Origin: a virus | Taxonomy: Duplodnaviria; Heunggongvirae; Uroviricota; Caudoviricetes | Reading direction: 5' to 3' (one strand) | DNA length: 20,139 nucleotides | Virus record (IMG/VR): IMGVR_UViG_2728369187_000007 | Location: 1-20,139 of that record | Shown here: piece by piece, positions 1-20,139 of the stretch | How positions within the stretch are numbered: position 1 is the stretch's first letter | How the letters are laid out: each line of letters begins with the position of its first letter | Translations under genes and position numbers: made by a program | Notes under the pieces: generated by a model | Database searches by the model: none | Seen by the model: the letters and a program-made list of their open reading frames with translations, nothing else | What the model was told of the DNA's origin: nothing

Positions 1-1
1 A

Positions 2-1282
2 TTAATTTTTCATTGCTTCGTTATGGGGCATGGTTGGGGCAAACTCGCTTAACTGTGTATTTAACAAAGCTACCTGTGCATTATTGTTTTCAGACATCCA
101 TTTTCCGTATACCTGAAATACCATTTGCGCATCTGCATGGCCCATCTGGTTTGCTATAAATGCCGGGTTAGCACCAGCTGTCAGCGACCAGCAGGCATAA
201 GTATGTCTCGACTGATATGATTTTCGATGGCGGAGTCCGGCACGTTTTATCGCTGCGTCCCACATCTGCCTTATTGAGTCAACGGTAAAATGGTCACCAT
301 AATTTTTTACTCTCGCTGACACTTCAGGTTGAAAAACAAAGGTGCATTTATGTTTTTCTGTTCTGCCATACTCTCTGAGGTGAACATCAATGATATGCTC
401 TTTGCTCAGTCTCGTTAATGTCATCTGACTCCGGAGAGCGTCGATTGCTGGCTTAATAAGATGAATGACCCGATTGGTTCCCGCCTGTGTTTTTGGTACC
501 GTGAAACGGTCTTTTGCTAAATTTCTCCTGATCATCATTGTTCCATTTTTCAGATCTATGTCCTCCCATCCAAGTGCACACAGCTCACCAGGGCGAACGC
601 CAGTATAAACAGAAACACACCATAAATTTTTGGCTTGCTGATTTCTGCACGCATCGATAAGACGGATGAATTCCTCCCGCGAAAGAGGATCCGGAATGGT
701 TCTTGATTCCTTTAATGGCGAGATCCCCTTAAACGGGTTATCTGCCAGGTAACCGTTATCAACACCAAACTGGAACACGGCGTTAAGATTTGTCATGTAA
801 TTATTTACAGTTACAGCCGATCTCCCTGGTTGTGTAACAATATAGTTACTTTTGGGGCTCTGGTATCCAGTCAGTAGCTCTTTACGAACCTCCAGTAATT
901 TTTCTTTATTAATCGATGAGGCAAGATTTTTTTCACCGATTATGCTCAGGATATTTTTGATGACGGCACGGTATGTGTTGAGTGATGTTTTTGCGACTTC
1001 AGTTTCTTTCAGTGCCAGAAATTTTTCAGCCAGTTCTTTTATGGTTAAATCTTGTCGGGTCTCACCAAATTTTTCCAGATTGCGTGAGGAGGGAAACTGT
1101 TTTGCATAGTCGAAAACACCAGTTTTTATTGCGTAACAAACAGAGGCGCGTAGCTCACCTGCAACGCGCCTGTTTTTTGCTGTGTCAGGAACCCCCAGGT
1201 TTTCCCTGACTCTTACGCCTTTATAAACAAACCAGATACGTAATTTCCCTCCATGGTTTTCCACGCCTGTCGGATATTTCAT
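2..1282 (-). CDS. int: Tyrosine recombinase (phage integrase)
   Basis: C-terminal catalytic signature (SRHTYACW box II, then the tyrosine in VFQVYGKW). Last gene of the leftward operon. Start chosen at the Met at 1282 (MKYPTG...), which has an upstream GAGAAG; the ORF-track start at 1297 has no RBS. Confidence 0.85.
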   Translation of the reverse strand: MKYPTGVENHGGKLRIWFVYKGVRVRENLGVPDTAKNRRVAGELRASVCYAIKTGVFDYAKQFPSSRNLEKFGETRQDLTIKELAEKFLALKETEVAKTSLNTYRAVIKNILSIIGEKNLASSINKEKLLEVRKELLTGYQSPKSNYIVTQPGRSAVTVNNYMTNLNAVFQFGVDNGYLADNPFKGISPLKESRTIPDPLSREEFIRLIDACRNQQAKNLWCVSVYTGVRPGELCALGWEDIDLKNGTMMIRRNLAKDRFTVPKTQAGTNRVIHLIKPAIDALRSQMTLTRLSKEHIIDVHLREYGRTEKHKCTFVFQPEVSARVKNYGDHFTVDSIRQMWDAAIKRAGLRHRKSYQSRHTYACWSLTAGANPAFIANQMGHADAQMVFQVYGKWMSENNNAQVALLNTQLSEFAPTMPHNEAMKN

Positions 1283-1316
1283 TTCAACTTCTCTCATTAG
1301 TTAGTGTGGCTTTTAG

Positions 1317-1568
1317 TCAAGTAAGATGACGTCTTGGTCTTGCTGATGCCTGGCGCTCAATCCAGCGATCAATTTCTTCCAGGTTGTAAAAGCATGGACT
1401 GTTATCCCATGGCATACCGTCATGAGCGACATGCTTATATTCCCTTCCTTCCATAAACGATTTTTCCCGGGCCTTTTTTAACGTACCTTTTTTTATTCCT
1501 TTCAGCGCAATTAACTGCTCTTCGGATACCCATTTGCCGGGAGAGACAATCATGATTACTTCGCTCAT
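1317..1568 (-). CDS. xis: Excisionase-like small DNA-binding protein
   Basis: 83-aa basic protein immediately upstream of int on the same strand; size and position typical of a prophage excisionase. Family not verified. Confidence 0.55.
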   Translation of the reverse strand: MSEVIMIVSPGKWVSEEQLIALKGIKKGTLKKAREKSFMEGREYKHVAHDGMPWDNSPCFYNLEEIDRWIERQASARPRRHLT

Positions 1569-1640
1569 CGATTTCTTTATCTCTTACATCAGACGAGCGC
1601 CGGTTGCAGAATACCAGTCACAACCGGCGACAGTTGAACA

Positions 1641-4112
1641 TTAAGAATCAGCCTGACTCGGGATCAGTTTTTGCCAGATAACTGAAACGTATTTTGCTTG
1701 GTAACGGGCGTCATCAAGTGCATTATGGCGCTCACCTTCGAATGGAATAGCCGTTCTGGCATCGAAATCTATGGCTTTCCCCAGCTCAACGATTGTGCGT
1801 ACATCGCGATCGTTGTAGTAACGCCACGGGCAGGGGATCCCCTGCCGTTCGTATGAACGGCGCAAAATCGTGTTGTCGAAGTTGGCTCCATTTCCCCAAA
1901 CCTGAACAAAAAATTCACCGGAGTTTTCGTCGATAAATTCCCGCAATTGTAACAGTGCATCATCTAACGGGATTTCATCGGTCATAATGGCAGATTGTGC
2001 TTCGCGTGATTGCTTAAGCCACCATTTAATGGTGTCCCGATCAATGACTCCGCCAGCAGTTTCCAGATCGATAGTCTTACTAAATTCCGGTCCTATATCT
2101 CCGGTTTGCGGATCGAAAAATATTGCACCTATTGAGATGATCGGTGCATCAGGATTTTTTCCCATGGTTTCAAGGTCGATCATTAGATGGTCACACGTCC
2201 TGCTGGTGGATGTGATTTCGTGATGACCGTTCACCTTAATTGAGTGATCTGCCGTCTCGCCAGTTTCATTATCGCTATTGTGATGCTGATTGCCGCCAGT
2301 GTTCTCCTTGTGTGGATGTTCAGCGCCTTCCATTTCCTCCGGATCATCTTCCTGAACTTCAACCTGATACTCTTCATCGAATGTTTCTTGGTATGTTGCG
2401 TCGCCCATCACCGCGCCACAATCAGGGCAGTTGCCGCCGCCGGTCTGACCGCAGGCGGTGCAGACTTTTTCCACTTCCTGTTGCGCCACTGGTTCAGGCT
2501 GTTTCGTTTCTGGCTCGTTTTGTAACGCATTTGGGCTGTTTTGTTCCGCTTTTTGGTAGTTCCGTTCCGATTCATGCTGGTTCTGGTTCACAGAATCGCG
2601 GGTCTGGATCCCCTTAACCCATTTCGGATCATTCGGGTCACTAATCCCTTCAACAAATTCACCATGTGATGCAGCAAGCAACTTATCGGCGTCAGGCTGG
2701 CTGATATTGGCTGCCTGCATAATTTTGTTTACTTCGTCAGCGGTAACTTTTATCGGCTCTGGTTGTTCTGAATCTTCAGCGGTATCTACATTTTGCGGTA
2801 AGCCCGTGTATGTGCCATTTTTTCGGGCAAAATATTCTTCTTTTGTGATTTCAGTGGCGCCAGCAGCCAGTGCCTTATCCAGACCAGAAAGTTTGTTTGC
2901 GCGACCGTATTTTTCTCCGTCCTTATCTGCGAAGAGGAAATAGAACGGCCCCTCACGCTCTACAGATGGTTCAGCTTCCGGCGCGGTTTCATTTTTTGGG
3001 ATATCAGATACCTCAGTTTCCACTGCATCAGTTTGTGTTTCTGATGACTGGAGAACATCAACAGTGCCCAGGTCTGTTTCTTCATTCTCAAACACGCCCT
3101 TTGTCGTCAGGTATTCGCAGATATATTTGTTCAGTGCTACGGGATCTTTGTGAATGTCGATCGGACGCTCACGGACAAGGCCAAAAATAGTTTGGCGGTC
3201 GTAGCGAAGGGCATCAGGCTGTTTGCGCATTGATGCCGAGATACGCTTCCAGTCTTCGCGGTCGTTGTCGATAACTTCTTTTTTTGCCCAGCGATGGATG
3301 CTGCCGTCAATGTTTCCGGCATCCACATCACCAGGCCAGAGAGCGTAGGCCAGTTCGTCATCCAGTGTTTTCCATGTCTGCTTGTATTCGCGATGAATGG
3401 CAGCAATGACCGGGCTGATTTTTCCTGTTGAATTTTCAGTGTACTGTTGATTGGCTCTGGCGCGGGCGAGATCAACAACAGACGTGTATTTTCCGGTTTC
3501 CTTGCGTTCACCTTCGCGACGTTTTTTCCAGATGCGCATCTCTGCCTGAATTTCGGGCCATTTAGCACCAGGAATACATTTATGCTTAACCCACCCAATG
3601 GCGTGCAACTTAAGCTCCGGATACATGGCGTTAACTTCTGGCATTTTCATCAACGCTTCAACGATATGTCCGTCGAATGTTGCCATGTCTTCCTGCAACA
3701 ATTCCTGTGCGCTAATAACCATATCAACGGTGATGTTTTCACATGTGTCGAACTTAACCATGACAGCGTTCTGTACTTCAGGGGCCAGCTTGTCAAAAGT
3801 GACGTTCATCGGATCGGATTCAGTCTCAACCGGGACAAAAGAAGCAGACTCCTCATCCCAGCGGTTTTCCTGCATATATTCAGCATCCCATGAATCGAGG
3901 GCAGGGCGGGGTATGCCAGGTTTATCCTCGCAGACAATAAATTTATAAGCGCAGTCCTGAGCAGCCGGATAATGTTCCAGGAACTGCCAGTGAAATTTTG
4001 CTCGAGCACGGCGTTCGTCGCCAGCTTCAATGGCTGTGGCTACAGCCACAGCGCCTTCTTCCCTTGTTGCCAGTTCGTCAGGAATAGCGGCGCAAATAAA
4101 GACTTTACTCAT
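1641..4112 (-). CDS. RecE-like exonuclease (exodeoxyribonuclease VIII-like) with C-terminal DEDD-type 3'-5' exonuclease domain
   Basis: 823-aa ORF. C-terminal LMIDLETMG matches the Exo I motif (D-x-E-T-x-G) of DnaQ-like exonucleases. Acidic low-complexity linker in the middle. Sits where lambda has exo. Confidence 0.7.
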   Translation of the reverse strand: MSKVFICAAIPDELATREEGAVAVATAIEAGDERRARAKFHWQFLEHYPAAQDCAYKFIVCEDKPGIPRPALDSWDAEYMQENRWDEESASFVPVETESDPMNVTFDKLAPEVQNAVMVKFDTCENITVDMVISAQELLQEDMATFDGHIVEALMKMPEVNAMYPELKLHAIGWVKHKCIPGAKWPEIQAEMRIWKKRREGERKETGKYTSVVDLARARANQQYTENSTGKISPVIAAIHREYKQTWKTLDDELAYALWPGDVDAGNIDGSIHRWAKKEVIDNDREDWKRISASMRKQPDALRYDRQTIFGLVRERPIDIHKDPVALNKYICEYLTTKGVFENEETDLGTVDVLQSSETQTDAVETEVSDIPKNETAPEAEPSVEREGPFYFLFADKDGEKYGRANKLSGLDKALAAGATEITKEEYFARKNGTYTGLPQNVDTAEDSEQPEPIKVTADEVNKIMQAANISQPDADKLLAASHGEFVEGISDPNDPKWVKGIQTRDSVNQNQHESERNYQKAEQNSPNALQNEPETKQPEPVAQQEVEKVCTACGQTGGGNCPDCGAVMGDATYQETFDEEYQVEVQEDDPEEMEGAEHPHKENTGGNQHHNSDNETGETADHSIKVNGHHEITSTSRTCDHLMIDLETMGKNPDAPIISIGAIFFDPQTGDIGPEFSKTIDLETAGGVIDRDTIKWWLKQSREAQSAIMTDEIPLDDALLQLREFIDENSGEFFVQVWGNGANFDNTILRRSYERQGIPCPWRYYNDRDVRTIVELGKAIDFDARTAIPFEGERHNALDDARYQAKYVSVIWQKLIPSQADS

Positions 4113-4205
4113 TTTGTTTTAACCTCATGACAGATTTAAGGATGAACAAATCCCTGCCATTGCTGGCATATAAGAATGAAACCGGATATTTATTACGGAA
4201 CTGTT

Positions 4206-4397
4206 TTAAAGACCTGCCGGGATTTCGATATTATCCTGGTGAATAACTTTATCGACCGGGTAACAGTTACCGGGAATTTTCTGTTCGGTTGCTGCAGTCA
4301 TACACTCCTGCATTGTCCTGTTAACACTGTCTGCAATATCAACTGGCTCTCCGGAAACAAGAAAAACTGTCAGAACAAGCGCAAATGCTGAATTCAT
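4206..4397 (-). CDS. ydfD: YdfD-like small lysis protein
   Basis: 63-aa product from the internal Met (MNSAFALVLTVFLVSG...), hydrophobic N-terminus. Its ATG overlaps the dicB stop (ATGA). Matches the Qin dicB-ydfD order and length as I recall them. Confidence 0.6.
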   Translation of the reverse strand: MNSAFALVLTVFLVSGEPVDIADSVNRTMQECMTAATEQKIPGNCYPVDKVIHQDNIEIPAGL

Positions 4398-4582
4398 TGT
4401 GTACATCCTTTTGGCATCAGACGTAAACGAGCCAGCATTGAAACAATGCATATTTTATTTAATAGCTCCCGTTCTTGTTTTCTCTTGTTAATGGCATCTT
4501 CAGTAAATACAGGGTTACTGATAGTGACACCAATTTCAAAACAACCTTCAGACGTATTAACGTTTGGTAATAACGTTTTCAT
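4394..4582 (-). CDS. dicB: DicB cell-division inhibitor
   Basis: 62-aa product from the internal Met (MKTLLPNVNTSEGCFEIGV...LMPKGCTQ), matching DicB as recalled. Lies just downstream of DicF on the same strand, as in Qin. Confidence 0.75.
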   Translation of the reverse strand: MKTLLPNVNTSEGCFEIGVTISNPVFTEDAINKRKQERELLNKICIVSMLARLRLMPKGCTQ

Positions 4583-4751
4583 TATCGCGTCCTCAACAAT
4601 GAATTTTGTGATGCAGTGCCTGGTGCCTCCAGGTGACGTTAACCAGTTAACAATTAACGCCGGATACAGAGAATCCACCCATAACACTGTTTTTGGTTTT
4701 AACTGTTCCGCGTGCGCTTAGCCGCATTCACCGCATCACAAAATTCACTTT

Positions 4752-4809
4752 AAAAATGGCGGCAGAGCAGTCACGGAGTAAAACTGATACCGCCAAACGT
4801 CACCAGAAA
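4752..4809 (-). ncRNA. dicF: DicF small regulatory RNA (ftsZ-targeting sRNA of Qin-type prophages)
   Basis: Reverse complement reads UUUCUGGUGACGUUUGGCGGUAUCAGUUUUACUCCGUGACUGCUCUGCCGCCAUUUUU, near-identical to the DicF sequence as I recall it. Ends in a GC stem plus U-run; located between the leader and dicB. Confidence 0.75.
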
Positions 4810-5084
4810 ATTGATAACAGAGGGCGTTGCAGCGGGGTTGTCACTTAAGCGTATGGTCAACCTGACAACTCGGTGTCCTCAACGGGGAAGGAATAACCCC
4901 GCCATACTTACCGCCGCGCCATTTCGCGGGTTGCCACAACCGGAAGCGCACGGTCGAATTAAATTTAACGACACCGTACAGTGAGACGAACTTCGCCGTG
5001 CGCTTTCGTGTTGTGTGCCTGCTTTTAACCACGTCAGGCGAGGTGGTATCCTTCTTATCCCGAATAACCAAGAAGGAAATCTAT

Positions 5085-5285
5085 ATGACTAAAGAAGAAT
5101 TTGTCTCTTATATTTTTGATAAAACGGTTGAAATGTATGCCGCTACTTACGGGTCCTGTAATCCTCTGAATAAACCAGAGGGGAAAGATGATTTCGACAA
5201 AATTTACCGCTTCTTGGAGGACCGCTATATCAAAAGGTTAGAGGACGCAGGGATCAAATCCCCAGTGAAGTCACCATTGTCCTGA
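5085..5285 (+). CDS. Hypothetical 66-aa protein (moron-like, opposite strand to the early operon)
   Basis: ATG at 5085 preceded by GAAGGA; possible promoter TTTAAC-17-TATCCT upstream. AT-rich. Converges on and overlaps the 3' end of the 5254..5631 gene by 32 bp. Confidence 0.4.
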   Translation: MTKEEFVSYIFDKTVEMYAATYGSCNPLNKPEGKDDFDKIYRFLEDRYIKRLEDAGIKSPVKSPLS

Positions 5286-5631
5286 GAACTTGCAGGACGT
5301 CATGATCGTAACTTCCATCCAAACCGCGACGGCAAATTGCTTCTCGTATTACCGGAAGCAGTTCGCTGGAAATCTCGGTGCATATTTCACCTGATAATAC
5401 GCCTGGCTCAAGTGAGAATATTGGTGAACTTACGGTCTTGGTCTCGACAGTTTCAGAGTCAGTGCCAACATTATAAAGCTCAACGAAAGCGGTCTTGATT
5501 TTCCGGGCCAGATCTTTTGCTGGCTCGCTTGCAATATCTTTCCCGATTTCTCGCAGCACAGAATGCAATGTATGAGCTGCTGTTTTCTGTACATCAGACG
5601 GTAAATCTTTAAATTCCATCGTCAGCCTCAT
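5254..5631 (-). CDS. Hypothetical acidic protein (125 aa) of the early leftward operon
   Basis: ATG overlaps the stop of the upstream gene (ATGA coupling); an alternative start at 5619 has a GAGG RBS. No motif recognised. Confidence 0.5.
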   Translation of the reverse strand: MRLTMEFKDLPSDVQKTAAHTLHSVLREIGKDIASEPAKDLARKIKTAFVELYNVGTDSETVETKTVSSPIFSLEPGVLSGEICTEISSELLPVIREAICRRGLDGSYDHDVLQVLRTMVTSLGI

Positions 5632-5783
5632 CAGTCAGTGTTTCTGGCTAACCAGCAACGCGCGCCAGATTCGGTTTTAAACGTTTTGCTTTTGGTATAC
5701 GTCATCGCGGTGAACGTGCCGTCCTGGTTGGGGAACACGCCACATACCAGAGATTCGCTGTTGCCAAGATCGATAGTATCCAT
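5631..5783 (-). CDS. Small protein (50 aa), YdfA-like by position (first gene of the DicA-repressed operon)
   Basis: Start at the internal Met (MDTIDLGNSE...) with a GAGG RBS 5 nt upstream. Lies immediately downstream of the pL-like promoter and operators. Confidence 0.5.
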   Translation of the reverse strand: MDTIDLGNSESLVCGVFPNQDGTFTAMTYTKSKTFKTESGARCWLARNTD

Positions 5784-5860
5784 GCTGACCTCATTTCCCC
5801 TTAACGCCGGGGTAGCGGAACTGTTTGCTGAGAACACCGTGCGGTGTCTTGATGGAAAGT

Positions 5861-5915
5861 AATTTAGAATAACCTAACATAAGAGGCAAGTGTTTTTTGT
5901 TAGATTAGTCTAACA
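5861..5915 (-). promoter_or_regulatory. Left operator/promoter region (OL/pL-like): two operator palindromes flanking a leftward promoter
   Basis: Perfect 18-bp palindrome TGTTAGA-TTAG-TCTAACA at 5898-5915 and a weaker site TTTAGA-ATAA-CCTAACA at 5863-5879. Minus-strand promoter candidate: -35 TTGCCT (5884-5889), 17-bp spacer, -10 TAAATT (5861-5866). Confidence 0.55.
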
Positions 5916-5951
5916 AAAAGAGTGGGCGCAACTAATCACTTGAAAAGAATG

Positions 5952-6359
5952 TTATTTTATTGATTTATTTTTACGCGCTTTAAGCATTTCTTCGAAGAGT
6001 TTGTTGAAGTTTTCTACTCTTGCGCGCATTTCAGACAGCAAGGCTTCCTGCTCGGAAGATGGAAGAGCATCGAATAATTCGATCAATTCTTTGTGGTTGG
6101 GAGTTAGCTCTGTTTCCACATGAAGTTCTTGTGCCGGCACTGGTGCCTTGTCTTCGTCACCAAACATTAGCCATGTAGGTGAGCACTTCAGAGCATCCGC
6201 TAAAGCAAACAATCGTTTTCCGACTGGCTGGGTTTCGTCTCTTTCCCATTGTGAAATTGTGACGTGAGCAACCCCAGCGAGGCGCGCAGCTTCTCGTTGT
6301 GTTAAGCGTAATTCTTTTCGTCGCGCCAGAACTCGCTGGCCTAGGGTTCTTGTATCCAT
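5952..6359 (-). CDS. dicA: DicA-like HTH (XRE-family) prophage repressor
   Basis: N-terminal HTH (LTQREAARLAGVAHVTISQWE). C-terminal half (CSPTWLMFGDEDK...EMRARVENFNKLFEEMLKAR) closely matches DicA as recalled. Divergent from the cro-like gene. Confidence 0.8.
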   Translation of the reverse strand: MDTRTLGQRVLARRKELRLTQREAARLAGVAHVTISQWERDETQPVGKRLFALADALKCSPTWLMFGDEDKAPVPAQELHVETELTPNHKELIELFDALPSSEQEALLSEMRARVENFNKLFEEMLKARKNKSIK

Positions 6360-6360
6360 A

Positions 6361-6426
6361 GTTAGGTAATTCTAATTTTTCTTGACTTAGGTATCCCGCG
6401 CACAATAATGTTAGAAAAGTCTAACA
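6361..6426 (+). promoter_or_regulatory. Right operator/promoter region (OR/pR-like) between repressor and cro-like gene
   Basis: Perfect 18-bp palindrome TGTTAGA-AAAG-TCTAACA at 6409-6426 and a weaker site GTTAGG-TAAT-TCTAAT at 6361-6376. Rightward promoter: -35 TTGACT (6382-6387), 16-bp spacer, -10 AATAAT (6404-6409). Confidence 0.6.
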
Positions 6427-6439
6427 ATAGGAGGCTTTG

Positions 6440-6667
6440 ATGCTTAAAGCTGACGCAATTACTTTTTTTGGCAGCAAAACAAAGCTTGCCAATGCCGCAG
6501 GAGTGAGACTGGCAAGTGTTGCTGCTTGGGGGATACTGGTTCCTGAAGGTCGCGCGATGCGTCTACAGGAGGCATCTGGCGGGGAGCTTCAGTATGATCC
6601 CAAAGTTTATGACGAATATCGTAAGACGAAGCGGGCGGGGCGGTTGAACAATGAAAATCACTCCTGA
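6440..6667 (+). CDS. dicC: DicC-like Cro-type regulator
   Basis: 75-aa protein from the ATG at 6440, with AGGAGG 5 nt upstream (the ORF-track start at 6437 is TTG). Divergent from the repressor; sequence resembles DicC/YdaS-type Cro proteins. Confidence 0.7.
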   Translation: MLKADAITFFGSKTKLANAAGVRLASVAAWGILVPEGRAMRLQEASGGELQYDPKVYDEYRKTKRAGRLNNENHS

Positions 6668-7172
6668 ACAGGCTCGTGAGGCTCTGGATGCCTGGATATG
6701 TCGACCAGGAATGACACAGGAGCAGGCGACGATATTAATCACTGAAGCATTCTGGGCTTTGAAAGAGCGCCCGAACATCGATGTTCAGCGTGTCACAGAT
6801 GAAGGTGGCGCGGTTGATCAGCGAGCGCTTGGCGTTAATCGAGTGAAGATATTCGAACGCTGGAAGGCTATCGACACTAGGGATAAGCGTGAAAAGTTCA
6901 CGGCGCTAGTGCCTGCAATTATGGAGGCTATCCGGATTAATGATTTCAGGTTGTATCGTGAAATTAGTGACGGAAAAAGCATCACGTACATGATCGCCGG
7001 GTTAAACAAAGAATATGGCGATGTGGTGGAGTCCGGACTGCTTTTTGCTGATCCTGCCGTAGTGGATCGTGAAACTGACGAACTTATAGAAAAAGCAATT
7101 GCTTTCAAACTTGCGTATCGACTGCAATACCAACAAAAAGCTGGATGGAATTATGAGCCTTCTTTTTGCTGA
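6651..7172 (+). CDS. YdaT/CII-like regulatory protein (putative)
   Basis: 173-aa ORF directly after the cro-like gene, overlapping its end; the position corresponds to cII/YdaT in lambdoid prophages. Assignment is by synteny only. Confidence 0.4.
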   Translation: MKITPEQAREALDAWICRPGMTQEQATILITEAFWALKERPNIDVQRVTDEGGAVDQRALGVNRVKIFERWKAIDTRDKREKFTALVPAIMEAIRINDFRLYREISDGKSITYMIAGLNKEYGDVVESGLLFADPAVVDRETDELIEKAIAFKLAYRLQYQQKAGWNYEPSFC

Positions 7173-8118
7173 ACGCCCACTGGTTATAAACACACAGCTT
7201 GCGATGAAGATTGGCTTAAATGAAGCCATTGTGTTGCAGCAGTTGCATTACTGGTTGAGAGATACCAATTCCGGCATGGAATGTGATGGTGTTCGCTGGA
7301 TTTACAACACAACGGAACAATGGCTGGAACAGTTCCCATTCTGGTCAGAGTCAACGTTAAAGCGCGCGTTTGCAAGTCTGAAAACGCTGGGGCTTTTGCG
7401 TTGTGAAAAGCTCAATAAATCAAAGCGCGATATGACCAATTTCTACACGATCAACTATGGGAGCGAGCTTTTAGATGGTGGCAAATTGAACGAATCCATC
7501 GGTTCAAAATGCGCCGCTCCATCAGGTCAAAATGACACGATGGAAGAGGTCAAAATGAAACGCTCCATTGGTTCAAAACGACCCAATGTCATCGGGTCAA
7601 AATGGCCTGATGATCTTACAGAGAATACAACAGAGATTACTACAGAGAATAAAAACACTTTTCGTCCGGAAGCTTCGCAACCGGACCCGCAGACCGCTGA
7701 ACAGGATTTTTTAACCCGGAACCCCGACGCGGTTGTGTTTAGTGCGAAAAAACGCCAGTGGGGTAGCAGGGAGGATTTGGCGTGTGCGCAGTGGATTTGG
7801 GGGCGGATCGTGAACCTTTACGAACAGGCTGCCAGCGACGATGGAGAGATCATGCGACCAAAAGAGCCTAACTGGACAGCCTGGGCCAATGACGTGCGCA
7901 CAATGCGGATGCTGGATGGCAGAAGCCACAGACAAATTTGCGAAATGTTTGGTCGGGTACAGCGAGATCCATTCTGGGTAAAAAACATCATGAGCCCGTC
8001 AAAACTCCGCGAAAAATGGGACGAACTGGTCATCCGCTTGGGACGTTCACCTGTACAGCGTTGTGTGAATCATATTTCTGAACCGGATACAGAAATTCCG
8101 CCTGGTTTCAGGGGATAA
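7153..8118 (+). CDS. Replication initiation protein (lambda O-like replisome organizer)
   Basis: N-terminal region typical of phage replisome-organizer proteins; an iteron array lies inside the gene, as in lambda O. Start set at the ATG at 7153; the ORF-track start at 7099 is TTG. Confidence 0.7.
   Translation: MSLLFAERPLVINTQLAMKIGLNEAIVLQQLHYWLRDTNSGMECDGVRWIYNTTEQWLEQFPFWSESTLKRAFASLKTLGLLRCEKLNKSKRDMTNFYTINYGSELLDGGKLNESIGSKCAAPSGQNDTMEEVKMKRSIGSKRPNVIGSKWPDDLTENTTEITTENKNTFRPEASQPDPQTAEQDFLTRNPDAVVFSAKKRQWGSREDLACAQWIWGRIVNLYEQAASDDGEIMRPKEPNWTAWANDVRTMRMLDGRSHRQICEMFGRVQRDPFWVKNIMSPSKLREKWDELVIRLGRSPVQRCVNHISEPDTEIPPGFRG
7492..7655 (+). repeat. Origin-of-replication iterons plus AT-rich tandem repeats inside the O-like gene
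   Basis: Five direct repeats of about 11 bp (consensus GGT(T)CAAAATG) starting at 7501, 7525, 7548, 7570 and 7595, spaced 22-25 bp. Followed by three 12-bp tandem repeats (ACAGAGAATACA / ACAGAGATTACT / ACAGAGAATAAA) at 7616-7651. Confidence 0.65.
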
Positions 8119-8158
8119 GTGTTGATTTCAGGTCATGAGGTAATTTTAAGGAGGACTT

Positions 8159-8581
8159 GTGGCAAAAGTTTTTACACAGGAAGAGCGGGAAAAAATTAAA
8201 GAGCAGGTGGTCGAACTTGTGCGCCAGAGCGGTCGCGAGACATTACGACAGTTGGAAGCTAAAACAGGTGCGACAAGATATCTGATGAGCATTCTTGCCA
8301 GAGAGCTGGTTGCCAGTGGTTATGTATACAACTCCGGCTACGGGTTATTCCCGTCTGAACAGGCACGAAAGGACTGGCAAAATGCCCGCAAAAAACTCTC
8401 TAGGGCGAAGGTGAAGAAACCCGCTGTGGTTGATCCGGACCTTATCTGGTCACTACCTGATGGAGAAATACGTCGCTACGACAGTCGTCTAAACATAATC
8501 TGTCGCGAGTGCCGGAAGAGCGAAGTTATGCAGCGCATATTGTCGTTTTATCAGGGAAATGTTCGGTATCTATTTAAGTGA
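8159..8581 (+). CDS. Hypothetical protein (140 aa), replication-module associated
   Basis: GTG start with a strong RBS (AAGGAGGA, 8147-8154). Normal GC. No motif recognised; it does not look like a lambda P or DnaC-type helicase loader. Confidence 0.6.
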   Translation: MAKVFTQEEREKIKEQVVELVRQSGRETLRQLEAKTGATRYLMSILARELVASGYVYNSGYGLFPSEQARKDWQNARKKLSRAKVKKPAVVDPDLIWSLPDGEIRRYDSRLNIICRECRKSEVMQRILSFYQGNVRYLFK

Positions 8582-8896
8582 CGAGATTAAAGTGCATTAG
8601 TTAAGATGTAAATTGACATTTTCATGGCATAGGGTAGAGGTAGCGTGGTTGTCTGCTTTGTGCCATGAACTGATGTCGCTTGTGTGCGTGGCAATTAGTG
8701 TATAACGGATATCATCAGACTCCAGCAGTAGCATTGCTTGAGCATACTAACATATGAAATCTTTAGTTAACGTAAGATAAATTAGATTTAGTTTTTTTGA
8801 GTATGAGCTCATAAATAATCAAAAAAACTTGATACGCCATATGACTTTGATTTATTTTGGAAAAACATAAAGGTAATGTAATGTAAAGAGGAAAAT

Positions 8897-10384
8897 GTGG
8901 ACATTAGAGACTGGCTACCAGAATTTCAAGTTTCAGCAGAAACAGATCGGGACTTACAGACCTATTTTTTTAAGCTACCGGCGATAAAGGATATTATTGA
9001 AAGTAGGGCTTGGTTGGTTCTTGGAAGAAAAGGTACTGGTAAAACAGCCATTTATGAACACCTTAGAAGAGGAAAACCAGCCAATCTCAACGGGTTTTAC
9101 TCAGTATGTCTAAATTTTAGTGACTATCCATGGCCAGCCCATCAACTTTACAAGGATGCAATGGCTGGAGAACTTTCCGCTTATCAAAAAAGTTGGATGT
9201 ATCTTTTTTATATTAAGGCATTATCTAAACTTATTGAAATAAAAAATGATGCTGGAGAGACTTTAAACAAAGATCTAACGTGGGCACATAATTATATCAA
9301 AACTATCTTTGGTAGTCCCGACCCAACTCTTAGGGAGGTTTTGTTTTCAAAAATAACCAGATTAAAAACCATAAAAGGGCCCAGTGCTGGTCTTAATGAA
9401 GTATCATTGGACGCAGGTGAAATTTCGTTAGAGGAAGTTGCTGAGAATGCTCAGCTAAAGCAAAAGCTAAGAGCTAATGCTTTCACATTGCTTACGTATT
9501 TTGAAAAAATTTTTAAAGATAACATTGGTAATGAAAAAATAATTATCGCCCTTGACCAATTAGACGAAAACTGGCTAGAGGGGCAAATTGAAGAATATAG
9601 TAAGGTTTTAATAAATCTGCTAAATGTCTGTAGAAACATAGCATCTGATGAACGCCTCAATGATAAATTAAAAGTCATTCCCTTCCTACGAACGGATATT
9701 TATCATTCTTTGAAATTCAATGATAAAAACAAATTATTGCAAGATAGTGCTATCATAATCTCATGGAATGAAAATAATCTAAACGATATGTATTATGAGA
9801 GGATAAAGAAATACAAACCTAATGATCTCATATTAGATGACGAAAAGGACAGATCTGGGAAAGTATTTGAGGTTTCATTCGTTAGGCAGGGGACTCCTCC
9901 ATTTAAATATATATGTCGCCGTTCTTTCTTTAGGCCTAGGGATATTATTGTCTACTTCAACAAAATTAGGGCATGTCATAAAAATAATGTCTCAGGTCTT
10001 TACACTTCCAATGAGCTTTATGAAGCTGACCGTGAAGCATCTATAAGTGTGTACAATGAGGTGATTGATGAATGGTCCAACCAATTCCCTGAAATTGAGA
10101 ACTTACTAACTGTTCTTCAAACTATCCAAGTAGAAACATTCGATTTTAATGATTTCTCCGAGAAGTGCCGTAATGAATTTGCAGGTATTTCTGATGGGGT
10201 GATACGTCAATATATCAACTTCCTGTTTGATAACTCACTTATCGGACAAAAAAAACAAGGTAGATGGGAATACGTAAGTAGTTTGCCTAACTTAAAAATT
10301 AATCTACAAAATGAGTTTAGGACACATCATGCTTTAAAATACAGGTTGCATTTAATAGAAAGCAGACCGAGCCAAAATATTTAG
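8897..10384 (+). CDS. P-loop NTPase of unknown family (495 aa) on an AT-rich island; candidate accessory/defence gene
   Basis: GTG start with a GAGG RBS 5 nt upstream; in-frame stop 18 nt upstream. Walker A GRKGTGKT (aa 43-50); candidate Walker B IIIALDQLDE (about aa 215-224). Markedly AT-rich relative to flanks, preceded by about 315 bp of AT-rich non-coding DNA. Confidence 0.85.
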   Translation: MDIRDWLPEFQVSAETDRDLQTYFFKLPAIKDIIESRAWLVLGRKGTGKTAIYEHLRRGKPANLNGFYSVCLNFSDYPWPAHQLYKDAMAGELSAYQKSWMYLFYIKALSKLIEIKNDAGETLNKDLTWAHNYIKTIFGSPDPTLREVLFSKITRLKTIKGPSAGLNEVSLDAGEISLEEVAENAQLKQKLRANAFTLLTYFEKIFKDNIGNEKIIIALDQLDENWLEGQIEEYSKVLINLLNVCRNIASDERLNDKLKVIPFLRTDIYHSLKFNDKNKLLQDSAIIISWNENNLNDMYYERIKKYKPNDLILDDEKDRSGKVFEVSFVRQGTPPFKYICRRSFFRPRDIIVYFNKIRACHKNNVSGLYTSNELYEADREASISVYNEVIDEWSNQFPEIENLLTVLQTIQVETFDFNDFSEKCRNEFAGISDGVIRQYINFLFDNSLIGQKKQGRWEYVSSLPNLKINLQNEFRTHHALKYRLHLIESRPSQNI

Positions 10385-10656
10385 CTTACATCCATCTCCA
10401 TTAAGAAATCTTGCTATTGTTCTTATGGATCGTCTTTCTGACTGATTTCATATTGGCGAGGTAAAGGTAGTTAAGTAGAATGGCTGCGGGTGCTTGAGGC
10501 TATCTGCCTCGGGCATGAACACCAAAGGCAGATAGAGAAAAGCCCCAGTTAACATTACGCGTCCTGCAAGACGCTTAACATTAATCTGAGGCTCAATCTA
10601 TGAACGGCAAATCTAGGTTAGCCTCTTACGTGCCGAAAGGCAAGGAGAAGCAGGCT

Positions 10657-10812
10657 ATGAAGCAGCAAAAGGCGATGTTAATCGCCCTGATCGTCATCTG
10701 TTTAACCGTCATAGTGACGGCACTGGTAACGAGGAAAGACCTCTGCGAGGTACGAATCCGAACCGGCCAGACGGAGGTCGCTGTCTTCACAGCTTACGAA
10801 CCTGAGGAGTAA
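10657..10812 (+). CDS. hokD: Hok/Gef-family membrane toxin (HokD/RelF-like)
   Basis: 51-aa product MKQQKAMLIALIVICLTVIVTALVTRKDLCEVRIRTGQTEVAVFTAYEPEE with the single TM helix and conserved Cys of Hok toxins. RBS AAGGAGAAG upstream of the ATG at 10657. Confidence 0.85.
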   Translation: MKQQKAMLIALIVICLTVIVTALVTRKDLCEVRIRTGQTEVAVFTAYEPEE

Positions 10813-10883
10813 GAGACCTGGCGGGGGAGAAATCCCTCGCCACCTCTGATGTGTCTGGCATCCTCAACGCACCCGCACTTAAC

Positions 10884-10900
10884 CCGCTTCGGCGTTTTTT
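10884..10900 (+). terminator. Weak intrinsic terminator downstream of hok
   Basis: Short GC hairpin (CGC-TTCG-GCG) followed by T6; a degenerate copy of the stronger terminator at 11547-11572. Confidence 0.35.
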
Positions 10901-10955
10901 CCGTTGATTAACTCTAGTTATTAGAGAACCGAACTTTTATTGATGGGGCAGGGAG

Positions 10956-11348
10956 ATGAAGAAACTTGTTTTAGTCGCAGGTGTAATGATTGCAACAGTA
11001 ATGTTGGGAGGGTGTGCAGCAAAGGTCGATCCAGCGTTGAAAGCAGAAGCAATGAAGCCACTAACATGTAATGATGAAAAGCAATGTGACTTTTATTGGA
11101 AACGAGCGCAATTCTGGTTGGCTAATAATTCCTCATGGAAAATTCAAACGGCGACAGACACGCTAATTTCCACTTATAATCCCTCTCCAAATAGTCCATT
11201 CCTCGCTTATCAAGTGAGTAAAATGCCAAATGAAGATGGATCCTCAAGAATTTTCATCAAGCCTTTTTGCGATAATATGTTTGGCTGTCAACCAAACCCC
11301 TATCAGGCAGTTGTTTCCTTTAAAAACTTCGTTAAAACAGGGCAGTAG
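10956..11348 (+). CDS. Lipoprotein of unknown function (moron)
   Basis: Signal peptide with lipobox (VMLGGC, Cys20) plus four further Cys. GGGAGA RBS. Lower GC than the backbone. Bracketed by terminators upstream and downstream. Confidence 0.7.
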   Translation: MKKLVLVAGVMIATVMLGGCAAKVDPALKAEAMKPLTCNDEKQCDFYWKRAQFWLANNSSWKIQTATDTLISTYNPSPNSPFLAYQVSKMPNEDGSSRIFIKPFCDNMFGCQPNPYQAVVSFKNFVKTGQ

Positions 11349-11546
11349 TGTATAGCTTGGACGATAAATTATTAGTGAAAACGCCGTAAACCCTCACCCA
11401 ATGTGGACTAAGTCTATCAAACATGACTGTGATGATTAGTCCGTAGTTGTTGCCTATGAAATCTGGATTGAGTCAGGGTTTAATCCAATAATTATTCTAT
11501 CGTTCCTTTACAAGTCCGGTATATTACTTTCAGTTTGTTTTAGCAT

Positions 11547-11572
11547 ACCCGCTTCGGCGGGTTTTGTTTTTT
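11547..11572 (+). terminator. Rho-independent terminator
   Basis: 6-bp stem ACCCGC / GCGGGT with a TTCG loop, followed by TTTTGTTTTTT. The ORF-track TTG start at 11564 lies inside it and is rejected. Confidence 0.7.
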
Positions 11573-11644
11573 CCTGGCATTCTGGTTTACAATTCGCACG
11601 CCAGCCTGAACAACTGGCACCTGCTGCGCCAGCAGAGACAACCG

Positions 11645-11923
11645 ATGGCGCACGATACCAAATTACACAATTCTGATTATTCTGCCGTCTTTGCCAGCAG
11701 GCACGGGCGGCGTTCCCGCACTTTCAAATCTGACTGGTTCCAGCATGACCCATGTACTGAAGAACAGGCCGAATGGCTAATTCATAACTATCGCAGACGC
11801 GGATACGAGATTAAGAAAGCCCTCAGCCTCGATTATCGTCACTGGATAATCTATGTCAGGCTCCCTTATTCCGAACGCCCACCGCGCCCATCCCGCACAT
11901 ACCAGCAACGGATCTGGAGGTAA
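11645..11923 (+). CDS. Hypothetical basic protein (92 aa); possibly Rem-like by position
   Basis: ATG at 11645 (the ORF-track TTG start falls in the terminator). Its stop abuts the GTG start of the DUF968 gene. No motif recognised. Confidence 0.5.
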   Translation: MAHDTKLHNSDYSAVFASRHGRRSRTFKSDWFQHDPCTEEQAEWLIHNYRRRGYEIKKALSLDYRHWIIYVRLPYSERPPRPSRTYQQRIWR

Positions 11924-11924
11924 C

Positions 11925-12974
11925 GTGCGGATATTACTTCGACCTGTTCTGGTACCGGAACTCGGGCTGGTGGTCCTTAGGCCGGGCCGTGAATCCATGC
12001 AAGTATTTCATAACCCTCGAGTGCTGGTGGAGCCTGAACCGAAAAGCATGCGCGGTCTGCCGTCCGGAGTCGTCCCTGCCGTTCGCCAGCCGCTGGCGGA
12101 GGATAAATCATTACTGCCATTTTTCAGCGATGAGCGGGTGATTCGTGCTGCTGGCGGCGCTGGGGCACTGTCTGACTGGCTGTTGCGTCATGTCAAATCC
12201 TGCCAGTGGCCTCATGGTGACTATCATCACAGTGAAATCGTCATACATCGTTACGGTACCGGCGCGATGGTGTTGTGCTGGCACTGCGACAACCAGTTGC
12301 GTGACCAGACATCCGAATCACTCGGGCAACTTGCTCATCAAAACCTGTCAGCATGGATGATTGACGTCATACGCCATGCAATGAATGGCACGCAGGAGCG
12401 GGAATTGTCGCTGGCTGAATTATCCTGGTGGGCGGTCTGCAATCAGGTGGCGGACGCGCTTCCGGAGGCAGTATTACGTCGTTCTCTGGGGTTACGTGCG
12501 GAAAAAATCCGCTCCTTGTACCGCGAAAGCGACATCGTACCGGGAGAGCAGACCGCCACCAGCATACTGAAGCAGCGCACAAAAAATCTTGCGCCGTTGC
12601 CTCATGCCCACCAGCAACAGAACCCACCACAGGAAAAGACGGTGGTATGCATCACCGTTGATCCGGAGTCTCCGGAATCTTTCATGAGGCGACCTAAACG
12701 TCGCCGTTGGGTAAATGAGAAATATACGCGCTGGGTGAAGACACAGCCGTGTGCGTGTTGTGGTCAGCCAGCCGACGATCCCCATCACCTGATTGGTCAC
12801 GGTCAGGGAGGGATGGGAACAAAGGCCCACGATATTTTCACGCTACCGTTGTGCCGGGAACATCACAACGAACTTCATGCGGATCCGCTGGCGTTCGAAG
12901 AAAAGCATGGTTCCCAGGTTGATTTAATTTTTCGTTTTCTTGATCACGCCTTTGCAACCGGCGTGCTCGGGTAA
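11925..12974 (+). CDS. ydfU: DUF968/YdfU-like protein with C-terminal Cys/His (HNH-like) motif
   Basis: 349 aa from the GTG at 11925 (GGAGG 4 nt upstream), the length I recall for Qin YdfU. C-terminal CACCGQPADDPHHLIGHG...LCREHHNELH. Confidence 0.7.
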   Translation: MRILLRPVLVPELGLVVLRPGRESMQVFHNPRVLVEPEPKSMRGLPSGVVPAVRQPLAEDKSLLPFFSDERVIRAAGGAGALSDWLLRHVKSCQWPHGDYHHSEIVIHRYGTGAMVLCWHCDNQLRDQTSESLGQLAHQNLSAWMIDVIRHAMNGTQERELSLAELSWWAVCNQVADALPEAVLRRSLGLRAEKIRSLYRESDIVPGEQTATSILKQRTKNLAPLPHAHQQQNPPQEKTVVCITVDPESPESFMRRPKRRRWVNEKYTRWVKTQPCACCGQPADDPHHLIGHGQGGMGTKAHDIFTLPLCREHHNELHADPLAFEEKHGSQVDLIFRFLDHAFATGVLG

Positions 12975-12986
12975 AAGAGGTTACTG

Positions 12987-13346
12987 ATGCGTATAGAGTT
13001 TGTTTTGCCTTATCCGCCGACGGTGAATACTTACTGGCGACGTCGTGGCAACACATATTTTGTATCAAAAGTCGGTGAGCGTTATCGCCGTGATGTGGCA
13101 CTAATTGTTCGCCAGCAGCGGTTGAAATTAAACCTGTCCGGAAGGCTGGCAATAAAAATTATTGCAGAGCCACCGGATAAGCGCCGCCGCGACCTGGACA
13201 ATATCCTGAAGGCACCACTGGATGCGCTGACGCATGCCGGACTTCTTATAGACGACGAGCAGTTTGATGAAATCAATATTGTGCGCGGACTGCCTGTTCC
13301 TGGTGGTCGGCTGGGGATAAAAATCACAGAACTGGAGTGCGCATGA
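12987..13346 (+). CDS. rusA: RusA-family Holliday junction resolvase
   Basis: 119 aa with the conserved PDKRRRDLDN catalytic region and a GGRL...I motif near the C-terminus. RBS AAAGAGG. Confidence 0.85.
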   Translation: MRIEFVLPYPPTVNTYWRRRGNTYFVSKVGERYRRDVALIVRQQRLKLNLSGRLAIKIIAEPPDKRRRDLDNILKAPLDALTHAGLLIDDEQFDEINIVRGLPVPGGRLGIKITELECA

Positions 13347-14032
13347 ATAACCAGTATTTACAGTTTGTGCGTGAGCAGCTCATTATCGCTACCGCTGATT
13401 TGAGTGGGGCAACAAAAGGTCAGCTTGAAGCCTGGCAGGAGAATGCCATGTTTGATACAGGGCGTTACAGGCGTAAAAAAATCCGGTACCGCGATGAAGT
13501 GACTGGAAGAATGATAACGCGGGATAGTCCACCGATACCGGGAAAACAATCACTGGCGAAAGGCTCATCAATTGCTCTGGTAAGTCAGGTTGAGTTTTCG
13601 ACATCATCATGGCGACGGGCAGTTCTGTCTCTTGAAGAACATCATAAAGCCTGGTTGTTGTGGTGTTACAGCGGGATTATTTGTTGGGAATATCAGATCG
13701 CGATAACACAGTGGGCGTGGAATGAATTTAATACTCAATCCGGTACCAGAAAAATTGCAGGGAAAACGCAGGAACGCCTGAAAAAATTAATCTGGCTGGC
13801 GGCGCAGGCAGTAAAAGCAGAACTTTTTGGTGGGGAAGGTTATGAATACCAGGAGCTGGCATTACTGGCGGGAGTGACAACTAAAAACTGGTCCAAAACA
13901 TTTACTCGTCACTGGGTTGCAATGAAACACATTTTTCACCGACTTGATAGTGAGGCTTTATTGTTTGTAATGAGAACACGTTCAAAACAAAAGGCGGCAT
14001 TTTCAAAGCAAAGTGTTGCAAAAGTAGATTGA
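13343..14032 (+). CDS. Late-gene antiterminator Q-like protein (putative)
   Basis: 229 aa; ATG overlaps the rusA stop (ATGA). Last gene before the promoter/terminator/lysis region. Assignment is by position, not by a recognised motif. Confidence 0.5.
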   Translation: MNNQYLQFVREQLIIATADLSGATKGQLEAWQENAMFDTGRYRRKKIRYRDEVTGRMITRDSPPIPGKQSLAKGSSIALVSQVEFSTSSWRRAVLSLEEHHKAWLLWCYSGIICWEYQIAITQWAWNEFNTQSGTRKIAGKTQERLKKLIWLAAQAVKAELFGGEGYEYQELALLAGVTTKNWSKTFTRHWVAMKHIFHRLDSEALLFVMRTRSKQKAAFSKQSVAKVD

Positions 14033-14044
14033 AAGGCATATATT
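14016..14044 (+). promoter_or_regulatory. Candidate late promoter (pR'-like) overlapping the 3' end of the Q-like gene
   Basis: -35 TTGCAA (14016-14021), 17-bp spacer, -10 TATATT (14039-14044), about 50 nt upstream of a strong terminator. Confidence 0.35.
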
Positions 14045-14095
14045 TCATGCAAATCTGATATTTTGCCGATTTTGTACGTGATGGCAAAAGCAAAC

Positions 14096-14121
14096 AAAAC
14101 CCGCCCACAAGCGGGTTTTTT
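14096..14121 (+). terminator. Rho-independent terminator (tR'-like)
   Basis: AAAACCCGC-CCACAA-GCGGGTTTT stem-loop followed by a T-run. Confidence 0.65.
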
Positions 14122-14226
14122 GTGCCACTTATCTCGGATAGACATGGTGAATGCGCTGGTGGAGGAGATAAGGGTGATTTTTGAATGCTTGCAACATTGA
14201 TTTCGTAACGTTATTATCCTGCGCCC

Positions 14227-14302
14227 GGCCCTTTAGCTCAGTGGTGAGAGCGAGCGACTCATAATCGCCAGGTCGCTGGTTCAAATCCAGCAAGGGCCAC
14301 CA
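14227..14302 (+). tRNA. tRNA with anticodon CAT (elongator Met or Ile2-type)
   Basis: 76 nt. 7-bp acceptor stem GGCCCTT/AAGGGCC, D-arm GCTC...GAGC, anticodon loop CTCATAA, T-arm GCTGG-TTCAAAT-CCAGC, encoded CCA. G1-C72 pair argues against an initiator. Confidence 0.85.
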
Positions 14303-14303
14303 G

Positions 14304-14380
14304 CCGCCACTAGCTCATCAGGAAAGAGCGTCAACCCTTTAAGTTGAGTGTGCGAGGTTCGAGTCCCCGGTGGCGGTCCA
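14304..14380 (+). tRNA. tRNA-like gene, anticodon TTT (Lys) as read, atypical anticodon loop
   Basis: 77 nt. Perfect 7-bp acceptor stem, D-arm GCTC...GAGC, anticodon stem TCAAC/GTTGA with loop CCTTTAA (C at position 33), T-loop TTCGAGT with one A-C mismatch in the T-stem, encoded CCA. Confidence 0.6.
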
Positions 14381-14382
14381 GT

Positions 14383-14458
<76 letters not shown>

Positions 14459-14461
14459 TAT

Positions 14462-14536
<75 letters not shown>

Positions 14537-14541
14537 GTTAG

Positions 14542-14669
14542 AGTCTTTCAGTCTGCGATGATGGGAAATCCCGGAGTGACTGAAAGACGTTTAAGTTATG
14601 AATGATCGCCTTTTTTTGCAAAATTGCTGTGCAGAAATACTAACCTTCGGGCAGGCGATCATTCATAAG
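14542..14669 (+). other. Two long perfect inverted repeats downstream of the tRNA cluster
   Basis: IR-A: AGTCTTTCAGTC (14542-14553) pairs with GACTGAAAGAC (14578-14588), 11 bp, 24-nt loop. IR-B: TTATGAATGATCGCC (14596-14610) pairs with GGCGATCATTCATAA (14654-14668), 15 bp, 43-nt loop; the left arm is followed by T7. Confidence 0.6.
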
Positions 14670-14828
14670 CACTCTGCTTTTATTCCGATTAACTGTGGGT
14701 GGTTTGTTGGATAGAGTGCTTTCCTTTCTGTATATATCGTTTCGCCCGCTTTTGCGGTTTTTTCTTTTCAAATCCCTTTCATTTCTCAGTGTAAAACTAC
14801 GCCATCCGTTATTTGCGGAGGTGAGGCT

Positions 14829-15044
14829 ATGAAATCCATGGACAAAATTTCAACGGGCATTGCCTACGGCACCTCCGCAGGCAGTGCTGGCTACTGGTTT
14901 TTACAGTGGCTTGATCAGGTCAGTCCGTCACAGTGGGCTGCGATTGGTGTACTGGGGAGTCTGGTTCTGGGCTTCCTGACTTATCTGACAAATCTGTACT
15001 TCAAAATCAGAGAAGACAAGCGTAAGGCTGCACGGGGAGAGTAA
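14829..15044 (+). CDS. Class II pinholin (phage 21 S-like) with dual-start motif
   Basis: 71 aa, [24 protein letters not shown]..., two TM segments. Met1 and Met4 give the S21-type 71/68 antiholin/holin pair. Confidence 0.85.
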
Positions 15045-15048
15045 TTCA

Positions 15049-15363
15049 ATGACTCAAAACTATGAACTGATTGTGAAAGGGATCCGCAATTTTGAGAATA
15101 AAGTTACGGTAACTTTAGCGTTACGGGACAAAAAACGCTTTGACGGTGAAATTTTTGGCTTGGACATCTCGCTGGACCGTGTTGAAGGTGCCGCGCTGGA
15201 GTTTTATGAGGCAGCAGCCAGAAGGAGCATCAGACAGGTCTTCCTGGATGTTGCTGCCGGGCTATGTGAAGGGGACGAGCTGTTGCCAGAAACGCGCCCC
15301 TGTTCAGAGGCGCGGTATACCATAAAAATTAACAGTTCTGATAACTCGATTACAGGTTGTTAG
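15049..15363 (+). CDS. Hypothetical protein between holin and endolysin (YdfR-like by position and length)
   Basis: 104-aa ORF starting 5 nt after the holin stop. In the K-12 Qin prophage a 103-aa gene (ydfR) sits in the same place, as I recall. No motif recognised. Confidence 0.6.
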   Translation: MTQNYELIVKGIRNFENKVTVTLALRDKKRFDGEIFGLDISLDRVEGAALEFYEAAARRSIRQVFLDVAAGLCEGDELLPETRPCSEARYTIKINSSDNSITGC

Positions 15364-15418
15364 CTTTTTGCAGTTGGCTTTCCAGTATCTTTCATTGGTA
15401 GCATCCTGATAAATATCC

Positions 15419-15952
15419 ATGAGCGCAAAAATCAAATACGGCCTGTCAGCTGCTGTTCTGGCGCTGATTGCTGCAGGCGCGTCTGCTCCTCAAATACTTG
15501 ACCAGTTTCTGGATGAAAAAGAGGGTAACCACACTACGGCATACCGCGATGGTTCCGGCATATGGACCATCTGCCGCGGTGCAACGATGGTGGATGGTAA
15601 GCCAGTCGTACCAGGAATGAAACTGTCGAAGGAAAAATGCGCTCAGGTTAATGCCATTGAGCGTGATAAGGCGCTGGCATGGGTGGAGCGCAATATAAAA
15701 GTTCCACTGACCGAGCCACAGAAAGCCGGTATCGCATCATTCTGTCCCTATAACATTGGCCCCGGTAAGTGTTTCCCGTCGACGTTTTATAAGCGGCTGA
15801 ATGCCGGTGATCGTAAGGGCGCATGCGAGGCGATTCGCTGGTGGATAAAAGATGGTGGGCGCGATTGCCGCATACGTTCAAATAACTGCTATGGACAGGT
15901 TATTCGTCGTGACCAGGAAAGCGCATTAGCCTGTTGGGGGATAGATCAGTGA
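15419..15952 (+). CDS. SAR endolysin (phage lysozyme with N-terminal signal-anchor-release domain)
   Basis: 177 aa. Weakly hydrophobic N-terminus ([17 protein letters not shown]) followed by the lysozyme catalytic triad spacing E-x8-D-x5-T ([18 protein letters not shown]). Confidence 0.85.
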
Positions 15953-16413
15953 GCAGAGTCGCCGCGATTATTTATGCTCTGGTTATTTGCATCATCGTCT
16001 GCCTGTTGTGGGCGGTCAATCATTACCGTGATAACGCCATCGCCTACAAAGAACAGCGTGATAAAAAAGTCAGTGAGCTGAAGCAGGCGATCGCCACCAT
16101 CGCTGACATGCAGCAGCGTCAGCGTGATGTTGCTGCGCTCGATGCAAAGTACTCGAGAGAATTAGCCAATGCGAAAGCTGAAAATGAAACTCTGCGCGCT
16201 GATGTTGCCGCTGGTCGTCGTCGGTTGCACATCAAAGCAGTCTGTCAGTCAGTGCGTGAAGCCACCACCGCCTCCGGCGTGGATAATGCAACCAGCCCCC
16301 GACTGGCAGACACCGCTGAACGGGATTATTTCACCCTCAGAGAGCGGCTGATGACGATGCAGATGCAACTGGAAGGGGCACAGGAGTATATCCGCACTCA
16401 GTGCATTAAGTAG
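15949..16413 (+). CDS. rz: Rz i-spanin
   Basis: GTG start overlapping the endolysin stop (GTGA). N-terminal TM helix then coiled coil; near-identical in pattern to lambda Rz (MSRVTAII...). The ORF-track TTG start at 15934 is rejected. Confidence 0.85.
16169..16351 (+). CDS. rz1: Rz1 o-spanin lipoprotein, embedded in the +1 frame of Rz
   Basis: 60 aa, lipobox LVVVGC, proline-rich (PPPPPAW); matches lambda Rz1. Lies entirely within Rz. Confidence 0.8.
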
Positions 16414-16455
16414 CCTTTTTATCGTGGTAAACATTTCGCAGGGTATGAGGTATTT

Positions 16456-16806
16456 ATGCCATCACGAATCCCACGCGCCTGCCGTAAGCGTGGATGTGCA
16501 GGTACAACCACAGACAGTTCTGGTTACTGCGATAAACATCGTGGCGAAGGATGGGTACAGCATCAACGCGGACTGAGCCGCCACCAGCGTGGCTATGGCT
16601 CGAAATGGGATGCCATACGTGCGCGCATACTGAAGCGTGATAATCATCTGTGTCAGAACTGCCTGCGCAATGGGAGAGCCGTTGAAGCCAGAACTGTGGA
16701 CCACATCATTCCGAAAGCTCATGGTGGCACGGATGCAGACAGTAACCTGCAGAGTCTGTGCTGGCCCTGTCATAAAGCAAAAACAGCGCGCGAACGCATC
16801 AATTGA
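16456..16806 (+). CDS. HNH endonuclease (terminase-associated)
   Basis: 116 aa with Cys pairs (CxxC...CxxC) and HNH catalytic region (VDHIIPKAHGGTDADSNLQSLCWPCH). GAGGT RBS. Immediately upstream of the terminase genes. Confidence 0.85.
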   Translation: MPSRIPRACRKRGCAGTTTDSSGYCDKHRGEGWVQHQRGLSRHQRGYGSKWDAIRARILKRDNHLCQNCLRNGRAVEARTVDHIIPKAHGGTDADSNLQSLCWPCHKAKTARERIN

Positions 16807-16953
16807 TAACAGTTCCCATCTGTAGGGGAGGGGCGGGTCAAATCTCTGCAACCCTGGCTGCTCAGTACCGCCGCCTGACCCTTCCTCACATCGCCGCAGG
16901 TTCGAAAACTTTTTTTGGAAATGTGAACAAACGATTGATAGGTAAGACCGATT

Positions 16954-17436
16954 ATGTCAGGACCTCCGAAAACCCCGCCACACCTGCATTTGATTCGAGG
17001 CAACCCCTCAAAGCGCCCCGTTAAAGACCACAAAAAAACCGCTAAAAAGGATGAAAAAGGTCTTCCTAAAATTCCGCAGCATTTAGGGGCTCAGGGGAAG
17101 TACTGGTTCAGGCGAATGGCGGAAGAGCTGAATGCGGAAGGGATCATTTCTCAGCTTGATGCGCGTGCGCTCGAGTTGCTGGTGGAAGCCTACACCGAAT
17201 ATCGGCATCACTGCGAAACACTCGATGTTGAGGGGTATACCTACCGCACGGAAACGCAGAGCGGTGATGTACTGATTAAGGCGCACCCCGCGGCGGCAAT
17301 GAAAGCGGATGCCTGGAAGCGGATCCGGGCAATGCTTGCAGAGTTTGGTATGTCACCGGCAAGCCGGGCTAAAGTAAATATCGCCGGACCGGATGATGTT
17401 GATCCGCTGGCGGAGCTTTTAAAAGCGAGAGACTGA
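16954..17436 (+). CDS. Terminase small subunit
   Basis: 160-aa protein directly upstream of the large terminase, with overlapping stop/start (ATGA). Basic N-terminus. Confidence 0.75.
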   Translation: MSGPPKTPPHLHLIRGNPSKRPVKDHKKTAKKDEKGLPKIPQHLGAQGKYWFRRMAEELNAEGIISQLDARALELLVEAYTEYRHHCETLDVEGYTYRTETQSGDVLIKAHPAAAMKADAWKRIRAMLAEFGMSPASRAKVNIAGPDDVDPLAELLKARD

Positions 17437-19193
17437 TGGCAAAAGTGGCTGACGGGATCCGCTACGCCGAACGTGTTGTTGCAGGAGAAATTGTTGCTGG
17501 CGAATTTGTCCGCCTGGCCTGCCAGCGTTTTCTTGATGATCTGAAGTACGGCGAAGAGCGGGGGATTTATTTCAGTGAACCCCGTGCGCAGCACATCCTG
17601 AATTTCTACAAATTTGTGCCTCATGTAAAAGGGGCGCTGGCAGGCCAGCCCATTGAGTTGATGGACTGGCATGTATTTATCCTCATTAATATTTTTGGTT
17701 TTGTCATTCCGCTGGTCAATGAAGAGACCGGGGAAGTTGTCATGCGCAGCGATGGCAGCGGACGTCCGGTGATGGTGCGCCGGTTCCGGACGGCGTACAA
17801 CGAAGTCGCCCGTAAAAACGCAAAATCAACTCTGTCATCGGGTATCGGCCTGTATATGACGGGGGCAGATGGTGAAGGCGGAGCTGAGGTGTATTCAGCC
17901 GCAACCACGCGTGACCAGGCCAGAATCGTGTTTGAAGACGCCAAAAATATGGTCAGAAAAGCCAGGTCGACACTCGGGCGGTTGTTTGATTTCAACAAGC
18001 TGGCGATTTACCAGGAGCAGAGCGCATCAAAATTTGAACCGCTTTCTTCGGATGCAAACAACCTGGATGGTCTGAACATCCACTGCGCCATTATTGATGA
18101 GCTGCATGCACATAAAACCCGTGACGTGTGGGACGTTCTGGAAACGGCAACCGGTGCCCGTCTGCAGTCCCTTTTATTTGGTATCACCACGGCAGGGTTT
18201 AACAAGGAAGGGATTTGTTACGAGCAGCGTGATTACGCCATCAAGGTATTGCGTGGCTATAACAGCGACGTGGAGGGCGCGGTAAAAGACGACTCCTACT
18301 TTGCGATTATTTACACCCTCGATGAGGGAGATGATCCGTTTGATGAAACGGTCTGGCAGAAAGCGAATCCCGGCCTGGGCATCTGTAAACGCTGGGATGA
18401 TCTGCGTCGCCTGGCGAAAAAAGCGAAAGAACAGGTCTCTGCGCGGGTGAATTTTTTTACCAAACACATGAATGTGTGGGTAACAGCAGAGTCTGCCTGG
18501 ATGGACATGATTAAGTGGGAGAAGTGCGAATACATTGCCCCACGACATGAGCTGAAAACGTATCCCATGTGGGTCGGCGTTGACCTTGCTCATAAGATTG
18601 ATATCTGTGCGGCGGCAAAACTCTGGCGAACGGATAACGGGCATGTTCATGCCGATTTTAAATTCTGGCTTCCGGAAGGACGACTGGAACGATGCTCGCG
18701 GCAGCAGGCAGAACTTTACCGGAAGTGGGCGGAGATGGATAAGCTGATTCTGACGGATGGTGATGTTATCGATCATGCTCAGATAAAAAGTGACTTACTG
18801 GAATGGATTGGTGGTGAAAACCTCAGGGAACTGGGATTTGACCCGTGGAGCGCGATGCAGTTCAGCCTGGCACTGGCTGAAGAAGGGATACCGCTAGTGG
18901 AGGTTCCGCAGACGGTTCGCAATCTGTCAGAGGCCATGAAGGAAACGGAATCACTGGTCTATGCCGGGCGTTTCCATCACAGCAATCATCCGGTCATGAA
19001 CTGGATGATGTCTAACGTTACGGTAAAACCGGACAAAAACGACAATATCTTCCCGAATAAATCCACGCTGGAAGCCAAAATCGACGGCCCTGTTGCGATG
19101 TTTACAGCAATGAGCCGGATGCTGGTCAATGGTGGTGAACCGGAGCTGGATCTGTCTGAACATCTGGTCAGCGTGGGCATCCGCTCGCTTTAA
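17436..19193 (+). CDS. Terminase large subunit
   Basis: 585-aa protein; ATPase region followed by nuclease region; the standard position after the small terminase. Confidence 0.85.
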
Positions 19194-19204
19194 CCGAGGT
19201 CATT

Positions 19205-19387
19205 ATGTTTCTGATAATTCTCGCGCCACTGGTGGGCGTGCTGGGTGCGCTTTTGCTGGCGTATGGTGCCTGGCTGATTTATCCCCCGGCGGGTTTTGTT
19301 GTTGCCGGGGTGCTGTGTCTGTTCTGGTCGTGGCTGGTGGCGCGATATCTCGACCGTACACAGCCGTCTGTCGGCGGAGGTAAATAG
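19205..19387 (+). CDS. Small hydrophobic protein (60 aa)
   Basis: GAGGT RBS 4 nt upstream of the ATG. Two predicted TM segments. Stop overlaps the portal GTG start (TAGTG). Confidence 0.45.
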
Positions 19388-20139
19388 TGTTCTTTTCGGG
19401 ATTATTTCAACGAAAAAGTGACGCGCCGGTGACCACGCCAGCAGAGCTGGCGGATGCCATCGGGTTGTCTTACGACACCTATACCGGAAAGCAGATCAGC
19501 AGTCAGCGGGCCATGCGACTGACGGCGGTTTTTTCCTGCGTCAGAGTGCTGGCAGAGTCGGTCGGGATGTTGCCCTGCAATCTGTATCACCTGAACGGCA
19601 GCCTGAAACAGAGGGCCACCGGCGAACGTCTGCATAAGCTGATCTCCACGCATCCCAATGGCTATATGACGCCGCAGGAGTTCTGGGAGCTGGTGGTCAC
19701 CTGTCTGTGCCTGCGGGGAAACTTTTACGCCTACAAAGTGAAAGCATTTGGCGAAGTGGCTGAACTGCTGCCCGTCGATCCCGGTTGTGTAGTACCGAAG
19801 CTTAACAGTCGCTGGGAACCGGTCTATCAGGTCACATTCCCGGACGGTTCCACGGATGTACTGAGCCAGGAAGATATCTGGCATGTGCGCACGCTGACGC
19901 TGGACGGTCTGGTGGGACTGAATCCCGTCGCCTATGCCCGCGAGGCAATATCGCTGGCAGCAGCGACCGAAGAGCACGGGGCCAGACTGTTCAGCAATGG
20001 TGCGGTGACGTCCGGTGTGTTGCGTACAGAACAGACGCTGTCGGATCAGGCTTATGAGCGCCTGAAGAAAGATTTTGAAGAGCGTCACACCGGGCTTGGC
20101 AATGCTCACCGCCCGATGATCCTTGAGATGGGGCTGGAC
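19387..20139 (+). CDS. Portal protein (HK97-type), 5' partial; continues beyond the window
   Basis: GTG start with GGAGGT 5 nt upstream. Open frame of 251 codons to the window end with no stop. Not in the ORF track because it has no stop in the window. Confidence 0.8.
   Translation, partial: MFFSGLFQRKSDAPVTTPAELADAIGLSYDTYTGKQISSQRAMRLTAVFSCVRVLAESVGMLPCNLYHLNGSLKQRATGERLHKLISTHPNGYMTPQEFWELVVTCLCLRGNFYAYKVKAFGEVAELLPVDPGCVVPKLNSRWEPVYQVTFPDGSTDVLSQEDIWHVRTLTLDGLVGLNPVAYAREAISLAAATEEHGARLFSNGAVTSGVLRTEQTLSDQAYERLKKDFEERHTGLGNAHRPMILEMGLD

Follow-up and report, generated by a model that had tools for sequence, protein, structure and literature searches.

The dicBF cassette of an apparently intact Qin/Tritos-type lambdoid prophage

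The closest functionally described relative of the locus reported here is the dicBF cassette of the cryptic Qin prophage in Escherichia coli K-12, which encodes one small RNA (sRNA) and two small proteins. Together with Hfq, the sRNA DicF represses ftsZ, manX, xylR, and pykA (PMC5069750, PMC9438474). DicB acts through MinC, blocking FtsZ-ring formation (PMC8835842), and inhibits ManYZ-dependent phage entry, and protects against lambda-type infection (PMC6832061). YdfD binds IspG through its N-terminal domain (residues 1-28 of the K-12 protein) and lyses dividing cells, an effect counteracted by DicB (PMC8835842). The maturation of DicF is likewise well documented: RNase III yields a 190-nt intermediate from which RNase E forms the 5′ end of the 53-nt sRNA (PMC10448788), and the 3′ end is set either by a Rho-independent terminator or by an RNase III cut in read-through RNA, the latter giving a 72-nt form (PMC10448788, PMC5069750, PMC9438474). 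In K-12, DicF accumulates in stationary phase, and the promoter dicBp turns on in a subpopulation of cells (PMC10448788). A 2016 report described several dicBF copies, carried by different prophages, in O157:H7 and other strains (PMC5069750).

A second relative is Escherichia phage Tritos (LF82 prophage 3, OV696610.1), which is spontaneously induced, produces virions that have been imaged by electron microscopy, and forms plaques (PMC9928086). Tritos is also the prototype of a "nuclease only, Chi-rich" class of lambdoid recombination modules, characterized by many Chi sites and by the lack of an annealing protein and of an anti-RecBCD function (PMC12315714).

Here, we describe a dicBF cassette in a 20,139-nt stretch of viral DNA, referred to below as the window. 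We read the locus as a canonical dicBF cassette belonging to the leftward early operon, under repressor control, of a lambdoid prophage of the Qin/Tritos type, with all genes unbroken, and assign this reading a probability of roughly 0.9. Because DicF matches its K-12 counterpart at every position that matters and the two proteins are 95-98% identical to theirs, the K-12 mechanism is transferred to the window in what follows.

The DicF-dicB-ydfD cassette

The cassette comprises four contiguous or overlapping elements, given in the direction of transcription.

4757..4809, minus strand: DicF sRNA, 53 nt (Rfam RF00039, K-12 alignment, and fold); the U-tract runs on to 4752
4583..4756, minus strand: structured spacer forming the dicB 5′ leader, 174 nt (fold, resemblance to STnc100, and consensus structure among phages)
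4394..4582, minus strand: dicB, 62-aa cell-division inhibitor (Pfam PF05358 and K-12 identity; annotated dicB in matching RefSeq genomes)
4206..4397, minus strand: ydfD, 63-aa lysis protein, DUF1482 (Pfam PF07358 and K-12 identity; "lysis protein YdfD" in matching genomes)

The original prediction had placed a near-exact DicF, a 62-aa DicB, and a YdfD-like protein on the minus strand between 4206 and 4809, and all three elements are found there. The Rfam DicF model matches at 4757-4808(-) over its whole length (model positions 1-52 of 52); the score is 73.4 bits (E 8.5e-15), where 48 is the gathering threshold. Direct alignment with MG1655 gives identity at 52 of the 53 nucleotides of K-12 dicF; the sole difference is a C-to-A change of the final base, 3′ of the terminator stem, so nucleotides 1-52 are identical. 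Both measures bear out the near-exact match, and the 58-nt segment 4752-4809 that had been proposed as DicF consists of the sRNA together with its terminator U-tract. Folded alone (−17.5 kcal/mol), DicF presents a 14-nt unpaired 5′ seed followed by the terminator hairpin and AUUUUU, with the minimum free energy (MFE) and centroid structures in agreement. The predicted 3′ end is thus a Rho-independent terminator hairpin with its U-tract, which was located by folding because its loop exceeds the limit of the terminator scan.

In silico pairing of DicF with the K-12 ftsZ leader yields a duplex spanning the start codon at −39 kcal/mol, compared with −31 ± 4.2 kcal/mol for shuffled DicF. This energy is reached by 21 of 500 shuffles, so the value is modestly better than that of shuffled sequence and the energy test alone is weak. 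It is instead the identity of nucleotides 1-52 with K-12 DicF that indicates retention of the target-pairing sequence for ftsZ, manX, xylR, and pykA.

DicB scores 136 bits against PF05358 (threshold 27), covers profile positions 1-62 of 62, and is identical to K-12 DicB at 61 of 62 residues (A61T), which confirms its predicted identity and length. On the strength of this 98% identity, MinC binding, a ZipA-dependent division block, and ManYZ inhibition would be expected of the DicB encoded in the window (PMC8835842; PMC6832061). YdfD matches DUF1482 over its full length (PF07358, 83.3 bits against a threshold of 25) and shares 60 of 63 residues with the K-12 protein, the differences being V6A, V23D, and H26N, with Cys32 and Cys45 kept. 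Its description as a 63-aa YdfD-like hydrophobic protein therefore holds for its identity and needs a minor correction for its overall character, as hydrophobicity is confined to roughly the first 15 residues. Because all three substitutions fall within the IspG-binding residues 1-28, the lysis potency of this allele could differ from that of K-12 YdfD. The dicB stop and ydfD start codons overlap in an ATGA at 4394-4397, as had been proposed; among phage contigs, an overlapping ydfD-like gene follows nearly every dicB-like gene.

Predicted RNA processing and the structured spacer

Upstream of DicF lies a segment that would form the 5′ part of its precursor.

4810..5026, minus strand: DicF precursor leader, homologous to K-12 (alignment beginning at about 5026)

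A different module occupies the region upstream of the boundary near 5026. Within the leader, a long hairpin at about 4933-5018 appears in both the MFE and centroid folds and is a likely RNase III substrate, and an AU-rich sequence directly 5′ of DicF constitutes a candidate RNase E site. Projected onto the window, the 190-nt RNase III species would begin near 4946, inside the 3′ arm of this hairpin. Position 72 of DicF (4738) falls, in the predicted fold, midway along the 5′ arm of the ~28-bp duplex that closes the spacer. The predicted upstream hairpin and spacer duplex coincide with the RNase III ends published for the 190-nt and 72-nt species, and the window sequence appears compatible with each published RNA processing step.

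The spacer folds with an MFE of −65.5 kcal/mol (z = −5.98), and none of 200 shuffled sequences was as stable. In the predicted closing duplex, whose arms lie at 4729-4756 and about 4590-4617, the DicF U-tract and the next 23 nt pair with the region up to and including the dicB Shine-Dalgarno sequence GAGGA; the final seven pairs of this stem are of the weak A-U and G-U kinds, and two conserved hairpins occupy the interior. Such a closing stem would be a natural substrate of RNase III, which fits and would explain the published 72-nt end of DicF. The Rfam family STnc100 (RF02076) aligns at 4550-4759(-) across its whole 206-position model with 36.3 bits (E 3e-6), below the gathering score of 47, and the spacer is accordingly described as resembling STnc100 and not filed as a member.

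Copies of the spacer were collected from IMG/VR using an exact 20-nt hairpin motif, giving 110 usable contexts. DicF followed by a DicB-like gene accounts for 66 of these, and in 16 the spacer separates a different sRNA body from a gene for a 77-aa protein that is annotated as Kil in Shigella phage 75/02 Stx; mixed combinations of sRNA and gene were also found. The spacer is thus conserved in phages that carry a different upstream sRNA or a different downstream gene. A consensus structure over 59 distinct phage spacers contains 37 pairs, with 99% of pair cells canonical and few compensatory changes; as this set was selected by motif and its copies are very similar, the canonical pairing lends the structure weak support. 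A 79%-identical stretch of Shigella phage 75/02 Stx was considered as a divergent DicF and rejected, since an Rfam search relaxed to E ≤ 1 still reports no DicF at that site, and the alignment reveals a different sRNA body between conserved flanks.

These contexts allow a broader proposal, which we regard as speculative and, taken whole, rather unlikely. The spacer may be a conserved "adapter" in the early-left operons of many enterobacterial phages, its duplex tying the terminator tail of an upstream sRNA (DicF or another) to the ribosome-binding region of a downstream division inhibitor (DicB or a Kil-annotated protein). RNase III cutting of read-through RNA would then both set an alternative 3′ end for the sRNA and regulate how the toxic protein is translated, and the element would be a diverged relative of the STnc100/PasD prophage RNAs. 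Two papers on STnc100, one of them PMC12370729, draw no tie to the DicF locus: DicF and dicB are absent from one, and the other names DicF a single time in passing. The spacer looks to be the sole part of the cassette that is under-described.

Operon control, downstream genes, and alternative readings

The genes and signals flanking the cassette are as follows.

6409..6667, plus strand: operator (6409-6426) and DicC/Cro-like gene (6437-6667), divergent from the repressor gene (Pfam P22_Cro; 86.7% identical to K-12 DicC)
5952..6359, minus strand: DicA-like HTH repressor (Pfam HTH_3; 58.6% identical to K-12 DicA)
5861..5915, minus strand: putative early-left promoter, matched to K-12 dicBp on grounds of position and homology (−35 TTGCCT at 5884-5889, 17-nt spacing, −10 TAAATT at 5861-5866)
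5631..5783, minus strand: ydfA-like first gene of the operon, DUF1391 (Pfam PF07151, 94 bits; 87.8% identical to K-12 YdfA)
5254..5631, minus strand: 121-125-aa ORF in the position of ydfB/ydfC (phrog_33007, 275 bits, unknown function)
4155..4168, minus strand: weak terminator-like hairpin downstream of ydfD, ahead of the exonuclease gene (consensus scan only; stem of 5 bp, poor T-tract)
1641..4112, minus strand: 823-aa exonuclease with a C-terminal DEDDh (Rv2179c-like) 3′-5′ domain (PF16473, phrog_2082, and alignments to K-12 ydfE and Tritos)
1317..1568, minus strand: excisionase gene xis, DUF1233 (Pfam PF06806, 108 bits)
2..1297, minus strand: intact tyrosine integrase gene int (Pfam Arm-DNA-bind_2 and Phage_integrase)

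A simple promoter scan returned no minus-strand promoter upstream of the ydfA-like gene, and the site listed was located through its alignment with the K-12 region upstream of ydfA. Two perfect TGTTAG-N6-CTAACA operators (5898-5915 and 6409-6426) and a degenerate third (5862-5879) align with their K-12 counterparts, and a pattern search of the window gave four matches against 0.69 expected by chance. The repressor is 100% identical to that of the E. coli C prophage and carries no peptidase S24 domain according to Pfam, and no homologue of the Rem antirepressor from that prophage was detected in the window by tblastn. Identity to an E. coli C gene also extends to the 121-125-aa ORF, which gives no meaningful alignment with K-12 YdfB or YdfC. 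A convergent 66-aa ORF at 5085-5285(+), inside the operon and upstream of the DicF leader, could interfere with operon transcription. PADLOC returned no match for this ORF, the 125-aa ORF, or the exonuclease, and NCBIfam, run on ten neighboring proteins, named only a 495-aa ATPase.

By analogy with K-12, release of the DicA-like repressor from the TGTTAG-N6-CTAACA operators would start transcription upstream of the ydfA-like gene, and the DicF terminator would stop most of this transcription. Cleavage by RNase III within the upstream hairpin, and by RNase E at the 5′ end of DicF, would then free the 53-nt sRNA, which with Hfq would block translation of ftsZ, manX, xylR, and pykA. Read-through RNA would bear the structured spacer, where a second RNase III cut would give 72-nt DicF, and would encode both proteins: DicB, directing MinC to the division ring and inhibiting ManYZ, and YdfD, inhibiting IspG and lysing dividing cells unless division is blocked.

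That the cassette is followed directly by exo-xis-int was part of the original prediction, and the arrangement is indeed present, with a gap of 93 nt after ydfD and three uninterrupted ORFs. The designation "exo" stands in so far as the 823-aa protein is an exonuclease: PF16473 matches residues 642-813 with 226 bits, and the protein is a full-length member of phrog_2082, "exonuclease". It does not stand in the sense of a lambda Exo/RecE-type enzyme. Pfam finds only the DEDDh domain, with RNase_T as the one other match and no PD-(D/E)XK domain (YqaJ or Exonuc_VIII), and the ORFs of the region include no annealing-protein gene between ydfD and xis and no Gam beside the exonuclease. The K-12 ydfE pseudogene aligns to residues 1-256, and sequence comparison identifies the 823-aa exonuclease as the intact form of ydfE. 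Chi sites number eight on the plus strand and four on the minus strand of the 20-kb window.

The cassette is widespread. Its 751 bp are matched in 4653 of 5426 complete E. coli genomes (median of 2 copies, maximum of 9), the 4.9-kb block from int to DicF is present at ≥80% coverage in 2257 of the same 5426, and the full cassette occurs in eight sequenced phages of the phage collection. With the entire window as query, no complete E. coli genome reached a coverage above 70% of this particular mosaic.

We consider it highly improbable that the cassette is a decaying, nonfunctional remnant like that of cryptic Qin. Most experiments do concern that cryptic prophage, and the window stops before the tail genes, limiting judgment of prophage completeness; the head genes and attachment sites are likewise not part of the 20 kb, and intactness is therefore judged within the window. 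There, no frameshift or stop codon interrupts any operon gene; the integrase, excisionase, exonuclease, replication, hok/sok, RusA, Q, lysis, and terminase genes each have their full length, nothing appears degraded, and leader, DicF, and spacer share 98-99% identity with functional copies. The earlier view of an intact locus and not a remnant is upheld by the unbroken exonuclease, xis, and int genes and by the same layout in plaque-forming Tritos. A separate matter is whether "complete early operon" describes more than gene order. Co-transcription of exo-xis-int with the cassette is something we infer from position only, and it is possible, if on balance somewhat doubtful, that the two are adjacent yet distinct transcription units, with early-left RNA ending at the DicF terminator or just past ydfD, and separate signals driving exo, xis, and int. 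The Rho-independent terminator at the end of DicF and the terminator-like hairpin at 4155-4168 would favor such a division, as would the failure to recognize an N-like antiterminator among the operon ORFs and the K-12 northern blots, which detect ydfABC-dicF and ydfABC-dicFB-ydfD transcripts and nothing longer (PMC10448788). The K-12 locus is, however, broken by IS2 just downstream, so its RNAs may misrepresent those of an intact phage, and the hairpin at 4155-4168 is itself weak. The short gap after ydfD and the shared strand of all genes from the ydfA-like gene to int, apart from the embedded convergent ORF, also speak for a single unit.

The selective value of the canonical cassette could likewise be viewed in two ways. 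It is quite possible, though at somewhat less than even odds, that the cassette is kept mainly to benefit the lysogen and not for the lytic cycle, with low-level or stationary-phase expression providing exclusion of ManYZ-dependent phages by DicB and metabolic or virulence regulation by DicF. Its occurrence in most E. coli genomes, often in multiple copies and including defective prophages, points in this direction, as do the stationary-phase accumulation of DicF, the activity of dicBp in a cell subpopulation (PMC10448788), and the protection that DicB offers against lambda-type infection (PMC6832061). An early lytic function is nevertheless suggested by the placement of the cassette in the position of lambda kil under direct repressor control, and by the occurrence of the same leader ahead of a gene annotated as Kil in other phages. 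One role does not exclude the other.

Relationship to known systems

The cassette is real but ordinary, a textbook element in a common and already known configuration. Little new is added by its presence here, as publications already cover the cassette along with its processing, targets, and wide distribution among E. coli prophages, and the variant with an intact operon is already known as well. Its practical value is modest and lies in the combination of a K-12-identical DicF and near-identical DicB and YdfD with an apparently intact prophage. This combination would be handy for examining how the cassette serves the phage itself, a question that cryptic Qin cannot answer; the cassette might, for example, block division ahead of lysis, alter the burst size, or exclude other phages.

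Compared with the ydfABC-dicF-dicB-ydfD locus of K-12 Qin, the window displays the same gene order down to the ATGA overlap, leader and spacer sequences that are ~98-99% identical, and a DicA/DicC-type immunity region upstream with a common operator motif. The differences lie on either side of the cassette. Downstream, Qin retains only the pseudogenes ydfE, insD, and intQ, whereas the downstream genes of the window are intact. Upstream, the place of ydfB/ydfC is taken by the unrelated 121-125-aa gene and the convergent 66-aa ORF, and the repressor is just 58.6% identical to DicA.

Tritos, with which HannyBb, PhiR42_1, and mEp460_ev081 are grouped as relatives, shares the layout of DicF, dicB, ydfD, 823-aa exonuclease, xis, and int. 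Its record lists CI, ydfABC, DicF (so annotated), dicB, ydfD, exonuclease, xis, and int in that order, and identity to the window amounts to 99.1% for the cassette DNA, 99.1% for the exonuclease, 100% for the excisionase, and 98.8% for the integrase (426 aa). Tritos differs in its immunity region, with a CI that is 31% identical to the window repressor, and in retaining ydfABC genes of the K-12 type.

More distant parallels concern individual parts of the locus. The spacer shares with the STnc100 (RF02076)/PasD sRNAs a closing stem and two internal hairpins, including CACC(U/G)GGAGGCACC(A/C)GGCAC, but the described copies of these sRNAs occupy other phage positions, such as the region downstream of stx2 (PMC12370729). 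Lambda kil, like dicB, encodes a small division inhibitor in a repressor-controlled leftward early (pL) operon, upstream of recombination and integration genes. Kil is nonetheless without sequence relationship to DicB, which works through MinC, and to the division inhibitor the dicBF cassette adds an sRNA and a lysis protein.

The DicF-dicB interval and its counterparts in other phages

On the minus strand, the DicF sRNA gene and dicB are separated by a spacer that is predicted to fold into a very stable structure and that is kept in phages carrying another sRNA upstream or another gene downstream.

4583-4756 (-): DicF-dicB spacer, structured RNA by fold prediction (z = -5.98)

In the predicted fold, a closing duplex of ~28 bp extends to the Shine-Dalgarno sequence of dicB. 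The Rfam family STnc100 scores 36.3 bits against the spacer, under its threshold of 47.

In the Shigella phage 75/02 Stx record (KF766125.2), an sRNA-like sequence differing from DicF occupies the DicF slot (3540-3790), in which Rfam found no DicF. This sequence has a terminator hairpin of its own, GGCGGACAUC...GAUGUCCGCC with Us after it, and its 5′ single strand differs from that of DicF. Conservation extends over the flanks of the slot and the downstream leader, and the following gene is annotated as Kil.

The 254-kb jumbo-phage record of Aeromonas phage AP1 (MT713136.1) holds, at 2501-2747, a stretch of 247 bp corresponding to DicF and the downstream leader of the window with 99.6% identity. 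The stretch lies ~4.5 kb from the record's end, and contamination or a chimeric assembly is suspected.

Convergent reading frame, K-12 boundary and repressor

Between the DicF leader and the 125-aa gene in the ydfB/ydfC position lies a small reading frame convergent to the early-left operon.

5085-5285 (+): ORF of 66 aa, preceded by a good ribosome-binding site

This ORF shares 32 nt with the 3′ end of the 125-aa gene and belongs to phrog_34441, a family without a named function; its counterpart in E. coli C is annotated as hypothetical, and E. coli K-12, the source of the reference dicBF operon in prophage Qin, has none. The mosaic boundary between the window and K-12 falls at ~5026.

The DicA-like repressor of the window (5952-6359, minus strand) consists of an HTH domain only, without a self-cleaving peptidase domain. 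A tblastn search across the whole 20 kb retrieved no homologue of Rem, the Qin antirepressor.

Other loci of the window

Three further loci lie on the plus strand:

8897-10384 (+): P-loop ATPase (495 aa), Sll1717 family, NCBIfam NF047389 at 250 bits
10488-10812 (+): type I toxin-antitoxin locus of the hok/sok type, sok scoring 110 bits in Rfam
14227-14536 (+): four tandem tRNA genes (Met-CAT, Lys-TTT, Thr-TGT, Gly-TCC)

The ATPase gene, placed between the replication genes and hok/sok, has a G+C content of 35% compared with 47.5% for the window, and looks like an acquired moron. It is possibly a defence gene; the sole PADLOC match is a weak one to PDC-M28C (20.6 bits). At the toxin-antitoxin locus, a 70-aa ORF (10600-10812) that includes a Hok-like peptide overlaps sok. 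The tRNA cluster is flanked by a Q-like antiterminator gene (13337-14032) and a holin gene (14829).

Mosaicism and Chi content of the window

The matches of the early-left module are to E. coli C and to Tritos, a plaque-forming Escherichia phage (LF82 prophage 3), and those of other modules are to different strains. Among the complete E. coli genomes of the collection searched, none covers over 70% of the mosaic in this exact form. Chi octamers number 12 in the 20 kb, two-thirds of them on the plus strand (8 to 4):

2202, 11966, 12023, 14155, 15837, 17178, 19333, 19689 (+): Chi octamers
12556, 12608, 14297, 16581 (-): Chi octamers

The Tritos class of lambdoid phages has been described as Chi-rich and recombinase-poor (PMC12315714), and the Chi content of the window fits that class.

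Follow-up and report, generated by a model that had tools for sequence, protein, structure and literature searches.

The DNA between positions 4,810 and 5,084 of the window (the whole stretch of 20,139 nucleotides that we analysed) almost certainly specifies a non-coding, structured RNA read from the minus strand. Very probably this RNA is the processed leader of the small RNA DicF, whose long hairpin, which we call stem C, would serve as the entry site for RNase III, as suggested by the cleavage seen in the K-12 homologue. Within the leader lies a domain of 115 nt, which is probably a conserved pseudoknotted RNA that stands outside Rfam and, within the literature searched, has not been described. 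DicF is among the oldest known bacterial sRNAs, and the processing of its leader is textbook material; the processing part of our account is largely known biology in K-12, and its added value lies in the domain, the fold, and the spread of both to phage P1 and to cassettes that do not contain DicF. The apparently new observation is that a discrete folded RNA makes up most of the leader, and that this RNA is more widely spread than DicF itself and also present in the Pban leader of phage P1. The domain merits its own family model under either of the two functional readings that we weigh below.

The window is the immunity and early region of a lambdoid prophage. DicF is recognised by Rfam model RF00039 on the minus strand (4808..4757, 73.4 bits), and its 53-nt extent, which we take from the K-12 sequence, agrees with the position of the terminator T-run, at +69 after helix P1 of the domain. 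Given the strand of DicF, the interval 4810-5084 comes before it in the RNA only if transcription runs along the minus strand; the original prediction, which placed a leader upstream of DicF, gave no strand and is right for the minus strand. Along that strand we find, in order, a dicA-like repressor gene, a DUF1391 gene, a gene of 121 aa, the leader, DicF, dicB, ydfD, an exonuclease and an integrase. That is, the leader sits within the leftward early operon, 3' of the DicA-type repressor gene and 5' of dicB and ydfD. To the right of the region are a P22-Cro-like gene, YdaT, RusA, the Q antiterminator, four tRNAs and a hok/sok locus. The DUF1391 and P22_Cro assignments are Pfam matches, and the operon annotation is supported by a locus that is 99.8% identical (L001). 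The region is shared at 99.6% identity by mEp460_ev081, a deposited phage genome record. Of 5426 complete E. coli genomes, 4320 have a match to the DicF locus, and a single genome can hold as many as nine copies.

The closest well-studied relative is the untranslated ydfC-dicF region in the dicBF operon of the K-12 Qin prophage. It occupies an equivalent position beside DicF and dicB, in the same orientation, and shares with our leader both the long stem and the RNase E junction. Positions 4700-5026 of the window align at 92% identity with the K-12 ydfC-dicF-dicB interval (92.5% against a K-12-type strain), and the loci of K-12 and O157 both match it at 92%. The two prophages differ upstream: the one studied here lacks ydfB and ydfC, whereas in K-12 ydfC follows the matched interval, and beyond 5026 a plus-strand gene of 66 aa and the gene of 121 aa stand in place of ydfB and ydfC. 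The features of the region and its surroundings are collected in Table 1.

Table 1. Features of the leader and its surroundings, in window coordinates.
Feature	Position	Strand	Basis or remark
Tyrosine integrase	2-1297	-	
Exonuclease, 823 aa	beyond ydfD	-	
dicB	start MKTLLPNV inside ORF 4394-4687	-	
DicF sRNA (53 nt) with intrinsic terminator	4757..4809	-	Rfam; just outside the region; the payload of the proposed cassette
AU-rich 16-nt linker GCCCUCUGUUAUCAAU, unpaired	4810..4825	-	unpaired or weakly paired in the 190-nt fold
Mechanical ORF, 57 aa	4811-4984	+	TTG start
Conserved structured RNA domain, 115 nt, helices P1-P5	4826..4940	-	covariation
Helix P1	GUUGUGGC 4933-4940 / GCUGCAAC 4826-4833	-	
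Helix P2 (CCGCG-AAAUGG-CGCGG)	4925-4929 with 4914-4918	-	
Helix P3, pseudoknot	GUAUGG 4902-4907 / CCAUAC 4851-4856	-	
Helix P4 (CGGGG-loop-CCCCG)	4897-4901 with 4883-4887	-	
Helix P5	GAGUUGUCA 4863-4871 / UGACAACCC 4835-4843	-	
Mechanical ORF, 76 aa	4841-5071	-	TTG start
Invariant GGCGGUAAGUAUGG (ops consensus GGCGGTAGnnTG plus one extra A)	4902..4915	-	non-template strand
Stem C, long imperfect hairpin; predicted RNase III entry site by K-12 homology	4935..5018	-	minimum-energy folds
Upstream region of the plus-strand 66-aa gene, outside the DicF leader	5019..5084	+	conservation in phages without DicF
TGgTATCCT, extended -10-like motif	5044-5052	+	
Inverted repeat over the ribosome-binding site	5049-5056 with 5070-5077	+	
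Plus-strand gene, 66 aa	5085-5285	+	phrog_34441 match
DUF1391 gene, ydfA-like	between the dicA-like repressor and the 121-aa gene	-	Pfam
dicA-like repressor ORF	5952-6359	-	ORFs/annotation
Q antiterminator	13337-14032		right of the region

Judged from the parts that different phages share, the interval 4810-5084 is a mosaic of three units. Phage P1 aligns with 4833-4929 only, in a segment annotated as a "dicF-like region" that lies directly 3' of the C1-controlled Pban promoter; the cdtI and Stx2c phages align with 4818-4940; and SfII and phiES15 align with 4708-4751 and 4999-5099, everything between being absent. On account of this last gap, DicF together with its leader behaves as an insertable cassette. 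The original prediction had taken the whole interval as one leader, which goes too far by some 65 bp; the stretch 5019-5084 is instead the conserved upstream region of another gene. Sequence of this type precedes the 66-aa gene here, SfII_36, and a gene of the ECs_2282 family in O157, and a motif of the TGgTATCCT type also precedes small plus-strand genes in the SfII, phiES15 and O157 prophages, in which the DicF leader is either absent or separated by ydfC. A scan for consensus promoters reports no sigma-70 promoter in 4810-5084, and a plus-strand promoter within 5019-5084 is therefore best called putative. The companion scan for terminators overlooks the DicF terminator, whose loop exceeds the limit of the scan.

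The domain consists of five helices, P1 to P5, of which P3 and P5 interleave, so that the fold is a pseudoknot. Homologues were sought among viral contigs, in one genome per species, and in metagenomes, which together yielded 123 unique sequences; they were gathered via exact anchors inside the domain, and its conservation is to that extent ascertained. With the covariance model R1, 4817-4958(-) scores 169.9 bits, and the window contains no other copy. When 98 distinct homologues are aligned to the covariance model, 95.5% of cells are paired and 14 pairs are changed on both sides, compared with 5.7±1.5 in column shuffles (0 of 500 shuffles reach the observed value). Controls in which the partner column is slid by one to three positions produce 2-7 such pairs, and an independent MAFFT alignment contains 11 of them versus 3.7. 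Helix P5 is the best supported: its two arms read GGGUAACCA/UGGUUACCC in Izhakiella, GGAUUGUCA/UGGCAAUCC in Citrobacter, GGAUCACCA/UGGUGAUCC in the metagenome contig L204, and GUUGCCA/UGGCAAC in phage P1. The stem of P4 occurs in at least eight different versions. Helix P2 exhibits no covariation in the alignment, and its support comes from conservation. Many of the conserved pairs are G-U wobbles (UG:49 and GU:58 in helix P1), which would become A-C mismatches on the plus strand; thus, we conclude that the functional strand is the minus strand.

Between the helices, the junction and loop sequences GGCGGUAAGUAUGG, CACCG and CAGGUUGACCAUNCGC are near-invariant from Erwinia to phage P1. The loop of P4 is usually pyrimidine-rich (UCCU/CUCC), although the motif is absent in L204 and in a second homologue, L262. 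With an anchor placed outside both the core and DicF, the mean majority-allele frequency is 0.958 in the core, 0.920 in DicF and 0.776 in the loop of stem C, where the comparison of core with DicF is biased by the fact that the loci were first found through core anchors. A search of 4600-5400 against Rfam 15 (E<=10) returns DicF and a sub-threshold STnc100 match outside the region, and no family matches the domain; at the gathering thresholds, too, DicF is the sole match. The literature on K-12 pre-DicF that we searched covers its processing; we did not find in it a description of the conserved fold or of a spread beyond DicF loci. Matches in Streptomyces and Blastocatellia from the one-genome-per-species scan, and one viral contig (L048), were discarded as chance. 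A GGTTCAATTCC motif located upstream in Erwinia and Izhakiella had raised the idea of a tRNA-like element, and this was set aside as well: ARAGORN reports no tRNA or tmRNA genes in eight homologous loci, and the region has no tRNA or tmRNA match in Rfam.

In the original prediction the region had been described as GC-rich, and the excess is modest: 52% in 4810-5084 versus 47.5% in the whole window, with 59% reached only in 4817-4958 and 44% in 5021-5084. It had also been called highly structured, which is true in a mild sense, since the folding energy of the minus strand is somewhat below chance (z = -2.3; 4 of 200 shuffles reach an equal or lower energy). The plus strand of the region folds more strongly still (z = -4.4). 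Folding energy alone is therefore weak evidence, and it does not tell the strand. Both of the complementarities quoted as examples are present, GCGGGGTT at 4832-4839 with AACCCCGC at 4895-4902, and CCGCG-CCATTT-CGCGG at 4914-4929. The first of them, a proposed long-range stem, finds no comparative support: it is paired in 85% of cases, a level that 284 of 500 shuffles reach, and it shows no covariation. Its bases belong instead to helices P4 and P5. As for what the structure might be, the prediction offered a processed leader or an additional unannotated RNA element, and both are supported. The former agrees with the K-12 homologue, for which it is already published, and the latter corresponds to the covariation-supported domain between the RNase III cut and DicF.

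In K-12, a stable DicF species of 190 nt has its 5' end made by RNase III, accumulates in stationary phase, and is converted to the 53-nt DicF by RNase E, and there is no internal promoter (Ragunathan et al. 2023, bioRxiv 10.1101/2023.04.14.536235). [quoted passage not shown] 2022. Counting 190 nt back from the 3' end of DicF (4757) leads to about 4945/4946, in the 3' arm of stem C, and by homology the RNase III cut would fall there, which places the 5' end of the 190-nt species 5 nt before helix P1. At the other end, RNase E would generate the DicF 5' end by cutting at 4809/4810, the 3' edge of the linker. The minimum-energy fold of the exact 190-nt RNA, computed with no comparative input, contains helices P1, P2, P4 and P5 together with a 4-bp CGGU/ACCG helix. 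The predicted structure is a four-way junction, in which P3 would form as a loop-loop contact.

Stem C dominates the minimum-energy folds of the region, and its base uses GUUGUG (4934-4939), the very bases that form helix P1. Because the two helices compete for the same bases, cleavage by RNase III should switch this strand from its upstream to its downstream partner. In the lambda-type and the cdtI/Citrobacter-type homologues a long stem before the core is kept, while its sequences differ. Phage P1 has no long stem before the domain; the Pban promoter lies directly upstream instead.

The distribution of the domain bears on its function. It is found in prophages of E. coli, Citrobacter, Trabulsiella, Erwinia, Izhakiella and Serratia, and in the Pban leader of phage P1; in the one-genome-per-species scan, all true matches are from Enterobacterales. 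An intrinsic terminator always lies 3' of the domain, within about 35-115 nt. What stands between domain and terminator varies greatly: at least ten different sequences occur there, and the intervals fall into about 20 clusters, which include DicF, variants of DicF, and several sequences with no Rfam match. Members of the cdtI type and from phage P1 have nearly no seed sequence in this interval. The terminator hairpin of the Erwinia, Izhakiella, Trabulsiella and Serratia members takes in both the Shine-Dalgarno sequence and the AUG with which the next ORF begins. The gene order in Erwinia is cI-like repressor, core, terminator, early genes, and in the cdtI phage the domain likewise lies between a cI-like gene and the early genes. 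A riboswitch-style pairing of the domain with the 5' arm of the terminator was considered and judged unconvincing, as only 4-5 bp could be found by eye.

The explanation that we favour, tentatively and as somewhat short of probable, is that the region, as the minus-strand untranslated 5' leader of pre-DicF, works as a portable cassette for the maturation of sRNAs. Polymerase starting from the repressor-controlled promoter would transcribe stem C, then the 115-nt domain, then DicF, with a partial stop at the DicF terminator. RNase III would cleave stem C at about 4945/4946, and the cut would free GUUGUGGC (4933-4940) from its upstream partner, making it available to GCUGCAAC (4826-4833) so that helix P1 could close. 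The product would be a compact 190-nt RNA, with a four-way junction of P1, P2, P4 and P5 locked by the P3 pseudoknot and followed by DicF, and RNase E would then cleave the single-stranded linker at 4809/4810 and release the 53-nt DicF. The folded domain would define and protect the 5' end of the precursor, and would set a 5'-monophosphate end beside the RNase E site, whichever sRNA comes next. The two cleavage steps are experimental in the K-12 locus, which is 92% identical, and the fold is demonstrated here by covariation.

Besides the synteny, the homology to K-12 with its experiments, the geometry of the 190-nt RNA and the covariation, the observations that speak for a cassette are that a defined RNA 5' end adjoins the domain in each context, by way of a long stem or, in phage P1, of the Pban promoter, and that at least ten different payloads, each ended by a terminator, follow the same domain. 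The conserved parts of SroC- and MicL-type sRNAs are the seed and the terminator. Here, unlike in those RNAs, the conservation of a folded domain upstream equals or exceeds that of the sRNA, and sRNAs with different seeds have this domain in common. The likeness lies in the manner of release: sRNAs of the SroC and MicL type, which are processed from within operons or from 3'UTRs, are released by RNase E from a longer mRNA, with a terminator adjacent (Ponath et al. 2022), and DicF too is freed from a longer transcript by RNase E, beside a terminator. The adjacent Rfam family, RF00039, describes a 52-nt sRNA on the same transcript, and its model ends at the DicF 5' end and does not include the 115-nt domain.

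That scaffolding of this kind is the domain's main job is possible, but we would not call it probable. A simple 5' hairpin would suffice for protection and for placement of the RNase E site, and the near-invariance of GGCGGUAAGUAUGG, CACCG and CAGGUUGACCAUNCGC is left unexplained. Moreover, the nearly seedless members, and the terminators that cover a Shine-Dalgarno sequence and AUG, look more like control of transcription than like production of sRNAs, which counts against the cassette itself. If scaffolding of maturation is all that the domain does, it would account for the way in which prophages exchange the seeds of their sRNAs while the processing module stays constant.

The main alternative, which we rank below the maturation cassette and regard as rather unlikely, is that the element acts in cis, as an antiterminator or against polarity. 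In this case, the domain and an ops-like motif in the non-template strand would modify the elongating polymerase, either directly, in the manner of the HK022 put RNA, or through the loading of RfaH or another host factor. A share of the polymerases would then pass the DicF terminator, resist Rho over the long stretch without translation, and reach dicB, the exonuclease and int. Two features keep this idea alive. The prophage has Q, while searches of the window against Pfam and PHROGs find no N-like or NusG-like gene, and yet its exonuclease and int lie past the DicF terminator; and the element occupies a position like that of nutL or putL, always 3' of a repressor-controlled early promoter, 35-115 nt 5' of a terminator, and ahead of the early genes. 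The members in which the terminator hairpin encloses the start of the next gene argue in the same direction, because there read-through must matter, and the confinement of true matches to Enterobacterales also fits. Against it, northern blots in K-12 show no transcript longer than ydfABC-dicF (Ragunathan et al. 2023). RfaH ChIP in CFT073 has eight targets, none of them in a prophage, although the dicBF-type operon is repressed in culture.

The resemblance to ops is close but imperfect. The essentially invariant GGCGGUAAGUAUGG matches all 10 specified positions of ops once one A is deleted, and among 68 unique metagenome homologues, which a search pattern without this motif had retrieved, it is canonical in 63 and carries a single substitution in the other 5; a true ops occurs in 0 of the 68. 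In the window the corresponding sequence, GGCGGTAAGTATGG, has the extra A before G8 and so departs from the consensus GGCGGTAGnnTG. Recruitment of RfaH requires G8 and the C3:G8 pair, and the substitution G8C abolishes it (Zuber et al. 2018). Given this requirement, the extra A before G8 means that the motif is not a canonical ops.

The resemblance to JUMPStart, whose 39-bp sequence was confirmed in the galF-to-O-antigen position, is uneven, and we treat it as a lead rather than as homology. The 5' half of the domain resembles it when judged against dinucleotide shuffles in the phage P1-type (p = 0.0005), Izhakiella (p = 0.0035), Erwinia (p = 0.015) and cdtI-type (p = 0.03) sequences, but the likeness is not significant for the window (p = 0.27), and neither an nhmmer profile of the 5' half nor covariance model R1 finds a link to JUMPStart. 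The two elements share a non-template GGCGGTA..G..TG motif, a location in an untranslated leader, and the blocks CAGTGCTCT (Erwinia-type) and TAGCTGTTA-GCC (phage P1-type) in the same order. They differ in that the domain has an extra A in the loop of the ops hairpin and an inserted hairpin of 16 nt (P2), and in that the 3' pseudoknot half of the domain has no counterpart in JUMPStart.

With the put sites of HK022 the domain shares its setting, a structured RNA in the repressor-controlled early leader of a lambdoid phage without N, before the terminators, and in phage P1 it is promoter-proximal as putL is. A put site, however, is about 70 nt long, is built of two stem-loops, and has a left and a right copy, whereas the domain has 115 nt, five helices and a pseudoknot, and occurs once per phage: no second copy that could correspond to nutR or putR in the rightward operon was found in the window or in 100 loci. 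Homology to put was rejected after R1 returned only noise on the whole HK022 genome (best match 9.6 bits). The likeness to lambda nut consists of a boxA-like stretch containing GCUCU (GUGCUCUCUU; CGCUCUUUU in L204) that lies 12-20 nt before a 5-bp hairpin, but the loop of that hairpin, P2, is AAAUGG or ACAGG rather than a GNRA-like boxB pentaloop. In the window the boxA-like GUGCGCUU pairs within stem C, and P2 has AAAUGG as its loop. The comparison with nut is weakened by the fact that most members use the boxA-like stretch as the 3' arm of stem C, in paired form.

Should the element control elongation, it would explain how temperate phages without N pass their first leftward terminator, and it would be a new RNA/DNA signal among the few processive antiterminators. 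In its most specific form, which we think rather improbable, the domain would belong to a new class of processive antitermination or anti-Rho elements that depend on host factors only. On these terms, N-less lambdoid prophages, prophages of the cdtI and Erwinia types, and phage P1 might cross the terminator and the untranslated stretches of sRNAs and tRNAs, a suggestion we hold with equal reserve. It is similarly doubtful that those transcripts which stop at the terminator would be put to further use as sRNAs, DicF among them.

A less probable reading still, for which we see a small chance, treats the RNA of about 190 nt, or the domain of about 135 nt that would remain after the RNase E cut, as a structured RNA acting in trans, for example by binding or sequestering a host protein or RNA, with DicF as its detachable 3' module. 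The RNA has defined ends everywhere, an RNase III site or promoter on the 5' side and an intrinsic terminator on the 3' side, and the 190-nt species of K-12 is a stable RNA that builds up in stationary phase. The loop of P4, UCCU/CUCC, resembles an anti-Shine-Dalgarno sequence, but it is this motif that L204 and L262 lack. In conservation the domain equals or surpasses DicF, but those figures are biased by the retrieval of homologues. There is also no known partner, and a stable 5' fragment is without published evidence.

It is very improbable that the structure serves the plus strand, be it as the 5' UTR of the 66-aa gene, as an antisense RNA for that gene, or as an antisense regulator of DicF. 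The plus strand does fold better than shuffles, and a plus-strand gene begins at 5085, but the wobble pairs described above point to the other strand, the orientation of the domain relative to the downstream terminator is fixed in all homologues, and SfII, phiES15 and O157 keep the upstream region of the plus-strand gene without the domain.

The original prediction had seen no credible ORF in the region, and this is borne out. The two ORFs of Table 1 are mechanical ones, and we practically discount the notion that either is a real small gene: both start with TTG, and by eye no Shine-Dalgarno-like sequence is seen upstream of them. Several phage records annotate a hypothetical protein here, and the plus-strand frame is free of stops across the core in 42 of 70 sequences. 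But variation is not concentrated at third codon positions, since among 57 close homologues the variable columns number 28/29/26 and 23/24/25 at codon positions 1/2/3 in the two frames, and 25 of the 57 differ in length within the ORF span, by +1, +4 or -3 nt, where the indels of +1 and +4 break the frame. The core itself occurs in seven different lengths among the homologues, and substitutions compensate across helices. Thus, a conserved frame with synonymous-site variation was sought in the homologues and is absent, from which we conclude that the region is RNA. A Pfam search with the region's ORFs gives no match. PHROG families are built from predicted ORFs, so that a conserved RNA can yield one; the match of phrog_8854 to the 76-aa translation (E = 2e-27) is explained in this way, as a family of mis-called ORFs, and the RNA reading exposes phrog_8854 as probably a spurious protein family.

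The 9-nt sequence CGTGCGCTT occurs as a direct repeat that flanks the cassette comprising the small RNA DicF and its leader, with a third copy lying inverted within stem C, a long imperfect hairpin. Because SfII and phiES15 retain the flanks of the cassette while lacking the DicF-plus-leader cassette itself, this arrangement suggests that the cassette may have been gained or lost through recombination at the repeat. Compared with O157 and K-12, the window is also missing ydfC and its flanks, a block of about 360 bp (2781-3143 in the homologous locus L003). Roughly 10 bp at 5016-5026 match both sides of this block, which suggests that a short repeat was the site of a clean indel.

The core is the conserved 115-nt pseudoknotted RNA domain that lies 5′ of DicF. 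In the two variant loci listed in the Table, a CAAC microhomology marks the junction at which the motif found upstream of the plus-strand gene runs straight into helix P2 of the core. The Shigella copy has, in addition, a degenerate DicF terminator. Members of the Erwinia, Izhakiella, Trabulsiella and Serratia types (L144 at ~4660-4760, L145, L142, L134, L193 and L050) carry AGGAG..AUG UUC UAC CG within the terminator hairpin that follows the core. The start of the next ORF is thus buried in the terminator, and its expression would need read-through.

The stretch between DicF and dicB matches the STnc100 model of Rfam at 34.5 bits, which falls below the gathering score of 47; STnc100 has been tied to the PasD prophage sRNAs (2026 preprint). 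When scored with R1, our covariance model of the core, this stretch yields a weak 7.6 bits, and its counterpart in phiES15 (L007 1817-1961) 17.6 bits, also weak. Since the motifs UGCGCUUC..UUGUGG..GCGG are common to the stretch and to the 5′ part of the core, the two may, judging from their sequences, derive from an old duplication.

The protein family phrog_8854, of unknown function, matches the translation of non-coding RNA (window 4841-5071, minus strand), and it is probably a family of mis-called ORFs across the conserved leader. The 66-aa gene lies antisense within the leftward, minus-strand early operon, with its 3′ end running into the convergent 121-aa gene (overlap 5254-5285).

Table. 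Positions of features in the window and of core variants in two other loci.
Feature	Position	Strand	Remarks
STnc100-like stretch, dicB 5′ UTR	4605-4745	-	sub-threshold Rfam match; directly downstream of DicF
9-mer	4711-4719, 4997-5005, 4944-4952		direct pair and one inverted copy
Extended -10-like motif TGgTATCCT	5044-5052	+	kept in SfII, phiES15, O157
8-bp inverted repeat	5049-5056 with 5070-5077	+	spans ribosome-binding site of 66-aa gene
66-aa gene	5085-5285	+	phrog_34441 match; weak Zn-ribbon match
hok/sok-type locus	10488-10662	+	sok at 110 bits
Four tRNA genes	14227-14533	+	directly downstream of Q antiterminator gene
Core variant, L057	5217-5357		stem C and P1 5′ strand deleted
Core variant, L136 (Shigella flexneri)	1450-1590		stem C and P1 5′ strand deleted

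Whereas dicB is intact in the window, it is interrupted by IS600 at the locus from E. coli strain 720632 (L001 1111-2267; 99.8% identical).

Follow-up and report, generated by a model that had tools for sequence, protein, structure and literature searches.

What is a short open reading frame (ORF) doing on the strand opposite the early leftward operon of a lambdoid prophage, and is its product a protein, an antisense transcript or neither? The stretch of DNA analysed here, referred to as the window, spans 20,139 nucleotides (positions 1 to 20,139 of the Caudoviricetes record IMGVR_UViG_2728369187_000007) and represents an E. coli prophage of the Qin-like lambdoid type; many E. coli chromosomes, BL21(DE3) and REL606 among them, match its positions 4700-5900 at 99.7-99.8% identity. 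Comparison of the locus with its homologues indicates that the ORF is probably a genuine protein gene that this prophage carries as cargo, on the strand opposite its early-left (dicBF-type) operon. The locus contains the following elements:

4757..4808, minus strand: DicF sRNA, which comes next in the leftward operon going downstream (Rfam RF00039, 73.4 bits)
5025..5052, plus strand: putative promoter of the small gene, read by eye, with a conserved −10 block
5027..5639, unstranded: mosaic cassette of 613 bp holding the small gene with its promoter block and the partner gene, delimited by blastn break points against K-12
5073..5077, plus strand: Shine-Dalgarno sequence AAGGA, 7 nt before the ATG
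5085..5285, plus strand: 66-aa small protein gene (WP_000159335.1, PHROG 34441), from the ORF list, RefSeq and homologues
5254..5285, unstranded: convergent coding overlap of 32 bp, read from the sequence
5254..5400, minus strand: C-terminal domain of the partner (about 48 aa, residues 74-121), inherited with the small gene
5254..5619, minus strand: convergent partner gene, 121 aa (WP_001320327.1, PHROG 33007), from the ORF list, RefSeq and an AF2 model
5631..5783, minus strand: ydfA-like DUF1391 gene, first of the leftward operon, from annotation and family search
5952..6359, minus strand: DicA-like HTH repressor gene, from annotation and family search
6440-6667, plus strand: DicC/Cro-like gene

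Beyond DicF, the leftward operon continues with dicB, a ydfD-like gene and the gene of an 823-aa exonuclease. Homology to the Qin prophage of K-12 ends at 5026 and resumes at 5640 (blastn), the interval being occupied there by ydfB-ydfC instead, and neither K-12 YdfB nor YdfC is similar to the small protein or its partner. A search of 5426 complete E. coli genomes found the cassette that replaces them in 392, with at least 98.7% identity in almost all cases, and one deposited phage, the viable mEp460_ev081 (LR597641), has it too; the literature on DicF and dicBF covers only the ydfABC version of the locus found in K-12.

Other parts of the window also carry accessory elements. A 495-aa ORF at 8897-10384 (plus strand), located between a DUF977 gene and hokD/sok, matches only PHROG 13260, to which no function is assigned, and gave no Pfam match; in the Qin prophage of BL21(DE3), DUF977 leads directly to hokD, so that this ORF looks like extra cargo here. 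It is followed at 10488-10662 (plus strand) by the sok antitoxin RNA (Rfam, 110 bits), part of a hokD-type hok/sok locus, a type I toxin-antitoxin system, and four tRNA genes (Met-CAT, Lys-TTT, Thr-TGT and Gly-TCC) lie at 14227-14536 (plus strand), directly downstream of the Q antiterminator gene at 13337-14032.

The original prediction described an AT-rich frame of 66 codons running against the leftward operon. Its extent and direction are borne out, with the ATG at 5085-5087 and the TGA at 5283-5285 according to both the sequence and the ORF list, and with the frame on the plus strand opposite its minus-strand neighbours; its composition is only mildly AT-rich, the GC content being 40.8% in the ORF, 51.8% in the flank at 4809-5084 and 47.5% in the window, which is a modest difference. 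Since the region 3500-7000 contains 30 ORFs that reach 40 aa or more, the length of the frame alone is not beyond chance, and its status as a gene therefore rests on conservation. The frame is already annotated as a hypothetical protein, with a RefSeq entry (WP_000159335.1) whose CDS is identical in BL21(DE3) and REL606 and a full-length match to the profile phrog_34441 (E=1.5e-50, residues 1-66 on positions 1-66 of 66), and it is in this respect fairly ordinary prophage cargo. In record NC_012971.2 it occupies 1594718-1594918, minus strand. Neither WP_000159335.1 nor PHROG 34441 has a function assigned in its resource, and a literature search for the accessions found no paper naming them.

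The family of the small protein is tiny and confined to prophages of Enterobacterales. Nineteen matches were found among 5.8 billion clustered proteins, and a profile search with HMMER returned 13 matches among 1.84 billion representatives; the latter scan gained one distant member, P0044, and also matched three repeat-protein false positives, and scans of GTDB genomes and JGI metagenomes added no further diversity of the family. Intact homologues keep the length of the protein (65-73 aa) at 42-91% identity, distributed as follows:

Enterobacter-type prophages L015, L010 and L134: 88-91% identity to the small protein
Cedecea prophages L003 and L004: 73% identity
L002 and L005: 54-57% identity
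P0044, in L017 and L018: 42% identity

A check proposed with the original prediction, namely whether homologous prophages conserve the ORF or only its promoter, came out in favour of coding: in addition to the preserved length, pairwise Nei-Gojobori estimates of dN/dS for the small gene range from 0.06 to 0.29 with synonymous sites near saturation, and those for the 56 codons outside the overlap from 0.06 to 0.21. Differences at third codon positions are about twice as frequent as those at first or second positions. Within the first 16 codons they are almost all synonymous, leaving an N-terminal helix that is nearly invariant (MT[KN]E[EQ]FVxY[IV]FDKTV); because the changes in this helix are nearly all silent, the constraint acts on the protein and not on the RNA or DNA, and because selection extends across the 56 codons outside the overlap, an RNA cannot be the sole product. 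By these sequence comparisons, the ORF is a genuine protein-coding gene under purifying selection. An alternative GTG start at 4998, which would give a protein of 95 aa, was rejected: the in-frame upstream sequence is not conserved, and the Shine-Dalgarno sequence and the ATG at 5085 are.

Disrupted alleles also occur. Two contigs (L039 and L042) carry a clean 362-bp deletion, equivalent to 4874-5235, which removes the promoter and 5′ half of the small gene and leaves the 121-aa gene intact, and three independent contigs (L135-L137) have IS1 inserted at an identical point, equivalent to 5130/5131, after codon 15 of the small gene. Since some prophages have thus lost the small gene and kept an intact partner, the small gene is dispensable in repressed cryptic prophages.

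The encoded protein is small (7.7 kDa), acidic (pI 5.3) and hydrophilic (GRAVY −0.68), with a single cysteine and no membrane segment. An AF2 model built from the shallow family alignment is a hairpin of two helices, residues 3-22 and 31-54 (mean pLDDT 81.5), followed by a low-confidence or disordered tail that corresponds to the part encoded in the overlap. Homology and fold searches with the small protein provided no functional lead: NCBIfam, PADLOC and PDB sequence profile searches returned nothing, and the Pfam scan, which would cover any SieB model contained in Pfam, had Zn_ribbon_16 as its only hit; this was set aside as sub-threshold (14 bits where 27 are required, E=0.04) in a protein with only one cysteine.

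Signals for independent expression lie immediately upstream. The proposal of a good ribosome-binding site is upheld by AAGGA at 5073-5077, 7 nt upstream of the ATG and conserved, with AAGGAAAT or GGAGG at equal distance from the ATG in homologous loci. The plausible sigma-70 promoter fares less uniformly. Its extended −10 element (TGgTATCCT, 5044-5052) is conserved in eight loci, but the −35 element (TTAACC, 5025-5030), separated from it by a 16-nt spacer that includes the TG, is weak, and a consensus scan with a threshold of at least 9/12 matches misses the site and found no other upstream of the gene, the site recognized by eye scoring 8/12 plus the TG; transcription from it would be predicted to start at about 5059-5061. 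When the 90 nt preceding the ATG were aligned across the eight loci, the block GGTG(G/A)TA(T/C)CCTT was kept 32-38 nt before the ATG in all eight of these diverged loci, and the leader between it and the conserved Shine-Dalgarno sequence was found to have diverged, the pattern that would be expected of a promoter plus a ribosome-binding site. L017 has a perfect TATAAT in place of the −10 block. A short inverted repeat, CCAC-N10-GTGG at 5029-5046 (plus strand), overlaps the spacer of the putative promoter, and its 5-bp stem is conserved in L002, L005 and L015; possible roles are those of an operator or an RNA hairpin, though the repeat may simply belong to the conserved promoter block.

Downstream, the plus strand contains no intrinsic terminator (hairpin plus T-run) between 5200 and 6000, so that a transcript of the small gene would run antisense into the 121-aa gene unless stopped by Rho or by collision. 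On the minus strand, the first good terminator is that of DicF itself (hairpin 4793-4759). Overlapping convergent transcripts are therefore likely, as judged from these signals.

The overlap of the two coding regions had been put at 32 bp with the 3′ end of a 125-aa gene. The interval 5254-5285 is exact, but the partner is likely to be 121 aa long: an ATG at 5631 would give 125 aa, and RefSeq as well as the alignments of all homologues place the start at 5619, with GAGG 6 nt upstream. Within the overlap, the small-protein tail ...SPVKSPLS is encoded opposite the partner's ...RTMVTSLGI. The small gene is convergent and overlapping with an early gene in all six lineages, the overlap measuring 56 bp in L002/L005 and 35 bp in L017.

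For the partner, AF2 gave a model with an overall pLDDT of 58.5, too poor for a fold search. Its N-terminal domain is helical (pLDDT about 75) and is joined by a disordered linker to a C-terminal helical hairpin (pLDDT 50-55) that was also of low confidence when folded alone. The N-domain is common to several PHROGs and to proteins from Serratia, Enterobacter kobei and L016. The C-domain, with the motif …E.LP.I.EAI…G..G.Y…V…M.TSLG, is constrained at the protein level (pN/pS 0.22-0.6, pS saturated) and accompanies the small gene in five of the six lineages, in three architectures:

Architecture 1, window and L015: 121 aa, same N-domain plus C-domain
Architecture 2, L002/L005: 129 aa, different N-domain, 8-aa extension
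Architecture 3, Cedecea: stand-alone 54-aa frame with its own AGGAGA-ATG

In Cedecea the pair has moved to the rightward operon, where it is flanked by cro and a cII-like CP76 gene. There, in L003 (3568-3897, minus strand) and L004, the stop codon of the partner is lost, and the resulting frame of 109 aa spans all of the small gene in antisense orientation, which suggests decay. Of 61 viral contigs that encode the C-domain, the two deletion contigs are the only ones without the small gene, which is likewise absent beside partner homologues with other C-termini. The exception among the lineages is L017, whose 63-aa convergent partner showed no similarity to the C-domain profile (hhalign, probability 0.2). 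Although suggestive of a functional pair, this co-inheritance is confounded, because the overlap forces the 3′ end of the partner to travel with the small gene; the linkage could be hitch-hiking, with viable junctions falling at domain borders.

How might the gene work? In K-12, DicA represses dicBp and the antirepressor Rem induces it (PMC10448788). If the small gene is a protein gene carried as cargo in such an operon, it would be transcribed from its own putative promoter while DicA silences the leftward promoter, and would thus be made in the lysogen. Because it faces the leftward promoter and has no terminator, firing of that promoter would shut it off by promoter occlusion or collision, giving reciprocal expression and, incidentally, a degree of RNA duplex formation at the 3′ ends. 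Its product, modelled as a soluble 7.7-kDa two-helix hairpin and too small for catalysis, would most likely act by binding another protein. The most specific guess at the target, and a tentative one, is the helical hairpin at the C-terminus of the convergent product, since this is co-inherited with the small gene; binding it would buffer basal early protein until induction. A protein of the host or of an incoming phage is about as likely a target, in line with other cargo that lysogens express from this site.

A possible but doubtful alternative to this scheme is that the small gene and the C-domain form a two-gene module, with the small protein as an antidote or lock that is on in the lysogen and the C-domain of the partner as an effector that is on after induction, the two being made mutually exclusive by convergent transcription. 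The co-inheritance through three partner architectures and two operon contexts speaks for it, as does the placing of recombination joints, which coincide with the start of the C-domain and not with the end of the small gene; protein-level constraint bears on both, and the two predicted hairpins could pack as a four-helix bundle. On the other hand, linkage is predicted by physical overlap alone, the partner stays intact where the small gene is deleted or disrupted by IS1, that of L017 is not detectably related to the C-domain, the lost stop in Cedecea suggests decay, and neither the small protein nor the partner matches a toxin or antitoxin domain or a defence model in Pfam, NCBIfam or PADLOC. 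It is less likely still that the pair constitutes a portable prophage switch, in which the lysogen-expressed hairpin would pack with an early lytic effector into a four-helix bundle and so neutralize it, and the overlapping 3′ ends would make the two states exclusive; the same low probability attaches to reading it as a unit that can be fused to different N-terminal domains and fits either early operon.

It is improbable that the plus-strand transcript is itself the main product, the frame being secondary, and that it acts as a brake that damps leftward read-through to DicF and dicB by convergent transcription or RNA duplex formation. Such a role would suit a gene that is convergent and overlapping in every lineage and whose transcript should, for want of a terminator, extend antisense through the 121-aa gene into ydfA, and lambda OOP/cII offers a precedent; yet purifying selection acts on the protein outside the overlap, synonymous changes are free, so that conservation does not lie in the nucleotide sequence, the Shine-Dalgarno sequence and ATG are retained, and unrelated protein genes occupy the slot in other prophages. 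An antisense effect is possible as a by-product of the transcript. Finally, that the frame is a chance ORF or a decaying remnant without present function, as the many ORFs of similar size in the region, the very narrow family, the near-clonality of the cassette within E. coli and the disrupted alleles might suggest, is made very improbable by intact homologues of the same length in Enterobacter, Cedecea and other contigs, by saturated synonymous and low non-synonymous divergence, and by a conserved ribosome-binding site and promoter motif.

Expression of the gene in the lysogen would mean that the Qin-like prophage of the widely used E. coli B strains (REL606, BL21) encodes a further uncharacterized small protein, from a site adjoining the toxic dicF/dicB locus, the regulation of which is still under study, and that the sieB slot of Rac/Qin-type prophages is a general landing site for opposite-strand cargo; otherwise the product is one more hypothetical prophage protein. 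The co-inherited pair also provides a tractable case for asking whether convergent early phage genes that overlap at their 3′ ends form regulatory units, and its portability is the sole feature that could raise the importance of the locus.

Among known systems, the closest in layout is the Rac prophage of K-12 (L157, NC_000913.3 1418405-1419311), where racR, ydaG and ydaF (DUF1391) are followed by sieB on the opposite strand, KilS, kilR and recE. Like the small gene, Rac sieB is convergent with its neighbour and overlaps its 3′ end in the same slot, and the succession KilS/kilR/exonuclease parallels DicF/dicB/exonuclease here, kilR and dicB both encoding FtsZ inhibitors. The likeness is one of genomic slot only: the annotation of Rac sieB is that of a superinfection exclusion protein of 162 aa, as opposed to a 66-aa hydrophilic helical hairpin, its overlap with ydaF is 4 bp rather than 32 bp, and there is no sequence or structural relation between the two. 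Other prophages fill the position differently. In Serratia prophages (L011-L013), a homologue of the partner N-domain is followed by an unrelated convergent, overlapping small ORF (81 aa at 4269-4514, minus strand, in L011), and in L016 an unrelated 72-aa ORF (phrog_21180; 4416-4634, minus strand) is likewise convergent with and overlaps the gene of an N-domain homologue. Because Rac, Serratia and L016 place other opposite-strand genes there, comparison of these loci suggests that the slot is a recurrent site for such cargo, with the small ORF as one occupant.

The morons of lambdoid phages are autonomous cargo transcription units, and the suggestion that the ORF encodes a small moron protein is sustained in part. 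The small gene resembles them in its presence or absence between homologous prophages, lower GC content and promoter-like motif of its own, and appears oriented for possible expression while the flanking operon is repressed; unlike a moron, it has no terminator, overlaps the coding region of its neighbour and came in a two-gene replacement cassette rather than by clean insertion. The OOP RNA of lambda, by comparison, is a short non-coding antisense RNA opposite cII that ends at an intrinsic terminator. Both are short convergent units within an early operon near the immunity region and overlap the 3′ end of a neighbouring gene; the small gene differs from OOP in having no terminator and in encoding a protein under purifying selection, and this coding conservation favours a small moron protein over a purely RNA-level element.

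Follow-up and report, generated by a model that had tools for sequence, protein, structure and literature searches.

The locus described here is, in all likelihood, a prophage immunity switch of the lambdoid Qin/P22 type, in which a DicA-type repressor would act at palindromic operators. It lies within 20,139 nucleotides of viral DNA (the whole stretch analysed, called the window below) and is an ordinary, well-conserved case of a switch already characterised in E. coli K-12, with no new biology. Sequences, positions, conservation and co-variation with the repressor were determined directly; binding, repression, the autoregulatory effect and start sites are carried over from K-12 by homology. 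The preliminary description of this DNA had placed both early operons under the same repressor, and the occurrence of sites at a pL-like and a pR-like promoter, backed by the homology to K-12 Qin, argues for this view.

Two perfect 18-bp palindromes with identical 7-bp half-sites and different 4-bp spacers lie where they had first been noticed, at 5898-5915 (TGTTAGATTAGTCTAACA, TGTTAGA-TTAG-TCTAACA) and at 6409-6426 (TGTTAGAAAAGTCTAACA, TGTTAGA-AAAG-TCTAACA). A search of the 20-kb window for the half-site, which had been proposed as a check, recovers TGTTAGA four times, always inside these two palindromes. Perfect 7-N4-7 palindromes of any sequence number six in the window against 1.2 expected, and a half-site common to two perfect palindromes arose in none of 500 shuffles. 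When up to three mismatches are allowed, the window contains four matches, beginning at 5862, 5898, 6409 and 8735, compared to a mean of 0.76 per window in shuffles. The last of them (8735-8752, TGCTTGAGCATACTAACA, 10/12, downstream of a DUF977 gene) was set aside as a chance match, since about 0.8 matches of such quality are expected per window. Each perfect palindrome had been assigned a weaker partner, and these partners exist, but the frames given for them (5863-5879 and 6361-6376) are better drawn one base wider, as 5862-5879 and 6360-6377; as inverted copies the two agree at 16/18 positions. The proposed symmetric arrangement around the repressor gene does not hold, because the order from left to right is weak, strong, gene, weak, strong, which is not mirror-symmetric. 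The start-to-start spacing of weak and strong site is 36 bp on the pL side versus 49 bp on the pR side. Neither is a whole number of helical turns, hence nothing obvious favours cooperative binding at adjacent sites. Looping between the perfect sites in a fixed phase was also considered and rejected, as alleles differ in the distance that separates them (511 to 519 bp). The 7-bp half-site describes this window well but not the family, in which the seventh base is free; judged by the aligned sequences, the general form is TGTTAG-N6-CTAACA.

The repressor gene (5952-6359, minus strand) encodes 135 amino acids with an N-terminal HTH_3 domain (E = 1.5e-14) and a short C-terminal domain. The protein is 57% identical to K-12 DicA over its full length, with the same length and domain layout, and its N-terminal domain matches P22 C2 (PDB 1adr/2r1j, E = 1e-18). 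A Pfam search of the repressor returned only helix-turn-helix families, thus no peptidase or autocleavage domain was detected, and the protein conforms to the short, P22-C2-like HTH_3 repressors of the Qin type. DicA, too, is described in the literature as having no RecA-cleavage site. The K-12 prophage is induced via an antirepressor (PMC10448788), Rem, and here the window differs from K-12 Qin: tblastn of Rem against the 20-kb window gave no homologue (best E = 0.27), while the prophage extends beyond the window. The presence of Rem does not define the operator system. With K-12 Qin the locus shares the gene order, that is the dicB operon, dicA and a divergent dicC. By its sequence the window belongs to a mosaic lambdoid E. 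coli prophage, which unlike K-12 Qin retains Q, lysis and terminase genes. Q, tRNAs, the lysis genes and terminase are found in the right part of the window. The ETEC1738 record was tried as a map of the whole window and discarded, because only the left part matches it and the right part resembles other prophages.

The rightward promoter is the more clearly defined of the two in the promoter scan, where its -35 (6382-6387, TTGACT) and -10 (6404-6409, AATAAT) together match 10/12 bases on the plus strand; TTGAC is invariant in the alignment. Transcription is predicted to start near 6416, within the perfect palindrome at 6409-6426 (TGTTAG-AAAAGT-CTAACA), which we regard as the Oc/OR1-like operator. 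It covers the predicted start and shares base 6409 with the -10, so that an inverted repeat of the Oc type, TTGTTAG-N6-CTAACAA, overlaps the -10 of dicC. K-12 Oc is TTGTTAGTTATGACTAACAA, with the same half-sites and spacing. The operators Oc, Om and Oa were reportedly defined by Béjar et al. in 1988. The dicC gene (6440-6667, plus strand, with AGGAGG ahead of it at 6429-6434) encodes a P22_Cro-family protein (E = 1.1e-12) that is 86% identical to K-12 DicC and lies divergent to the repressor gene across an 80-bp intergenic region, in line with the ~80 bp typical of the system. The K-12 locus has been studied experimentally. In vivo, Oc is bound by DicA, and the binding is lost on a single A-to-C change; a fall in dicA is accompanied by a 700-fold rise in dicC; dicA expression requires Oc plus DicA; and the dicC start has been mapped by 5'RACE (all PMC3441716), with the same geometry as the start predicted here. 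The DicA site at dicC was also recovered by Reg-Seq (PMC7567609). No published ChIP motif for DicA was found: DicA is absent from the main text of an E. coli binding compendium (PMC12059191), and a gSELEX study gives the target operon only (PMC8249747).

At the leftward, dicBp-like promoter, the hexamers TTGCCT (-35, 5884-5889, minus strand) and TAAATT (-10, 5861-5866, minus strand) were read from the sequence. The first corresponds to TTGACC in K-12 and contains a CAAG core that is invariant in the alignment; the second stands where K-12 and Citrobacter have TAATCT. Together they match 8/12 bases, which is below the threshold of the promoter scan. With the 17-bp spacer between the hexamers a start near 5854 is predicted, and it is given as inferred since no mapped start of dicBp or ydfA was found in the supplement of Romero et al. 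or by full-text search. The perfect palindrome at 5898-5915 (TGTTAG-ATTAGT-CTAACA) is found 8 bp upstream of this putative -35, with its centre at about -52. The core site at 5862-5879 (ATTTAG-AATAAC-CTAACA, 10/12 half-site bases, 11/12 in other alleles) sits between -35 and -10 and overlaps the -10. The pL layout, with the -35 between two sites, is the same in K-12 Qin, but there both pL sites score 10/12, whereas the upstream site is perfect here; the central 6 bp differ at every site of the locus. Of the earlier statement that each pair of sites brackets a promoter, the leftward and rightward promoters stand, but not a like build at both. Read from the sequence, the two promoters are built differently, with the perfect site upstream of the -35 at pL and at the -10 edge and start at pR. 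Downstream of pL and on the same strand lie a YdfA-like gene (DUF1391, 5631-5783), which is the first gene of the operon, DicF small RNA (4757-4808, Rfam RF00039, 73.4 bits) and, as a downstream cargo gene, the cell-division inhibitor dicB (4394-4582). The dicB coordinates come from a record that is 100% identical to the window over the matched 1.1-kb segment, and the exonuclease, ydfD and dicB coordinates of that record fall onto open reading frames of the window. Thus, as expected for the Qin type, a pL-like promoter with operator copies is found downstream of dicA and leads into ydfA-DicF-dicB. In K-12, deletion of dicA derepresses dicBp 22-fold (PMC10448788).

The repressor ATG (6359-6357, minus strand) adjoins the site at 6360-6377 and is preceded by no Shine-Dalgarno sequence, as the preliminary description had pointed out. 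A putative -10, TAGAAT (6369-6374, minus strand), lies 9 nt before the ATG; it is better than the TAGCAT of K-12, and most alleles have one or the other equally far from the ATG. According to PMC4681348 (Table S3), the K-12 dicA start, confirmed by RLM-RT-PCR, lies 3 nt ahead of the ATG. The Oa-position element is the same there, and in the alignment so is the CTAACT-ATG leader context. The repressor message therefore very probably has almost no leader, as had been suggested from the sequence, and a 3-nt leader (ACU, 6360-6362, minus strand) starting at 6362 is predicted, by homology only.

The element at 6360-6377 (AGTTAG-GTAATT-CTAATT, 9/12 half-site bases) can be read in more than one way. 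It overlaps the -10 and the predicted start of the repressor gene itself, and we consider it a candidate OR3-like site that may serve DicC or excess repressor. The claim that it is a fourth repressor operator stands in so far as a palindrome-like element is present, but its K-12 counterpart Oa did not bind DicA and it does not co-vary with the repressor. It is a real possibility, if not quite an even one, that just three of these sites serve the repressor as operators and that 6360-6377 is the -10 and start region of the repressor gene, bound by DicC if by anything. On this account the element looks half-palindromic because TAGAAT and the leader CTAACT contain TTAG and CTAA, and TAGAAT does lie exactly 9 nt from the ATG. 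Neither Oa nor Om of K-12 bound DicA in the one assay on record, an in vivo test with data not shown (PMC3441716). Alleles with the main operator CCTTAG..CTAAGG carry a nearly identical element, which therefore does not track repressor specificity. DicC, in turn, is 83-93% identical across immunity types, with a loose motif, TT(A/C/T)G...C(G/A/T)AA, and its induction lowers dicA 48- to 84-fold in K-12 (PMC11430063). Other observations speak for a repressor operator at this position. Of the TGTTAG-type alleles sampled, nearly all carry AGTTAG-N6-CTAA[AT]T and so keep the specificity base G, the exception being one with AATTAG; in the CCTTAG type this G is lost. The negative K-12 result comes from an isolated site in an in vivo assay, which cooperative filling would escape. 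Moreover, Oa, Om and Oc follow each other at intervals of 24-25 bp. Such intervals resemble the OR3-OR2-OR1 layout of lambda and P22. A weak candidate for the middle operator, Om, is 6385-6402 (ACTTAG-GTATCC-CGCGCA, 7/12), whose distances to Oa and Oc are 25 and 24 bp; it is proposed from its position, and one allele (L085) has a 9/12 site there.

Comparison across alleles ties the sites to the repressor. The four positions recur in about 44 related immunity regions, in which the half-sites are fixed within a type and the central 6 bp drift, so much so that the centres differ even between alleles with identical repressors. Across these ~44 alleles the half-sites change in step with the helix-turn-helix of the repressor. 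Among the aligned TGTTAG-type alleles the half-sites of Oc and of the core pL site and both -35 cores are invariant; the upstream pL position is filled in all of them, 39 bp past the match to the dicA homologue (tblastn, stop codon excluded), and K-12-type alleles have two changes in its left half. Sites at about -585, -550, -82 and -32 from the dicC ATG are retained with repressors that are only 47-75% identical. In a wider search, exact TTGTTAG-N6-CTAACAA was found in 119 viral contigs, in 42 of which it lies at the start of dicC or the end of dicA, counted as 12-21 bp from the start of a dicC homologue or 39 bp past the end of a dicA homologue. Where helix 2 or the recognition helix differs, different half-sites occupy the same positions: a TQR-type helix 2 pairs with TG at the outer half-site positions, an SQA helix 2 with CC or TC, and ISLWES recognition helices with TCAACA. 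The core pL site changes as well, its right half CTAAC becoming CTAAG in alleles whose pR operator is CCTTAG..CTAAGG.

On these data it is very improbable that a different protein, be it DicC by itself or a host factor like YjdC, is the main one to act at the sites, with the DicA-like protein of this allele recognising something else. [quoted passage not shown] However, repressors that share TQR...(A/S)HV(T/S)(I/V)SQWER, at 47-100% identity, all lie beside TGTTAG..CTAACA, those with other helix-turn-helix sequences adjoin other half-sites, and DicC hardly changes across immunity types; thus the identity of the half-site tracks the repressor and not DicC. That the palindromes act mainly as RNA hairpins, for instance as terminator of the repressor transcript, is hardly credible: 5898-5915 with its T5/A5 flanks can form an 11-bp hairpin on the sense strand of the repressor (-10.2 kcal/mol, z = -4.6), but the stem is AU-rich and followed by A-rich sequence with no U-tract, a terminator scan found none there, the fold is not conserved in K-12, where the equivalent reaches only -4.7 kcal/mol, the half-sites are conserved with the centre free, and the second palindrome lies at a promoter and not at a gene end.

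We return to the repressor-operated switch. By homology, a dimer of the 135-aa repressor would bind palindromes of 18-20 bp with the general sequence (T)TGTTAG-N6-CTAACA(A). As 6409-6426 abuts the -10 and covers the predicted start, bound repressor would exclude RNA polymerase from the rightward operon and so repress dicC, a ydaT-like gene and the replication genes. Repressor bound there would also permit transcription of its own gene from a weak promoter, which is opposed to the dicC promoter and overlaps it; this positive effect may be direct activation, or it may arise because the strong dicC promoter no longer competes. With a leader of about 3 nt, the message would be translated in the absence of a Shine-Dalgarno sequence. 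Repressor at 5898-5915 and 5862-5879 together would shut off the operon of ydfA, DicF and dicB. The most likely role of 6360-6377 is that of OR3, at which DicC or excess repressor would turn the repressor gene down.

The relation to the classical switches is one of partial likeness. P22 C2 has a homologous N-terminal DNA-binding domain with a near-identical ISQWER recognition helix, and P22 Cro belongs to the same Pfam family, P22_Cro, as DicC of the window. The operators of P22 and of the window have the 7+4+7 format and a TTA core in common. In contrast, C2 has 216 residues and is cleaved, with a RecA-cleavable C-terminal domain, whereas the window repressor has 135 and a short C-terminal domain. 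The locus is not a member of P22 immC in the strict sense, as only repressor residues 1-71 align to C2 and the half-site is TGTTAGA, not the ATTTAAG of the P22 operators (ATTTAAG-N4-CTTAAAT). Like lambda, the switch would use one repressor to shut the leftward and rightward early promoters, repressor and cro are divergent, and the repressor would have a positive effect on its own promoter, with a message that is leaderless or nearly so. However, lambda cI is longer and has another C-terminal part and another operator sequence, and the strongest pL site is the farthest upstream here but lies over the core promoter in lambda. The operator that would support autoregulation has its centre some 55 bp ahead of the predicted repressor start, compared to about -42 in lambda, which makes a sigma contact of the lambda style unlikely.

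The behaviour of DicC across immunity types leads to a further, speculative idea. A 35-bp block comprising the dicC -35, the repressor -10 and the Oa-position element does not differ between TGTTAG and CCTTAG types although its flanks have diverged, and DicC keeps the same helix-turn-helix across types that differ in their DicA repressors and main operators. E. coli genomes contain up to 5-8 related copies. DicC might then be a "Cro" without immunity specificity which, when one Qin-like prophage has switched, silences the repressor genes of heteroimmune relatives that share the cell. We consider this unlikely, but if it were true, the induction of co-resident Qin-like prophages and the release of DicB and DicF would be coupled. 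The understanding of how such switches work is unchanged by our analysis. Its value lies mainly in annotation, namely of the operators, the promoters and probably the start sites of a cassette present in about 566 of 5,426 complete E. coli genomes, BL21-type laboratory strains included; the BL21 copy is 98.7% identical. In addition, the pairing of helices with half-sites could inform studies of what determines repressor specificity, or help in designing repressors and operators that work as pairs free of cross-reaction.

The palindromes lie in an immunity region of DicA/DicC type. On the minus strand, the locus comprises an exonuclease gene (1641-4112), ydfD and dicB (4206-4582), the DicF RNA (4757-4808), a DUF1391/YdfA-like gene (5631-5783) and an HTH_3 repressor of 135 aa (5952-6359), followed on the plus strand by a P22_Cro-family gene (6440-6667) and, from 6651, a YdaT-like gene and then replication genes. 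Over its full length, the repressor shares 57% identity with K-12 DicA; for the Cro-like protein, identity to DicC is 86%. Residues 1-71 of the repressor align (E = 1e-18) with the N-terminal domain of P22 C2, whose structure is known. The short repressor is apparently non-cleavable. The 1.1 kb around the operators matches an E. coli chromosome at 100% identity, and at least 80% of this query was found in 564-566 of 5,426 complete E. coli genomes, BL21 derivatives included. The right part of the window encodes Q, four tRNAs, lysis genes and terminase, likewise found in lambdoid prophages with another immunity cassette, hence the immunity region is a mosaic module. The surrounding prophage looks more complete than K-12 Qin, and unlike in Qin, a homologue of the antirepressor Rem was not found in window 1-20139 (tblastn, best E = 0.27). 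The tandem tRNA genes lie at 14227-14533; the corresponding position in a related prophage follows the Q antiterminator gene. The rightward early region holds a sok antitoxin RNA of a hok/sok module (10488-10662). An ORF of 95 aa (4998-5285, plus strand) is oriented against the surrounding leftward dicB operon; it has no Pfam match, and the ETEC1738 record, which matches only the left part of the window, has a hypothetical protein annotated over part of it.

The two perfect palindromes of the preliminary description are indeed present at 5898-5915 (TGTTAGA-TTAG-TCTAACA) and 6409-6426 (TGTTAGA-AAAG-TCTAACA), and all TGTTAGA copies in the 20 kb window fall within them. A perfect 7-N4-7 palindrome of arbitrary sequence is not rare by itself (6 observed, 1.2 expected in the window); two with a common half-site occurred in 0 of 500 shuffles. 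The other four all lie in the exonuclease ORF (1829-1861, 4031-4051), where GGCAGGGGATCCCCTGCC and GCCGTTCGTATGAACGGC overlap by 3 bases and TGGCTGTGGCTACAGCCA and CTGTGGCTACAGCCACAG overlap each other; all four are GC-rich and bear no relation to the operator motif. The proposed weak partner sites do resemble the operator, with 10/12 and 9/12 half-site bases, but their extents are better framed as 18-mers, ATTTAG-AATAAC-CTAACA at 5862-5879 and AGTTAG-GTAATT-CTAATT at 6360-6377, which are 16/18 identical as inverted copies. A symmetric arrangement of the four sites was not borne out, since the order from left to right is weak, strong, repressor gene, weak, strong, with start-to-start spacings of 36 and 49 bp. 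The operator pattern is also matched (10/12) by TGCTTGAGCATACTAACA at 8735-8752, downstream of a DUF977 gene and found in the ETEC1738 record too; about 0.8 matches of this quality are expected per window by chance.

For the rightward promoter (pR), the promoter scan gave its sole match, TTGACT (6382-6387) and AATAAT (6404-6409) with a 16-bp spacer. By analogy with the start mapped in K-12, transcription is predicted to begin near 6416, inside the operator; the dicC Shine-Dalgarno sequence AGGAGG (6429-6434, plus strand) and the ATG at 6440 follow. The leftward promoter (pL) may be read on the minus strand as TTGCCT (5889-5884) and TAAATT (5866-5861) with a 17-bp spacer. These hexamers match at 8/12 bases, under the scan threshold, and align with K-12 TTGACC-17-TAATCT, the -35 core being invariant across alleles. 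The weak site 5862-5879 would then occupy the pL spacer and overlap the -10, and the perfect site 5898-5915 would lie 8 bp upstream of the -35, with its centre near -52, in A/T-rich sequence at the usual place of an UP element. The deviation of the weak site from consensus (ATTTAG, not TGTTAG) would then suit the needs of a -10 on the opposite strand. Promoter-like hexamers accompany the paired sites on both sides, as had been proposed, but the layouts are not mirror images, the perfect site being upstream of the -35 at pL but on the -10 and start at pR. A small inverted repeat at 5834-5847 (minus-strand RNA ACACCGCACGGUGU), about 8-21 nt downstream of the putative pL start, is shared by the E. 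coli alleles, whereas Citrobacter has another inverted repeat in its place. The repeat at 5834-5847 has a folding energy of -7.2 kcal/mol (z about -2) and may serve the dicB operon leader as a stabilising 5' hairpin or as a nut-like element.

The putative repressor -10 is TAGAAT (6374-6369, minus strand). It precedes the ATG by 9 nt, as does TAGCAT in K-12. The K-12 dicA start, 3 nt upstream of the ATG, has been confirmed by RLM-RT-PCR (PMC4681348). Because the contexts are colinear (TAGCAT-TAGCTA-ACT-ATG in K-12, TAGAAT-TACCTA-ACT-ATG in the window), the repressor start is predicted at 6362, with a 3-nt leader. The suggestion of a leaderless or short-leader message is therefore supported by homology, and such a leader is already documented for the K-12 gene. 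An identical TAGAAT on the plus strand of the weak pL site (5865-5870) points into the repressor gene at its 3' end and has no apparent -35; it probably arises from the near identity of the two weak sites as inverted copies.

The window locus adds one more allele to a system that has been known from K-12 since the 1980s and was taken up again in 2012-2024. In the same orientation, the K-12 Qin locus reads CAT-AGTTAGCTAATGCTAAAT...TTGACT-17-TATCTT-GTTAGTTATGACTAACAA...ATG(dicC). Its operator Oc, TTGTTAGTTATGACTAACAA, equals both perfect window sites in half-sites and 6-bp centre length and holds the same position against the dicC -10, while Oa (AGTTAGCTAATGCTAAAT), which adjoins the dicA ATG, is the homologue of 6360-6377. 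Half-sites, layout and the near-leaderless repressor message predicted by homology are thus alike; apart from the diverged repressor, the window differs by a perfect upstream pL palindrome and a better repressor -10. In K-12, Oc is bound by DicA in vivo and a single A-to-C change abolishes binding, the dicC start mapped by 5'RACE is downstream of a -10 overlapped by Oc, a tenfold decrease of dicA raises dicC 700-fold, and dicA expression requires DicA plus Oc (PMC3441716). The DicA site at dicC was recovered by Reg-Seq (PMC7567609), and dicA deletion derepresses dicBp 22-fold (PMC10448788). The K-12 literature describes operator sets like lambda OR and OL in both intergenic regions. By homology, the window repressor would bind the palindrome, repress dicC and the dicB operon and act positively on its own gene, with start sites for dicC and the repressor placed likewise. 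Control of both early operons by one repressor, as earlier suggested, accords with K-12, where dicC and dicBp are both under DicA.

Immunity regions were collected from E. coli genomes and phage records, from one genome per species scanned with a DicA alignment (21 loci from Escherichia, Citrobacter, Enterobacter, Rahnella, Symbiopectobacterium and others) and from viral contigs scanned for TTGTTAG-N6-CTAACAA. Among the matches listed, 119 viral contigs, mostly AT-rich, carried the exact 20-mer, and in 42 of these it lay 12-21 bp before the start of a dicC homologue or 39 bp after the end of a dicA homologue; the remaining listed contigs, without a dicA/dicC-type neighbour, are probably background. 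Near-identical E. coli-type DicA regions in metagenome-assembled genomes labelled Collinsella, Bacillota and Veillonella (alleles L014, L018 and L019) likely reflect contig misbinning and not true host range. In aligned TGTTAG-type alleles, the Oc half-sites, core-pL half-sites, dicC -35 and pL -35 core are invariant and the 6-bp centres vary freely, even with 99-100% identical repressors (AAAAGT, AAAAAT, TAAAGT, GAATAT, AAATAT); K-12-type alleles have two changes in the left half of the upstream pL site (TGTATG). Where the repressors are only 47-75% identical, sites are again found near -585, -550, -82 and -32 relative to the dicC ATG, and both pL sites often match at 11-12/12. Half-sites vary with the repressor motif in four classes: TGTTAG..CTAACA with TQR...(A/S)HV(T/S)(I/V)SQWER, (C/T)CTTAG..CTAAGG with SQAALGK...AHVTISQWER, TGTT(A/T)A..TCAACA with TQR...S(H/Y)A(T/S)ISLWES, and ATTGAG..CTCAAT with SQ(N/S)...S(G/D)SSISLWES. 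The helix-2 arginine of TQR appears to track G at half-site position 2, a correlation over four classes only. The core pL site changes from ATTTAGAATAACCTAACA in the window to ATTTAGAATA(A/G)CCTAAGA in the CCTTAG type, and this change with repressor type gives good grounds to take the weak left site 5862-5879 for a real operator.

At pR, the repressor would block transcription by covering the edge of the -10 and the start site. At pL, it would act via the core-promoter site with the aid of the perfect upstream site, which could work cooperatively or by occluding the UP-like A/T tract. The repressor and dicC promoters overlap in opposite directions and each would need roughly 6360-6420, so that dicC shut-off alone could explain the 'activation' of the repressor gene. 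This explanation is favoured by the operator centre lying about 55 bp upstream of the repressor start, not near -42. The site 6360-6377, over the repressor -10 and start, would be an obvious target for DicC in repressing the repressor gene; in K-12, DicC induction lowers dicA 48- to 84-fold, with ChIP peaks on both sides of dicA (PMC11430063).

It is quite possible, if somewhat doubtful, that 6360-6377 is not a repressor site and serves as promoter and possible DicC site only. The ATG-proximal site TTAGGTAATTCTAATT is the same in TGTTAG and CCTTAG types and so stands outside the repressor pattern, and the sequence-predicted K-12 operators Om and Oa gave no DicA binding in the in vivo assay, reported as data not shown (PMC3441716). 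Exclusive use of the sites by DicC, whose ChIP peaks flank dicA, or by a host factor is improbable, given that half-sites vary in step with the repressor rather than with DicC. For the palindromes, a role as terminator or hairpin was rejected on account of the missing U-tract and the lack of fold conservation. DicC is 83-93% identical across immunity types (window 6440-6667 against alleles L002-L006) with DicA repressors 56-66% identical, and a 35-bp block with the Oa position, repressor -10 and dicC -35 is identical in TGTTAG and CCTTAG types between diverged flanks. Such near-invariance of DicC and the Oa/-35 block across heteroimmune types would allow cross-talk among co-resident Qin-like prophages.

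Follow-up and report, generated by a model that had tools for sequence, protein, structure and literature searches.

The segment at positions 7474–7686 of the window, a 20,139-nucleotide stretch of DNA from a Caudoviricetes virus, is probably the vegetative (theta-type) origin of a lambdoid prophage, lying within the linker-encoding DNA of its own initiator gene; we put the probability of this reading at roughly 0.8. The O-like replication initiator gene containing the putative origin (7153–8118, + strand; 321 aa) was identified from the ORF list, its translation, and a PHROG match. Inside it, iterons, tandem 12-mers, and an inverted repeat follow one another in this order, and hundreds of relatives have the cassette in the same tripartite form or in a bipartite one; from this anatomy and conservation we infer origin activity. 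The reading would locate the origin of the prophage and suggests that its replication initiator is the product of a gene that is very common in E. coli prophages, goes under the name 'hypothetical protein', and belongs to no Pfam/NCBIfam family.

The repeat finder revealed five copies in 7481–7612 at spacings of 23, 23, 23, and 24 bp, together with a 14-nt unit occurring three times at 12-bp spacing in 7617–7654, and TRF reported a period of 23 at 7495–7568 and of 12 at 7618–7651. Around the core GGTCAAAATG, which shows partial dyad symmetry, five clear 23-bp units and one weak unit are arranged head-to-tail in 7474–7612 (+ strand). Iteron 1 (CATCGGTTCAAAATGCGCCGCTC, 7497–7519), iteron 2 (CATCAGGTCAAAATGACACGATG, 7520–7542; a near-palindrome), and iteron 3 (GAAGAGGTCAAAATGAAACGCTC, 7543–7565) are delineated by the repeat finder, TRF, and the register of the array, and iteron 4 (CATTGGTTCAAAACGACCCAATG, 7566–7588; likewise a near-palindrome) and iteron 5 (CATCGGGTCAAAATGGCCTGATG, 7590–7612) by the repeat finder and register. 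A degenerate sixth iteron (GATGGTGGCAAATTGAACGAATC, 7474–7496) precedes them in register with the array, and the equivalent position is occupied by a good copy, GAGGTCAAAGTGA, in two relatives (L002 and L003). The iterons are followed by three tandem 12-mers (ACAGAGAATACA, ACAGAGATTACT, and ACAGAGAATAAA; 7618–7653, + strand) with an A-rich tail to about 7660, and then by an inverted repeat, GTCCGGAAGC-TTC-GCAACCGGAC (7664–7686, + strand), read from the sequence, in which arm positions 1–6 and 9–10 pair. The preliminary description, which gave five repeats of about 11 bp at 22–25 bp within an element at 7492–7655, was thus right about the number of copies and the presence of the repeats; the spacing is 23–24 bp, but the unit is a contiguous 23-mer, partly palindromic in several copies, and the element begins earlier, at 7474, and takes in the inverted repeat at its downstream end.

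With one mismatch allowed, GGTCAAAATG was found window-wide 5 times versus 1.95 expected, a count not significant alone, and autocorrelation and codon-shuffle tests were used instead of a simple core count. The lag-23 self-identity of 7474–7612 was 0.55, compared with 0.345 ± 0.03 for the other 139-nt segments of the window at the best of lags 10–40, and the observed value was reached by 0/20000 codon shuffles. The iteron signal resides in the clustering and phase of the cores, not in their raw count. For the 12-mer-derived string ACAGAGAWTA, the window has 3 occurrences where 0.05 would be expected. No second iteron cluster of this kind was detected elsewhere; a comparable periodicity was seen only as an in-frame lag-21 signal at about 2450–2620, where TRF reported nothing.

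The tract following the iterons is A-rich and of low duplex stability: 7613–7660 has a GC fraction of 0.29 and an A fraction of 0.50 on the top strand, and no duplex in the initiator ORF is less stable than the 40-bp segment that begins at 7616 (−44.3 versus a mean of −54.5 ± 3.6 kcal/mol). The 12-mers and their tail to about 7660 constitute a putative DNA-unwinding element. Neither a DnaA box nor an IHF consensus was found near the repeat element, a single GATC near it lies at the iteron/12-mer border, and Rfam gave no match in the origin region. The equivalent of the inverted repeat in 44 distinct relatives is a 23-nt hairpin element (10+3+10), whose inner pair covaries (GC in 29, UA in 8, and CG in 7); the window hairpin is weaker than the versions in relatives.

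The initiator matched PHROG 391, 'replication initiation O-like' (E = 2.8e-93), in which 'O-like' denotes a functional category. It matched no Pfam family at E ≤ 0.01 and no NCBIfam family, giving only a sub-threshold match to the DnaT tail in the latter, and is labelled 'hypothetical protein' in the source databases, even in clusters of 3664 members. In an AF2 model of low confidence overall (mean pLDDT, 55), an N-terminal winged-helix domain at about residues 11–100 (7183–7452, + strand), supported also by an iterated HMM, has the order helix-helix-strand-strand-helix-helix-wing at pLDDT 63–69 and is the putative iteron-binding domain. It carries the conserved helix motif [AG][ILV][FVL][LV][QSN]Q[ILV]xYW, present in the window as AIVLQQLHYW at residues 25–34. 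The N-domain profile gave weak matches in the PDB to wHTH regulators. The helical C-terminal domain (residues 183–296; 7699–8040, + strand; pLDDT 70–84 in the AF2 model), a putative replisome-recruitment module, matched the C-terminal parts of the PHROG families 'replication initiation O-like' and 'DnaD-like helicase loader'. Residues 102–174 are predicted by AF2 to be disordered and coincide exactly with the repeat-encoded stretch, the iterons encoding residues 108–154 between the two folded domains; the repeats had been placed in a linker between the N- and C-terminal parts of the initiator, and this placement agrees with the predicted architecture.

The C-terminal domain is swapped between relatives, in which the C-terminal modules include a DnaD domain, DnaA_N, and a DnaT-like tail. 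In the window protein, the C-terminal 21 residues VQRCVNHISEPDTEIPPGFRG (8053–8115, + strand) resemble the C-terminal tail of E. coli DnaT; a phmmer search of the PDB returned the DnaT entries 2ru8, 6aep, and 9zbt_D, with the alignment RDVNTVSEPDSQIPPGFRG, and the NCBIfam DnaT model NF002770 scored 16.3 bits against a cut-off of 201, over model positions 160–179 only. Full-length DnaT (primosomal protein I), the name of the gene in some phage records, was rejected, because only the last 21 residues align. A recruitment role of the DnaT-like tail would rest on these 21 residues.

The linker position raises the question of whether the repeats are a peptide feature, that is, a low-complexity linker (IGSK..., TENTTEITTEN) born by slippage and kept for flexibility, the DNA itself being functionless. 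The repeats do encode a predicted disordered linker, IGSK is present three times, and the 12-mers are codon-phased, being read in the same frame in 122 of the 124 viral matches listed. However, the 23-bp period spreads the iteron core over three codon phases (0, 2, 1, 0, 2, and 2), and since 23 is not divisible by 3, the peptide IGSK, earlier said to be what the repeats encode, appears in no more than three of the five, SGQND and EVKM taking its place in the remaining copies. Among 57 distinct relatives, the variability at the three codon positions is normal in the N-domain coding DNA (0.17/0.10/0.38) but flat across the iterons (0.19/0.17/0.19), where it tracks the 23-bp phase instead, with the conserved phases A..CAAA.TG..T. 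Across the 12-mers, it is 0.015/0.094/0.024 in relatives that were themselves chosen by the 12-mer pattern. Third codon positions are thus as constrained as the first and second in the iterons and near-invariant in the 12-mers. With a period of 23, three different peptides, and third positions no freer than the others, the array does not behave as a protein-level tandem repeat.

Codon choice in the 12-mers is, moreover, fixed against local usage, Glu being encoded by GAG in 97% of cases versus 39% elsewhere in the same ORFs, and the variants are mostly non-synonymous: in the 211 units that the search pattern left free to vary, single-base changes that alter the amino acid (TCA, 25; GAT, 27; AAG, 13) outnumber synonymous ones (ACG/ACT, 6; GAA, 14). 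Furthermore, one relative (L204) reads the 12-mers in a different frame of the same ORF, as IDYYRDYYRDY, and the iterons and 12-mers are left untranslated both in L237, where they are intergenic beside a RepA_C rep gene, and in pBSG3, a non-coding, orphan plasmid cassette. The peptide explanation is already contradicted by these sequence comparisons and is extremely improbable. The preliminary description had looked to homologues for conservation of the iterons at the DNA level, which the flat codon-position variability in the 57 relatives indicates, and conservation only at the protein level is contradicted by the three codon phases and the constrained third positions. Collectively, the iterons, 12-mers, and inverted repeat are shown to be constrained as nucleotides rather than as protein.

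The surrounding genes are in a lambda-like order. Pfam and PHROG matches define an upstream control region (5952–7172) comprising a cI-like repressor (5952–6359, − strand), a Cro-like gene (6437–6667, + strand), and a cII/YdaT-like gene (6651–7172, + strand), from which rightward transcription reads into the initiator gene; downstream lie a DUF977/Ren-like gene and a gene for a 495-aa protein without assigned function. Like the lambda initiator gene, the present one is downstream of cro and cII analogues. The putative origin, like ori-lambda, is located mid-gene, where the gene encodes the linker that joins a DNA-binding N-domain to a recruitment C-domain (PMC7466680), and shares with ori-lambda and the 6-iteron Stx origins (933W and P27) four to six dyad-symmetric iterons at 20–24 bp spacing. 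In ori-lambda, an A-rich tract lies promoter-distal to the iterons and is followed by a GTC...GAC palindrome, the same position as that of the window inverted repeat. Three features differ from lambda: the iterons have an unrelated sequence, the tract after them is a 12-bp tandem repeat of conserved sequence and not merely an A+T-rich run, and no P gene was found downstream among the larger ORFs scanned, the initiator ending in a DnaT-like tail. Sequence homology of the initiator to lambda O was rejected (hhalign of the N-domain profile versus lambda O, probability 0.5%; no Pfam match), so that the mechanistic analogy is by architecture only. The suggested lambda-like layout of an ori inside an O gene accordingly holds for the iterons, A-rich tract, palindrome, and gene order, but not for the sequence of the initiator. 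One relative (L013) carries a lambda-O-like sequence directly after its 12-mers, which places the 12-mers where lambda has its A-rich tract.

In lambda and Stx phages, O-some formation is accompanied by unwinding of the A-rich tract and binding of O to single-stranded DNA (PMC7466680), and plasmid Rep proteins bind single-stranded 13-mers of the unwinding element (PMC4081077, PMC10602881). By analogy, dimers of the winged-helix N-domain would bind the partly dyad-symmetric iterons, whose spacing of about 2.2 helical turns may yield a wrapped nucleoprotein complex resembling the lambda O-some. Strain from the wrapped complex would melt the adjacent, least stable A-rich 12-mer tract, one melted strand of which may be held sequence-specifically, on the model of plasmid Rep proteins and lambda O holding a strand of the unwinding element; its likeliest reader would be a conserved surface of the initiator. 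The exchangeable C-domain, ending here in the DnaT-like tail, would presumably recruit the host DnaB-DnaC helicase complex, which fits the negative outcome of a scan for P-like loader and helicase genes in the larger ORFs from the initiator gene to Q. Priming or loading may be aided by the downstream hairpin, if it forms on the displaced strand.

Iterated, dyad-symmetric sites are also typical of operators and centromere-like sites, and the 23-bp repeats could bind the initiator-like protein or another regulator for a non-origin role (autoregulating or blocking rightward transcription, serving partition or incompatibility, or acting as a decoy for exclusion), the true origin being elsewhere; orphan plasmid cassettes such as that of pBSG3 could serve as decoys. 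We regard this as very unlikely, because the least stable, A-rich tract always directly follows the sites in an arrangement equal to that of ori-lambda and of RepA_N origins, the C-terminal modules of the relatives listed above are typical of replisome recruitment, and the window has no other iteron cluster of the kind.

The origin reading was extended by comparison with relatives. The cassette family, delimited in the present analysis by the N-domain HMM, 4–6 lineage-specific direct repeats of 21–24 bp that stop a few bases short of the 12-mers, and at least two tandem units of the 12-mer (consensus, ACAGAGAWTACW), includes the window, which has all these elements and three 12-mer units. Of 179 distinct arrays, 134 have a period of 23 and 31 a period of 22; overall, the units are 0.75 identical to the consensus of their own array, compared with 0.59 for control DNA. 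Similarity of the iteron consensus falls from 0.88 at N-domain identities above 80% to a background of 0.46 below 25% (Spearman, 0.47), and iteron specificity thus co-varies with the initiator N-domain. The Pantoea-type iteron, for example, is GGGCAAATTGCCC.

In contrast to the iterons, which vary by lineage, the 12-mers that almost always directly follow 4–6 of them (about 23 bp each) are uniform. The exact 23-nt 12-mer pattern was found in at least 119 viral contigs and at least 120 species genomes of many phyla, at a flanking GC of 30–62%, and 10 of the 12 positions of the family logo are conserved at ≥82%, eight of them above 90%. An iterated HMM seeded with the window protein detected one common N-terminal winged-helix domain at 220 of the 246 12-mer loci listed, loci that were gathered by the motif itself. 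Searching a 512-fold larger sequence space with a back-translated pattern brought in only 7 loci beyond the 124, and a protein-based locus search with a diverse N-domain alignment gave, as its best 80 matches, sequences all 97–100% identical to the window. Some pattern matches were set aside as unrelated protein repeats or chance matches, namely, L018 (a giant virus), L143, L162 (an archaeon), L221, L234, and L126–L128. The searchable literature contained no description of the motif, full-text matches to it or its peptide being unrelated primers, and a keyword search returned papers on lambda/Stx, plasmid Rep, and one Francisella phage, with nothing on the 12-mer. The three AT-rich repeats of the preliminary description, confirmed as to number and position (7618–7653), are a sequence-conserved motif common to several phyla, not a private A+T-rich tract.

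It is tempting, if tentative and somewhat short of an even chance, to propose that phage and plasmid initiators of one very large, unannotated family share ACAGAGAWTACW as a near-universal motif for origin opening or helicase entry, sequence-specific and read as single-stranded DNA. The winged-helix N-domain might read it through a conserved surface, or a host replisome protein of universal occurrence might do so, while the recognition helix and the iterons are free to diversify; orphan 12-mer copies that lack a neighboring N-domain gene are awkward for a motif read by the initiator. If true, such an initiator would work with a pair of DNA codes, a variable double-stranded one and an invariant single-stranded one, like DnaA boxes and DnaA-trios, and the invariant code would double as a universal joint by which origin-specificity and replisome-recruitment modules are shuffled across bacteria. 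A fixed DNA motif beside freely diverging iterons makes the long-standing question of how an initiator opens an A+T-rich region, and with what sequence specificity, directly testable.

Short tandem repeats in an A+T-rich region beside initiator sites are also found in RK2 oriV, F, and the oriC 13-mers, where one melted strand is bound sequence-specifically by Rep or DnaA (PMC4081077, PMC10602881). Unlike those replicon-specific repeats, a single 12-mer is common here to arrays of at least 20 iteron types and to several phyla. The best structural matches of the N-domain in a Foldseek search of the PDB were the N-terminal domains of the staphylococcal RepA_N plasmid initiators (pSK41 and pTZ2162 RepA; 5kbj, 4pql, and 4pt7), which are weak (E = 0.07–0.13) because of the modest confidence of the AF2 model, and no Pfam match to RepA_N (PF06970) was found in the window protein or eight diverse relatives. 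Iterons that lie centrally, in the variable part of the initiator gene, are nonetheless shared with RepA_N replicons, in which they are reportedly bound by the N-terminal domain, the C-terminal domain being said to be host-specific and to recruit replisome proteins. Origin repeats inside the initiator gene are known also for SPP1 G38P/oriL, TP901-1 ORF13, and Tuc2009 Rep, replisome organizers belonging to Pfam Phage_rep_org_N, the C-terminal part of which is DnaD-like in many. Relatives of the window protein with a DnaD domain resemble these organizers, but the present N-domain has no Pfam family, and SPP1, TP901-1, and Tuc2009 are not among the 100 cultured-phage 12-mer records listed.

For practical purposes, iterons of about 23 bp followed by ACAGAGAWTACW repeats form a signature that should pinpoint origins, along with the genes for their initiators, in phages and prophages as well as in certain plasmids of Proteobacteria, Bacillota, Chloroflexi, candidate phyla, and probably Cyanobacteria. 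Orphan plasmid cassettes would be predictable as incompatibility or decoy elements and may matter in phage-plasmid and phage-satellite conflicts.

Finally, the 12-mers are a recombination joint as well. Being identical between otherwise unrelated initiator genes, they also act as a crossover point, at which the 'specificity' half (N-domain and iterons) and the 'recruitment' half (C-domain) are exchanged. Frequent homologous exchange at a short identical stretch could by itself keep the 12-mers uniform, so that they would be conserved mainly as a recombination linker, the 'module joint' of the modular theory of phage evolution, rather than as an unwinding element. At least 11 unrelated C-terminal clusters are indeed joined to one N-domain family at the 12-mers, and clean recombinants with crossovers inside them (L113 versus L004/L011 and L013 versus L020) show about 95–100% identity on one flank, against about 30% on the opposite flank. 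Phages of different phyla, however, exchange sequence too rarely to fix 12 positions over such a range of flanking GC, the motif is kept in intergenic and orphan copies, where there is nothing to exchange, and its position, A-richness, and low duplex stability suit an unwinding element; conservation mainly as a linker is thus very unlikely. A functionally fixed sequence automatically becomes a joint, and the unwinding role that we favor is compatible with the joint role, which would explain how the specificity and recruitment halves of initiators recombine. In L113, the sequence preceding the 12-mers is 99% identical to that of L004, and the sequence after them matches that of L011 at 100%.

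On the evidence of its sequence, the segment 7474-7686 is best read as a phage replication origin lying within the gene of an O-like initiator (7153-8118, 321 aa). Both arrays reported in a preliminary description, one of iterons and one of 12-bp tandem units, were found at that place by a repeat finder and by TRF, the iterons with a 23-bp period: five iterons stand in register (7497-7519, 7520-7542, 7543-7565, 7566-7588, and 7590-7612) after a degenerate sixth (7474-7496), and three A-rich 12-bp units (hereafter designated 12-mers) occupy 7618-7653. Several iterons are near-palindromic, for example CATC-AG-GTCA-AAA-TGAC-AC-GATG. The lag-23 self-identity of the iteron array was 0.55, as compared with 0.345 ± 0.03 elsewhere in the window, and was reached by none of 20,000 codon shuffles. 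The repeats had also been said to encode the peptide IGSK, which holds for three of the five copies only, because a 23-bp period shifts the reading frame between copies; in the remaining two, the core is in other codon phases. Thus, the core GGTCAAAATG occurs in codon phases 0, 2, 1, 0, 2, and 2 and is read as GSK, GQN, or VKM.

The level at which the repeats are conserved was analyzed in an alignment of 57 distinct relatives with the window's iteron type (48–99% DNA identity). Variability at codon positions 1/2/3 was 0.17/0.10/0.38 in the DNA coding for the N-terminal folded part of the initiator (N-domain), an ordinary coding pattern, whereas in the iterons (0.19/0.17/0.19) this pattern was gone and variability tracked the 23-bp phase; the values for the 12-mers (0.015/0.094/0.024) are subject to selection, those loci having been collected via the motif itself. 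Iteron phases 2, 9–12, 14–15, and 22 (A..CAAA.TG..T) vary in less than 10% of the sequences, in contrast to 30–40% for the spacer phases. Conservation at the DNA level in homologues, earlier proposed as a check, thus favours iterons that are DNA repeats, not peptide repeats.

The 12-mers drew attention through a 40-bp megablast match to O genes of Stx phages, and initiator genes that otherwise look unrelated were found to share CTTACAGAGAATACAACAGAGATTACT directly after quite different iterons. In the window, ACAGAGAWTA matches three times within the 12-mers (0.05 expected). The unit ACAGAGAWTACW is conserved as nucleotides in genes for replication initiators that phages, prophages, and some plasmids carry in many bacterial phyla, and the exact pattern ACAGAGAWTACWACAGAGAWTAC occurs in at least 119 viral contigs and at least 120 species genomes. 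Among the matches listed are Gammaproteobacteria (Enterobacterales, Acinetobacter, Pasteurellaceae, Vibrionaceae, and Legionellales), Alphaproteobacteria, Arcobacter, Bacillota (Bacillus, Lysinibacillus, Lachnospiraceae, Clostridium, and Thermoanaerobacter), Cyanobacteria, Chloroflexi, Nitrospinota, Brocadiaceae, and Saccharibacteria. Of the matches, at least one in a Nostocales genome (L143) and one in an archaeal MAG (L162) reflect protein repeats with no relation to the family. In cultured phages, whose hosts are Staphylococcus, Bacillus, Acinetobacter, Klebsiella, Erwinia, Pseudomonas, Burkholderia, and Geobacillus, the gene that contains the 12-mers is in every case annotated as an initiator of replication or as DnaD-like. 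No description of the 12-mer was found in open-access full text, and an older account is possible.

In nearly every case, four to six direct repeats, which differ by lineage, end a few bases before the 12-mers. Of 179 distinct arrays, 134 have a period of 23 bp and 31 one of 22 bp, and the iteron sequences are of at least 20 types (e.g., GGTCAAAATGAC, GGGCAAATTGCCC, GGACAATTTGTCC, GGGGAAACCC, and CCTACAGGGAA). When the N-domain of the window was used to start an iterated HMM, the model recruited 220 of 246 loci, the missed ones being mostly cut by contig ends or unrelated protein repeats; this domain, with a conserved ...Q-x-x-Y-W helix, is the sole protein part common to most 12-mer carriers. 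Similarity of the iteron consensus falls to background below about 40% N-domain identity, whereas the 12-mer stays constant: ten of its 12 positions are conserved at 82% or more, eight of those above 90%, in loci that were all gathered through the motif itself.

Five lines of evidence agree that the 12-mer is constrained as DNA. A back-translated TE[NI]TTE[NI]T pattern, covering 512 times more sequences, added only seven loci to 124, four of them real family members. Flanking GC at the 12-mer loci ranges from 0.30 to 0.62. The Glu codon GAG accounts for 97% in the 12-mers against 39% elsewhere in the same ORFs, and the Thr codons ACC and ACG together for 1.7% against 48%. Moreover, among 211 units that the search pattern left free to vary, single-base changes with an altered amino acid (TCA 25, GAT 27, AAG 13) exceed synonymous ones (ACG/ACT 6, GAA 14). 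In Thermoanaerobacter thermocopriae (L204; NZ_BAZY01000001.1, about 2850-2880 of the locus), the initiator ORF, with the same N-domain, reads the 12-mers as IDYYRDYYRDY, in a different frame, the usual T-E-I-T one being interrupted by a TAG; the iterons of this locus, similar to GGACAAAATGAC, have periods of 21/24 bp. In an Alphaproteobacteria MAG (L237; MKUL01000018.1, 5700-6140), iterons and two 12-mers are untranslated, lying in the intergenic region after repA of a plasmid-like parA - small gene - repA arrangement; this rep belongs to the unrelated RepA_C family (Pfam), so that the 12-mer is here associated with a Rep family other than the N-domain initiators. Likewise, pBSG3 (L333; NC_014104.1), an 8.4-kb rolling-circle plasmid of Bacillus amyloliquefaciens, carries a cassette in non-coding DNA (700-850) between a rap-phr pair and the rep gene, composed of three copies of CCTACAGGGAAA, spaced by 23/22 bp, and three of TACAGAGATTAC, and six sibling plasmids give the same match. 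Neither the seven features listed for pBSG3 nor the 1.5 kb examined contained a gene for a winged-helix N-domain, and this orphan cassette may serve as a decoy or as an origin that depends on a helper, or may be a remnant.

The region of the 12-mers also has properties of an unwinding element. The stretch 7613-7660 has a GC content of 29% and 50% A on the top strand, and the 40-bp window from 7616 is the least stable in the initiator ORF, with a free energy of -44.3 kcal/mol versus -54.5 ± 3.6 kcal/mol for the region (98th percentile over the whole window). Downstream of the 12-mers, the C-terminal parts of the initiators fall into at least 11 unrelated clusters, among which family searches or direct sequence comparison identified a DnaD domain, a DnaA N-terminal domain, a 'conserved phage C-terminus', a lambda-O-like C-terminus, and the window's DnaT-tailed type. 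Among viral contigs, L113 shares 99% identity with the Stx-type gene of L004 over the 400 bp that precede the 12-mers and 29% beyond them, whereas it is 100% identical downstream and 26% upstream to L011 (mEp460_4F5-type). By these identities, L113 is a clean recombinant with its crossover placed within the 12-mers, which therefore act as a crossover joint between specificity and recruitment halves.

Directly 3' of the 12-mers lies an inverted repeat, GTCCGGAAGC-TTC-GCAACCGGAC (7664-7686), in which pairs 1–6 and 9–10 are kept. In 44 distinct relatives, the 12-mers are followed by the 23-nt GTCnGGTTnC-NNN-GnAACCnGAC, of which only the inner four pairs are informative, because the outer ones belonged to the selection pattern. 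The inner positions were paired in 36, 37, 44, and 40 of the 44 sequences, one pair being GC in 29, UA in 8, and CG in 7. Taking all cells together, 87.7% were paired, versus 17–37% with the partner slid by 1–3 columns. Since the paired changes alter two amino acids together (A/S/P with Q/K/E) in a disordered linker, the data point to a hairpin kept because the bases pair, in DNA or in RNA, and not by protein constraint. Stem position 4 is a near-constant mismatch (C.C, A.A, A.C, or C.A in 36 of 44 relatives); in window-type hairpins it pairs, and positions 7–8 are mismatched instead.

In lambda, four annotated iterons inside O (spacing 20, 24, and 23 bp) are followed by an A-rich tract and a palindrome, GTCAGAGAATTC-TGGC-GAATCCTCTGAC; published work describes how the O-some forms, how the A-rich tract melts, and how O binds single strands rich in A/T (PMC7466680). 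The lambda-like arrangement claimed earlier for the window stood: the order of elements is the same, and so are the upstream genes. However, the N-domain profile lacks similarity to lambda O (hhalign probability 0.5%), and no P-like loader or helicase gene was found among the ORFs tested from the initiator to Q. Judged by these comparisons, the element would work like ori-lambda by architecture and is not of the O/P family by homology. The 12-mers are likely more than a plain A+T-rich tract, namely an element whose specific sequence serves in opening or loading. The nearest precedents are the 13-mers of unwinding elements, to which plasmid Rep proteins and DnaA bind in single-stranded form (PMC4081077, PMC10602881), and the single-strand binding by lambda O is another. 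The N-domain, shared by most carriers, is one candidate for the reader of the 12-mers; in view of the orphan and RepA_C-linked copies, a universal host factor is another.

By PHROG, the initiator falls into family 391 ('replication initiation O-like', E = 2.8e-93); it has no Pfam family. It is very common (clusters P0001 and P0005 hold 705 and 3664 member sequences), and source databases label it 'hypothetical protein' even in clusters with thousands of members; in some records it is joined to the YdaT-like ORF that precedes it, giving a 448-aa protein under the name 'toxin YdaT family protein'. In an AlphaFold model of modest quality (14-sequence alignment, mean pLDDT 55), the N-domain (residues 11–100, pLDDT 63–69) has a helix-helix-strand-strand-helix-helix-wing topology, residues 102–174 are unstructured (pLDDT 24–33), and the C-domain (residues 183–296, pLDDT 70–84) is helical, followed by a disordered tail. 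The unstructured part coincides exactly with the repeat DNA, that is, iterons (108–154), 12-mers (156–167), and hairpin (171–178). The N-domain profile weakly matched winged-helix regulators, and its top fold matches, likewise modest, were the N-terminal domains of RepA_N plasmid initiators from staphylococci (5kbj, 4pql, and 4pt7; E = 0.07–0.13, weak). The final 21 residues (8053-8115; VQRCVNHISEPDTEIPPGFRG, ending in …SEPDTEIPPGFRG) closely match those at the C-terminus of E. coli DnaT and may be a short docking motif for host helicase-loading proteins. The name 'Primosomal protein I' in some phage records was rejected as a family assignment, because the rest of the protein has no match to DnaT. 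Related initiators with other C-domains also finish in IPxGFRG or VPxGFR(S/G).

The window comes from a lambdoid prophage of E. coli, of which it covers the early and late-control region, the initiator gene being 97–99% identical to those of phages mEp460_ev081, HannyBb, and PhiR42_1. On the minus strand lie an integrase (2-1297), an 823-aa exonuclease (1641-4112), the DicF sRNA (4757-4808; Rfam), and a cI-like repressor (5952-6359); Cro-like (6437-6667) and cII/YdaT-like (6651-7172) genes precede the initiator. There follow a DUF977/Ren-like gene, a 495-aa ORF of unknown function without a Pfam family (8897-10384), a hok/sok-type locus (sok antitoxin RNA, 10488-10662, plus strand; Rfam), DUF968, RusA, Q, four tandem tRNA genes (14227-14533, plus strand; Rfam), lysis genes, and terminase. 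Between the initiator and RusA/Q (8159-13346), no helicase or P-like helicase-loader gene was found in the larger ORFs tested, and a single gene appears to make up the replication module. The 495-aa ORF may be accessory or defence cargo, since mEp460_ev081 has a different gene on the opposite strand at its place. The second-strongest periodicity in the window lies at about 2450-2620 on the minus strand, within the exonuclease ORF; TRF returned nothing there at a score of 40 or more, and the lag-21 self-identity, up to 0.58, is in frame for a peptide repeat.

What the first reader, a model, noticed from the sequence alone, without database searches (positions are those of the whole stretch)
8159..8581. 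Replication module has no recognisable helicase loader or helicase after the O-like gene
Where lambda has P, or where other lambdoid phages have DnaC- or DnaB-like genes, this prophage has only a 140-aa protein with no Walker motif, and then the AT-rich NTPase island. Either the 140-aa protein is a novel adaptor, or the prophage depends on host DnaC, or the downstream NTPase has a replication role. The last is the main alternative to a defence role for that gene.
Basis: inference. Interest (0 to 1): 0.4.

Follow-up and report, generated by a model that had tools for sequence, protein, structure and literature searches.

The report
Loader-less phage replication module, DnaT-like tail
This E. 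coli prophage really has no helicase or helicase-loader gene; the 140-aa protein is an ordinary Ren-like DNA-binding protein, and the origin-binding O-like protein ends in the same 20-residue tail as the host restart protein DnaT, which probably lets it borrow the host DnaB–DnaC machinery.

Summary
Neither the 20-kb window nor a full-length relative encodes a DnaB-, DnaC- or lambda-P-like protein.

(1) The 140-aa ORF (8159-8581) is not a novel adaptor. It belongs to DUF977 and to the PHROG that holds lambda Ren, and it has an N-terminal winged helix. It is also present, further downstream, in related modules that do carry a DnaC-like loader.

(2) The AT-rich Sll1717 ATPase is variable cargo. 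It is absent from 103 related replication modules and from 55 of 57 near-identical ones.

(3) Dependence on the host loader is the supported reading, and there is a concrete lead. The O-like initiator (7153-8118, with five iterons at 7481-7612) ends in QRCVNHISEPDTEIPPGFRG, which matches 14 of the last 20 residues of E. coli DnaT.

This "GFR" tail sits on at least eight different phage initiator scaffolds. Genes encoding it are followed either by a DnaC paralogue or by no loader at all, never by P. Sister initiators with the same C-terminal domain but other tails were followed by lambda-P in 5 of 5 cases.

A 2025 paper reports loader-less lambdoid modules and calls their replication "not yet understood". 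The tail's binding partner is inferred, not shown.

The parts
5952..6359 (-). CI-like HTH repressor, which controls the rightward early operon
   Evidence: Pfam HTH_3 at 1.5e-14. RefSeq annotates it as a helix-turn-helix protein.
6437..6667 (+). Cro/DicC-like regulator, first gene of the early right operon
   Evidence: Pfam P22_Cro at 1.2e-12.
6651..7172 (+). CII-like / YdaT-family protein; its end overlaps the start of the O-like gene
   Evidence: PHROG 163, CII-like activator, at 2e-40. Pfam YdaT_toxin at 1.2e-5.
7153..8118 (+). O-like replication initiator, 321 aa: N-terminal DNA-binding domain, iteron-encoding linker, lambda-O-type C-terminal domain and DnaT-like tail
   Evidence: PHROG 391, replication initiation O-like, at 3e-93. 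It is 34% identical to lambda O residues 135-270, E = 3e-29. RefSeq names it phage replication protein O. It has no Walker A motif.
7481..7612 (.). Putative origin: five iterons with a 23-24 bp period and core GGTCAAAATG, lying inside the O-like gene as in lambda
   Evidence: the repeat finder family D1 and the sequence itself. The iterons show up as SIGSK / VIGSK peptide repeats in the protein's linker.
7617..7660 (.). A-rich stretch just right of the iterons; candidate unwinding element
   Evidence: Direct repeats D3 and D5, TACAGAGAATA(C/A)AA. The position matches the AT-rich region of lambda ori. That it unwinds is inference.
7705..8052 (+). C-terminal domain of the initiator, homologous to the P-binding C-terminal domain of lambda O
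8056..8115 (+). DnaT-like C-terminal tail QRCVNHISEPDTEIPPGFRG; proposed docking peptide for the DnaB-DnaC(-like) complex
   Evidence: 14 of 20 residues identical to E. coli DnaT 160-179, pairwise E = 3e-7. NCBIfam DnaT model positions 160-179. It matches the DnaT chains in PDB entries 2RU8, 6AEP and 9ZBT. It is predicted disordered, pLDDT about 50.
8159..8581 (+). The flagged 140-aa ORF: a DUF977 / Ren-like winged-helix protein, sitting in the position that ren holds in lambda. It is not a loader.
8897..10384 (+). Sll1717-family P-loop ATPase in the AT-rich island: variable cargo, not part of the replication module
   Evidence: NCBIfam ATPase_Sll1717 at 250 bits against a cut-off of 75. GC 0.32-0.37. 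Absent from 0 of 48 architecture-B and 0 of 55 architecture-A loci, and present in only 2 of 57 near-identical B loci. Weak hit to the PADLOC candidate PDC-M28C at 4e-5.

Best explanation
The replication module is an initiator-only ("O-only") lambdoid module. The O-like protein binds the five iterons inside its own gene. The phage then relies on the host replicative helicase DnaB and the host loader DnaC, because it encodes neither. The link to the host machinery is most likely the initiator's extreme C-terminus. This is a flexible tail of about 20 residues (…SEPDTEIPPGFRG-COOH) that copies the C-terminal tail of the host restart protein DnaT. In this module it takes the place that the P-binding tail holds in lambda O. 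I propose that the tail docks the DnaB-DnaC complex, or DnaC itself, at the opened origin. In sister phages that carry a DnaC paralogue directly after the initiator gene, the same tail would dock that paralogue. The 140-aa protein is a Ren-like winged-helix DNA-binding protein that travels with these modules but is not the loader. The downstream ATPase is unrelated cargo.

Shown: absence of loader and helicase genes; the iterons; homology of the C-terminal domain to lambda O; identity of the tail to DnaT; the family and fold of the 140-aa protein; and the association between tail type and the neighbouring gene.

Inferred: that the tail binds DnaC or DnaB-DnaC, and that the A-rich stretch is where the helicase is loaded.
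For: 1. No loader or helicase was found in the window or in a full-length relative.

2. The tail is 14/20 identical to DnaT 160-179 and is predicted to be a disordered appendage to a folded helical domain.

3. A scan of IMG/VR for IPPGFRG followed by a stop gave 119 tail-bearing ORFs on at least 8 unrelated initiator scaffolds. Of 113 informative loci, 55 have a DnaC-like gene 7 nt downstream, 48% identical to host DnaC. Another 48 have DUF977 directly downstream, and none has a P-like or DnaB-like gene. The identical tail sequence occurs in both groups (26 and 31 loci).

4. The variant KIPEGFRG followed by a stop gave 67 loci, none with a recognisable loader. The published O-only phage LLS carries this variant.

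5. There is a natural control within one initiator family that shares the same C-terminal domain. Five proteins with non-GFR tails are all followed by lambda-P. Five with GFR-type tails have no loader, as does SfII. Lambda O, which pairs with P, and P22 gp18, which pairs with a DnaB-like helicase, both lack the tail.

6. The host dnaT gene lies immediately upstream of dnaC, and Rac ydaU, which has the tail, lies immediately upstream of the DnaC-like ydaV.

7. All 49 phage records that carry the tail have Enterobacterales hosts. That is the order in which dnaC was domesticated from phage (PMC5109545).

8. In the 2026 preprimosome structures, the DnaT C-terminal domain that contacts PriA was modelled from PDB 4OU7, a DnaT 84-153 fragment, so the tail appears not to be part of the modelled PriA contact. 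How DnaT recruits DnaB/DnaC is stated there to be unknown (PMC13377028; PMC11087952).

9. Loader-less, tail-bearing modules occur in phage LLS, which was grown experimentally, and in the deposited phage genomes HannyBb, Tritos, SfII and SPN1S.
Against: No direct evidence shows what the tail binds. [quoted passage not shown] Removing DnaT 154-179 roughly doubles to triples the apparent Kd for ssDNA and lowers cooperativity (PMC4132743), so the tail may have a DNA-binding or oligomerisation role instead.

The comparative counts are not phylogenetically independent. Loaders were detected using seed sequences (DnaC, YdaV, lambda P, DnaB) plus Pfam for ten look-ups, within 2.5-5 kb downstream, so an unknown loader type could have been missed. 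Complex prediction could not be run here.
Confidence: 0.55

Rival explanations
1. The DnaT-like tail recruits PriA, or the whole PriA-PriB-DnaT restart primosome, to the phage origin. DnaB would then be loaded by the host restart pathway rather than by direct capture of DnaB-DnaC.
For: The DnaT C-terminal domain docks on PriA through a hydrophobic interface (PMC13377028), and the tail contains hydrophobic residues (I, P, P, F). The tail loosely resembles the acidic-plus-IPF tip of SSB, which binds PriA; that resemblance is from my own knowledge and was not tested. PriA-dependent origins exist for phiX174 and pBR322 (PMC4129139).
Against: The PriA-contacting DnaT unit was modelled from the 84-153 fragment, without the tail. 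The tail's genomic partner is a DnaC-like gene in 55 of 113 loci and in the host operon, not priA. This reading does not explain why the tail and P exclude each other.
Confidence: 0.17
2. The tail is not a docking peptide for another protein. Instead it promotes self-oligomerisation or cooperative ssDNA binding of the initiator at the opened origin, as it modestly does in DnaT.
For: DnaT 84-153 binds dT30 about 2.7 times more weakly than DnaT 84-179, and with a lower Hill coefficient (PMC4132743). The title of a crystal-structure paper on the DnaT C-terminal domain (PDB 6AEP and 6AEQ appear to be the corresponding entries) refers to a new oligomerisation mechanism; I could not read that paper.
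Against: The tail is grafted onto C-terminal domains unrelated in sequence to the DnaT three-helix bundle, including the lambda-O type and the 358-aa family. A partner surface on the protein's own fold is therefore unlikely to be conserved. The strict exclusion with P points to a helicase-recruitment function.
Confidence: 0.1
3. The 140-aa DUF977 protein is a novel helicase adaptor that replaces P.
For: It lies directly after the initiator gene, 40 nt away with a strong Shine-Dalgarno sequence, at the position P would occupy. Its function is untested.
Against: It falls in the same PHROG as lambda Ren, which follows P in lambda. In 55 modules with a DnaC-like loader it is still present, two genes further down. 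The loader-less modules of LLS, SfII, SPN1S and Klebsiella or Pantoea prophages lack it. Its fold is a winged helix with no similarity to lambda P, DnaC, DciA or G39P.
Confidence: 0.05
4. The module is a decayed remnant. A loader gene was deleted and the prophage can no longer replicate on its own.
For: Architecture A (initiator, DnaC-like, YdaW-like, DUF977) looks like architecture B plus two genes. Many E. coli prophages are defective.
Against: The O-to-DUF977 junction is uniform, with intact ORFs and iterons, across 48 plus 67 loci. It is found in the deposited phage genomes HannyBb and Tritos. Loader-less modules of other types belong to phage LLS, which was grown experimentally, and to the sequenced phages SfII and SPN1S. 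The junction sequences of A and B are not related by a simple deletion.
Confidence: 0.05
5. The downstream Sll1717 P-loop ATPase serves as the module's helicase or loader.
For: It is the only NTPase near the replication genes.
Against: It is absent from all 103 architecture-A and architecture-B loci of the first scan. It is present in only 2 of 57 near-identical B loci, where the slot holds many alternative genes. It is absent from HannyBb, Tritos and PhiR42_1. Its GC content of 0.32-0.37 marks it as foreign. Only 37 of 5426 E. coli genomes carry the whole region. It has no similarity to DnaB or DnaC.
Confidence: 0.02

Closest known systems
O-only lambdoid replication modules (phage LLS; 34 of 314 Enterobacterales lambdoid phages; Genome Res 2025, PMC12315714)
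   Same: There is a single O-type initiator gene after cII, and no P, DnaC-like or DnaB-like gene. The authors state that the mechanism is not understood. The LLS O protein ends in …VDTKIPEGFRG, a variant of the same tail.
   Different: The window's initiator has a different N-terminal DNA-binding domain and is followed by a Ren-like gene, whereas LLS O is followed by a Dam-type methyltransferase. That paper's main text does not mention DnaT, DnaB, PriA or 'primosom'.
Lambda O-P module
   Same: The iterons and an adjacent A-rich stretch lie inside the initiator gene. The C-terminal domain is 34% identical to that of lambda O. A ren homologue follows the module.
   Different: There is no P. The extreme C-terminus is the DnaT-like GFR tail instead of lambda's …TDWIYGVDL. 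The N-terminal domain does not match Pfam Phage_rep_O.
Rac-type module ydaU-ydaV(-ydaW) and Shigella phage 75/02 Stx ('primosomal protein I' then DnaC)
   Same: The same C-terminal tail is present (YdaU ends …VSLPDSAIPPGFRG). DUF977 lies downstream. The lambdoid early-operon context is the same.
   Different: Those modules encode their own DnaC paralogue 7 nt after the initiator gene, plus a YdaW-like gene. The window has neither.
E. coli DnaT (primosomal protein I) and the dnaT-dnaC operon
   Same: The last 20 residues are 70% identical. The gene order, with a tail-bearing protein followed by DnaC, mirrors the phage modules.
   Different: The O-like protein has no DnaT N-terminal domain and no acidic PriB-binding linker. 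It scores 16 bits against a cut-off of 201 on the DnaT model. It binds an origin rather than a PriA-PriB-fork complex.
Iteron plasmids whose initiators recruit host DnaB with DnaC (pSC101 RepA, R6K pi) (from my own knowledge)
   Same: An initiator plus iterons, with the helicase and loader supplied by the host.
   Different: Those replicons use DnaA boxes and host DnaA. Here only one chance-level DnaA-box match lies near the origin.

Membership tests
DUF977 / Ren-like (Pfam PF06163, PHROG 142): the 140-aa ORF | Matches the family HMM above its curated threshold over the full length | tested here: met
   PF06163 at 100.7 bits against a cut-off of 22.1, covering residues 1-135 of 140. PHROG 142 at 7.6e-45, and lambda Ren hits the same PHROG at 1.6e-41.
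DUF977 / Ren-like (Pfam PF06163, PHROG 142): the 140-aa ORF | Located just downstream of the replication genes, as ren is in lambda | tested here: met
   Lambda gene order is O, P, ren. The window's order is O-like then DUF977. Architecture A is initiator, DnaC-like, YdaW-like, DUF977.
DUF977 / Ren-like (Pfam PF06163, PHROG 142): the 140-aa ORF | Ren phenotype, that is, escape from Rex exclusion | not testable with these tools
   This needs phage genetics.
Helicase loaders (lambda P PF06992; DnaC/IstB AAA+; DciA; SPP1 G39P): the 140-aa ORF | Sequence or fold similarity to a loader family; Walker motifs for the AAA+ loaders | tested here: not met
Lambda-O-type replication initiator: ORF 7153-8118 | Iterons inside the gene, between the two domains | tested here: met
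   Five repeats with a 23-24 bp period at 7481-7612, followed by an A-rich stretch.
Lambda-O-type replication initiator: ORF 7153-8118 | C-terminal domain homologous to that of lambda O | tested here: met
   34% identity over 148 residues, E = 3e-29. PHROG 391 at 3e-93.
Lambda-O-type replication initiator: ORF 7153-8118 | N-terminal Phage_rep_O domain (PF04492) | tested here: not met
   No Pfam hit at E no greater than 0.01. The N-terminus instead matches PHROGs labelled DnaD-like or replisome organiser.
Lambda-O-type replication initiator: ORF 7153-8118 | Paired with a P-type loader gene immediately downstream | tested here: not met
   The next gene is DUF977, and there is no P homologue in the window.
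DnaT (NCBIfam NF002770): ORF 7153-8118 | Whole-protein match, including the N-terminal oligomerisation domain and the acidic linker | tested here: not met
   16.2 bits against a cut-off of 201, with only model positions 160-179 matched. BLASTP aligns only the last 20 residues.
DnaT (NCBIfam NF002770): ORF 7153-8118 | Three-helix-bundle ssDNA-binding C-terminal domain | tested here: inconclusive
DnaT (NCBIfam NF002770): ORF 7153-8118 | Conserved extreme C-terminal tail …SEPDxxIPPGFRG | tested here: met
   14 of 20 residues identical. The tail also matches the DnaT chains of 2RU8, 6AEP and 9ZBT.
O-only lambdoid replication module (as described in PMC12315714) | An O homologue is present and no helicase or loader gene lies in the module or genome | tested here: met
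   The definition was read.
Sll1717-family P-loop ATPase: ORF 8897-10384 | Matches NF047389 above its cut-off | tested here: met
   250.4 bits against a cut-off of 75.
Sll1717-family P-loop ATPase as part of the replication module | Conserved linkage with the initiator across related phages | tested here: not met
   Present in 0 of 103 loci and 2 of 57 loci. Absent from HannyBb, Tritos and PhiR42_1.

The most novel reading that the evidence does not exclude
The C-terminal …IPxGFRG tail shared by host DnaT and many enterobacterial phage initiators is the long-sought docking peptide for the DnaB-DnaC complex. It would explain two things at once: how O-only lambdoid phages load the host helicase, and how DnaT hands DnaB-DnaC to restarted forks. 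It would also imply that the dnaT-dnaC operon is a domesticated phage module of the form 'initiator C-terminus plus loader'. More generally, the extreme C-terminal tails of O-type initiators would be swappable address labels that specify which loader is used: GFR for DnaC-type loaders, and …TDWIYG… or …HWNSxEGWxxVL for P-type loaders.
Probability: 0.4. Interest if true: 0.8.

Novelty: new variant of a known kind. Interest (0 to 1): 0.6.

Why it matters
Two open questions become testable with one 20-residue peptide. The first is how roughly one in nine enterobacterial lambdoid phages (34 of 314), which encode only an O protein, get a helicase onto their origin; PMC12315714 calls this "not yet understood". 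The second is how DnaT recruits DnaB-DnaC during replication restart; PMC13377028 (2026) says the mechanism "remains unknown". If the tail is the DnaB-DnaC docking element, it would be a small, transferable module for directing helicase loading. It would also mark which prophages depend on host DnaC, and it would support a phage origin for the host dnaT-dnaC pair. If the tail turns out to bind something else, the narrower result still stands: the flagged 140-aa gene and the ATPase are not replication factors.

Tried and rejected
- DnaA-box scan (TTWTNCACA) around the origin gave one match at chance level, so a plasmid-like, DnaA-assisted route has no support.
- The promoter and terminator scan of 5900-11000 was at background and uninformative.
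- The search for homologous proteins with the window's 140-aa protein returned only relatives at least 86% identical. A divergent DUF977 query was needed to build a usable alignment.
- The search for related loci with a window-plus-lambda C-terminal-domain alignment returned only loci at least 96% identical. It therefore failed as a diversity control, although it was useful for the counts of the two architectures and of the cargo gene.
- Comparing the junctions of architectures A and B showed they are not related by a simple deletion.
- Literature searches for DUF977, YdaU/YdaV, the tail motif strings and PhiR42_1 found nothing relevant. The Eru classification of Stx-phage replication regions showed no mention of DnaC, DnaT or a loader in term searches of the two papers.
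- PhiR42_1 is deposited in prophage orientation, so it cannot be taken as proof of a viable phage.
Full report
**What the window is.** The window is a Qin/Rac-like lambdoid prophage of E. coli. Bases 5900-11500 match many E. coli chromosomes at 99.5% identity, and in strain 504838 the element lies between rspB and ydfJ. The early right operon reads as follows:
- a CI-like repressor (5952-6359, minus strand)
- Cro-like (6437-6667)
- CII/YdaT-like (6651-7172)
- an O-like initiator (RefSeq start 7153, stop 8118)
- the flagged 140-aa ORF (8159-8581)
- an AT-rich island with a 495-aa P-loop ATPase (8897-10384)
- hokD, DUF968, RusA, Q, the lysis genes and terminase

The 140-aa ORF is real and has no Walker motifs. 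None of the sizeable ORFs in the window matches a helicase or loader family. Six-frame tblastn with E. coli DnaB, DnaC, Rac YdaV, lambda P and P22 gp12 found nothing below E = 0.2. The full-length relative PhiR42_1 is 48.7 kb, and its O protein is 98% identical. It has no helicase or loader among its 76 annotated features.

**The 140-aa protein is Ren-like, not a loader.**
- It matches Pfam DUF977 over its full length, at 100.7 bits against a cut-off of 22.1.
- It matches PHROG 142, "Ren-like exclusion protein", at 7.6e-45. Lambda Ren itself hits the same PHROG at 1.6e-41. The two share the C-terminal helix NIICRECRKSEVMQRILSFY / NLVFKECRQSAAMKRVLAVY.
- In lambda, ren lies directly after P. 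The ORF therefore occupies the ren position, and it is the P position that is empty.
- An AlphaFold2 model built on 65 family members has mean pLDDT 77, and above 90 for residues 10-70. It shows a winged helix at residues 7-65, then a long helix, a disordered basic linker and small C-terminal helices.
- The protein is also present in modules that already have a DnaC-like loader, and it is absent from several other loader-less modules (see below). It is therefore neither a substitute for a loader nor required for doing without one.

**The ATPase is cargo.** It belongs to the Sll1717 family, at 250 bits against a cut-off of 75, and sits in DNA of 32-37% GC.
- It is absent from all 103 related modules of the first IMG/VR scan.
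- It is present in only 2 of 57 modules whose initiator C-terminal domain is at least 96% identical and that have enough flank. In those modules the slot after DUF977 holds many different genes.
- HannyBb, Tritos and PhiR42_1 lack it.
- Only 37 of 5426 E. coli genomes carry the whole 5.6-kb stretch.

**The initiator and its tail.** The O-like protein is 321 aa. It has an N-terminal DNA-binding region that matches PHROGs labelled O-like, DnaD-like or replisome organiser, but has no Pfam hit.

Its linker is encoded by five iterons with a 23-24 bp period and core GGTCAAAATG (7481-7612), followed by an A-rich stretch (7617-7660). This is the lambda arrangement of an origin inside the O gene.

Its C-terminal domain is 34% identical to lambda O residues 135-270, E = 3e-29.

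The unexpected feature is the last 20 residues. QRCVNHISEPDTEIPPGFRG matches 14 of 20 positions of E. coli DnaT 160-179, [20 protein letters not shown]. Lambda O ends differently, in …TDWIYGVDL, and P22 gp18 also lacks the tail.

In the AlphaFold2 model of residues 185-321, the domain is a helical bundle with pLDDT 83-92. The last 25 or so residues are unstructured, with pLDDT about 50, as expected for a short docking motif.

**How widespread the tail is.** The 119 tail-bearing ORFs fall into at least eight initiator scaffolds. These have unrelated N-terminal domains and at least three kinds of C-terminal domain. They include the Rac YdaU type and a 271-aa type that carries a complete DnaT C-terminal domain.

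Among 113 informative loci there are two dominant gene orders:
- Architecture A (55 loci): the initiator gene, a 7-nt gap, a DnaC-like gene, a YdaW-like gene, then DUF977. The DnaC-like protein is 248 aa and 48-50% identical to host DnaC.
- Architecture B (48 loci): the initiator gene, then after a roughly 40-nt spacer DUF977 directly, as in the window.

None of the 113 loci is followed by a lambda-P-like or DnaB-like gene. The identical tail sequence occurs in both architectures, in 26 A loci and 31 B loci. Initiators of the window's own type occur in both as well, 19 in A and 21 in B.

Several deposited phage genomes show these layouts:
- Architecture B: HannyBb, which has the same 321-aa and 140-aa pair, annotated there as "Ren-like exclusion protein", and Tritos.
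- Architecture A: the Stx phage 75/02.
- A DnaT-C-terminal-domain initiator with no loader: SPN1S.

All 49 phage records that carry the tail have Enterobacterales hosts.

**The link to a published open question.** A 2025 Genome Research paper (PMC12315714) describes phage LLS.

I retrieved LLS. Its O protein ends in …KFGPVDTKIPEGFRG, a variant of the same tail. A scan for KIPEGFRG followed by a stop gave 67 further loci. None has a DnaC-, P- or DnaB-like gene downstream; the next gene is a Dam-type methyltransferase. That paper's main text does not mention DnaT, DnaB, PriA or 'primosom'. The tail motif strings were not found in the searchable literature.

**A natural control.** The SfII initiator has a different N-terminal domain, and its C-terminal domain is 45% identical to the window's. 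It ends in …DYSQIPAGFRG and has no loader downstream. Its 120 closest database relatives share the C-terminal domain but differ at the extreme C-terminus. Four tail classes are visible:
- GFR-type tails: IP[APTE]GFRG, LPENSGFR[ST], TPEGFRGY and similar
- a lambda-like tail: …DFDNTDWIYGIE…
- …HWNSxEGWxxVL
- …LDWDGTAWADKLYDEGILR

Gene neighbourhoods sort cleanly by tail class.

| Tail class | Proteins checked | Gene immediately downstream |
|---|---|---|
| Non-GFR tails | 5 | lambda-P family in all five (Pfam PF06992 in four; 51% identity to lambda P in the fifth) |
| GFR-type tails | 5 | methyltransferases, ParB-like, DUF1627 or unknown small proteins; no loader |

Taken at face value, the split is 0 of about 180 GFR-tailed initiators with P against 6 of 6 others. 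The six are the five checked here plus lambda itself. That gives p of about 2e-11. The loci are related to one another, however, so this number overstates the evidence.

**Mechanism.** It is established that E. coli loads DnaB with DnaC, that lambda O recruits P-DnaB through its C-terminal part (from my own knowledge), and that enterobacterial dnaC is a domesticated phage gene (PMC5109545).

The comparative pattern suggests that the extreme C-terminus of O-type initiators specifies which loader is used. The GFR tail goes with DnaC-type loaders, either a phage paralogue encoded right next door or, when none is encoded, the host's own DnaC.

The host arrangement is the same: dnaT lies immediately upstream of dnaC.

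The 2026 preprimosome structures used the 84-153 fragment to model the DnaT C-terminal domain that contacts PriA, so the tail appears not to be part of that modelled contact. The authors state that how DnaB/DnaC is recruited remains unknown (PMC13377028). A 2024 study notes that no direct DnaC-DnaT contact has been shown (PMC11087952).

My best explanation is therefore as follows. The window's prophage replicates with an initiator-only module. The O-like protein assembles on the iterons, and its DnaT-mimicking tail captures host DnaB-DnaC for loading at the adjacent A-rich DNA.

The binding partner is inference. PriA docking, or a role in oligomerisation or ssDNA binding, remain live rivals. 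Removing DnaT 154-179 does weaken ssDNA binding two- to three-fold (PMC4132743).

**Limits.**
- ORFs were called mechanically.
- Loader detection relied on seed proteins and on Pfam for ten look-ups, within 2.5-5 kb downstream.
- No complex prediction or experiment was possible.

**Verdict.** The flagged gene is an ordinary Ren-like winged-helix protein. The real point of interest lies one gene upstream, in the initiator's DnaT-like tail. The module belongs to a known but mechanistically unexplained class, and the tail offers a specific, testable explanation for it.

Noticed in passing
window 8582-10500, and loci L129-L208: The slot immediately after the DUF977 gene is a variable cargo hotspot. 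Among 67 near-identical modules the next gene differs widely: a 118-aa SAM methyltransferase, or proteins of 446, 299, 228 or 101 aa. The Sll1717 ATPase occupies the slot in only 2 of 57. The window's ATPase has a weak hit to the PADLOC candidate PDC-M28C.
   Followed up: partly
P0162, P0181, P0186, P0210 (…TDWIYGIE…); P0185, P0220, P0223, P0228, P0236 (…HWNSxEGWxxVL); P0208: Initiators with the same lambda-O-type C-terminal domain carry at least three alternative non-GFR tails. All five that were checked are followed by a lambda-P-family gene. The tails look like exchangeable partner-specifying peptides. The W-rich …EGWxxVL tail is undescribed as far as I could find.
   Followed up: partly
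L004:3239-4518 (E. coli K-12 dnaT-dnaC) compared with L005:4120-5730 (Rac ydaU-ydaV) and L279:2472-4307: The host dnaT-dnaC operon mirrors the phage gene pair in which a tail-bearing initiator is followed by a DnaC-like protein. YdaU aligns with DnaT over residues 111-179 at 40% identity, and YdaV is 50% identical to DnaC. This suggests that dnaT and dnaC were domesticated together from a phage module. The dnaC-domestication paper I read does not mention dnaT.
   Followed up: partly
L209-L275 and L128:35064-35951: LLS-type initiator genes overlap by 4 nt a Dam-type N6-adenine methyltransferase gene. That methyltransferase is often fused to a long C-terminal extension, giving products of 416-444 aa rather than about 292 aa. 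The extension's function is unknown.
   Followed up: no
L280:2748-3563 (Salmonella phage SPN1S) and loci L053, L062, L069, L077, L100, L114: Initiators of about 271 aa carry a complete DnaT-like C-terminal domain plus tail behind an unrelated N-terminal domain, with no loader gene nearby. In effect each is an origin-binding domain fused to the C-terminal half of DnaT.
   Followed up: partly
window 1641-4112 (-): The 823-aa 'exonuclease' in the RecE position carries an Rv2179c-like / RNase T-type 3'-5' exonuclease domain at its C-terminus (Pfam PF16473 at 2.5e-67). A RecE-type domain would be expected there.
   Followed up: no
window 7099-7172: The mechanical ORF for the O-like gene starts at TTG 7099, giving 339 aa, whereas RefSeq uses ATG 7153, giving 321 aa. 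Either start overlaps the end of the CII/YdaT-like gene, which suggests translational coupling.
   Followed up: no
window 10600-10812 (+): A Hok/Mok-type toxin ORF (annotated hokD in relatives) lies right after the ATPase island. In HannyBb and Tritos a hok-type toxin gene likewise lies a few genes downstream of the DUF977 gene.
   Followed up: no

What the first reader, a model, noticed from the sequence alone, without database searches (positions are those of the whole stretch)
8582..10480. AT-rich ~1.9 kb island encoding a lone 495-aa P-loop NTPase between the replication module and hokD
The sequence is conspicuously AT-rich here (about 315 bp of AT-rich non-coding DNA, then the gene), while both flanks look like ~50% GC backbone, which suggests horizontal acquisition. 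The protein has an N-terminal Walker A (GRKGTGKT, aa 43-50), a candidate Walker B about 170 residues later (IIIALDQLDE), and roughly 270 C-terminal residues with no motif I recognise. In the related K-12 Qin prophage, as I recall, relBE sits immediately upstream of hokD; here that slot holds this gene instead. The replication-to-nin interval of lambdoid prophages is a known hotspot for anti-phage and abortive-infection cargo. I could not assign it to any named defence family.
Basis: partly seen in the sequence, partly recalled or inferred. Interest (0 to 1): 0.85.

Follow-up and report, generated by a model that had tools for sequence, protein, structure and literature searches.

The report
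Lone prophage cargo ATPase, probable defence
A foreign, AT-rich single gene sits in a swap-in/swap-out cargo slot of an E. coli prophage and encodes an uncharacterised ATP-driven switch protein (Orc1/Cdc6/STAND-like, with no attached weapon domain) that is most likely an untested anti-phage defence gene.

Summary
The 495-aa ORF (8897-10384, +) and its upstream spacer have 34.6% GC, against 48.8 ± 2.8% elsewhere in the window (z = -5.1). Comparison with other E. coli prophages places the cargo at about 8667-10408.

The protein is not unassignable. It is a full-length member of NCBIfam NF047389, "P-loop ATPase, Sll1717 family" (250 bits, cutoff 75). I found no function reported for this family. 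Its predicted fold is an AAA+ core, a lid and a winged helix. The closest structures are the archaeal ATPases SSO1545 and PAB2304 and Orc1/Cdc6, followed by NLR/Avs STAND proteins. It is not DnaC/IstB. It has no effector domain, no repeat sensor and no transmembrane segment.

The slot between DUF977 and hokD is a real cargo hotspot. It is empty in BL21 and holds relBE in K-12. Elsewhere it holds SIR2, AbiH, a KwaB-like gene or a type II R-M system.

The same lone gene sits in other prophage accessory slots:
- the P2 gpA-portal hotspot;
- a position next to int;
- a position after lysin.

It occurs across many phyla at over 60% identity under strong purifying selection.

My best reading is a single-gene anti-phage NTPase switch (about 0.55). 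The mechanism is inferred, not shown. It is a new variant of a known kind, of moderate interest.

The parts
8582..8666 (.). Conserved prophage backbone after the DUF977 stop codon. It contains an inverted repeat (8621-8638 / 8652-8669) that ends at the left junction of the cargo.
   Evidence: Other E. coli prophages match up to window 8665-8668 and then diverge. The inverted repeat has 18-nt arms, 78% complementary. GC is 40%.
8667..10408 (+). Cargo island: a 1742-bp AT-rich insert carrying one gene.
   Evidence: The junctions come from comparison with 338 E. coli genomes and the empty BL21/Rosetta site. GC is 34.6%, z = -5.1 against the rest of the window.
8757..8896 (+). Gene-proximal upstream region that travels with the gene in Proteus. 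It holds the only promoter-like site before the gene (TTGATA-18-TATTTT, 8829-8858), an adjacent 15-nt inverted repeat (8790-8804 / 8815-8829) and a GAGG ribosome-binding site (8888-8891).
   Evidence: blastn homology to the Proteus loci extends to 8757. In Klebsiella, Serratia and Vibrio it covers the ORF only. The number of promoter-like sites in the region is not above chance (8 found, 6.8 expected). Inverted repeat. GC is 23.6%.
8897..10384 (+). Gene for the 495-aa Sll1717-family P-loop ATPase (AAA+ core, lid and winged helix).
9023..9046 (+). Walker A / P-loop, GRKGTGKT (aa 43-50).
   Evidence: Read directly from the sequence. G43, K45, G46, G48 and K49 are invariant in 83 relatives at 20-55% identity.
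9125..9526 (+). All-helical insert (aa 77-210) between strand 2 and the Walker B strand, at the position of the Orc1/Cdc6 initiator-specific (HEH) insert. It carries the aromatic motif Y77-P-W-P-x-H82 ... Y96-Q-K-S-W100. It is a candidate sensing or interaction surface.
   Evidence: Secondary structure of the model. Residues 77-120 are among the most conserved segments of the subfamily, with mean majority frequency 0.84. W100 is invariant family-wide. The assigned role is inference.
9539..9568 (+). Extended Walker B, IIIALDQLDE (aa 215-224), of the STAND/NACHT-like hhhhDxxDE type.
   Evidence: D220 and D223 are invariant family-wide. The motif lies on strand 214-220 of the model.
9689..9691 (+). 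Arg265 at the end of strand 4, in the sensor-1 position (STAND-type arginine).
   Evidence: Invariant in A1 and A2. It follows strand 258-264 in the model. Its assignment as sensor-1 is inference.
9932..9943 (+). The R346-P-R-D349 motif in the lid domain, a GxP / sensor-2-like element.
   Evidence: P347 and R348 are invariant. R346 and D349 are at least 90% conserved family-wide. The motif sits at the start of helix 347-359. Its role is inferred.
10127..10348 (+). C-terminal winged-helix-like domain (aa 411-484).
   Evidence: The model shows helices 417-427 and 433-445, a beta hairpin 449-458, strand 474-476 and helix 478-484. Foldseek alignments (about 490-500 columns, gaps included) match Orc1/Cdc6 (2qby_A, E 9e-6) and SSO1545. 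The net charge is slightly negative.

Best explanation
What it is. The segment at about 8667-10408 is a horizontally acquired, one-gene cargo module in the variable slot between the replication-region gene DUF977 and hok/sok of a Qin-like lambdoid prophage. Its product is a soluble, catalytically competent AAA+ NTPase of the Sll1717 family. The architecture lies between Orc1/Cdc6 and STAND (MNS/'archaeal ATPase' type): nucleotide-binding domain, lid and winged helix, plus a conserved aromatic-rich helical insert.

Most likely function (inferred). It is a stand-alone anti-phage, superinfection-exclusion or abortive-infection gene that protects the lysogen.

Proposed mechanism (all steps inferred):
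1. The protein idles as an ADP/ATP-locked monomer.
2. An infection cue opens the switch. The cue is probably a nucleic acid or another feature conserved among invaders. It would be read by the insert and winged helix rather than by a fast-evolving phage-protein sensor.
3. ATP-dependent self-assembly follows, as in Orc1/Cdc6, TnsC/MuB and STAND proteins.
4. No enzymatic effector is encoded. The oligomer itself would therefore act, by occupying invading DNA or sequestering a replication or packaging factor, or it would recruit a universally present host factor.

What is shown: the island, the family, the fold class, the intact motifs, the hotspot, the lone and mobile distribution, and purifying selection. 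What is not shown: defence, the trigger, oligomerisation and the target.
For: Foreign cargo:
- GC is 34.6% against 48.8 ± 2.8% elsewhere.
- 41 of 5426 E. coli genomes carry it.
- The BL21/Rosetta Qin-like prophage has the slot empty.

Hotspot. The same DUF977-proximal slot holds, in other E. coli prophages:
- relBE;
- a lone SIR2 gene;
- AbiH plus a hypothetical gene;
- a KwaB-like gene;
- an M/NgoMIV type II R-M system;
- and, by annotation alone, DUF4209, NUDIX/HAD and RelE/ParE genes, among others.

The same lone gene in other prophage accessory slots:
- Serratia P2-like prophage, between gpA and ogr/portal. This is the old/tin hotspot defined in PMC9122126.
- Klebsiella P2-like prophage, between gpU and the tail-fibre genes.
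- Proteus lambdoid prophage, next to int.
- V. cholerae, beside a filamentous prophage.
- Lactococcus phage CAP, a distant relative right after lysin.
- Ten IMG/VR viral contigs.

Neighbourhoods:
- No conserved neighbour appears across the sampled loci from many phyla.
- Neighbours include integrases, VapE, CII, S24 repressors, ParE, Drt2, PDC-S05, PDC-M37, AbiTii, GmrSD and methyltransferases.

Fold and motifs:
- Foldseek: Orc1/Cdc6 2qby_A, E 9e-6.
- Walker A, Walker B, Arg265 and the RPRD motif are invariant.

Conflict-system links in distant relatives:
- Fusions to a GT4-conflict glycosyltransferase, to EAD7 adaptor domains and to cold-shock nucleic-acid-binding domains. EAD7 is described as an effector-recruiting adaptor in PMC7159879.
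- 60 of 83 relatives give partial hits to PADLOC candidate PDC-M28C.

Selection:
- dN/dS is about 0.07, and synonymous sites are saturated between enterobacterial copies. The gene is maintained for function.
Against: - There is no experimental evidence. No paper in the searchable library names the family, and it is absent from the DefensePredictor supplements.
- PADLOC 2.0 does not classify it. The only hit is 20.6 bits over residues 212-304.
- There is no effector domain, repeat sensor or transmembrane segment. The killing or blocking step is therefore unexplained.
- Conservation is uniform and very high: 61-71% identity from E. coli to Bacteroidota and Patescibacteria, with no hypervariable region. 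This is atypical for arms-race sensors.
- Some copies sit among housekeeping genes with no mobile-element or defence neighbours, for example Methylococcaceae.
- The winged helix is not basic and the overall pI is 6.5. This weakens a simple DNA-binding model.
- The promoter-like site is not above chance, so expression in the lysogen is unknown.
Confidence: 0.55

Rival explanations
1. A replication accessory or initiator/loader protein (Orc1/Cdc6- or DnaC-like) that serves the prophage's own DNA replication.
For: - The gene lies directly downstream of, and is co-oriented with, the replication-region genes.
Against: - It is absent from most prophages with the same replication genes. BL21 has an empty slot, and other strains have unrelated cargo there.
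- The same gene sits in tail regions, next to int, in the P2 gpA-portal hotspot, and among housekeeping genes.
- Its composition is foreign to the replication module.
- There is no Pfam or NCBIfam hit to DnaC/IstB, DnaA or Cdc6. TIGR02928 scores 11 bits against a cutoff of 181.
Confidence: 0.06
2. A non-defence moron: an NTP-gated regulator that changes host physiology or prophage gene expression. It would resemble STAND transcription regulators such as MalT, acting through its winged helix.
For: - The module is a STAND/Orc1-like switch plus a winged helix with no effector.
- Strong, uniform purifying selection fits a housekeeping-like molecular task.
- Some chromosomal copies have no mobile-element context.
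Against: - A regulator needs a conserved target, yet the gene moves alone between phyla. In Klebsiella, Serratia and Vibrio the homology covers the ORF only.
- The winged helix is not basic.
- Its repeated placement in slots that otherwise carry Abi, R-M, SIR2 and TA cargo is better explained by defence.
Confidence: 0.12
3. One half of a split system. The ATPase is a sensor/switch that needs a partner encoded elsewhere: the adjacent hok/sok, another prophage gene or a host effector. This would resemble the multi-gene candidate PDC-M28 or BREX/MADS ATPases.
For: - There is a partial PADLOC similarity to PDC-M28C, the third protein of a multi-gene candidate, and to mad8.
- Relatives carrying EAD7 adaptor domains imply recruited effectors.
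- No effector is built into the protein.
Against: - No gene recurs next to it in the neighbourhoods examined across many phyla.
- hok/sok is adjacent only in E. coli.
- The PDC-M28C match covers only the segment from Walker B to sensor-1, about 90-140 residues of a 480-position profile.
- The window protein has no EAD.
Confidence: 0.14
4. A selfish or addictive element, or a decaying passenger: a toxic ATPase kept by post-segregational killing, or a gene with no current function in E. coli.
For: - It lies beside a type I TA locus, in a slot that also hosts relBE.
- One E. coli copy is interrupted by IS3.
- The AT-rich DNA may be silenced (inference).
Against: - There is no cognate antitoxin ORF. 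There is also no tandem-repeat RNA upstream of the kind seen with type III antitoxins.
- Of the 41 E. coli copies, at least 25 are at least 99.8% identical to the window over the full length; the one interrupted copy seen is the IS3 case.
- dN/dS is about 0.07 across genera, which shows selection on the protein.
Confidence: 0.08

Closest known systems
NCBIfam NF047389, 'P-loop ATPase, Sll1717 family' (also PHROG 13260, function unknown)
   Same: Full-length match well above the curated cutoff (250.4 bits against 75). RefSeq annotates the identical E. coli protein WP_000354584.1 with this name.
   Different: The family name carries no function. No paper in the library mentions it. No relative detectable by sequence has a solved structure.
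Archaeal 'Walker-type/AAA+ ATPases' SSO1545 (PDB 2fna) and PAB2304 (2qen), and archaeal Orc1/Cdc6 (2qby, 1fnn, 1w5s)
   Different: Sequence identity is only 10-16%. The Cdc6 HMM is not matched. The helical insert after strand 2 is much larger (aa 77-210). The genomic setting is prophage cargo slots, not replication origins.
Antiviral STAND NTPases (Avs, bNACHT, NLR-like)
   Same: - The Walker B is extended in the STAND style (DxxDE).
- An arginine occupies the sensor-1 position.
- The order of domains is NBD, lid, winged helix.
- It is carried on prophages.
   Different: - It has no N-terminal effector and no C-terminal repeat sensor. The protein is 495 aa in total, whereas Avs sensors alone are usually at least 400 aa (PMC preprint 10.64898/2026.01.04.697583).
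- The window protein has no Avs or NACHT HMM hit.
- It shows no hypervariable region.
BrxC/PglY and related Orc/Cdc6-type ATPases of BREX, and MADS mad8
   Different: Those proteins are large and multidomain and work with methyltransferase and PglZ partners. This one is small and lone, with no such neighbours.
KAP-family single-gene NTPase defences (Gao Tmn; 'Reve' from P4 hotspots, PMC13586616)
   Same: Single-gene P-loop NTPase cargo of temperate-phage or satellite hotspots.
   Different: The window protein has no KAP_NTPase hit at E ≤ 1, and only 1 of 83 relatives hits it, at E 0.009. It has no transmembrane segment.

Membership tests
NCBIfam NF047389 (Sll1717-family P-loop ATPase) | HMM score above the curated cutoff over the full profile | tested here: met
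   250.4 bits against a cutoff of 75. Residues 13-484 align to profile positions 5-454 of 454.
STAND NTPases | P-loop NTPase with Walker A and extended Walker B (hhhhDxxDE) | tested here: met
   GRKGTGKT (43-50) and IIIALDQLDE (215-224). D220 and D223 are invariant in 83 relatives.
STAND NTPases | Conserved arginine at the end of strand 4 (sensor-1), followed by a helical lid with a GxP-type motif and a winged helix | tested here: inconclusive
   R265 is invariant after strand 258-264. The lid has the RPRD motif (P347 and R348 invariant) rather than a canonical GxP. A winged helix is modelled. These assignments rest on a predicted model.
STAND NTPases | Match to a STAND sequence model (NACHT, NB-ARC, nSTAND1-6, AAA_16) at the curated threshold | tested here: not met
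   The window protein hits only AAA_16, at 14.9 bits (cutoff 32.6). Relatives give sub-threshold hits: AAA_16 in 46 of 83, nSTAND3 in 7, NPHP3_N in 4, NACHT in 1.
Avs / bNACHT antiviral STAND systems | Tripartite architecture: N-terminal effector, STAND core and a large C-terminal sensor | tested here: not met
   The 495 aa are fully accounted for by the NBD with its insert, the lid and the winged helix. There is no effector or repeat domain and no Avs HMM hit in PADLOC.
Orc1/Cdc6 initiators | AAA+ core, lid and C-terminal winged helix, with a helical (ISM/HEH) insert after strand 2 | tested here: met
Orc1/Cdc6 initiators | Sequence-model membership (TIGR02928 / Pfam Cdc6) and linkage to a replication origin or replicon | tested here: not met
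   TIGR02928 scores 11.2 bits against a cutoff of 181.3. The Pfam ORC-CDC6-like model is matched only below threshold, in 45 of 83 relatives. The gene occurs in tail regions, int-proximal positions and housekeeping contexts.
DnaC/IstB helicase loaders | Match to IstB_IS21/DnaC models or closest structural similarity to DnaC/IstB | tested here: not met
KAP NTPases (Tmn-like) | KAP_NTPase domain, usually with transmembrane helices inserted in or after the P-loop domain | tested here: not met
   No KAP hit at E ≤ 1. The maximum 19-residue Kyte-Doolittle mean is 0.83, so no transmembrane segment is predicted.
PADLOC candidate system PDC-M28 | Full-length match to PDC-M28C, with PDC-M28A and B encoded alongside | tested here: not met
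   The hit is 20.6 bits and covers only residues 212-304, on profile positions 169-256 of 480. The relatives checked individually are also partial. No partner genes are present, since the island holds one gene.
Anti-phage defence system (generic) | Residence in variable hotspots of prophages, satellites or defence islands alongside known defence genes | tested here: met
   - E. coli DUF977-hokD slot.
- P2 gpA-portal hotspot.
- Neighbours include AbiTii, GmrSD, Drt2 and PDC-S05.
Anti-phage defence system (generic) | Experimentally measured protection against phage that depends on catalytic residues | not testable with these tools
   This needs plaque and liquid-infection assays. No published test was found.

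The most novel reading that the evidence does not exclude
A minimal, effector-less Orc1/Cdc6-STAND hybrid ATPase is by itself a complete anti-phage system. On sensing a conserved invader feature (nucleic acid or replication intermediate), it assembles with ATP into an oligomer or filament. That assembly directly blocks phage DNA replication or packaging, or sequesters a universal replication factor. This would be an initiator-like AAA+ protein turned into an immune effector. It would also explain why the protein is held at over 60% identity from E. coli to Bacteroidota and Patescibacteria.
Probability: 0.15. Interest if true: 0.75.

Novelty: new variant of a known kind. Interest (0 to 1): 0.5.

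Why it matters
If the gene protects against phage, it would define a single-protein defence built only from an AAA+ switch and a winged helix. That raises the question of how immunity is executed without a nuclease, NADase, protease or pore.

Its extreme conservation across phyla suggests a target or trigger common to very different phages or hosts. That could make it broadly active and portable.

The analysis also documents the DUF977-hokD interval of Qin-like prophages as a cargo hotspot. It holds SIR2, AbiH, KwaB-like, R-M and RelBE genes, or is empty, and could be mined like the P2/P4 hotspots. If the gene shows no phenotype, it remains an ordinary uncharacterised moron.

Tried and rejected
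- Pfam on the protein gave nothing significant. PADLOC gave only a partial PDC-M28C hit. Checking 10 distant relatives one by one showed that this match never extends beyond the segment from Walker B to sensor-1, so I dropped the PDC-M28 lead.
- PDB sequence searches with the protein and with an 83-sequence profile found only P-loop matches.
- The BFVD viral fold search was uninformative. The afdb50 library was unavailable.
- Literature searches for Sll1717, WP_000354584 and PDC-M28 found 0 papers. ORC-CDC6-like/PF24389 and Cdc6 plus anti-phage returned only BREX-type papers. The DefensePredictor supplements and the Rousset 2022 supplements did not contain the protein.
- The supplements of the NAR 2026 paper that names 'Reve' are not held, and Brenes & Laub 2025 is not held, so neither could be checked.
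- I first guessed that LF82 'Tritos' morons LF82_281/282 were this gene. They are not: LF82 carries a different, opposite-strand 445-aa cargo in the slot.
- I looked for a type III-like antitoxin repeat array or a small partner ORF upstream and found none.
- The promoter and terminator scans were not above chance.
- The idea that the conserved N-terminus (aa 1-35) is an effector peptide was rejected. It corresponds to the usual helix that precedes the P-loop in AAA_16/Orc-type ATPases (inference from the family consensus).
- A strongly basic DNA-binding winged helix is not supported by the charge distribution.
Full report
**1.

The ORF 8897..10384 (+) encodes 495 aa from a GTG start. A GAGG ribosome-binding site lies at 8888-8891. 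All 35 aligned homologues begin at the same M-D-I, which supports this start.

The 315-bp upstream spacer has no ORF of 50 aa or more. Composition differs sharply from the rest of the window:

| Region | GC | GC3 |
|---|---|---|
| ATPase gene | 35.1% | 30.6% |
| Upstream spacer 8582-8896 | 33.7% | - |
| Neighbouring prophage genes | 47-56% | 44-57% |
| Island 8667-10408 (1742 bp) | 34.6% | - |
| 295 equal-sized windows elsewhere | 48.8 ± 2.8% (minimum 43.5%) | - |

The island's z-score is -5.1.

**2. Boundaries and setting**

The window is a Qin-like lambdoid prophage. In order it carries:
- int, xis and exo, then DicF (4757-4808, -);
- a cI-like repressor, cro, a ydaT-like gene, a 339-aa replication-region protein and DUF977 (8159-8581);
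- the island;
- sok (10488-10662) and a Hok/Gef ORF (10600-10812);
- DUF968, Q, four tRNA genes, lysis genes and terminase.

Megablast against 5426 complete E. coli genomes finds the whole island in 41 of them. At least 25 of these are at least 99.8% identical to the window, and the one interrupted copy seen is split by IS3. Homology to other prophages therefore stops at about 8666-8668 and resumes at 10409. An inverted repeat (8621-8669) ends exactly at the left junction.

The Qin-like prophage of BL21/Rosetta has the slot empty, with DUF977, 262 bp and then hokD.

**3. The slot is a cargo hotspot**

Immediately downstream of DUF977, other E. coli prophages carry:
- a lone SIR2 gene;
- AbiH plus a hypothetical gene;
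- QueH plus a KwaB-like gene;
- a cytosine methyltransferase plus an NgoMIV endonuclease;
- and, by annotation alone, DUF4209, HAD/NUDIX, RelE/ParE, DUF7167, DUF5677 and DUF6731 genes, among others.

LF82's 'Tritos' prophage carries yet another cargo here, a 445-aa gene on the opposite strand.

**4. What the protein is**

It is not an orphan:
- NCBIfam NF047389, "P-loop ATPase, Sll1717 family", matches end to end (250.4 bits, cutoff 75).
- PHROG 13260, of unknown function, also matches.
- RefSeq already uses the NCBIfam name for the identical protein WP_000354584.1.
- Pfam gives nothing significant.
- PADLOC gives only a 93-residue partial hit to candidate PDC-M28C.

An AlphaFold2 model from a 36-sequence alignment is confident (pLDDT 80.5, pTM 0.79). 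Structural matches are:
- Foldseek: archaeal Orc1/Cdc6 ranks first, with alignments spanning about 490-500 columns (2qby_A, E 9e-6).

The architecture is therefore an AAA+ base, a lid and a C-terminal winged helix. A large all-helical insert (aa 77-210) sits where Orc1/Cdc6 proteins carry their initiator-specific insert.

Across 83 relatives at 20-55% identity the invariant residues are F24, G43, K45, G46, G48, K49, W100, D220, D223, R265, R302, P347, R348 and E392. This gives an intact P-loop, an extended STAND-like Walker B (DxxDE), an arginine in the sensor-1 position and an RPRD lid motif. The protein is very likely an active NTPase (inference).

It has no transmembrane segment. It has no additional domain that could serve as an effector or a repeat sensor. 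No DnaC/IstB, DnaA or Cdc6 sequence model is matched.

**5. Distribution**

The subfamily is remarkably conserved and mobile.
- Proteins 61-72% identical occur in Vibrio, Nitrosomonas, Methylococcaceae, Arcobacteraceae, Sulfuricurvum, Bdellovibrionaceae, Flavobacteriia and other Bacteroidota, and two Patescibacteria. Ignavibacteria and Leptospiraceae have copies at 49%.
- Among the E. coli, Klebsiella and Serratia copies synonymous sites are saturated (pS 0.80-0.88), while pN is 0.07-0.14. Against Proteus, dN/dS is 0.07.
- No segment is hypervariable. The most conserved parts are the sensor-1 region and the first part of the insert, which carries Y77-P-W-P-x-H82 ... Y96-Q-K-S-W100.
- The gene keeps 31-35% GC even inside Klebsiella and Serratia prophages with 53-62% GC flanks. 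In those, and in Vibrio, nucleotide homology covers the ORF only. Only Proteus shares 140 bp of upstream sequence.
- The wider family has 1373 clusters at 50% identity with E below 1e-3. Nearly all are 470-520 aa and stand-alone.

**6. Neighbourhoods**

No gene recurs next to it. Its positions are telling:

| Host / element | Position |
|---|---|
| Serratia P2-like prophage | Between gpA and ogr/portal, the old/tin hotspot of Rousset et al. (PMC9122126) |
| Klebsiella P2-like prophage | Between gpU and the tail-fibre genes |
| Proteus lambdoid prophage | Next to int |
| V. cholerae | Beside a filamentous prophage near rtxA |
| Arcobacteraceae | Near AbiTii |
| Tenacibaculum | Near GmrSD or a DNA methyltransferase |
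| IMG/VR | Ten viral contigs |
| Lactococcus phage CAP | A 490-aa distant relative directly after lysin |

Pooled neighbours from 16 further loci include integrases, VapE, CII, S24 repressors, ParE, Drt2, PDC-S05, PDC-M37 and a type II methyltransferase. One Methylococcaceae copy lies among housekeeping genes.

Rare fused relatives carry one of the following:
- a C-terminal GT4-conflict glycosyltransferase;
- two EAD7 adaptor domains, described as effector-recruiting in PMC7159879;
- an N-terminal cold-shock nucleic-acid-binding domain.

**7. Interpretation**

The combination of evidence makes a single-gene anti-phage or exclusion function the best explanation (about 0.55):
- foreign composition;
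- presence/absence polymorphism in a slot that otherwise holds Abi, R-M, SIR2 and TA cargo;
- recurrence of the same lone gene in independent prophage accessory hotspots;
- conflict-system domain fusions in relatives;
- strong purifying selection.

How it would act is inferred. By analogy with Orc1/Cdc6, TnsC/MuB and STAND proteins, I propose a nucleotide-locked monomer that is released by an infection cue and self-assembles with ATP. With no enzymatic effector, the assembly itself would block or sequester something, or it would recruit a universal host factor. The cold-shock-domain fusions, the conserved aromatic insert and the cross-phylum conservation hint at a nucleic-acid or otherwise universal cue rather than a specific phage protein.

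Against a simple DNA-binding model, the winged helix is not basic and the pI is 6.5.

Against defence in general:
- there are no experimental data;
- defence HMM libraries do not recognise it;
- its conservation pattern is unlike arms-race sensors.

**8. Rivals**

- A replication initiator or loader for the prophage (0.06). The fold and position fit, but the empty or alternative slots, the unrelated positions elsewhere and the failed sequence-model tests contradict it.
- A non-defence NTP-gated regulator or moron (0.12).
- A split system with a remote partner (0.14).
- A selfish, toxic or decaying passenger (0.08).

**9. Literature**

Within the searchable library, no paper mentions the family or the accession. 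The DefensePredictor supplements lack it. Two checks could not be made:
- A 2026 NAR paper names a single-gene 'Reve' system (ATPase plus KAP P-loop) from P4 hotspots, but its sequence is not held. The absence of any KAP hit or transmembrane segment in the window protein argues against identity.
- Brenes & Laub 2025 is not held.

**10. Verdict**

This is a new variant of a known kind, namely AAA+/STAND-type NTPase cargo of prophage hotspots. What sets it apart is that it lacks an effector and is unusually conserved. Interest is 0.5.

Noticed in passing
window 10956-11348 (+): There is a second variable slot just downstream of hok/sok. Here it holds a 130-aa predicted lipoprotein (MKKLVLVAGVMIATVMLGGC..., 40% GC, no Pfam family). 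K-12 and NRG 857C carry rem at this position, and O55:H7 TB182A carries a hypothetical gene plus an HTH gene. It may be a surface-exclusion-type moron.
   Followed up: partly
window 14227-14536 (+): A cluster of four tRNA genes (Met-CAT, Lys-TTT, Thr-TGT, Gly-TCC) lies directly after the Q antiterminator gene (13337-14032). NRG 857C has cold-shock genes in the corresponding late-region position.
   Followed up: no
window 8621-8669: An inverted repeat (TTCATGGCATAGGGTAGA / TCTGCTTTGTGCCATGAA) in the conserved backbone ends exactly where homology to other prophages stops (8666-8668). It may be a terminator or a recombination landmark for cargo exchange.
   Followed up: partly
window 8757-8896: This 140-bp stretch has 23.6% GC and is shared with the Proteus copy only. 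It holds a 15-nt, 93%-complementary inverted repeat (8790-8804 / 8815-8829) that abuts the -35 of the only promoter-like site before the gene (8829-8858). It could be an operator or a silencing target.
   Followed up: no
window 8453-8581 (3' end of the DUF977 gene): Compared with BL21/Rosetta, divergence begins inside DUF977, at 8453. The DUF977 C-terminus therefore differs (140 aa here, 119 aa in BL21), so some exchange events include the gene's 3' end.
   Followed up: no
L011, L012, L014 versus window 8897-10381: Synonymous sites are saturated between the enterobacterial copies (pS 0.80-0.88) although the proteins are 81-89% identical. dN/dS is 0.07 against Proteus. The cross-phylum similarity therefore reflects strong constraint and not only recent transfer.
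   Followed up: yes
H29, E. coli STEC313 (NZ_CP041433.1 4338403-4341564): One E. coli genome carries the ATPase gene split by an IS3-family element.
   Followed up: no
L002 7573-9485 (V. cholerae): The Vibrio copy (71% identical) lies beside a filamentous prophage (Rep_trans ... Zot) close to rtxA. A 97-aa ORF precedes it and also accompanies it on a second contig (L004). No counterpart of that ORF exists in the window.
   Followed up: partly
P0164, P0170, P0249, P0253 (distant relatives): Family members are fused to a GT4-conflict glycosyltransferase, to two EAD7 adaptor domains inserted after the P-loop, or to an N-terminal cold-shock domain. These are the only built-in effector or sensor candidates seen in the family.
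   Followed up: partly
LF82 'Tritos' prophage (PMC9928086, S1 Table): In LF82 the same DUF977-hokD slot holds a different 445-aa gene on the opposite strand (LF82_282). It is transcribed at roughly 3-6 times the level of neighbouring lytic genes in LB. hokD is the most highly expressed gene of that prophage.
   Followed up: partly

Follow-up and report, generated by a model that had tools for sequence, protein, structure and literature searches.

Sequence anatomy and predicted folding of a highly probable hok/mok/sok toxin–antitoxin cassette in a Qin/Rac-like lambdoid prophage of Escherichia coli

How is a hok toxin gene controlled when the relBE genes that precede hokD in Escherichia coli K-12 are missing? 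This question was raised by one locus in a stretch of DNA of 20,139 nt, which was analysed as a whole and is called the window here. A sequence-only reading had noticed a Hok-family toxin gene outside the relBE context, two hairpins upstream of the gene and an in-frame upstream start codon. It had left open whether a Sok-like antisense RNA or a mok-like coupling frame controls this copy, and it had raised the possibility that the toxin acts together with the NTPase encoded next to it. The sequence anatomy, the predicted folds, the covariation across the family and the near-identity to an experimentally tested locus were computed directly. These results indicated that a self-contained type I toxin–antitoxin cassette, namely hok/mok/sok of the hokD/hokW type, almost certainly spans positions 10453–10900 or so.

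The window is an E. coli Qin/Rac-like lambdoid prophage. Its gene content included the DicF RNA, a YdaT-like gene, DUF977, an ATPase gene, hok, a 130-aa open reading frame (ORF), DUF968, RusA, the antiterminator Q and four tRNAs. The DicF sRNA was full length (4757–4808, minus strand; 73 bits), and the four tRNA genes were clustered 3' of the Q antiterminator (14227–14533, plus strand); both features are typical of Qin-like and Stx-like lambdoid prophages. The 130-aa ORF (10956–11348, plus strand) carried a lipoprotein-type signal (…MLGGC) and occupied the position that rem has in most alleles. It had no match in Pfam, NCBIfam or PADLOC, and an identical ORF was found 3' of hok in strain ECL27977.

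The 51-aa product of the toxin gene was recognized by Pfam HOK_GEF (PF01848) with 81.6 bits against a cut-off of 22 and by the NCBIfam Hok family, and it was identical to UniProt HOKD_ECOLI (HokD), which bears out its assignment to the Hok family. No Hok model of PADLOC gave a match. The upstream region was indeed free of a relE-like frame, as had been claimed, and the preceding ORF (8897–10384, plus strand) encoded a 495-aa Sll1717-family P-loop ATPase (NCBIfam NF047389, 250 bits). Hence, the relBE context of K-12 was missing at this hok gene, whose leader was complete and which had the ATPase upstream instead. The Tyr47 codon of hok, TAC, lay within a TACG motif that was kept in the window (GCTTACGAA; 10795–10798, plus strand). 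A preprint describes, for hokD mRNA as for hokB, A-to-I editing at the corresponding site that changes Tyr to Cys (bioRxiv 10.1101/2025.08.07.668861). The coding and transcript features of the cassette are as follows; the hok Shine-Dalgarno sequence and the terminator-like element, as well as the Sok promoter given further below, were read from the sequence.

10453–10481, plus strand: predicted hok promoter, with −35 TTGGCG (10453–10458), a 17-nt spacer and −10 TAGAAT (10476–10481)
10488–10898, plus strand: predicted full-length hok mRNA of about 411 nt, both ends inferred
10588–10591, plus strand: mok Shine-Dalgarno sequence, GAGG
10600–10812, plus strand: mok, 70 aa, in frame with hok, from the list of ORFs
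10643–10647, plus strand: hok Shine-Dalgarno sequence, AGGAG
10657–10812, plus strand: hok, 51 aa
10819–10842, plus strand: stem-loop with a GAAA loop in the 3' untranslated region (UTR)
10885–10900, plus strand: weak terminator-like element, CGC-UUCG-GCG followed by T6

The predicted hok promoter had 9 of 12 consensus matches in the consensus scan and is presumably active. Its −10 was kept in six of six aligned alleles, and the −35 region varied with the genomic context. The 5' end of the predicted mRNA was placed by the start of the Rfam match and by its distance of 7 nt from the −10, and the 3' end by the hairpin and the T-run. The minimum free energy of this mRNA (10488–10898) was −163.3 kcal/mol, with a z-score of −5.9 against shuffles. 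The stem-loop at 10819–10842 was seen in both the full-length and the 3'-shortened folds. It probably shields the 3' end of the processed mRNA, by analogy with the final stem-loop in the truncated hok mRNA of R1 (PMC9841398). Intrinsic terminators were called by the scan on neither strand. The stem of the terminator-like element was shortened in the window allele and longer in the rem-linked alleles (CCCGC/GCGGG). The elements missed by the consensus scan, namely the Sok promoter and the terminators, rest on homology and folding.

The leader of this mRNA was examined with the Rfam sok model RF01794, which spans the hok mRNA leader. The stretch 10488–10662 (plus strand) matched the model with 110.1 bits, against a gathering score of 59, over model positions 1–157 of 157. 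Both hairpins that had been noticed by eye fell inside this match, where they could be assigned to parts of the leader. The regulatory elements of the leader, the 3' UTR and the opposite strand are listed below.

10488–10499, plus strand: tac (translational activator), GGGUGCUUGAGG, 7 nt past the −10
10500–10535, plus strand: hairpin 1, the upper part of the tac stem-loop, with arms 10500–10509 and 10526–10535
10540–10546, plus strand: ucb (upstream complementary box, the mok anti-Shine-Dalgarno), AAGCCCC
10559–10574, plus strand: hairpin 2, a clade-specific insertion at the tip of the ucb/mok Shine-Dalgarno stem-loop
10620–10625, plus strand: dcb (downstream complementary box), AGCCUC
10862–10874, plus strand: fbi (fold-back inhibition), CCUCAACGCACCC
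10615–10643, minus strand: predicted Sok promoter, with −35 TTGCCT (10643→10638), a 17-nt spacer and −10 TAACCT (10620→10615)
10538–10608, minus strand: predicted Sok RNA of about 71 nt, starting near 10608 and ending in a U-tract near 10538, both ends inferred

The first hairpin had been described as a perfect 10-bp inverted repeat, and CTATCTGCCT (10500–10509) was found to be fully complementary to AGGCAGATAG (10526–10535). When the mononucleotides of the 521-nt region were shuffled 2000 times, 21 of the shuffles (about 1%) contained a perfect inverted repeat of 10 bp or more whose loop was 3–40 nt long. The repeat finder lengthened the pairing to 21-nt arms, i.e., 10489–10509 with 10526–10546. 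Hairpin 1 was part of the consensus structure of RF01794. Across 56 diverse leaders, 90.3% of the cells of its helix were paired and 7 of the 10 pairs had changed on both sides. This covariation score was reached by none of 500 shuffles, and slid registers dropped to 47–62% paired. RNAalifold on the 56 non-redundant leaders recovered the tac stem. The third pair of hairpin 1 in the window was A-U (CTATCTG/CAGATAG), a compensatory variant of the common U-A. The second hairpin, GCGTC-CTGCAA-GACGC, was present where it had been placed. It is an insertion that adds about 16 nt to the Rfam consensus and was found, among the 56 diverse leaders, only in hokD/hokW-type sequences and in one Kluyvera locus.

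The loci used for comparison were collected by an exact-pattern scan of one genome per species, which gave more than 120 hok loci from Escherichia, Photorhabdus, Erwinia, Pantoea, Serratia, Citrobacter, Kluyvera and other genera. The pattern was TAGCCTCTTAC-N11-CAAGGAG. Invariance at positions within the pattern was not counted as evidence, because the pattern itself had selected the loci, and only features outside it were used. Tandem arrays of 2–4 hok cassettes with a spacing of about 0.5–1 kb were observed in Photorhabdus (L008, L013, L022 and L072), and some of the array cassettes had a truncated Hok ORF or no mok start.

Folding of the hok mRNA had been proposed as a check for fold-back inhibition, and the pairing between tac and fbi was found, with covariation across 99 loci. 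In the window, the repeat finder gave a perfect 9-nt complement 375 nt apart (10485–10493 with 10869–10877). In the minimum free energy fold of the full-length mRNA (10488–10898), tac was paired with fbi, and the GCCC(C) of ucb was paired with the mok GAGGC, a pairing that sequesters the mok Shine-Dalgarno sequence. [quoted passage not shown] In this shortened fold, the mok AUG was carried in the hairpin formed with dcb, and hairpin 1 topped the tac–ucb stem. The pairing of dcb with the mok Shine-Dalgarno sequence was also a stem of the Rfam consensus. The closed-to-open switch as reproduced here is that of the published hok model (PMC9841398).

The same pairing was evaluated in the 99 hok loci, which came from many genera. 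The median energy of the tac–fbi duplex was −22.4 kcal/mol, versus −13.0 kcal/mol for shuffled 3' UTRs. The fbi element sat about 41–60 nt past the hok stop codon and changed in step with tac. The matched changes included GGGUGC/GCACCC versus GGGCGC/GCGCCC, CUCUGGAU/AUCCAUGAG and CUUAAGG/CCUUAA. The 5' arm in this search was limited to 13 nt; longer arms gave sprawling, uninformative structures. The GCCCC of ucb was nearly invariant in the 56 leaders. Covariation in the stem that the mok Shine-Dalgarno sequence forms with dcb was counted for its outer GAGGC/GCCUC pairs only, the inner MAFFT columns being too unreliable, and the 3' half of these pairs was fixed by the locus search pattern.

The in-frame ATG at 10600 had been noted as a start that would extend Hok at its N-terminus. 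This codon opened a 70-aa ORF, was preceded by GAGG at 10588–10591, and is the mok start codon. The GAGGC was invariant in the 56 leaders, though it lies outside the search pattern, and ATG or GTG codons preceded by GAGG clustered 19–23 nt 5' of the anchor motif across the loci. Of the 113 distinct hok loci sampled from other Enterobacterales, 35 had an in-frame mok of 61–72 codons and 33 had mok out of frame. The in-frame start is therefore a common state of the family and not an oddity. At least 1000 public contigs carried exactly this 70-aa sequence, named, for example, 'Hok family toxin' or 'regulatory protein', and its counterpart in VT2-Sakai was annotated as MokW-like.

On the opposite strand, the predicted Sok promoter was uncalled by the consensus scan, and its −10 matched the consensus at 3 of 6 positions. 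The first, second and last bases of this −10 corresponded to plus-strand positions that were conserved in diverse loci. The last base, a T, is the complement of the plus-strand A at 10615, which was at least 90% conserved in the 56 leaders and lies outside the search pattern. The promoter would be active by homology to that of sokW, which has been mutated experimentally (PMC8621323). In the predicted Sok RNA, a single-stranded 5' tail of at least 9 nt covered the mok AUG and was followed by a long hairpin and by UUUUCUCU. This RNA folded with −31.5 kcal/mol (z = −5.3) into a 24-bp stem followed by the U-tract. Its length equals the 71-nt complementarity of sokW (PMC8621323). On the minus strand, hairpin 2 capped the long Sok stem and thereby lengthened it. 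The TTAACATTA repeats flanking hairpin 2 formed G·U pairs on the Sok strand only and gave C·A mismatches on the mRNA strand, which suggests that the extended stem has been selected in Sok. Both controls that had been left undecided have their parts in this copy, like the canonical system: the mok start and the full match to the sok model were found, and the Sok promoter and its RNA of about 71 nt are predicted.

The nearest tested relative was hokW-sokW of the Stx2 phage VT2-Sakai (Sp5) of E. coli O157:H7, which had 93% DNA identity over window positions 10460–10884. Both are in lambdoid phages and share the same tac, hairpins 1 and 2, the position and length of mok (70 aa), the Sok promoter region and fbi, and their leaders were almost the same in sequence. 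They differed at the start of Mok (MLNTC… against MNGKS…) and at the C-terminus of Hok (…VDYESEK against …TAYEPEE). In addition, the flanking genes of VT2-Sakai were different from those of the window, and its copy was without the CGCTTCGGCG hairpin past fbi. The hokW-sokW locus encodes a toxin together with an RNA antitoxin that depends on RNase III and Hfq; HokW is toxic, SokW counteracts it, and the pair aids phage release after induction with mitomycin C (PMC8621323).

In the K-12 Qin prophage, hokD (relF) belongs to the relB-relE-hokD operon. Its Hok protein, 3' UTR and fbi were identical to those of the window, and the prophage backbone (DicF, DUF977, DUF968 and Q) was the same. However, homology began only at about 10643, at the hok Shine-Dalgarno sequence, and K-12-like genomes matched from query position 259. 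The K-12 copy was without the hok promoter, tac, ucb, the mok start and the Sok −10, with relBE in their place. Such an arrangement, with relBE upstream and the leader cut at the hok Shine-Dalgarno sequence, was not found in the window. The 70-codon form is ancestral and the K-12 form was truncated by insertion of relBE (PMC6379469). The absence of relBE from the window is thus not unusual, because it is the ancestral state and that of K-12 is derived.

The reference system, R1 hok/sok (parB), has the tac, fbi, ucb, dcb and mok that are seen in the window, as well as the Sok and the closed-to-open switch that are predicted there. HokW and R1 Hok have 44% identity (PMC8621323). The window has its mok in the frame of hok; in the sample, some R1-like loci had a 70-codon mok in another frame. 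The 16-nt insertion of hairpin 2 was present in the window and absent from the R1-like leaders, and the window copy lies in a prophage, whereas R1 hok/sok is on a plasmid.

A mechanism can be proposed by homology to R1 hok/sok and hokW-sokW, and it is from this homology and from folding that we infer transcription, processing, Sok action and toxicity for the window copy. The weak promoter would produce a stable mRNA of about 410 nt. In its closed form, the 5' tac would pair with the 3' fbi and ucb would hold the mok ribosome-binding site, such that neither ribosomes nor Sok could bind. Slow trimming of the 3' end would remove fbi, and tac would then pair with ucb, with hairpin 1 as the upper part of that stem. 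The mok ribosome-binding site would shift into the dcb hairpin, making the mok start accessible. The unstable Sok RNA of about 71 nt, transcribed antisense from inside mok, would pair with the mok start region, block mok translation and target the duplex for RNase III. If Sok were lost, e.g., upon transcription shut-off or prophage induction, mok would be translated, and the coupled translation of hok would yield the membrane toxin.

This reading has to be weighed against others that take the same anatomy differently. The relB-relE-hokD operon of K-12 raises the possibility that most hok expression comes from transcripts reading through from the gene upstream, with the leader elements left as relics. 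The hokD gene of K-12 shares a transcript with relBE (PMC5120126), and no terminator was predicted in the window from the ATPase stop codon (10384) to hok. However, the window copy, unlike that of K-12, keeps the −10, tac, ucb, the mok start, fbi and the predicted Sok promoter, all nearly invariant among the alleles. Its leader also passes the Rfam model in full, whereas K-12 homology covers only the part from about 10643. Expression mainly by read-through is therefore very unlikely, but read-through may add to the expression from the cassette's own promoter. The cassette might also look intact and yet be functionally inert, as a decaying remnant like several chromosomal hok loci. A preprint summarises earlier work in which the chromosomal loci hokA, hokB and hokC were reported to mediate no post-segregational killing (bioRxiv 10.1101/2025.08.07.668861), so that intact anatomy does not prove a killing function. 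The shortened terminator stem of the window allele and the insertion sequences that break sister copies of the ATPase–hok block (L128 and L134) could be taken in the same sense. Nevertheless, no ORF or regulatory element of the window cassette was damaged, the 93%-identical hokW-sokW is active, and the disruption of sister copies suggests that intact copies are costly, which implies activity. We consider decay unlikely.

The disrupted copies differed in the place of the break. In L134 (IMG/VR, 4740–4860), the divergence was at the hok start codon, with …GCAGGCTA before the break and GTGTTAAC… after it, and the new ORF past the break had basic helix-turn-helix-like residues and looked like a transposase. 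In L128 (IMG/VR, 4820–4900), the match ended near hok codon 28, and the sequence past this point, TGATCCTACCCACGTAATATGG…, resembled an IS3-type end. In STEC313 and STEC367, an IS3 was found inside the ATPase gene.

The joint action that had been suggested for the toxin and its neighbour would make hok and the Sll1717 ATPase one two-gene system, e.g., an anti-phage pair of sensor and membrane effector. The genes are neighbours on the same strand with 272 nt between them and no predicted terminator, and the ATPase–hok block was 99% identical among the genomes that have it. The ATPase had a weak PADLOC match to the candidate defence protein PDC-M28C (E = 4e-5); it had no Pfam domain, and a literature search on the family name Sll1717 found no papers. 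However, the genome counts, the varied neighbours of hok and the diverged ATPase alleles free of hok speak against a joint function. The ATPase was found in 43 of 5426 complete E. coli genomes, whereas a hok copy covering at least 80% of 10385–10905 was found in 3830 of them. Because all 43 ATPase copies were at least 99% identical, the linkage reflects one recent block and not selection. The gene 5' of the same hok cassette varied among relBE, an alpha/beta hydrolase, an integrase fragment with a hypothetical gene, small hypothetical genes and DUF551 genes. A tblastn search of about 0.9 Mb around 120 other hok loci (within about 8 kb) found no ATPase homologue. Three IMG/VR ATPase alleles of 89–92% identity (L131–L133) matched the window within the ATPase ORF only. 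Two of them (L132 and L133, 89–91% identical) were located in different phage settings, and the 2–3 kb examined downstream contained no hok. The ATPase of L133 sits beside tail-fibre-like genes, and the contig of L131 ends just past the ATPase. Conserved co-occurrence of ATPase and hok was not found across diverged members. In a published survey, hok was enriched in prophages and was not enriched near defence systems (12% observed vs 9.4% expected). Furthermore, the hok cassette has its own predicted promoter and a complete set of its own regulatory parts. A two-gene system is thus extremely improbable.

The changing neighbours could also mean that Qin/Rac-like prophages have a hotspot of cargo exchange that the hok cassette marks on one side, a reading that we regard as quite doubtful. 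The conserved cassette was bounded sharply, in a mosaic manner. Its left boundary was at about 10468–10470, between the −35 and the −10 of hok, and each context brought its own −35. Unrelated accessory genes, i.e., relBE, the Sll1717 ATPase, the alpha/beta hydrolase and others, were swapped in directly upstream. The conserved right boundary was at 10890–10900, inside the terminator stem. The window and ECL27977 had CCCGCTTCGGCGTTTTTT there, the rem-linked alleles had CCCGCTTCGGCGGGTTTTT, and VT2-Sakai had no such hairpin. Because each cargo gives a different −35 without a terminator before hok, the cargo could partly set hok expression, either by reading through or by the strength of the promoter, in the manner of the relBEF operon. 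If the hotspot reading were true, cargo and toxin would be loosely coupled in their regulation.

The reading as a self-contained hok/mok/sok cassette accounts for the features from which the question arose. Genome annotation usually lists the 51-aa hokD coding sequence alone and leaves out mok and Sok. It is because of this omission that the hairpins appear unexplained to a reader of the sequence. The window cassette is an ordinary, complete and very common copy of a kind that is already known, and its significance outside annotation is small. It provides base-level coordinates for each regulatory element of one hokD/hokW-type cassette. For E. coli prophages, it indicates that the complete cassette is the common form, and that the relBE-hokD locus of K-12, which is often taken as the reference, is the truncated exception.

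What the first reader, a model, noticed from the sequence alone, without database searches (positions are those of the whole stretch)
10956..11572. Lipoprotein moron forming a self-contained unit between two terminators
The 130-aa lipoprotein (lipobox Cys20 plus four more Cys, suggesting periplasmic disulfides) lies between the weak terminator at 10884-10900 and the strong one at 11547-11572, with a roughly 200-nt 3' untranslated stretch. This promoter-gene-terminator layout is typical of morons expressed from the prophage. Prophage lipoproteins in this kind of position often mediate superinfection exclusion or serum resistance, but I do not recognise this sequence.
Basis: partly seen in the sequence, partly recalled or inferred. 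Interest (0 to 1): 0.45.

Follow-up and report, generated by a model that had tools for sequence, protein, structure and literature searches.

The report
Prophage lipoprotein gene inserted in hok terminator
A 665-base accessory cassette encoding an outer-membrane lipoprotein of an unstudied, mostly phage-borne family sits inside the terminator of a prophage toxin gene; it is a typical "moron" whose function, possibly blocking other phages at the cell envelope, is untested.

Summary
The ORF (10956-11348, 130 aa, lipobox LGGC20, four more Cys) is real and under purifying selection. The terminator at 11547-11572 is strong. The "weak terminator" at 10884-10900 is only a 3-bp remnant of a hairpin.

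Related phages show what happened. A 665-bp, low-GC segment is inserted in the terminator hairpin of the prophage hokD/sok locus and is flanked by a 13-bp direct repeat (ACCCGCTTCGGCG). The uninterrupted site occurs in 2489 of 5426 complete E. coli genomes, the filled site in 255.

The protein has no Pfam, NCBIfam, PADLOC or PDB sequence match. It belongs to a large unnamed family (1141 clusters at 50% identity). In 13 of the 17 contexts I read, the gene lies in a phage or integrative element: tail-tip modules, beside repressors, beside toxin-antitoxin pairs, beside an integrase. The modelled fold resembles Flpp3 and the BamC N-domain.

Several relatives carry their own extended -10 promoter and terminator. 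This copy has lost that promoter motif, so it is probably transcribed by read-through from hok.

The moron reading is supported; the self-contained promoter-gene-terminator layout is not. Function is unknown. Superinfection exclusion is my favoured guess, at about 0.35. This is a new member of a known kind, of moderate interest.

The parts
10453..10481 (+). Predicted hok promoter (TTGGCG-17-TAGAAT). It is the likely source of transcription into the lipoprotein gene in a lysogen.
   Evidence: Promoter scan, 9 of 12 matches. It lies just upstream of the Rfam sok/hok match that starts at 10488. Its role for the lipoprotein gene is inferred.
10488..10662 (+). hok/sok regulatory region (Rfam RF01794).
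   Evidence: cmscan: 110.1 bits against a gathering score of 59, E = 1.3e-25.
10600..10812 (+). mok/hok reading frame (Hok/Gef toxin, hokD type).
   Evidence: Pfam HOK_GEF, E = 3e-23. RefSeq annotates the equivalent gene as hokD.
10869..10874 (+). GCACCC, complementary to the predicted 5' end of the hok mRNA (GGGUGC, 10488-10493). It is probably the fold-back (fbi) element, and it lies upstream of the insertion and is intact.
   Evidence: Read from the sequence. The interpretation rests on established knowledge of hok mRNAs and is an inference.
10882..10900 (+). Left copy of the 13-bp direct repeat (10882-10894) plus a T-run.
   Evidence: the repeat finder family D1 and the pattern search. Fold of -3.9 kcal/mol, z = +0.67. 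All E. coli copies carry the same truncation.
10895..11559 (+). The 665-bp inserted segment relative to the empty site (equivalently 10882-11546). It is low in GC.
   Evidence: Alignment with phage Evi, which lacks it. Repeat spacing of 665. GC 0.375-0.42 inside against 0.52-0.565 upstream and 0.53-0.60 downstream.
10901..10955 (+). Cassette 5' leader. It is homologous to the promoter/leader module of relatives, but the TGnTAGGAT motif is disrupted (it reads AGTTATTAG).
   Evidence: Alignments A5 and A8. Motif scans.
10956..11348 (+). Lipoprotein gene, 130 aa. The signal peptide is 10956-11012, the lipobox Cys20 codon is 11013-11015, and the mature protein is 111 aa.
   Evidence: phrog_16082, E = 2.6e-84. 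dN/dS of 0.04-0.13 between genera. AlphaFold model with mean pLDDT 84.1.
11349..11546 (+). 198-nt stretch after the stop codon with no ORF. It has no homologue outside E. coli copies and decays by deletions in variants.
   Evidence: Only two phage hits, both E. coli copies. No match in the other contexts, and stops in all frames. A 68-bp deletion in phage 606R7 and a roughly 100-bp deletion in strain TUM1886.
11547..11572 (+). Intact hokD-type intrinsic terminator (ACCCGC-TTCG-GCGGGT followed by TTTGTTTTTT). It holds the right copy of the repeat (11547-11559) and now ends the lipoprotein transcript.
   Evidence: Terminator scan. Fold of -13.1 kcal/mol, z = -3.1. Identical to the terminator of the empty site.

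Best explanation
The region is a horizontally acquired accessory ('moron') cassette. It encodes a lipoprotein that is probably anchored to the outer membrane and faces the periplasm, with two likely disulfides. The protein belongs to a large, unnamed family found mostly on phages.

The cassette is inserted in the terminator hairpin of the prophage's hokD/sok locus, which leaves a 13-bp direct repeat of the hairpin's left half. Several relatives have their own extended -10 promoter about 40 nt before the start codon and their own terminator. This E. coli copy has lost that promoter motif, and the upstream hairpin is cut down to 3 bp.

The gene is therefore most likely transcribed by read-through from the constitutive hok promoter in the lysogen, and by early rightward transcription during lytic growth. 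Transcription would end at the intact copy of the hok terminator at 11547-11572, giving a hok-lipoprotein RNA of about 1.1 kb.

The protein most likely acts at the cell envelope of the lysogen. My favoured mechanism is binding to a conserved envelope component from the periplasmic side, so that incoming phages cannot adsorb or deliver DNA (superinfection exclusion, as with Llp, Cor and Rtp45).

Shown: the insertion, the family, the phage and mobile-element contexts, purifying selection, the lipobox, and the fold class. Inferred: outer-membrane location, read-through expression, and the exclusion function. My confidence is about 0.9 for 'moron lipoprotein cassette', about 0.55 for read-through from hok, and about 0.35 for exclusion.
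For: Insertion.
- Phages Evi, 813R8 and 640R1 match both flanks but lack the middle. The alignment puts the boundaries at the hairpin.
- The 13-mer repeat occurs only at 10882 and 11547, against 0.01 expected.
- The empty site is in 2489 of 5426 E. coli genomes and the filled site in 255.
- GC drops to about 0.40.

Real gene.
- dN/dS is 0.04-0.13 between genera, with synonymous sites saturated in most pairs.
- The lipobox Cys and three other Cys are invariant in 51 diverse members, and the fifth Cys is at least 90% conserved.
- A lipobox regex matches 119 of 147 representatives.

Family and contexts.
- 1141 clusters at 50% identity have E <= 1e-3.
- 13 of the 17 contexts I read are phage or integrative elements.
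- Six of these are inside tail modules: between H and M, M and L, I and J, next to J in Pantoea, and in Bordetella and phiJL001-like tails.
- One is a prophage remnant next to a gpM fragment.
- One lies directly after a CI-like repressor on the same strand.
- One lies after ParDE near SieB.
- One lies between divergent early operons.
- One lies just before an integrase.
- A PDZ-fused member lies next to restriction-modification genes in an integrase element.
- The thirteenth is this window.

Expression.
- Seven of 18 upstream regions carry TGnTAnnnT, against 2.1 expected. Six of the seven sit at -42 to -36. None of the three E. coli variants has it.
- The left hairpin is no better than shuffles.
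- In an LF82 lysogen, hokD RNA of prophage Tritos is 3792 times the prophage background (PMC9928086).

Exclusion analogy.
- Known exclusion lipoproteins Llp and Rtp45 are periplasmic lipoproteins that bind the periplasmic side of the phage's outer-membrane receptor (PMC12685063).
- From my own knowledge of that literature, not checked here, such genes usually sit next to the receptor-binding protein gene.
Against: - No sequence homology to any exclusion or defence protein. PADLOC gave 0 hits. The Cor hit (phrog_1119, E = 0.007) covers only residues 1-44, the signal peptide and the start of the mature protein.
- The mature protein has 111 residues (about 12-13 kDa by my estimate), roughly twice the size of Rtp45, which the paper gives as about 6 kDa, and of Llp.
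- In E. coli the gene is not next to tail genes, and it occurs in prophages with different structural modules.
- Four further family members from species-representative genomes have neighbours that are not clearly phage.
- Read-through is inferred from sequence only. A non-canonical promoter cannot be excluded.
- Most E. coli copies are nearly identical. That shows recent spread and gives little evidence of selection within E. coli.
Confidence: 0.45

Rival explanations
1. A host-fitness or virulence lipoprotein rather than an anti-phage one. It would act like lambda Bor/Iss (serum resistance) or alter envelope properties such as stress tolerance, adhesion or immune evasion in the lysogen.
For: It is a probable outer-membrane lipoprotein moron, like Bor (cited in PMC3594210). 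The best structural match, Flpp3, is a Francisella lipoprotein whose PDB entry 2mu4 is titled 'F. tularensis Virulence Determinant'. Carriers include avian pathogenic (APEC), porcine diarrhoea and human isolates.
Against: No Pfam hit to Lambda_Bor or to any virulence family. The family also occurs in phages from environmental samples and in plant-associated Pantoea, which argues against a function specific to animal hosts.
Confidence: 0.2
2. A periplasmic immunity or inhibitor protein. It would protect the lysogen's envelope against a toxin or enzyme acting in the periplasm, such as a bacteriocin, a type VI secretion effector, a lysozyme or tail-associated lysin, or a protease.
For: It is small, disulfide-containing and periplasmic. 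Some family members are fused to a C-terminal PDZ domain. One such member sits in an island carrying restriction-modification genes. Several tail-module copies lie next to the gpK-like NlpC/P60-JAB gene.
Against: No toxin or effector gene is consistently adjacent. Neighbours differ in every context. There is no similarity to known inhibitor folds among the top structural matches.
Confidence: 0.1
3. In this E. coli lineage the gene is an unexpressed or decaying passenger. The cassette lost its promoter and is carried along with the hok region without doing anything.
For: The extended -10 motif of relatives is absent in all three E. coli sequence variants. The stretch after the stop codon is shrinking by independent deletions. 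Insertion sequences have landed just upstream in some copies. A frameshifted variant (P0012) and truncated forms exist in the databases.
Against: The ORF is intact in the three E. coli sequence variants I translated and in the 54 near-identical viral-contig copies that match over the full 130 aa. Among E. coli variants about 5% divergent in DNA, dN/dS is 0.12-0.30. The abundant hok RNA now has only a crippled hairpin between it and the gene.
Confidence: 0.15
4. A lysis protein (an outer-membrane spanin like Rz1) or a virion or assembly component.
For: It is a phage lipoprotein. There is a weak PHROG hit to an Rz-like spanin (E = 0.21), confined to residues 9-51. Many relatives lie inside tail gene clusters.
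Against: The window has its own lysis cassette 3.5 kb downstream: holin at 14829, lysozyme at 15419, and an Rz-position ORF at 15934. The gene is absent from most related phages. From general knowledge, a lipid-anchored exported protein cannot join a tail assembled in the cytoplasm. The mature part is a folded 111-aa alpha/beta domain, unlike spanins.
Confidence: 0.02

Closest known systems
Morons of lambdoid phages (HK97 gene 15, lambda bor and lom, HK639 genes 17/18 between H and M)
   Same: It is extra DNA at a gene junction that is absent from close relatives, with deviating GC, and bounded by terminator hairpins. [quoted passage not shown] The same gene turns up at different junctions, including inside tail operons (definition in PMC3594210).
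   Different: This copy lacks a recognisable promoter of its own and uses a duplicated host-site terminator. It sits inside a toxin-antitoxin locus rather than between two phage genes.
Superinfection-exclusion lipoproteins Llp (T5, binds FhuA), Cor (phi80/HK022/N15, FhuA) and Rtp45 (Rtp, binds LptDE)
   Same: It is a phage-encoded lipoprotein with the signature of outer-membrane sorting. Many relatives lie in the tail-tip and host-specificity module. It would act from the periplasmic side (mechanism of the known cases from PMC12685063).
   Different: There is no sequence homology: the Cor PHROG matches only residues 1-44 at E = 0.007. The mature protein is about twice as large, with a helix-grip-like alpha/beta fold. 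No receptor is known and no phenotype has been tested.
Lambda Bor / Iss outer-membrane lipoprotein
   Same: It is a small prophage lipoprotein moron that would be expressed in the lysogen.
   Different: No Pfam Lambda_Bor match. The position in the genome differs, and the conserved Cys pattern is a feature of this family.
Flpp3 (DUF3568, Francisella) and the BamC N-terminal domain
   Different: Sequence identity is 11-15%, no Foldseek match has E <= 0.001, and KA1 domains of eukaryotic kinases score equally well. The likeness is at fold level only and says nothing about function.
PHROG families phrog_16082 and phrog_4186 (both of unknown function)
   Same: There is a full-length match to phrog_16082 (E = 2.6e-84) and a partial match to phrog_4186 (E = 2.2e-8). 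The family has therefore already been clustered among phage proteins.
   Different: Neither family has any annotation or study behind it. There is no Pfam or NCBIfam model.

Membership tests
Moron (as defined in PMC3594210) | Extra DNA present in one phage and absent at the same place in close relatives | tested here: met
   Empty site in phage Evi and others. Empty in 2489 E. coli genomes and filled in 255.
Moron (as defined in PMC3594210) | Base composition different from the surrounding genes | tested here: met
   GC 0.375-0.42 across 10900-11599, against 0.52-0.565 upstream and 0.53-0.60 downstream.
Moron (as defined in PMC3594210) | Own promoter | tested here: not met
   No sigma-70-like or extended -10 site in 10813-10955. 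Six relatives do have TGnTAnnnT at -42 to -36, so the family meets the feature and this copy does not.
Moron (as defined in PMC3594210) | Own terminator | tested here: inconclusive
   A strong terminator follows at 11547-11572, but it is the recipient site's hok terminator. Relatives have terminators about 20-75 nt after the stop codon.
Moron (as defined in PMC3594210) | Expressed from the repressed prophage | not testable with these tools
   Indirect evidence only. hokD RNA is very abundant in a lysogen (PMC9928086), and the hairpin between hok and the gene is crippled.
Bacterial lipoprotein (signal peptidase II substrate) | Positively charged N-terminus, hydrophobic core, and a lipobox ending in Cys | tested here: met
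   MKK, then LVLVAGVMIATVM, then LGGC20. Cys20 is invariant in the family. A lipobox regex matches 119 of 147 representatives. No dedicated signal-peptide predictor was available.
Bacterial lipoprotein (signal peptidase II substrate) | Outer-membrane sorting (no Asp at position +2) | tested here: met
   Residues +2 and +3 are Ala-Ala. The +2 rule is established knowledge for E. coli. The actual location was not measured.
Cor / Llp / Rtp45 exclusion lipoproteins | Sequence homology of the mature protein | tested here: not met
   phrog_1119 (Cor) matches only residues 1-44, E = 0.007. No PADLOC, Pfam or PDB sequence hit.
Cor / Llp / Rtp45 exclusion lipoproteins | Blocks adsorption or DNA entry through a defined outer-membrane receptor | not testable with these tools
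   This needs phage challenge and binding experiments.
Lambda Bor / Iss | Match to the Pfam Lambda_Bor model | tested here: not met
   No such hit for this protein or for 51 family members.
Outer-membrane spanin (Rz1-like) | Short lipoprotein encoded within or next to the Rz gene in the lysis cassette | tested here: not met
   The gene lies 3.5 kb upstream of the lysis cassette at 14829-16413. The mature protein is a 111-aa folded domain.
Pfam DUF6491 | Score above the Pfam gathering threshold | tested here: not met
   Only sub-threshold hits, in 11 of 51 family members (best E = 0.0048), and none for this protein. A distant relationship is possible but unproven.

The most novel reading that the evidence does not exclude
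The family is a new, widespread class of phage-encoded outer-membrane lipoproteins with a helix-grip-like fold and two disulfides. It would exclude superinfecting phages by binding a conserved envelope machine rather than a variable receptor. It would move between phage genomes as a cassette whose borders are near-identical terminator hairpins (ACCCGCTTCGGCGGG), together with a promoter/leader module shared with unrelated lipoprotein morons. In E. coli the cassette would have been rewired to the hok promoter.
Probability: 0.25. Interest if true: 0.6.

Novelty: new member of a known kind. Interest (0 to 1): 0.4.

Why it matters
Prophage accessory genes that act at the cell envelope decide which other phages can infect a strain. 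That matters for phage therapy and for how pathogenic E. coli acquire new prophages. This family is large, mostly phage-borne, conserved and completely unstudied, so one phage-challenge experiment could assign a function to more than a thousand protein clusters.

The locus also gives a clean before-and-after picture of how a moron lands. It sits inside a terminator hairpin, flanked by a repeat of that hairpin, and appears to have swapped its own promoter for that of a highly expressed toxin gene.

Tried and rejected
- Sequence searches found no named family. Pfam, NCBIfam, PADLOC and PDB sequence searches, with the single protein and with a 51-member profile, gave nothing usable.
- Foldseek against viral structures (BFVD) and the PDB gave nothing with E <= 0.001. 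The AlphaFold-database library was not available.
- A census of contexts through the search for related loci failed with broad alignments, which had no stretch conserved enough. One genome scan found no relative.
- Single-protein scans of viral contigs gave 0-1 loci.
- A degenerate DNA pattern returned mostly the same E. coli contigs and only 7 genome hits, of which 4 were true family members.
- I asked whether the 198-nt stretch after the stop codon is the remnant of a second gene or of a donor flank. It has no similarity to the second lipoprotein genes that follow some relatives, nor to any other context, and it carries stops in all frames.
- The second lipoproteins downstream of relatives are unrelated to each other beyond their N-terminal ~32 residues, so there is no conserved two-gene system.
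- One variant has a different left flank (L035) and one a different upstream region (L021). These turned out to be IS10 and IS629-like insertions, not new contexts.
- Literature searches for the RefSeq accession and for related terms found no study of this protein.
- The spanin or structural-protein reading was rejected (see rivals).

Full report
**Setting**

The window is a lambdoid (Rac/Qin-like) E. coli prophage.
- Left end: integrase and exonuclease genes, then an HTH repressor-like gene and YdaT and DUF977 genes.
- Middle: a hok/sok locus (Pfam HOK_GEF, E = 3e-23; Rfam sok, 110 bits), followed by DUF968, RusA and antiterminator Q.
- Right end: four tRNAs, a holin/lysozyme lysis cassette, and ORFs of terminase-like size (160 and 585 aa, not scanned here) at 16954-19193.
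- The finding lies between hok and the DUF968 region.

**Check of the observation**

- The ORF at 10956-11348 encodes 130 aa with MKK, a hydrophobic core, LGGC20, and Cys at 38, 44, 105 and 111.
- The hairpin at 11547-11572 is a strong intrinsic terminator: -13.1 kcal/mol, z = -3.1.
- The stretch between the stop codon and that hairpin is 198 nt.

Two points do not hold.
- The 'weak terminator' at 10884-10900 pairs only 3 bp. It folds at -3.9 kcal/mol, and 147 of 200 shuffles do at least as well.
- No sigma-70-like or extended -10 site lies between the hok stop and the ATG.

**What happened at this site**

- Three phages (Evi, 813R8, 640R1) match both flanks of the region but not the middle.
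- Aligned with phage Evi, the window carries an extra 665 bp that begins and ends in the hok terminator hairpin.
- The 13-mer ACCCGCTTCGGCG, the left arm and loop of that hairpin, occurs in the window only at 10882 and 11547. The chance expectation is 0.01.
- The right copy is the complete hairpin. The left copy lost its right arm (GCG-TTTTTT instead of GCGGGTTTT) in every E. coli copy examined.
- GC falls from about 0.55 to about 0.40 across the insert.
- The uninterrupted hokD-terminator junction is present in 2489 of 5426 complete E. coli genomes. The insert is present in 255, always on the chromosome.
- Every filled copy I inspected lies downstream of hok. Two apparent exceptions are IS629-like and IS10 insertions next to the gene.

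**The protein**

- There is no Pfam, NCBIfam, PADLOC or PDB sequence match.
- It matches phrog_16082 over its full length and phrog_4186 in part. Both are of unknown function.
- A word-indexed search found only 16 close relatives, in Enterobacter, Pantoea, Phytobacter and E. coli, all named 'hypothetical'.
- An exhaustive profile search found 1141 clusters at 50% identity with E <= 1e-3 and 532 with E <= 1e-10. Most are 125-135 aa.
- In 51 diverse members, Cys20, Cys38, Cys44 and Cys105 are invariant and Cys111 is nearly so.
- Between genera dN/dS is 0.04-0.13 where it can be computed. Synonymous sites are saturated in most pairs.
- The AlphaFold model has a mean pLDDT of 84.1; ten-residue block means for the mature domain (residues 31-130) are 84-96. 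It shows a helix, a short strand, a long helix, a four-stranded sheet and a C-terminal helix.
- Some family members carry a C-terminal PDZ domain.

**Where relatives live**

I read 17 gene contexts, counting this window. Thirteen are phage or integrative elements:
- E. coli, downstream of hok: this window.
- Enterobacter hormaechei, 81% identical: between the tape measure gene and gpM.
- Pantoea ananatis: between gpI and gpJ.
- Phytobacter: a prophage remnant next to a gpM fragment.
- Pantoea sp.: after an Arc/Ant block, upstream of gpJ.
- A metagenomic phage: between gpM and gpL.
- Yersinia enterocolitica: directly after a ParD-ParE pair near SieB, in two different prophages.
- Bordetella: in a tail module upstream of a J-like gene.
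- Achromobacter: 75 nt after a CI-like repressor on the same strand.
- A phiJL001-like tail module.
- Between divergent early operons.
- Just before an integrase.
- A PDZ-fused member: in an integrase element next to restriction-modification genes.

Four further members from species-representative genomes have neighbours that are not clearly phage. The same gene therefore sits at many different junctions of phage genomes, which is the behaviour of a moron (definition in PMC3594210).

**Cassette anatomy and expression**

- In E. hormaechei and Pantoea sp. the gene is preceded by the same hairpin, CCCGCTTCGG(C/T)GGG plus a T-run. The same hairpin also closes the unrelated HK639_17/18 moron in front of gpM.
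- About 40 nt before the start codon, six contexts carry TGnTAnnnT at -42 to -36. One of the six is an unrelated 267-aa lipoprotein of phage PHB10 that shares the whole leader. Overall 7 of 18 upstream regions match, against 2.1 expected.
- Most single-gene relatives have a terminator about 20-75 nt after the stop codon.
- The E. coli copy keeps the leader but reads AGTTATTAG where relatives read TGTTAGGAT. It has no terminator of its own, and the 198 nt after the stop codon have no homologue elsewhere and shrink by deletions in variants.
- The only recognisable promoter upstream is that of hok (10453-10481), and only the crippled hairpin separates it from the gene.
- In a published lysogen transcriptome, hokD of prophage Tritos is the most strongly transcribed prophage gene listed, at 3792 times the local background (PMC9928086).
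- I therefore infer that the gene is made from a hok-lipoprotein read-through RNA of about 1.1 kb that ends at 11572. This is an inference from sequence, not an observation.
- The near-identity of the hairpins suggests that the cassette entered by recombination between its own border hairpin and the hok terminator. This too is an inference.

**Function**

Nothing here proves a function.
- An Ala at +2 predicts outer-membrane anchoring by the E. coli sorting rule.
- Three observations fit a protein made in the lysogen that acts on the envelope: the restriction mostly to temperate phages and mobile elements, the frequent position in tail-tip and host-specificity modules, and the copies placed behind a repressor or next to defence or toxin-antitoxin genes.
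- The best-understood proteins of this kind are the exclusion lipoproteins Llp and Rtp45. They bind the periplasmic side of FhuA or LptDE and change the surface loops (PMC12685063).
- The family's most conserved stretch is polar (NNSxWKIQTxTDxxISTxNP) and is kept from Escherichia to Bordetella. This hints at a conserved partner rather than a variable receptor.
- Against this reading, there is no homology to any known exclusion protein, the protein is about twice their size, and in E. coli it is not linked to a tail type.
- My estimates are: exclusion about 0.35, a Bor-like fitness role about 0.2, periplasmic immunity or inhibitor about 0.1, silent passenger in this lineage about 0.15, and lysis or structural role about 0.02.

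**Verdict**

The object is a new, unstudied member of a known kind (prophage lipoprotein morons). It comes with an unusually clear insertion site and a testable rewiring to the hok promoter. Interest is moderate, at 0.4.

Noticed in passing
window 8897-10384 (+): A 495-aa ORF with very low GC (0.29-0.38 against about 0.53 further downstream) lies just upstream of hok. It has a full-length match to phrog_13260 (unknown function) and only weak hits to AAA_16 and to PADLOC candidate PDC-M28C (E = 4e-5). The UMNK88 prophage has other genes at this position. It may be a second accessory or defence insertion.
   Followed up: partly
window 11547-11572; L002 about 1581-1605; L004 about 5924-5945; L012 about 5922-5942; L149 about 1437-1460: The same terminator hairpin, ACCCGCTTCGGCGGG plus a T-run, recurs at moron borders in unrelated lambdoid phages. 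It is the hokD terminator, it lies on the 5' side of the lipoprotein cassette in Enterobacter and Pantoea prophages, and it lies on the 3' side of the HK639_17/18 moron before gpM. It may serve as a short-homology site for moron exchange.
   Followed up: partly
L150 1880-1960 (phage PHB10); L004 5945-6003: A promoter/leader module of about 60 nt (TGATAGGATTA...TTTTTACTGATGG.ATAGGGACATGAAAAAA) is shared between this family and an unrelated 267-aa lipoprotein (phrog_7468) that follows the tape measure gene of phage PHB10.
   Followed up: partly
L021 about 200-331; L035 about 3500-3975: In two E. coli viral contigs an insertion sequence sits immediately upstream of the lipoprotein gene. In L021 an IS629-like end lies a few bases before the start codon. 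In L035 an IS10 transposase end abuts the sequence CACTTAACCCGC. I recognised both elements by eye from their end sequences and the transposase translation, not by a database match.
   Followed up: partly
L012 6374-6721; L075 4374-4784; L017 6434-6979: In three relatives a second lipoprotein gene follows directly: overlapping the stop codon in the two Pantoea-type loci, 55 nt downstream in Achromobacter. The three second proteins are unrelated to each other beyond their N-terminal ~32 residues, and nothing like them is in the window.
   Followed up: yes
window 11387-11402 and 11467-11482: A 16-nt inverted repeat (88% complementary, 64 nt apart) lies in the stretch after the stop codon. The 68-bp deletion in phage 606R7 removes most of the left arm and the spacer.
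   Followed up: no
L014 and L015 5314-6402: In two different Yersinia enterocolitica prophages the homologue lies directly after a ParD-ParE toxin-antitoxin pair. This echoes its position after hok/sok in E. coli. It could be coincidence or a shared hot spot for accessory genes.
   Followed up: no
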